A DNA stretch of 17,486 bases, from assembly GCA_039589315.1 (NCBI GenBank), contig JBDHHQ010000096.1:1-17486 (forward strand). Reading direction: 5' to 3'. The DNA is from Gemmatimonadota bacterium. Its GTDB lineage: Bacteria > Gemmatimonadota > Gemmatimonadetes > Longimicrobiales > Gaopeijiaceae. A model generated the notes under the pieces. The model had not been told where the DNA came from and did not search any database. It saw only the letters and a list, made by a program, of their open reading frames with translations. How positions within the stretch are numbered: the stretch's first letter is position 1; each line of letters starts with the position of its first letter. The translations under genes were made by a program, and so were the position numbers. Below, one piece after another: positions 1-17,486 of the stretch.

Positions 1-162
1 CAGCCCCAGTGGCAGTGGTCGGTGTTCGTGGGCAAGGACGTGACACGCCACACCCTCGAGAACATCGTGATCGACAACTACCTCTTCGGCGTGGCCTCGG
101 TGGCCACGGACGGCAACGAAAGTGTGGTCGTCGTTCCGGAGGGGCAGATCCCCGGACGCTAG
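1..162 (+). CDS. 3' end of a partial gene, probably an M28-family metallopeptidase
   Basis: Frame +1 reads QPQWQWSVFVGKDVTRHTLENIVIDNYLFGVASVATDGNESVVVVPEGQIPGR, TAG at 160-162. The 'PQWQ...TLEN.VIDNY.FGV.SV..DGNES.VV.P' tail resembles C-termini I recall for a group of M28 peptidases; the catalytic domain is outside the window. Not in the ORF track. Confidence 0.6.
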   Translation, partial: QPQWQWSVFVGKDVTRHTLENIVIDNYLFGVASVATDGNESVVVVPEGQIPGR

Positions 163-181
163 GGGGAGCCGGGATCACCGG

Positions 182-3040
<2,859 letters not shown>

Positions 3041-3389
3041 CTCGAAACGCGAATCGCCGGGCCGGGCAGGGCGAGAATACGCGGGACGCGCCACCGAATC
3101 CAGCCTGGCGCAAGGTGCGGCGATGATGCCGGTAAGCTATCGCATTCCCCGGGAAAAGCGAGACACCATCGGCGCCCGTGTGCAGAGGCCACGATGCCAG
3201 CCAAACCATGCGGCCAGGCCCCGCGCGACCCGGTTGATACGAGCCGACGTCACGGGCAGGATGAAGGCGTGGAGATTCGAAAAGGGTGGCGCGCCGTCCT
3301 GCCGGCGCTGGCCCGGCGGGCCACGCACCGTGATGGCAGGCTTCCGCATCGCCGGGTAGCTTCTGGGGACCCACCTCCAGGAGGACCCA

Positions 3390-4196
3390 TTGCCGGACCA
3401 GCTTGAACTCACCCCCGCGGCCTTCCGGACGGTCACGGAGGTCGCCGTTCCCGGGCCAGTGCCCAGAATCGCCCATCCGGAGTGGTCGCGGGCGTTTCCG
3501 TGGCTGTGCCAGGGATCCACCATTCCGGGACCCGATCGGGCTTTCGACATGGGCCTTTTCGGTGTGTCTCCGAGCAGCGAGGTCCAGGGTCGGTGGGCCA
3601 GCCTGGCCGAGAGCGTGGGCTTCCCTCGGGTGGTGCACGCGCGTCAGGTGCACGGCGCCCGTATCGCCGTGCACGAGGTAAAGGTCGAGGTGGAGGCCGC
3701 CGGGCGGTGGGTGGCGGGAGAGTACGACGGTCACGTGACCCGGGTCCCCGGCACGCTGCTGACGGTGGCCACCGCCGACTGCGTGCCGGTTTCGGTGGTG
3801 GACCCGGAGCGCCGGGCAGTGGGCCTCCTCCACGCCGGGTGGAGGGGCACCGTCGCCGGCGTACTGGAAGCCGGCTTGGCCGTCCTGGCCTCGGCGACGT
3901 CGGTGCCAGCCGCCACCTGCCACGTCCACCTGGGCCCGGCCATATGCGGGGACTGCTACGAGGTAGGTCCGGAGGTCCACGAGGCGCTGGGACTACCGGT
4001 GCCCGCCGAGCCGACCCCCGTGGACCTCCGGTCGAATCTCGCCCGCCGGGCAGTTGCGGCTGGCGTTGCCGCGCGGAACGTCAGCGTCTCCTCGCTGTGC
4101 ACGCGCTGCGGCGACGGTGGGCTGTATTCTCACCGCGCCGGCGACCGGGGCCGGCAGGTGACCGTGCTCGGCATCGTGCCGGAACGGCGCCCGTGA
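3390..4196 (+). CDS. pgeF: PgeF/YfiH-family protein (laccase-like domain, purine nucleoside phosphorylase-type)
   Basis: QVHG, TADCVPV, HAGWRG, LGPAICGDCYEVG, CT...YSHR...GRQ motifs; His-Cys-His triad intact. AGGAGG at 3379-3384 precedes TTG 3390. Confidence 0.92.
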   Translation: MPDQLELTPAAFRTVTEVAVPGPVPRIAHPEWSRAFPWLCQGSTIPGPDRAFDMGLFGVSPSSEVQGRWASLAESVGFPRVVHARQVHGARIAVHEVKVEVEAAGRWVAGEYDGHVTRVPGTLLTVATADCVPVSVVDPERRAVGLLHAGWRGTVAGVLEAGLAVLASATSVPAATCHVHLGPAICGDCYEVGPEVHEALGLPVPAEPTPVDLRSNLARRAVAAGVAARNVSVSSLCTRCGDGGLYSHRAGDRGRQVTVLGIVPERRP

Positions 4197-4384
4197 CGCC
4201 CCCGCGGGTGGGTCTCTGCGCCGCTTGTTTGCACCTCCGGGTTGTGCAGAGCCGGACCGGCTCACGATTCTCCCTGTGCCGGCGGTCCAAGACGGATAGC
4301 CGTTTTCCGCGGTACCCGGAGCTGCCCGTGCTCCGGTGCACCGGCTTCGAGGCGCGCGACCCACCGACGGAGAGAAGCGAATGA
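4193..4384 (+). CDS. Small 63-aa Cys-rich hypothetical protein (C9xxC12, C29, C49), possibly metal-binding
   Basis: MTPPRVGLCAACLHLRVVQSRTGSRFSLCRRSKTDSRFPRYPELPVLRCTGFEARDPPTERSE. GTG start overlaps the pgeF stop (GTGA 4193-4196) and its stop overlaps the next ATG (ATGA 4381-4384), so it fills the gap exactly. It appears in the ORF track only as the tail of 3482..4384. Confidence 0.8.
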   Translation: MTPPRVGLCAACLHLRVVQSRTGSRFSLCRRSKTDSRFPRYPELPVLRCTGFEARDPPTERSE

Positions 4385-4854
4385 CCGATCCGTTCTACGT
4401 GGCCGAAACCGAGGTCCGGAAGATCCGCGGCGTTCACAGGAGGGCCCGGCTGGGAGACGGCACGTCCGTCGATTTCGGTGTTCACGGGACGATCAGGTCG
4501 TACTACGGGCTGGACGACGAGCCCAACCTGCCGCTCCCGGTGGACTACGTCGTCGCCGCCGCCGCCGGCTGACTGCTGGGAACCCTCAACGGCGCACTGG
4601 AGGTGCGCGGGATCAAGCTGGCCCCCGAGGCGCTTCGCTCCACCGCCAGGGGCATCAACGAGCTGAGGGACCGGATTCCGGTTCTGACCCGGATCGAGGT
4701 TCACTACCAACTGCGCATTCCCCGGGGAAGTCGCAGCACGGTGGATCGCGCCCTCACCCGGCACGTCGACAAGTGTCCGACGGCCCAATCCCTGAAGGGG
4801 GCCGTGCACGTGACGTGGACGGCCGAGATCGTGGAGGAGCAGACGGAGGGCTGA
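4381..4854 (+). CDS. OsmC/Ohr-family protein, predicted selenoprotein (157 aa; in-frame TGA at 4570-4572 read as Sec64)
   Basis: Track ORFs 4336..4572 and 4603..4854 are in one frame, separated only by a TGA. Read-through gives ...PLPVDYVVAAAAG-U-LLGTLNGALEVRGI...LTRIEVHYQL...RALTRHVDKCPTAQSLKG. This matches the OsmC pattern P.E/D....A.agC followed by CP...SL, with TGA at the first Cys. GGAG at 4369-4372 lies 8 nt before ATG 4381. Confidence 0.88.
4573..4618 (+). promoter_or_regulatory. Candidate bacterial SECIS element
   Basis: Upper stem GCGCAC (4592-4597) pairs perfectly with GTGCGC (4603-4608) around loop TGGAG (4598-4602). There are 25 nt between the TGA and the loop, and the loop has G at position 2. 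A lower stem CCC 4583-4585 / GGG 4609-4611 is possible. Folded by eye only. Confidence 0.7.
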
Positions 4855-5024
4855 GCCGGGGGGAAGAGCTGACCGGAACGCATCGGGGCCGGAATGGTGG
4901 GGACCCTGCCCGGAGGCCAAGGGCGTCCCGGAACACTCCCGAGCACGGAAGAGTTGGACTCGCAGGGCCTCGGGGCCCGATACGCCCAAGACTGCGTCGG
5001 CATCGGGGGTGCCCGGCAACGCCG

Positions 5025-5046
5025 AGCTCCCCGGGCCCGGGGAGCT
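5025..5046. repeat. Perfect 22-bp palindrome AGCTCCCCGGGCCCGGGGAGCT
   Basis: The sequence equals its own reverse complement. Intergenic, 66 bp upstream of the GT2 ATG, with no poly-T tail on either strand. Confidence 0.9.
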
Positions 5047-5076
5047 GCACCCGAGGTCCATGGCGCTGCACCCGAG
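5044..5076. repeat. 12-bp direct repeat GCTGCACCCGAG x2, 21-bp period
   Basis: Exact copies at 5044-5055 and 5065-5076. Confidence 0.85.
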
Positions 5077-5112
5077 ACCCAGGGCAAGGAAGGACGGTAG
5101 GACAGCGACGAC

Positions 5113-6675
5113 ATGCCGCACATCCTCTCGGTAGCGGTCCTGGTACTCACGGCCGCGGTGCTCGCGCTGCTCCTGCCGTTCGCGACGCACCGGTCGTATC
5201 TGCTTTGGCTGGCGTACGGCCGGCGGCGCGGCGATCACCGGGCCGAGCCCCCCGGGCGCCGTCCACGGGTGGATCCTCTCCCCCGGGTGACGATCCAACT
5301 GCCGATCTACAACGAGCGTGCCGTGGTGGCGCGCCTGATCGACGCGGCGTGTCAGGTCGACTATCCCCAGGACCTGCTCGAGGTACAGGTCCTGGACGAC
5401 TCCAACGACGAGACCGTGGAGCTGGCAGCTGCACGGGTGGCCCACTGGCGATCCCGCGGGCTGCGGGTGGACCACGTGCGCAGGGCGGAGCGGACCGGCT
5501 TCAAGGCGGGCGCGCTGGCGAACGGCGCCGCCAGCGCCCGGGGAGAGTTCCTCCTGGTGCTGGACGCCGATTTCGTGGCGCCCCCGGACCTCGTCCGGTC
5601 CCTCCTGGAGCCCTTCCAGGATCCGGCCGTGGGGATGGTGCAGGCCCGGTGGGATCATCTGAACGAGACGGAGAACGGACTCACCCGTGCCCAGGCGTCG
5701 TTCCTCGACGGACACTTCTACTTCGAGCAGGGCGGCCGGTACCATGGGGGGCGCTTCTTCAACTTCAACGGCACGGGCGGGATGTGGCGGAAGACCTGCC
5801 TGATGGACGCCGGCGGGTGGCAGGCGGACACCCTCACGGAAGACCTGGACCTGAGCTACCGGGCACAGATGCGCGGCTGGCGCTTCGTCTTCCTGGAGGA
5901 CGTGGGCGTGCCCGGCGAGATCCCGGCCTCCGTGAGCGCCTTGAAAGTGCAGCAGCGGCGATGGTCCCAGGGGGGTATCCAGACGGCCCGGAAGGTCCTG
6001 CCCGACCTCCTCCGCGGTCCCTGGCCTCTGTCCGTGAAGGGTGAGGCCGTCATCCACCTGGGCGGCCACATCGCCCACCCGCTGACGCTCATGCTCGGCC
6101 TGCTCCTGTTCCCCTCGGCCGTAGCTCGTCGGGGCCTGGGACTCGAGGAGTACCTCTTCCTGGACCTGGTGGTCTTCGCCATGGCCACGTTGCCGTTCAT
6201 GGTCTTCTACGCGGCGGCGGCGCGCCGGAGGGGCAAGCCCTGGCGAGGGATGGTTGGCAGGGTGGTGGGTGTGCTGTCCGTGGGCATCGGGCTTTCGGCG
6301 CCCGTGAGTCGCGCCGTTGCGCGCGGCCTGCGTGGTACGCCGGATCCCTTCGTGCGCACCCCCAAGCAGGGCTGGGAAACGAGGGCCGGGTACCGTGCTC
6401 CGGGGGCGGCGCGCGATGTGGCCTTCGAGCTGGGTCTGGCGGGGCTGATGCTGTCGTATCTGGTTGCCGCGATGGCGGGCGGCTACTACGCCTCCATTCC
6501 GTTCATCGCCCTATTCGCCTCCGGCTATCTGCGCCTGGGCCTGGGCGGCCTCTCCTCCGCCGGTTCCGCGGCGGCGGATCGCGTCGAAGAGCAAGAGGCC
6601 CCAGAAGGGCAGCCAGATCACCGCCCGAGCCCACGCGGGCTGCGGCCAGTCGCCGGTCTCGTGGTAGGCGGATAG
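5113..6675 (+). CDS. Cellulose synthase-like family 2 glycosyltransferase, membrane-bound
   Basis: VTIQLPIYNE, VLDDS, GFKAGAL, LDADF, VQARW, FNGTGG.WR, LTEDLDL and QQRRW (D,D,D,QxxRW signature); one N-terminal and several C-terminal hydrophobic helices; F.RTPK motif. Confidence 0.92.
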   Translation: MPHILSVAVLVLTAAVLALLLPFATHRSYLLWLAYGRRRGDHRAEPPGRRPRVDPLPRVTIQLPIYNERAVVARLIDAACQVDYPQDLLEVQVLDDSNDETVELAAARVAHWRSRGLRVDHVRRAERTGFKAGALANGAASARGEFLLVLDADFVAPPDLVRSLLEPFQDPAVGMVQARWDHLNETENGLTRAQASFLDGHFYFEQGGRYHGGRFFNFNGTGGMWRKTCLMDAGGWQADTLTEDLDLSYRAQMRGWRFVFLEDVGVPGEIPASVSALKVQQRRWSQGGIQTARKVLPDLLRGPWPLSVKGEAVIHLGGHIAHPLTLMLGLLLFPSAVARRGLGLEEYLFLDLVVFAMATLPFMVFYAAAARRRGKPWRGMVGRVVGVLSVGIGLSAPVSRAVARGLRGTPDPFVRTPKQGWETRAGYRAPGAARDVAFELGLAGLMLSYLVAAMAGGYYASIPFIALFASGYLRLGLGGLSSAGSAAADRVEEQEAPEGQPDHRPSPRGLRPVAGLVVGG

Positions 6676-7869
6676 CCCCCAGTAGCCCAGGAAGATGAGG
6701 CCGGTCAGGAGGATCCACGGCCGGTTCGACCGCAGCGCCGCGAAGGGGAGCACCCAGAGGACGTACCACGGATGCACGGTCGGCGACAGGGCCAGTCCGG
6801 CCCCGAGGATCCAGAAGAGAGCCCGCTCCGCGTCGAAGCGACGCACCGTGGCGAAAGCGATCACACTCAACACCAGTAGTCCCGCCAGCAACCGGGGCCT
6901 CCGGCCTCCCTCGCCGGCGACGGCTTCGAGGAGGAGGAATGCCCCTTCGTTGGCCCGCCAGTCCCGGGCATAGGTGGCGAGCCCCCGCCACAGGGCAGGT
7001 CCCGCACCCAGGTAGGGGAGGTAGAACAGCAGGCCGACGACGCCGGCGGTCACGGCGAGCTTCCAGCCGTGGCGCCGGACCAGAGGCGGCAGCGCAGCGG
7101 CCGGCGCGAACTTGGTGAGCGTGGCCAGCGCCAGGAGGGCACCGGTGACCGCGGCGGGCGCGGTGCCCCGTGGTCGACCGCCGGCGGCAACGGAGACCGA
7201 CAACAGCGCGGCCATCCAGAAGAGCCCCAGAACCTCGACGTGGCCGCTCCACGCCGTCTCCACGATGAGCAGCGGCGACCACAGATACAGAACGGCGACC
7301 ACGCCGACGCTTCGTCCGGTCCGCCCGGCGACGCGGAGGAGTATGGCCGCCGTCGCCAGATCGAGGGCCAGCCAGAGGAGCTTGGCAGCAAGTATCGAGC
7401 TCCCGGCCACCGCCACGAGCACGAAGGCCAGCTGGGCGGCCGGCGGGTAGATCGTGGAGATGCCCGGATGATTGATGAGACCGTGCCACGGCGTGCGGAT
7501 GGCGGCGAGCGCAGGGTCGTCGGGGGCGTAGATGTAGGGGTTGACGCCCGAGAGCTGGACGTGACCGTCCCAGAGGTAGCGATACACGTCGTCCGAGAGC
7601 TCTGGCGAGAGGGGGATCAGGGCCAGCCGAAGGACGATCGCCATGCCCCAGACGAGGCGCAGGTCGACCCTTCGCCCCTGGTCCGCCATGTTCGCGGTGG
7701 TGGCCCGGGGCGCGGGCGAGGCGACCAAGGTCGCCGCCCACGCGTAGGCCGCGAAGGCGACGAAAAAGAGGAGGAGTCCCGGAAAGGGCTCGGGGCGACC
7801 GGGCTGCCACCCGAGGACCGCCAGGGCCACGAGCTCCACGGAGCCAGCCAGGATCAGGATACGGTGCAC
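6511..7869 (-). CDS. Multi-pass membrane glycosyltransferase, GT87/DUF2029-like (GT-C fold)
   Basis: LSDDVYRYLWDG, GVNPY, TIYPPAAQ, YLWSPLLIVE...GH.E, TKFAP, TVHPWY motifs and many hydrophobic segments. Likely start is GTG 7869 (MHRILILAG) with GGAG 7 nt upstream; the track start at 8166 would overlap the divergent GT2. Confidence 0.8.
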   Translation of the reverse strand: MHRILILAGSVELVALAVLGWQPGRPEPFPGLLLFFVAFAAYAWAATLVASPAPRATTANMADQGRRVDLRLVWGMAIVLRLALIPLSPELSDDVYRYLWDGHVQLSGVNPYIYAPDDPALAAIRTPWHGLINHPGISTIYPPAAQLAFVLVAVAGSSILAAKLLWLALDLATAAILLRVAGRTGRSVGVVAVLYLWSPLLIVETAWSGHVEVLGLFWMAALLSVSVAAGGRPRGTAPAAVTGALLALATLTKFAPAAALPPLVRRHGWKLAVTAGVVGLLFYLPYLGAGPALWRGLATYARDWRANEGAFLLLEAVAGEGGRRPRLLAGLLVLSVIAFATVRRFDAERALFWILGAGLALSPTVHPWYVLWVLPFAALRSNRPWILLTGLIFLGYWGLSAYHETGDWPQPAWARAVIWLPFWGLLLFDAIRRRGTGGGEAAQAQAQIAGGE

Positions 7870-7959
7870 CCCCACACTCCCCGTTCGCGAGACGTCGACG
7901 GCGCTGCAGCCACGGGCTCCGCGCCTCACCCCCAGCCGGACCCCCCCTCGGCAGGCACG

Positions 7960-8664
7960 GTGGCCGTTCTCATCCCTGCGCTGAACGAAGAGGCGTCCCT
8001 GCCCGGTGTCCTCGCCGCCATCCCCAGGGATACCGTCCAACATGTGGTCGTAGCCGACAACGGGTCCACTGACCGCACCGCGGAGGTGGCCCGGGACAGT
8101 GGAGCCACCGTCGTGGCCGAGCCCCGGCGGGGGTACGGCGCCGCCTGTCTGGCGGGACTGACGCATCTGGCTGATCTACCAACCGCTCCGGCGGTCGTGG
8201 CGTTCCTGGACGCGGACCAGAGCGACGACCCGGGCGAGATCCGCCGCCTCGTAGACCCGATCCTGGCGGGGACGGCGGACATGGTGATCGGGATCCGCGA
8301 GAGCGCGGGCGGGGGTCAACGAAGCGTTCCCGCGCACGCACGTCTGGGGAACGCGCTGGTGCTGGGCCTGGCCCGCGTGCTGTTCGGAGCCCGCTTCCGG
8401 GACCTGGGGCCGTACCGGGCCATCCGCTTCGAGTCGCTCCGCTCCCTGGAGATGGACGACCAGAATTGGGGATGGACGCTCCAGATGCAGATTCGCGCCG
8501 CGCTGCGAGGCCTGCGGGTGCTGGAGATTCCCGTGAGCCACCGGGAGCGGGCCGCGGGCACATCCAAGGTGTCCGGCTCTGCGATCGGCTCGGTTCAGGC
8601 CGGCGGCAAGATGCTGTACACCCTGGTCAGGGAGCGTCTGCGAGCGCCTCGAGGAAGTCGCTGA
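7960..8664 (+). CDS. Family 2 glycosyltransferase, DPM1-like (polyprenol-phosphate sugar synthase type)
   Basis: VAVLIPALNEE, VVADNGSTDRT, RGYGAAC, FLDAD.SDDP, F.DLGPYRAI, WGWTLQMQ, SKVSG. Start is uncertain (GTG 7960, or in-frame GTG 7864). The track extension to 7069 is antisense to the GT87-like gene. Confidence 0.88.
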   Translation: MAVLIPALNEEASLPGVLAAIPRDTVQHVVVADNGSTDRTAEVARDSGATVVAEPRRGYGAACLAGLTHLADLPTAPAVVAFLDADQSDDPGEIRRLVDPILAGTADMVIGIRESAGGGQRSVPAHARLGNALVLGLARVLFGARFRDLGPYRAIRFESLRSLEMDDQNWGWTLQMQIRAALRGLRVLEIPVSHRERAAGTSKVSGSAIGSVQAGGKMLYTLVRERLRAPRGSR

Positions 8665-9469
8665 CGAGCTGAAGTGAGCGGTGCGGTACCTCGTCGGGCG
8701 GTAGGTGGCCGCAGCCCTCCAGCATCGCCAATTCTGCCCGCGGCAGCGTCGCCGCCAGCCGCTCACCGACCCACGGTGGAATCACCCGGTCCTGGTTACC
8801 CCAGATCAGCTTGGCCGGGATGTCCAGCTCCGGGTAGCGGGCCACGATGCTATCCAGGTCGGGTGGCACGATCCGCCGTGCCGTGGAGATGAGGGCGTAG
8901 CGGGCGTCGGGTTCGGCCAGGGGGTGGGCATACCCATCGACCATGTCCTGGGTCACGCACGCCCTGTCGTGCACGATGGCCCGCAGAACCAGCCGGACCA
9001 GCCCGCGGGGAGGGGAGCGTCTGAGGCTCGAGATGGGGATGGGAGGGAGGCGGGCCATCCCGATGAAGCGAGGCACCCGCTGGGGGAAGGAGGCGCTGGC
9101 GATCAGAACGAGGGCCCGAACCCGGTGTAACGCGCCAGCGTCCAGCAACCGCAGGGCGGTGAGCAGCGCGACTCCGCCTCCCAGGGAATGTCCGACCAGC
9201 GTGACACCGTCGAGGGCGCGCTCGTCCAGCAACCCGTGCACCGCAGCCGCGTGATCGTGGGGGGAATAGCGGTCATCCCGGGGGGCGGGAGATCGGCCGA
9301 ATCCTTTCAGGTCGGCCACGTGAACGTGATGGGTGCGGGCGAGCGTGGGTACCCAGTGTCTCCATGTGAAGCCGCTGCCTCCGAAGCCGTGGAGCAGGAG
9401 CAACGGCCTACCCTGCCCGTGCTCCTCCACGTGAAGGCGGGGCAGGGAGATGTCGCGTGGGGTCTTCAA
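8627..9469 (-). CDS. Alpha/beta fold hydrolase
   Basis: LLLHGFGG, DLKGFG.S, nucleophile elbow GHSLGG, WGNQD (acid), GCGH (His). Probable TTG start at 9469 overlaps the upstream TGA (TTGA 9469-9466). Confidence 0.9.
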   Translation of the reverse strand: MKTPRDISLPRLHVEEHGQGRPLLLLHGFGGSGFTWRHWVPTLARTHHVHVADLKGFGRSPAPRDDRYSPHDHAAAVHGLLDERALDGVTLVGHSLGGGVALLTALRLLDAGALHRVRALVLIASASFPQRVPRFIGMARLPPIPISSLRRSPPRGLVRLVLRAIVHDRACVTQDMVDGYAHPLAEPDARYALISTARRIVPPDLDSIVARYPELDIPAKLIWGNQDRVIPPWVGERLAATLPRAELAMLEGCGHLPPDEVPHRSLQLVSDFLEALADAP

Positions 9470-12024
9470 CCCGCGCCCTCGAGGGTACGGAGGCGGCCCG
9501 CCTCCAGCGGCACGACGCAGCCGCCCAGCCGTTCGAGTGCCGACTCCACGTCGCGGTGGCACGTGAACACGAACACCTGCCGGTCCTCAGCCAGCCGTGC
9601 CATCAGCTCGATGCCCCGCGAGCGCCGGTCTTCGTCCCAGTTCACGAACACCTCGTCCACAAAAACCGGTAGCCGCTCTCCACCCACGTCGAGCTCGTCC
9701 ACCGCGGCGAGGCGAAGCGCCAGATATGCCTGCTCCCGCGTTCCGGTGGAGACGCCGCCGTCCAGTGACACGGCGTGCTGATACCCGTCGCCGCGGAGCT
9801 TGAAGATCTCCCGGTCAGCTTCCTCTGCCGAGACGATACGGCTGTAGCGGCCTTCGGTGATGTGGGTCAGGTAGTCGCCGGCTCGCCGAAGGACGCGCGG
9901 CTGACGCTCCTCTCGGAATCGATGGTCGGCCAGCCGAATCAGCCGGGCGAGAAGGACCTTCCGGTCCCGCTCCCTGGCCAGCTCGGCCCTCTCTTCGCGC
10001 AGAGCCAGGAGCTCGCCGTCGACCTCGTCCGGATCGGGCTGCTCCCGGAGCCGGACGATGGACTGCTCGTCACGTTCGAGGCTCCGGCCCAGCTCCTCGA
10101 TGCCGCGCGTGAGGTCCACACGCCGACGCTGGAGCGCCGTCAGGGCATGGGGGTCCCGGGTCCACGGCTCGCCGGCTTGCACGGCCCGTTCGATCTCGGC
10201 CTGGAGCTGACCCAGGTCGGAGTGGCTGCGAGCCAGCTCTCGCCGGAGCTCCCGGGCGGTGCTCAGGGCGGTGCGCCGCTCGACCGCCACGCCTGCGCCC
10301 CTGTCGGGATCGCCGTCGCCCAGGGTAGACAGCCGCGCCTCCAGCGCAGCCTGGGCCGCTTCGGCCTCCGCGAGCTCCCGCTCGGCCCCCGCACGGCCGG
10401 CTCCCAGCCGTGCCGTGGCCTCGCCGGGAGCCACCGATGGGACGACCGATCCAGCGGCGGGCTCTACCGCTGCGGGAGTCGCTGCGTCGAAGCCCAGGGT
10501 CAATTGGCCCTGCGACGTTCCGTCCGAGTCCGACTCCCTGGGGGCGAGACCCACGTCCAGTGCCATGGCGAGCTGACCGGTCAGGTCTCTCTCCAGCTCC
10601 TGGAGCCGCTGGAGGAGTGCCGGTAGCTCCAAGGTCGGAGCCTCCACGACCTCGCCACGAAGGGAAAGACGCGCCACGGTGGACGTGAACGCGGCGCGGG
10701 TCCGCGCCTCGGTCGCGATGAGATCGGCCGCTCCGGTTTCCGGCCCAGCCTCCACGGCCACGCCCTGGCTCCCTCGCCGCAGGGCGAGAAGCATCCACAC
10801 CCCGACCGCCACCGCTCCCGCGCCCAGCGCGATCAAGCCACTGCGGCCGAGCGCGACGCCAGCCGTGGCGACTGCCGCCCCGGCTGCCGCCACTCCCGCC
10901 GCCAGTCGGCGTCGCCCGGTGGGCCGCGGAAGCTCGGTGGGCGGGGAGGCCGATCGCGCCTCAGCCAGACGGACGGCGTCCCGTGCCGCCAGGTACTCCC
11001 GCAGGCGCTCCCTGACGGCAACCGGACTCGCGCCCCGGATGGCGGCGCGGTCGGCGTCCGTCCACTCCCGGCCGAACAGCTCCTCGCTGATGGAGCGGGC
11101 GCGCCGATGATTCTCGCGGAGGGCGCTTTCGAGCCCCTCCAGCTCCTGCACCCGGGCGGCCAGCGTGCGGGAGCGCGCCCGGAGTCCGGCGAGGTGGTCC
11201 GCCGGATCGGCCGGAAGCTCGGCCAGCTCCGCGGGATCTCCTGCAGCCCGCTCGAGCTCTTCGATCCTCTTTGACTGTCGGTGCACCGGGAGCAGTCGGG
11301 TGAGGCGTCCCTCCAGGCGCTGGATCTCCAGGCGCTCCCCGTTGGCGCCCTCGAGCCGCTCCTTGCCGTCGTGGACCCGGCTCACGAGCGCGCGGACCTG
11401 CCGGTCCCGCTCGAGAGCCTCCTCACGCCGTCCCTCGACCGCGCGGATGCGTTCCCCGATCAGGCGGATCCTCTGCTTCCCTCTCCGGTTGGGGCGCCAC
11501 AGCGCGCCCGCCTCGTCCTCGAGCTGCTTCGCCGCGTCCCTGGGAGACACGAGATCCCTGGCCCCCATCGCGCTGACGAGTCGGTCCTGAACCTTCGACC
11601 AGCTCCCAGCCTCGAGCGCCGCCACCTCCGCGAGGGTCAGGGCGAACACCTGGCGGAAGACCGTGCGGGGCAGCCGCTCCACCAGGCCCACTGAGCGGTT
11701 CCGCAGGTCCTCCTCGCGGTCCCCCAGCGTGAGACGGCCCACGGGCGTGCCGCCCAGCCGCCTGTGCACCTCGATGGACTGGCCATCCGCCGTGTGGATC
11801 CAGACGGTTCCCTCCGCGTCCTCTCCACTCCAGGGTGCGTCACGGTTCTGCTCCCGGTTGGCCGGCTGAAAACCGTACAGTAGGGAGGTCAGGAACCGGA
11901 AGAAGGTGCTCTTACCGGCCTCGTTGGGACCCGTGACGACGACCAGGTCACCCAGGGCGCCGGGCCCCGTGTCCAAACCTTCGATACGGCCGAACCGCCG
12001 CACGTGGATCCGGTCCAGCCTCAT
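9466..12024 (-). CDS. YhaN-like (SbcC/Rad50-type) coiled-coil ATPase
   Basis: N-terminal MRLDRIHVRRFG, Walker A GPNEAGKST, long coiled coils, signature-like VSTGTREQAYLALRLA, Walker B/D-loop LPVFVDEVFVNWD, H-loop FTCH. ATG 12024 overlaps the upstream stop (ATGA). Confidence 0.9.
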   Translation of the reverse strand: MRLDRIHVRRFGRIEGLDTGPGALGDLVVVTGPNEAGKSTFFRFLTSLLYGFQPANREQNRDAPWSGEDAEGTVWIHTADGQSIEVHRRLGGTPVGRLTLGDREEDLRNRSVGLVERLPRTVFRQVFALTLAEVAALEAGSWSKVQDRLVSAMGARDLVSPRDAAKQLEDEAGALWRPNRRGKQRIRLIGERIRAVEGRREEALERDRQVRALVSRVHDGKERLEGANGERLEIQRLEGRLTRLLPVHRQSKRIEELERAAGDPAELAELPADPADHLAGLRARSRTLAARVQELEGLESALRENHRRARSISEELFGREWTDADRAAIRGASPVAVRERLREYLAARDAVRLAEARSASPPTELPRPTGRRRLAAGVAAAGAAVATAGVALGRSGLIALGAGAVAVGVWMLLALRRGSQGVAVEAGPETGAADLIATEARTRAAFTSTVARLSLRGEVVEAPTLELPALLQRLQELERDLTGQLAMALDVGLAPRESDSDGTSQGQLTLGFDAATPAAVEPAAGSVVPSVAPGEATARLGAGRAGAERELAEAEAAQAALEARLSTLGDGDPDRGAGVAVERRTALSTARELRRELARSHSDLGQLQAEIERAVQAGEPWTRDPHALTALQRRRVDLTRGIEELGRSLERDEQSIVRLREQPDPDEVDGELLALREERAELARERDRKVLLARLIRLADHRFREERQPRVLRRAGDYLTHITEGRYSRIVSAEEADREIFKLRGDGYQHAVSLDGGVSTGTREQAYLALRLAAVDELDVGGERLPVFVDEVFVNWDEDRRSRGIELMARLAEDRQVFVFTCHRDVESALERLGGCVVPLEAGRLRTLEGAG

Positions 12025-13286
12025 CGGCCGTCTCGCTCCGCTCGACCGTCCTGCTTCCACAGGCGCGTCAGAAGCTCGGTCTGGGCCCCTGGCAGCAGAG
12101 TCCGCAAGTAGCCCTGAGCGTCGCGAACCTCCTCCAGATGGGGAAGCGCCAGCTCGTGCTCCGGGATTTCGGGGAGCGGCTCGGCTCCCTCCCGAATCGC
12201 GGCCGCCAGGCGCAGGACCTCACCCAGGACGTCGGGCCGTTCGACATGCTCGTCCACGTCCAGAACGGCGTGCACCCCGGGTGCGAGCACGTCGCACCAG
12301 AGGAGACCGAGACGGCTCGAGACAGCCTGTCCGAGGGCGCTTCGCTCGTCTTCCAGAGAGAGGGCGCGCCAGAGGGGGCACGGGCCGGAGAGCGTCACCT
12401 GCGCCAACGTGGCTTCTGGCTCGGGGTCTGCTGCGCCCTGGTCTCCCTCCCACGCCTCGGCCACCCGATCGACGAGCTCCTCCACGCTCTGACACGTCTC
12501 GAGGCCTCCCACCGACAAGCGAGCCCAGCGGATGGGCGCCAGGTCGTGGAATCGCACCACCGGACGGTTGGGCACGGAGAGGTCCACGCTCAAGCATCCC
12601 CGCGGGCCGTCCTCCCGCGGATTCCTGCCCTGAACGTTGCCCGGGTAGTGGATCGGAGGATCCGCCGAAAGCTCCTGCCGCAGGTGCACGTGGCCCAGGG
12701 CCCAGTAGTGGTATCCGGCTGTGCGGAGCTGGCCGAGCACCGACGGCGCGTAGGGCTCGTGTGTGACCTCGTCCAGGGAGCCCCTCACCTGCGTGTGAAG
12801 GAGGGCCACCTCGGGCAGCTCCCCGGTAGGCCGGGGAAGCCGTTGGGAGAGGTCGTCGGTCTCCCGCGCCGACGCGTGCCCCACCGCCGTCACGAACCCC
12901 AGCGGCTGGCCGTCGCGAGATCGGACGGCGACCCTTCGGGGCTCGTGATCCGGGATCACGGCCACGCCGTCGGGCCACCCCATCTCCAGGGAGCGAGAGC
13001 CGGGGGCTCCGGGGTCGTGATTACCGGTGGCGTACACGACCTGCACGCCCGCCTCCGCCAGCCGGGACAGCTGCTCCATGAGCAGGGACTCGGTCTCGAA
13101 GGAGACACGACGCCCGTCGAAGAGATCGCCAGCGATGAGAAAGGCGTCCACCTGCTCCTGGAGAGCCAGCTCGACGGCCCGCGAGAAAGCCGAACGCGTA
13201 GCTGCCCTGAGTCGCTTGCGCACCATGGGCGAGCGGGTGGAGAACGGCGTGTCCAGATGGACGTCTGCGATGTGGACGAAGCGCAT
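12021..13286 (-). CDS. YhaO-like (SbcD/Mre11-type) metallophosphoesterase, DNA repair nuclease
   Basis: MRFVHIADVHLD, IAGDLFD, GNHD, ALLH, YWALGHVH, YPGNVQGR...E.G.RG. Start at ATG 13286. Confidence 0.92.
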   Translation of the reverse strand: MRFVHIADVHLDTPFSTRSPMVRKRLRAATRSAFSRAVELALQEQVDAFLIAGDLFDGRRVSFETESLLMEQLSRLAEAGVQVVYATGNHDPGAPGSRSLEMGWPDGVAVIPDHEPRRVAVRSRDGQPLGFVTAVGHASARETDDLSQRLPRPTGELPEVALLHTQVRGSLDEVTHEPYAPSVLGQLRTAGYHYWALGHVHLRQELSADPPIHYPGNVQGRNPREDGPRGCLSVDLSVPNRPVVRFHDLAPIRWARLSVGGLETCQSVEELVDRVAEAWEGDQGAADPEPEATLAQVTLSGPCPLWRALSLEDERSALGQAVSSRLGLLWCDVLAPGVHAVLDVDEHVERPDVLGEVLRLAAAIREGAEPLPEIPEHELALPHLEEVRDAQGYLRTLLPGAQTELLTRLWKQDGRAERDGR

Positions 13287-13483
13287 CCTGCAATCGGTCG
13301 GAAGCTTCGGGCTCTGTCGAAGGTGTCCGGTCGGGTCGGGCGGCACCATGGGGCAGGGTCCGTGCCGGAGCCCTCCCGTCATGGTCGCGCTACCGAAGAA
13401 GTCCCGCAAGTGGCCGGCGAGCAGGTGCGTGCGCCCGTCGCTACGCCACGCCCCCACCGGACGACTCTCACGGACGTGCCGGG

Positions 13484-13512
13484 TTTGCTGGCCGGCATGG
13501 CTCTAGTATCTT
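13484..13512 (+). promoter_or_regulatory. Possible sigma70-type promoter for the glutamate dehydrogenase gene
   Basis: TTGCTG (13485-13490), 16 bp spacer, TATCTT (13507-13512) in a locally AT-richer patch of the divergent intergenic region. Weak consensus match only. Confidence 0.3.
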
Positions 13513-13641
13513 ACGCGCAATTCAGCGAGTATCCGGCGGGCGTCTCCCACATGAACCCGGGGAGCGCCCGAAACTTATGTGGCCGAGCAAAGCGAGTGCC
13601 GTGCACACCCGGCGAATTGCCGATCCCACAGTCGCCTCGCC

Positions 13642-16600
13642 ATGACCGACCCCGGTAGGACGGCCGCGGAGCGCGGCCGGGACACCTCCCCCGTCGTTGA
13701 CGCGGTCTGCCGTCAGCTGGAGCGCCAGGTCGACGCGACGGACGCCGAGCTGGCCGCTCGCTTCGCAGAGCTCTTCCTGGGCAAGGCCCCTCCAGAGTTC
13801 CTCCAGGGGCGCAGCGCGGACCAGCTGGCGCACCTGACCCGGGGCGCGTTCGAGTTCCTGAAGCAGGGGCACCCCGACCGGGTGGATGTCCAGGTCTTCA
13901 ATCCCGACGTCGACAACGAGGGCTGGTATGCCCCGGTCACCGTCGTCCGGACCAACATCTCCGAGCGCCCCTTCATCGTCGACTCCCTGCGGGAGTTCCT
14001 CAGCGCCCAGGACATGGCCATCGCGCACCTGATCTATCCTCTCCTGCATGTGGAGCGGCACGACCAGGGGACCATCGTCGACATCCGTTCCTCTCGCGAG
14101 GGTGTCCGGCGGGAGTCGGTGATTCACTGCGAAGTGGCCCGGTGCGCGGACGAGGAGATGCTCGACTTCCTTCGCGAGGAGACCGCTCGCCGGCTGCAGG
14201 ACGTCGTAAGGGCCACCGACGACTTCGGGGCGATGTTGGAAGCGGCGCGGCGAACCCACGACACCCTGGGTGCCCGCATCGAAGACCTGCCGGAACGAAG
14301 AGACGAGCTCACGGAGATCCAGGCATTCCTGCAGTGGCTGCAGGACGAGGCGTTCGTCTTCCTCGGTTACAGGGGCTACGACCTCGTGCGGGACGAGGGG
14401 GGTCACATGTCGATCCTGGTGGAGCCGGGCTCGGGTCTGGGAATCCTGCGGAACGAGGCGGAATCCGCGTTCGCGGAGCCGGTCCGACTCGACGAGATCC
14501 CAGAGGGGATTCGAGGGCTGGTCGAAGGCGGCCCCGTCCTCATCATCTCGAAGACGAACGCCGAGTCGACGGTGCACAGGCGTGCCCGGATGGACTACAT
14601 CGGCGTCAAGAAGCTGGCTCCCGACGGCACGGTCAGGGGCGAGCATCGCTTCATCGGGCTCTTCACCTCACGCGTGTACGCCGCTGACGCCGAGCACGTC
14701 CCGATCTTGCGTAGGAAGCTGGATCAGATCCTGAGCGCGGCCGGGGTCCTGGCAGGCTCCCACGACTACAAGGAGATCAACACGATCTTCAACTCCATGC
14801 CGAAGGAGGAGCTGTTCCTCACCTCGGCAGAGGAGGTCGGGGCCGACATCCAGACCGTCATGACGACGTACCGCACCGAGGAGGTGCGGGTAACGCTCCG
14901 CGACGATCCGTTGAGCCGGGGCGTGGCCGTCATGGTGGGCGAGCTGCTCAACTATCACCTGGCTCTGGGCGAGGGCGATCAAGCCAGGCTGCACTTCCAT
15001 ATCGGAACCACTCCCGAGAAGCTGGGCCGTGTGGAGGCCTCCGAGCTCGAGCGCGTCGTGCACGAGCTCATCCGTTCCTGGGCGGACCGTGTCCGGGAGG
15101 GTCTGGAACGTGTCCGACCACCCGACGAGGCCCGTCGCCTAGCACGCATCTACGGCGACGCGTTCAGCGGCGAGTACAGGGCCGCTACGCCCCCGAGGGT
15201 GGCCGTTCGGGACATCCTCGAGCTCCAGGCCATGCAGGCCGACGGGCGCATGATCGCGATCTCGTTGGAGAACCGTGGCGCGGAGGCGGCCGCCGGCGTG
15301 GAGGAGCCGTTCACGGAGCTCAAGGTCTATCTGCGAGGCGAGCGTCTGGTCCTCTCCGACTTCATGCCGATCCTCGAGAATGCCGGGCTGCGAGTGATCG
15401 CCGTGAACCCCTTCGACGTGAAGGGCGAGGGCGCGCCCAACGCGACGGTCTATTCCTTCTCCGTCCAGAACGCGCAGGGACTACCCCTCGACGTTCGGGG
15501 GCGGGGCACCCTGTTGGCCGACACGATCCTGGCGGTTCGGGCCGGCGATGCGACCAACGATCGGGTGAACACCCTCGTGATCTCGGCGGGGCTGGCCTGG
15601 CGAGAGGCCGACGTGCTGCGGAGCTACTGTTCGTACGCGTTCCAGATCGGTGCCGCGCCGACGAGGGCGACCTTCTGGACGGCGCTCAACAAGCACCCCG
15701 AGATCGCACGCATTCTCTTCGACCTGTTCGAGGCGCGCTTCGATCCGGAGGGCCTGGGGACCCTCGAGGAGCGTGCGGAGGCCGCGGAGGACATCCGGTC
15801 GGCCTTTCAGCAAGCTCTCTCCGGCGTGGACCTGTTGGGGGAGGACCGGGCGCTTCGGCGGCTGGCGGTCCTCATCGAGGGCACGGTGCGCACGAACTAC
15901 TACCGGAACGGAGGCGCGACACCCACCCGCCGCTCGGGCGGGGTCCCCTACATGTCGTTCAAGTTCGCCTCTGACAAGCTGGTGTCGGTGGTGCGCACGC
16001 GACTCAAGTATGAGGTCTGGGTTCGCTCGTCGAGGATGGAGGGCGTGCACCTCCGGGGCGCCAGGGTGGCCCGGGGCGGGATTCGTCACTCGGACCGACG
16101 AGACGACTTTCGCATCGAGATCCTGGGCCTGGTGAACACCCAGGTCGTGAAGAATGCGGTGATCGTGCCGGGCGGGTCGAAGGGCGGCTTCGTCACGCTC
16201 CGGACGATGGCTGGCGTGGACGCCATGCGCGAGGAGAGCGGGGAACAATACAAGACACTCATGCGGGGGCTGCTGGACCTGACGGACAACATCCAGGACG
16301 TTCGCACGGTGCCCCCTGAGAACGTCGTGTGTTGGGACGAGCCTGACCCGTATCTGGTCGTCGCCGCCGACAAGGGCACGGCCACCCTTTCGGACGTGGC
16401 GAACGGCGTTGCCGAGGAGTACGGATTCTGGCTGGGTGACGCTTTCGCGTCTGGTGGCTCCCACGGGTACGACCACAAGAAGGTGGGGATCACGGCGCGC
16501 GGCGCATGGGAGGGCGTGAAGCGTCACTTCCGCGAGAAGGGCAAGGACATCCAGGCCGAGCCGTTCACGGTCGTGGGCATCGGCGACATGAGTGGCGACG

Positions 16601-17486
16601 TCTTCGGCAACGGTATGCTCCTCTCGGAGCAGATCAAGCTCCTGGCGGCCTTCGACCATCGCCACGTCTTCATCGACCCGGATCCGGACCCGGCCTCCTC
16701 GTTCGCCGAACGGAAGCGACTGTTCGAGCTGGGTCGGTCGAGTTGGGACGACTACGACCGCAGTGCCTTGAGTCCCGGGATGGATGGGGAGTCGCTCGTG
16801 CGCAGCGTGTTGAGGGCGCCGGGGGAGCTGCTCTGGAACGGGGGCATCGGCACCTATGTGAAGGCGTCCACCGAGATTCAGGCCGACGTGGGTGATCCGT
16901 CCAACGACGCGGTCCGGATAGACGTGCCACAGCTCCGGGTGGAGGTGGTCGGCGAGGGCGGCAACCTCGGGCTCACCCAGGCCGCCCGCATCGAGTACGC
17001 GCTGCGCGGCGGACGGATCAACACCGACGCCCTGGACAACTCGGGTGGCGTGGACCTTTCGGACCGGGAGGTCAACCTCAAGATCCTTCTGAGTGCCGGG
17101 TCCGAGGGGTCGATGAGCCAACGCAACGCGCTCCTGGAGGACCTTACCGACGCGGTGGCCGCGCTGGTTCTCAAGGACAACGAGTCCCAGAGCATGGCGA
17201 TCTCCCTGGACGAGATCCGCGCACGGGAGTCGGCCGACGACTTCAGGGGCCTCATGTCCAGCCTGGAACGGGCGGGAGAGCTGGACCGGCAGGCCGAGCA
17301 CCTGCCCACCCTGGAGGCCCTCGTCGAACGAATGGAGGGGGGGAGCACCCTCTGCCGCCCCGAGCTGTGCGTGTTGCTCGCGTACGCGAAGCTGAACCTC
17401 AAGGCCCACATCCTGCGAAGTCCGCTTCCCGACGACCCTGCCGCGACCAGCTACCTGTTGGGGTACTTCCCCGCCGCGGCGGTGCG
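13642..17486 (+). CDS. gdhB: Large NAD-specific glutamate dehydrogenase (GdhB/Gdh2 type), 3' end outside the window
   Basis: Frame +1 is open from ATG 13642 to the window end (absent from the track because no stop is reached). Motifs RPFIVDS, STVHRRARMDYIGVK, RFIGLFTS, EGVHLR...VARGGIR.SDR..DFR.EILGL, KNAVIVPGGSKGGF, DPYLVVAADKGTA, DAFASGGS.GYDHK, GIGDMSGDVFGNG, LLWNGGIGTYVK, EGGNLG, NTDALDNSGGVD. Confidence 0.95.
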   Translation, partial: MTDPGRTAAERGRDTSPVVDAVCRQLERQVDATDAELAARFAELFLGKAPPEFLQGRSADQLAHLTRGAFEFLKQGHPDRVDVQVFNPDVDNEGWYAPVTVVRTNISERPFIVDSLREFLSAQDMAIAHLIYPLLHVERHDQGTIVDIRSSREGVRRESVIHCEVARCADEEMLDFLREETARRLQDVVRATDDFGAMLEAARRTHDTLGARIEDLPERRDELTEIQAFLQWLQDEAFVFLGYRGYDLVRDEGGHMSILVEPGSGLGILRNEAESAFAEPVRLDEIPEGIRGLVEGGPVLIISKTNAESTVHRRARMDYIGVKKLAPDGTVRGEHRFIGLFTSRVYAADAEHVPILRRKLDQILSAAGVLAGSHDYKEINTIFNSMPKEELFLTSAEEVGADIQTVMTTYRTEEVRVTLRDDPLSRGVAVMVGELLNYHLALGEGDQARLHFHIGTTPEKLGRVEASELERVVHELIRSWADRVREGLERVRPPDEARRLARIYGDAFSGEYRAATPPRVAVRDILELQAMQADGRMIAISLENRGAEAAAGVEEPFTELKVYLRGERLVLSDFMPILENAGLRVIAVNPFDVKGEGAPNATVYSFSVQNAQGLPLDVRGRGTLLADTILAVRAGDATNDRVNTLVISAGLAWREADVLRSYCSYAFQIGAAPTRATFWTALNKHPEIARILFDLFEARFDPEGLGTLEERAEAAEDIRSAFQQALSGVDLLGEDRALRRLAVLIEGTVRTNYYRNGGATPTRRSGGVPYMSFKFASDKLVSVVRTRLKYEVWVRSSRMEGVHLRGARVARGGIRHSDRRDDFRIEILGLVNTQVVKNAVIVPGGSKGGFVTLRTMAGVDAMREESGEQYKTLMRGLLDLTDNIQDVRTVPPENVVCWDEPDPYLVVAADKGTATLSDVANGVAEEYGFWLGDAFASGGSHGYDHKKVGITARGAWEGVKRHFREKGKDIQAEPFTVVGIGDMSGDVFGNGMLLSEQIKLLAAFDHRHVFIDPDPDPASSFAERKRLFELGRSSWDDYDRSALSPGMDGESLVRSVLRAPGELLWNGGIGTYVKASTEIQADVGDPSNDAVRIDVPQLRVEVVGEGGNLGLTQAARIEYALRGGRINTDALDNSGGVDLSDREVNLKILLSAGSEGSMSQRNALLEDLTDAVAALVLKDNESQSMAISLDEIRARESADDFRGLMSSLERAGELDRQAEHLPTLEALVERMEGGSTLCRPELCVLLAYAKLNLKAHILRSPLPDDPAATSYLLGYFPAAAV

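Follow-up and report, generated by a model that had tools for sequence, protein, structure and literature searches.

A reading frame interrupted by UGA at codon 64

The window, the whole 17.5-kb contig that was analyzed (genome 6.67 Mb, 67% GC, 95% complete), contains two short same-frame ORFs separated by one TGA, raising the question of whether the locus carries two small genes, a decayed gene, or, as proposed in an earlier note made from the DNA letters alone, a single gene in which UGA is read as selenocysteine (Sec). The named records closest to the window in sequence are from Gemmatimonadota, presumably its own phylum. Translation confirmed the split at codon 64: positions 4381-4854 (+) comprise 63 residues, a TGA (4570-4572), 93 further residues and a TGA stop (4852-4854). 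As had also been claimed, C132 (TGT, 4774-4776), within DKCPTAQSL, is the sole Cys of the joined 157-aa product. The suggested HMM check with PF02566 gave 47.3 bits for the read-through product (cut-off 27.5) over residues 51-146, spanning the break, and in an AlphaFold2 model residue 64 falls within the central helix (residues 53-75). The main features of the gene are as follows.

4381..4854, forward strand: single coding sequence, 157 aa with predicted Sec64, Ohr-like selenoprotein of the OsmC/Ohr fold (translation, PF02566, AlphaFold2 and fold matches)
4570..4572, forward strand: in-frame UGA, predicted Sec64, at the peroxidatic-Cys position (conservation among homologs and loci)
4369..4374, forward strand: putative ribosome-binding site GGAGAG, 6 nt 5´ of the ATG (sequence)

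A sigma-70 promoter was sought for the selenoprotein gene and none was found, the one weak terminator-like site (4203-4220) was at chance level, and an Rfam search of the window gave no match.

Conservation of column 64 and the selenocysteine machinery

The earlier note had proposed to check whether homologs have Cys or TGA at column 64, and the protein matches favor its reading. We examined 120 listed matches among 1573, of which 32 are 120 aa or longer; among the matches listed, column 64 of these full-length homologs is Cys in 31 and Gly in one, and column 132 is Cys in all 32. That gene callers would split the gene at the TGA was likewise borne out, as 88 of the 120 listed matches are called fragments beginning at position 65 or 66, and 13 complementary N-terminal pieces of 58-64 aa were present among 150 matches listed.

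Conservation of the TGA in relatives had been set beforehand as a test. We observed TGA at column 64 in 28/28 family loci from 61 relatives (leaving out the weaker loci L049 and L050, an ordinary OsmC and a non-aligning match), in 73/74 GTDB loci, the remaining one being TGC, and in 20/20 loci checked among 50 matches from Acidobacteriota, the phylum of genome G345. The equivalent column is TGA in 15/15 loci of a second, paralogous clade, a set that partly overlaps the 28 loci from relatives. TGA is present in 49/50 of the Acidobacteriota matches (the other, a partial one, begins at position 66) and within 77/77 matches from 201 sampled genomes of the same phylum as the window (exact position not verified singly). 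The same TGA occurs in a same-genus genome whose protein is 93% identical. Column 64 was never TAA or TAG in the family, GTDB, second-clade and Acidobacteriota loci checked.

The genome search for selA, selB, selC and selD called for in the earlier note detected all four, with selA (531 bits), selB (335), selD (370) and tRNA-Sec (75.1 bits) over their cut-offs; the selD gene has an in-frame TGA of its own. Among the 61 relatives, selA or selB was found in 27 of the 28 carriers, the exception being G008 (78% complete). The 201 genomes of the phylum, each at least 90% complete, include 49 carriers, all of them among the 162 selA-positive genomes, and the selenoprotein gene is present in 0/39 genomes lacking a selA match, although kin in this sample are not independent. 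The 162 include one unpublished genome, G208, on which the 49/49 count does not depend. A second phylum had 45 carriers among 251 sampled genomes. Two TGA carriers gave no selA match, G008, in which no Sec machinery was seen, and G349, a genome of unstated completeness that was searched for selA alone. The single GTDB locus with a Cys codon (TGC) sits in a selA-bearing genome. Each computable refutation test favors Sec, and on these comparisons the UGA at codon 64 is almost certainly decoded as selenocysteine.

A SECIS-type hairpin downstream of the UGA

4592..4608, forward strand: predicted bacterial SECIS-type hairpin, 7-bp stem, GGA loop at 4599-4601 (folding, covariation and codon constraint)

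The loop of this hairpin lies 26 nt downstream of the UGA, and the predicted folding energy is -9.7 kcal/mol. The published bSECIS model describes a loop of 3-9 nt with a G, a stem of 4-16 bp, a distance of 16-37 nt from the UGA and an energy of -7.5 kcal/mol or lower (PMC13188914), and the 4592-4608 hairpin agrees with every one of these constraints. In our version of the model, 9.75% of 4000 random TGA triplets in the same genome carry a fitting hairpin, so the hairpin alone is weak evidence; the hairpin region alone also folds no better than shuffles.

Comparison across the family was more informative. Over 89 distinct TGA sequences, 98.7% of cells are paired, a figure favored by derivation of the structure from the same 89 sequences, and 33 cells are changed on both sides (25 A-U/G-C, 4 G-C/C-G and 4 others). 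None of 500 shuffles reached this covariation, and slid controls paired at 70% at most. Some of the compensatory stem changes swap amino acids (Val/Ala at residue 75). Synonymous codon choice collapses solely over codons 71-77: L73 is CTG in 94/96 sequences, whereas L66 is CTC in 49 and CTG in 35 and L125 is likewise a mix of CTC and CTG. In all three Cys genes for which DNA was available, L73 is CTC, which removes the first loop-side G, and in two the stem is also weakened, though the Cys gene L115 still has 7 pairs at the hairpin position. A strict search for the Cys-codon DNA pattern matched only 2 metagenome loci, which leaves three genes as the Cys control for the hairpin. Loci L062 and L064 keep the TGA and have a degenerate loop. 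The 17-nt hairpin core has just two sites in the window's own genome, in the selenoprotein gene and in its paralog. Together, the covariation and codon constraint indicate that the hairpin is very likely a conserved, unusually clean SECIS-type element.

Predicted fold and active-site residues

The AlphaFold2 model, built from a 31-row alignment (pLDDT 94.5), has its elements arranged as in OsmC, plus an additional helix at residues 36-41. OsmC/Ohr-family chains rank first in both Foldseek and VIA searches with this predicted model, and VIA rows 1-33 are all of this family. The best VIA match is 2onf (Z 15.9, rmsd 2.0, 138 residues aligned), followed by 1ml8, 2d7v, 6mjn and 2egt and then by Ohr and OsmC proper at Z 12-14, with unrelated folds from 7.9. 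The modeled fold is that of OsmC/Ohr. Sec64 and Cys132 are 68 residues apart, and a Cys pair separated by about 60 residues is a hallmark of the family (PMC5384416). The conserved residues that we consider for the active site are listed here.

4438..4440, forward strand: Arg20, conserved, candidate active-site residue (R in 125/126)
4474..4488, forward strand: FGVHG, signature motif of the subfamily, containing invariant His35 and located in the loop that follows strand 3 (alignment and model)
4540..4545, forward strand: Val54-Asp55, with Val at the Ohr/OsmC catalytic Glu position and Asp55 invariant (alignment to 1ukk and 1qwi)
4762..4776, forward strand: His128-x3-Cys132 (H..KCP), predicted resolving Cys and conserved His (both 126/126)

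Invariant or near-invariant positions in 126 family sequences are Y6, R20, G33, H35, D55, T68, L73, R76, H128, C132 and P133, and H35, D55, H128 and both Cys positions are kept in most of 62 distant representatives. His35 is found in 126/126 family sequences and in 44/62 of the distant ones, and its FGVHG motif is flanked in the model by a strand at 29-32 and the helix at 36-41. An N-terminal FGVHG...YYG segment had been singled out in the earlier note; the FGVHG portion is conserved, and conservation of YYG fails. By sequence and model, Arg20 would lie just past the turn between strands 1 and 2 and His35 in the loop after strand 3, to be compared with the catalytic Arg in loop 1 of Ohr or loop 3 of OsmC.

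The note had also cited the OsmC/Ohr helix form P.E...AA.agC; in this protein the helix has P-V-D-Y, with V54 at the position of the Ohr/OsmC catalytic Glu. This position is Val in 110, Ile in 13 and Leu in 3 of the 126 family sequences and Glu in none. Asp55 is common to other Ohr-like proteins, and P-x-D/E is found in YhfA-like proteins. With the profiles for the two peroxidase subfamilies, TIGR03562 scored 17 bits against a cut-off of 85.8 and TIGR03561 gave no match at E 0.01. The label of OsmC/Ohr peroxidase is therefore upheld in part, with the redox pair and fold supported and the peroxidase assignment weakened by the absence of the catalytic Glu. Judged by the anatomy of its sequence, the predicted protein is an Ohr/OsmC-like two-residue redox enzyme outside both peroxidase subfamilies; given its likeness to the Ohr-like third group, which lacks this Glu, we can only infer peroxidase activity.

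Comparison with known OsmC-like proteins

OsmC-like selenoproteins are a known kind, as the earlier note correctly stated, and current views are not overturned here. They were reported in 2005 in the Sargasso Sea catalogue (PMC1088965), and the GOS catalogue likewise holds an OsmC-like selenoprotein (PMC2398784). A 2026 review has one OsmC-like entry (PF02566/COG1765, UxxT, MCS5647933.1; PMC13188914), the sequence of which is given in the deep-Sep supplement, 'OsmC' being absent from the main text of that paper (PMC12013277). The product of 4381-4854 resembles the Sargasso/GOS type in superfamily, in the register of Sec at the first catalytic Cys with P at -11 (by eye), in having no Glu at -10 and in retaining the second Cys. 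The motifs differ: the Sargasso/GOS sequences presented in these sources have GIGF-U-LLT and GCFAE and no FGVHG, whereas our product has AAAG-U-LLGT and H..KCPT, such that both UxxT and GCFAE are missing (U-L-L-G-T, KCPTA).

The best NCBIfam match of the product is NF041052 (OsmC_like_Se), at E 8e-5 and 22.6 bits against a cut-off of 95, and weak matches to this profile were obtained for 44/53 family members. No protein exceeded the cut-off in the 61 relatives, whose ordinary Cys OsmC-like proteins score higher than the family, or in 301 genomes of the phylum, a search in which the control gave no match either. We infer that NF041052 represents the Sargasso family. The low score and the differences in motif from the published representative sustain the earlier proposal of a distinct subfamily.

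Ohr and OsmC proper (TIGR03561 and TIGR03562; 1zb9, 1n2f, 1qwi, 1ukk), for which an Arg and a Glu are defining in addition to the Cys pair (PMC5384416), share the fold (Z 12-14) and a two-residue redox pair with our product, but their catalytic Glu is replaced by Val, Ile or Leu in the selenoprotein family. Proteins without the Arg and Glu, including structures from Thermoplasma and Aquifex, form a poorly characterized Ohr-like group (PMC5384416). With this third group (2onf Ta0195, 1ml8, 2egt, 2pn2, 1vla) the product shares a Cys-pair arrangement without the catalytic Glu and a P-x-D/E helix start; it differs in the replacement of Cys by Sec, in the FGVHG loop followed by helix 36-41, and in the conserved Arg20, His35 and His128. 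Identity to chains of the third group is only 10-19%.

FGVHG was not found in the GOS or deep-Sep supplements or in the part of the BSepDB supplement covered, the main text of the Haft and Gwadz preprint has no mention of OsmC, and no description of the subfamily was found in the literature consulted on OsmC or on Gemmatimonadota selenoproteins. BSepDB covers Gemmatimonadota and was built with iterated tblastn, and may hold these genes under 'OsmC-like'; existing catalogues (BSepDB, Haft and Tolstoy 2025) could already list the subfamily. In the sources compared, it appears uncatalogued, with a different active-site set. What emerges is a common, systematically mis-annotated selenoprotein subfamily whose members stand in public records as two fragments, and many annotations could be repaired with a dedicated profile.

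Two paralogous clades and their neighborhoods

In a tree of 185 proteins, from which three frameshift-like rows were excluded, the product of 4381-4854 falls in a 122-row clade (SH-aLRT 100) from Gemmatimonadota, Eisenbacteria and Acidobacteriota. Cys forms fall into several separate groups lying within the Sec forms, a pattern that, in a tree whose root was not assessed, suggests that Sec has reverted to Cys more than once. The second clade, whose proteins are ~35-40% identical to those of the first, has the TGA together with the same hairpin. The window's own genome has one gene of each clade, the two products being 38% identical, and two copies are present in 28 of the 49 carriers of the 201-genome sample.

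G000:C12:23056-23523 (L145:6057-6524), forward strand: paralogous Ohr-like gene, TGA at codon 66, same hairpin in a G-C version (sequence)
3390-4196 of the window, forward strand: PgeF/YfiH-like gene (PF02578), directly upstream of the selenoprotein gene, below both NCBIfam cut-offs

Phylogeny and motifs place these sequences, as we read them, in a separate subfamily that spans Gemmatimonadota, Acidobacteriota and Eisenbacteria and comprises two clades of paralogs. Neighborhoods track lineage, with no fixed partner gene in 74 GTDB and 15 second-clade loci. The pgeF gene is adjacent in 17/74 loci as well as at the window's own locus, sucA is adjacent in 9/74, a cytochrome c oxidase assembly cluster is near 14-17/74, and rimP-nusA-infB are near 11/74. 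We asked whether the neighboring sucA (lipoyl-dependent complex) or pgeF might be functionally linked to the selenoprotein gene, and rejected this as lineage synteny (9 and 17 of 74). In the second clade, thyX is near 7/15 loci, and the paralog in the window's genome is accompanied by thyX, a geranylgeranyl-reductase-like gene and an OmpA-domain gene.

Some neighborhoods deserve separate mention. In 13/74 loci (L109:8702-9643 and 12 other Gemmatimonadaceae), the selenoprotein gene has a PF06491 gene (BrxA/B-type disulphide isomerase) no more than ~4 kb away, possibly as a redox partner or possibly by mere synteny. At Eisenbacteria-type loci (L082-L129; 14-18/74), the neighbors of the selenoprotein gene are a squalene/phytoene synthase gene and the genes of a cytochrome c oxidase cluster (cox1, cox2, ctaA, ctaB-like). 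At L044 (G027:C49:10056-10506), a frameshift near residue 116 places the C-terminal part in another frame, through error or decay.

Proposed mechanism and alternative explanations

The explanation that we favor, with modest confidence, is that 4381-4854 is one gene whose UGA is read by means of the SECIS-type hairpin to give a 157-aa Sec64/Cys132 enzyme, most likely a hydroperoxide reductase. It is very probable that Sec64 and Cys132 are a redox pair, and hydroperoxide is slightly favored as the main substrate. By Ohr/OsmC chemistry, the protein would dimerize and the Sec64 selenolate would attack a hydroperoxide, giving a selenenic acid that Cys132 would resolve to a selenenyl-sulfide; a dithiol donor, in Ohr lipoylated proteins, would then re-reduce this bond. 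No gene for a reductant or partner recurs in the neighborhoods compared, which counts against this reading.

With the catalytic Glu of Ohr/OsmC absent, activation would rest on the low pKa of Sec together with the conserved Arg20, His35 and His128. Sec has a pKa of about 5.2 and is ionized at neutral pH. For the Xylella Ohr, loss of Glu51 shifts the pKa of the Cys upward, from 5.92 to 7.20, and the E51A and R19A variants have residual activity only (PMC5962072). As Glu51 lowers the pKa of Cys in Ohr and Sec is already ionized, Sec could make the Glu dispensable. The Cys members of the clade also lack the catalytic Glu, so Sec cannot be the whole compensation, and Arg20, His35 and His128 probably contribute to activation. 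Ohr peroxidases need an Arg-Glu pair, and the family lends itself to asking whether Sec together with histidines can do the work of that pair, the natural Cys revertants serving as controls.

We considered three other explanations. A genuine stop at the UGA, be it between two small genes, in a pseudogene or from an assembly error, is very improbable, as is decoding of the UGA as Trp or Cys. Databases do store the halves as separate proteins, codon 65 is ATG in 59/102 TGA loci, where TGA-ATG coupling is formally possible, and the two DNA sequencing data sets examined (word share 0.04, apparently one filed twice; no RNA set) contained only relatives' contigs, at <95% identity, and so do not bear on this organism's own reads or expression. 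However, codon 65 is CTG, CTA or CTC in 43/102 loci, including the gene studied here, and an SD-like motif precedes codon 1 in 62/70 TGA loci and codon 65 in 1/70. The break inside the modeled central helix, the lack of TAA or TAG at column 64 in the loci checked, the shared TGA in the same-genus genome and the strict co-occurrence with selA in 49/49 carriers also argue against a stop, and reading as Trp is excluded by TGA being the true terminal stop in 55/105 loci. An unlikely alternative of another kind is that His35, Asp55, His128, Sec64 and Cys132 form a metal site in a metal-binding or metal-dependent factor with no redox cycling. The invariance of H35, D55, H128 and C132 (126/126), largely kept in the 62 distant representatives, is in line with such a site, but the proximity of the residues is only presumed, Asp55 is shared with Ohr-like proteins generally, the Sec/Cys spacing is that of the ordinary redox pair of the fold, and no metal-handling genes recur nearby.

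Less probable than hydroperoxide reduction, though well ahead of the metal site, is that the same selenoprotein with the same Sec64/Cys132 pair acts on a non-hydroperoxide substrate, as an Ohr-like third-group member catalyzing thiol-disulfide or persulfide/selenosulfide exchange or sulfur transfer. The missing catalytic Glu (V/I/L in 126/126) and the identity of the nearest structures (2onf, 1ml8, 2d7v, 6mjn and 2egt, all uncharacterized Ohr-like proteins) point this way, as does the side-by-side presence of two Sec clades in 28/49 carriers, which suggests specialized roles. The third group is itself poorly characterized and peroxidase results for it are mixed, one laboratory having found TvOsmC, an Ohr-like protein without the Arg and Glu, to be inactive and another having found it active (PMC5384416). 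On the other hand, the characterized members of the fold are peroxidases (PMC5384416), Ohr and OsmC structures at Z 12-14 are near the Ohr-like ones, and no sulfur-metabolism genes recur in the neighborhoods. We regard as tentative, and rather doubtful, the broader idea of an uncatalogued family that acquired its Sec separately from the Sargasso type, is almost wholly Sec in Gemmatimonadota, Acidobacteriota and Eisenbacteria, often has two paralogs, uses His35, His128 and Arg20 in place of Arg-Glu, and acts on a non-hydroperoxide substrate; if true, it would open a first way into the function of the Ohr-like third group.

Other features of the window and genome

The selD gene of the same genome (G000:C5:69192-70112, L009) has its in-frame TGA in the context GAG-U-ACK, followed by GC-rich hairpins that differ from the OsmC-like hairpin in sequence and spacing. 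The region of the window at 5113-13457 encodes two GT2 glycosyltransferases, a GT87-like membrane protein, an alpha/beta hydrolase, an AAA_27 ATPase and an SbcD/Mre11-like nuclease, and no link between these genes and the selenoprotein was seen. Elsewhere in the genome, 18 co-oriented tRNA genes, of 50 tRNA calls in total, lie within ~2.7 kb (G000:C68:16206-18887, reverse strand); tRNA gene arrays are often found on mobile elements. The last gene of the window, at 13579-17484 (+), encodes a large NAD-glutamate dehydrogenase that runs off the contig. Its ACT2 match is limited to profile positions 42-89 and its catalytic domain is matched in two stretches, which may reflect in-frame deletions or assembly collapse.
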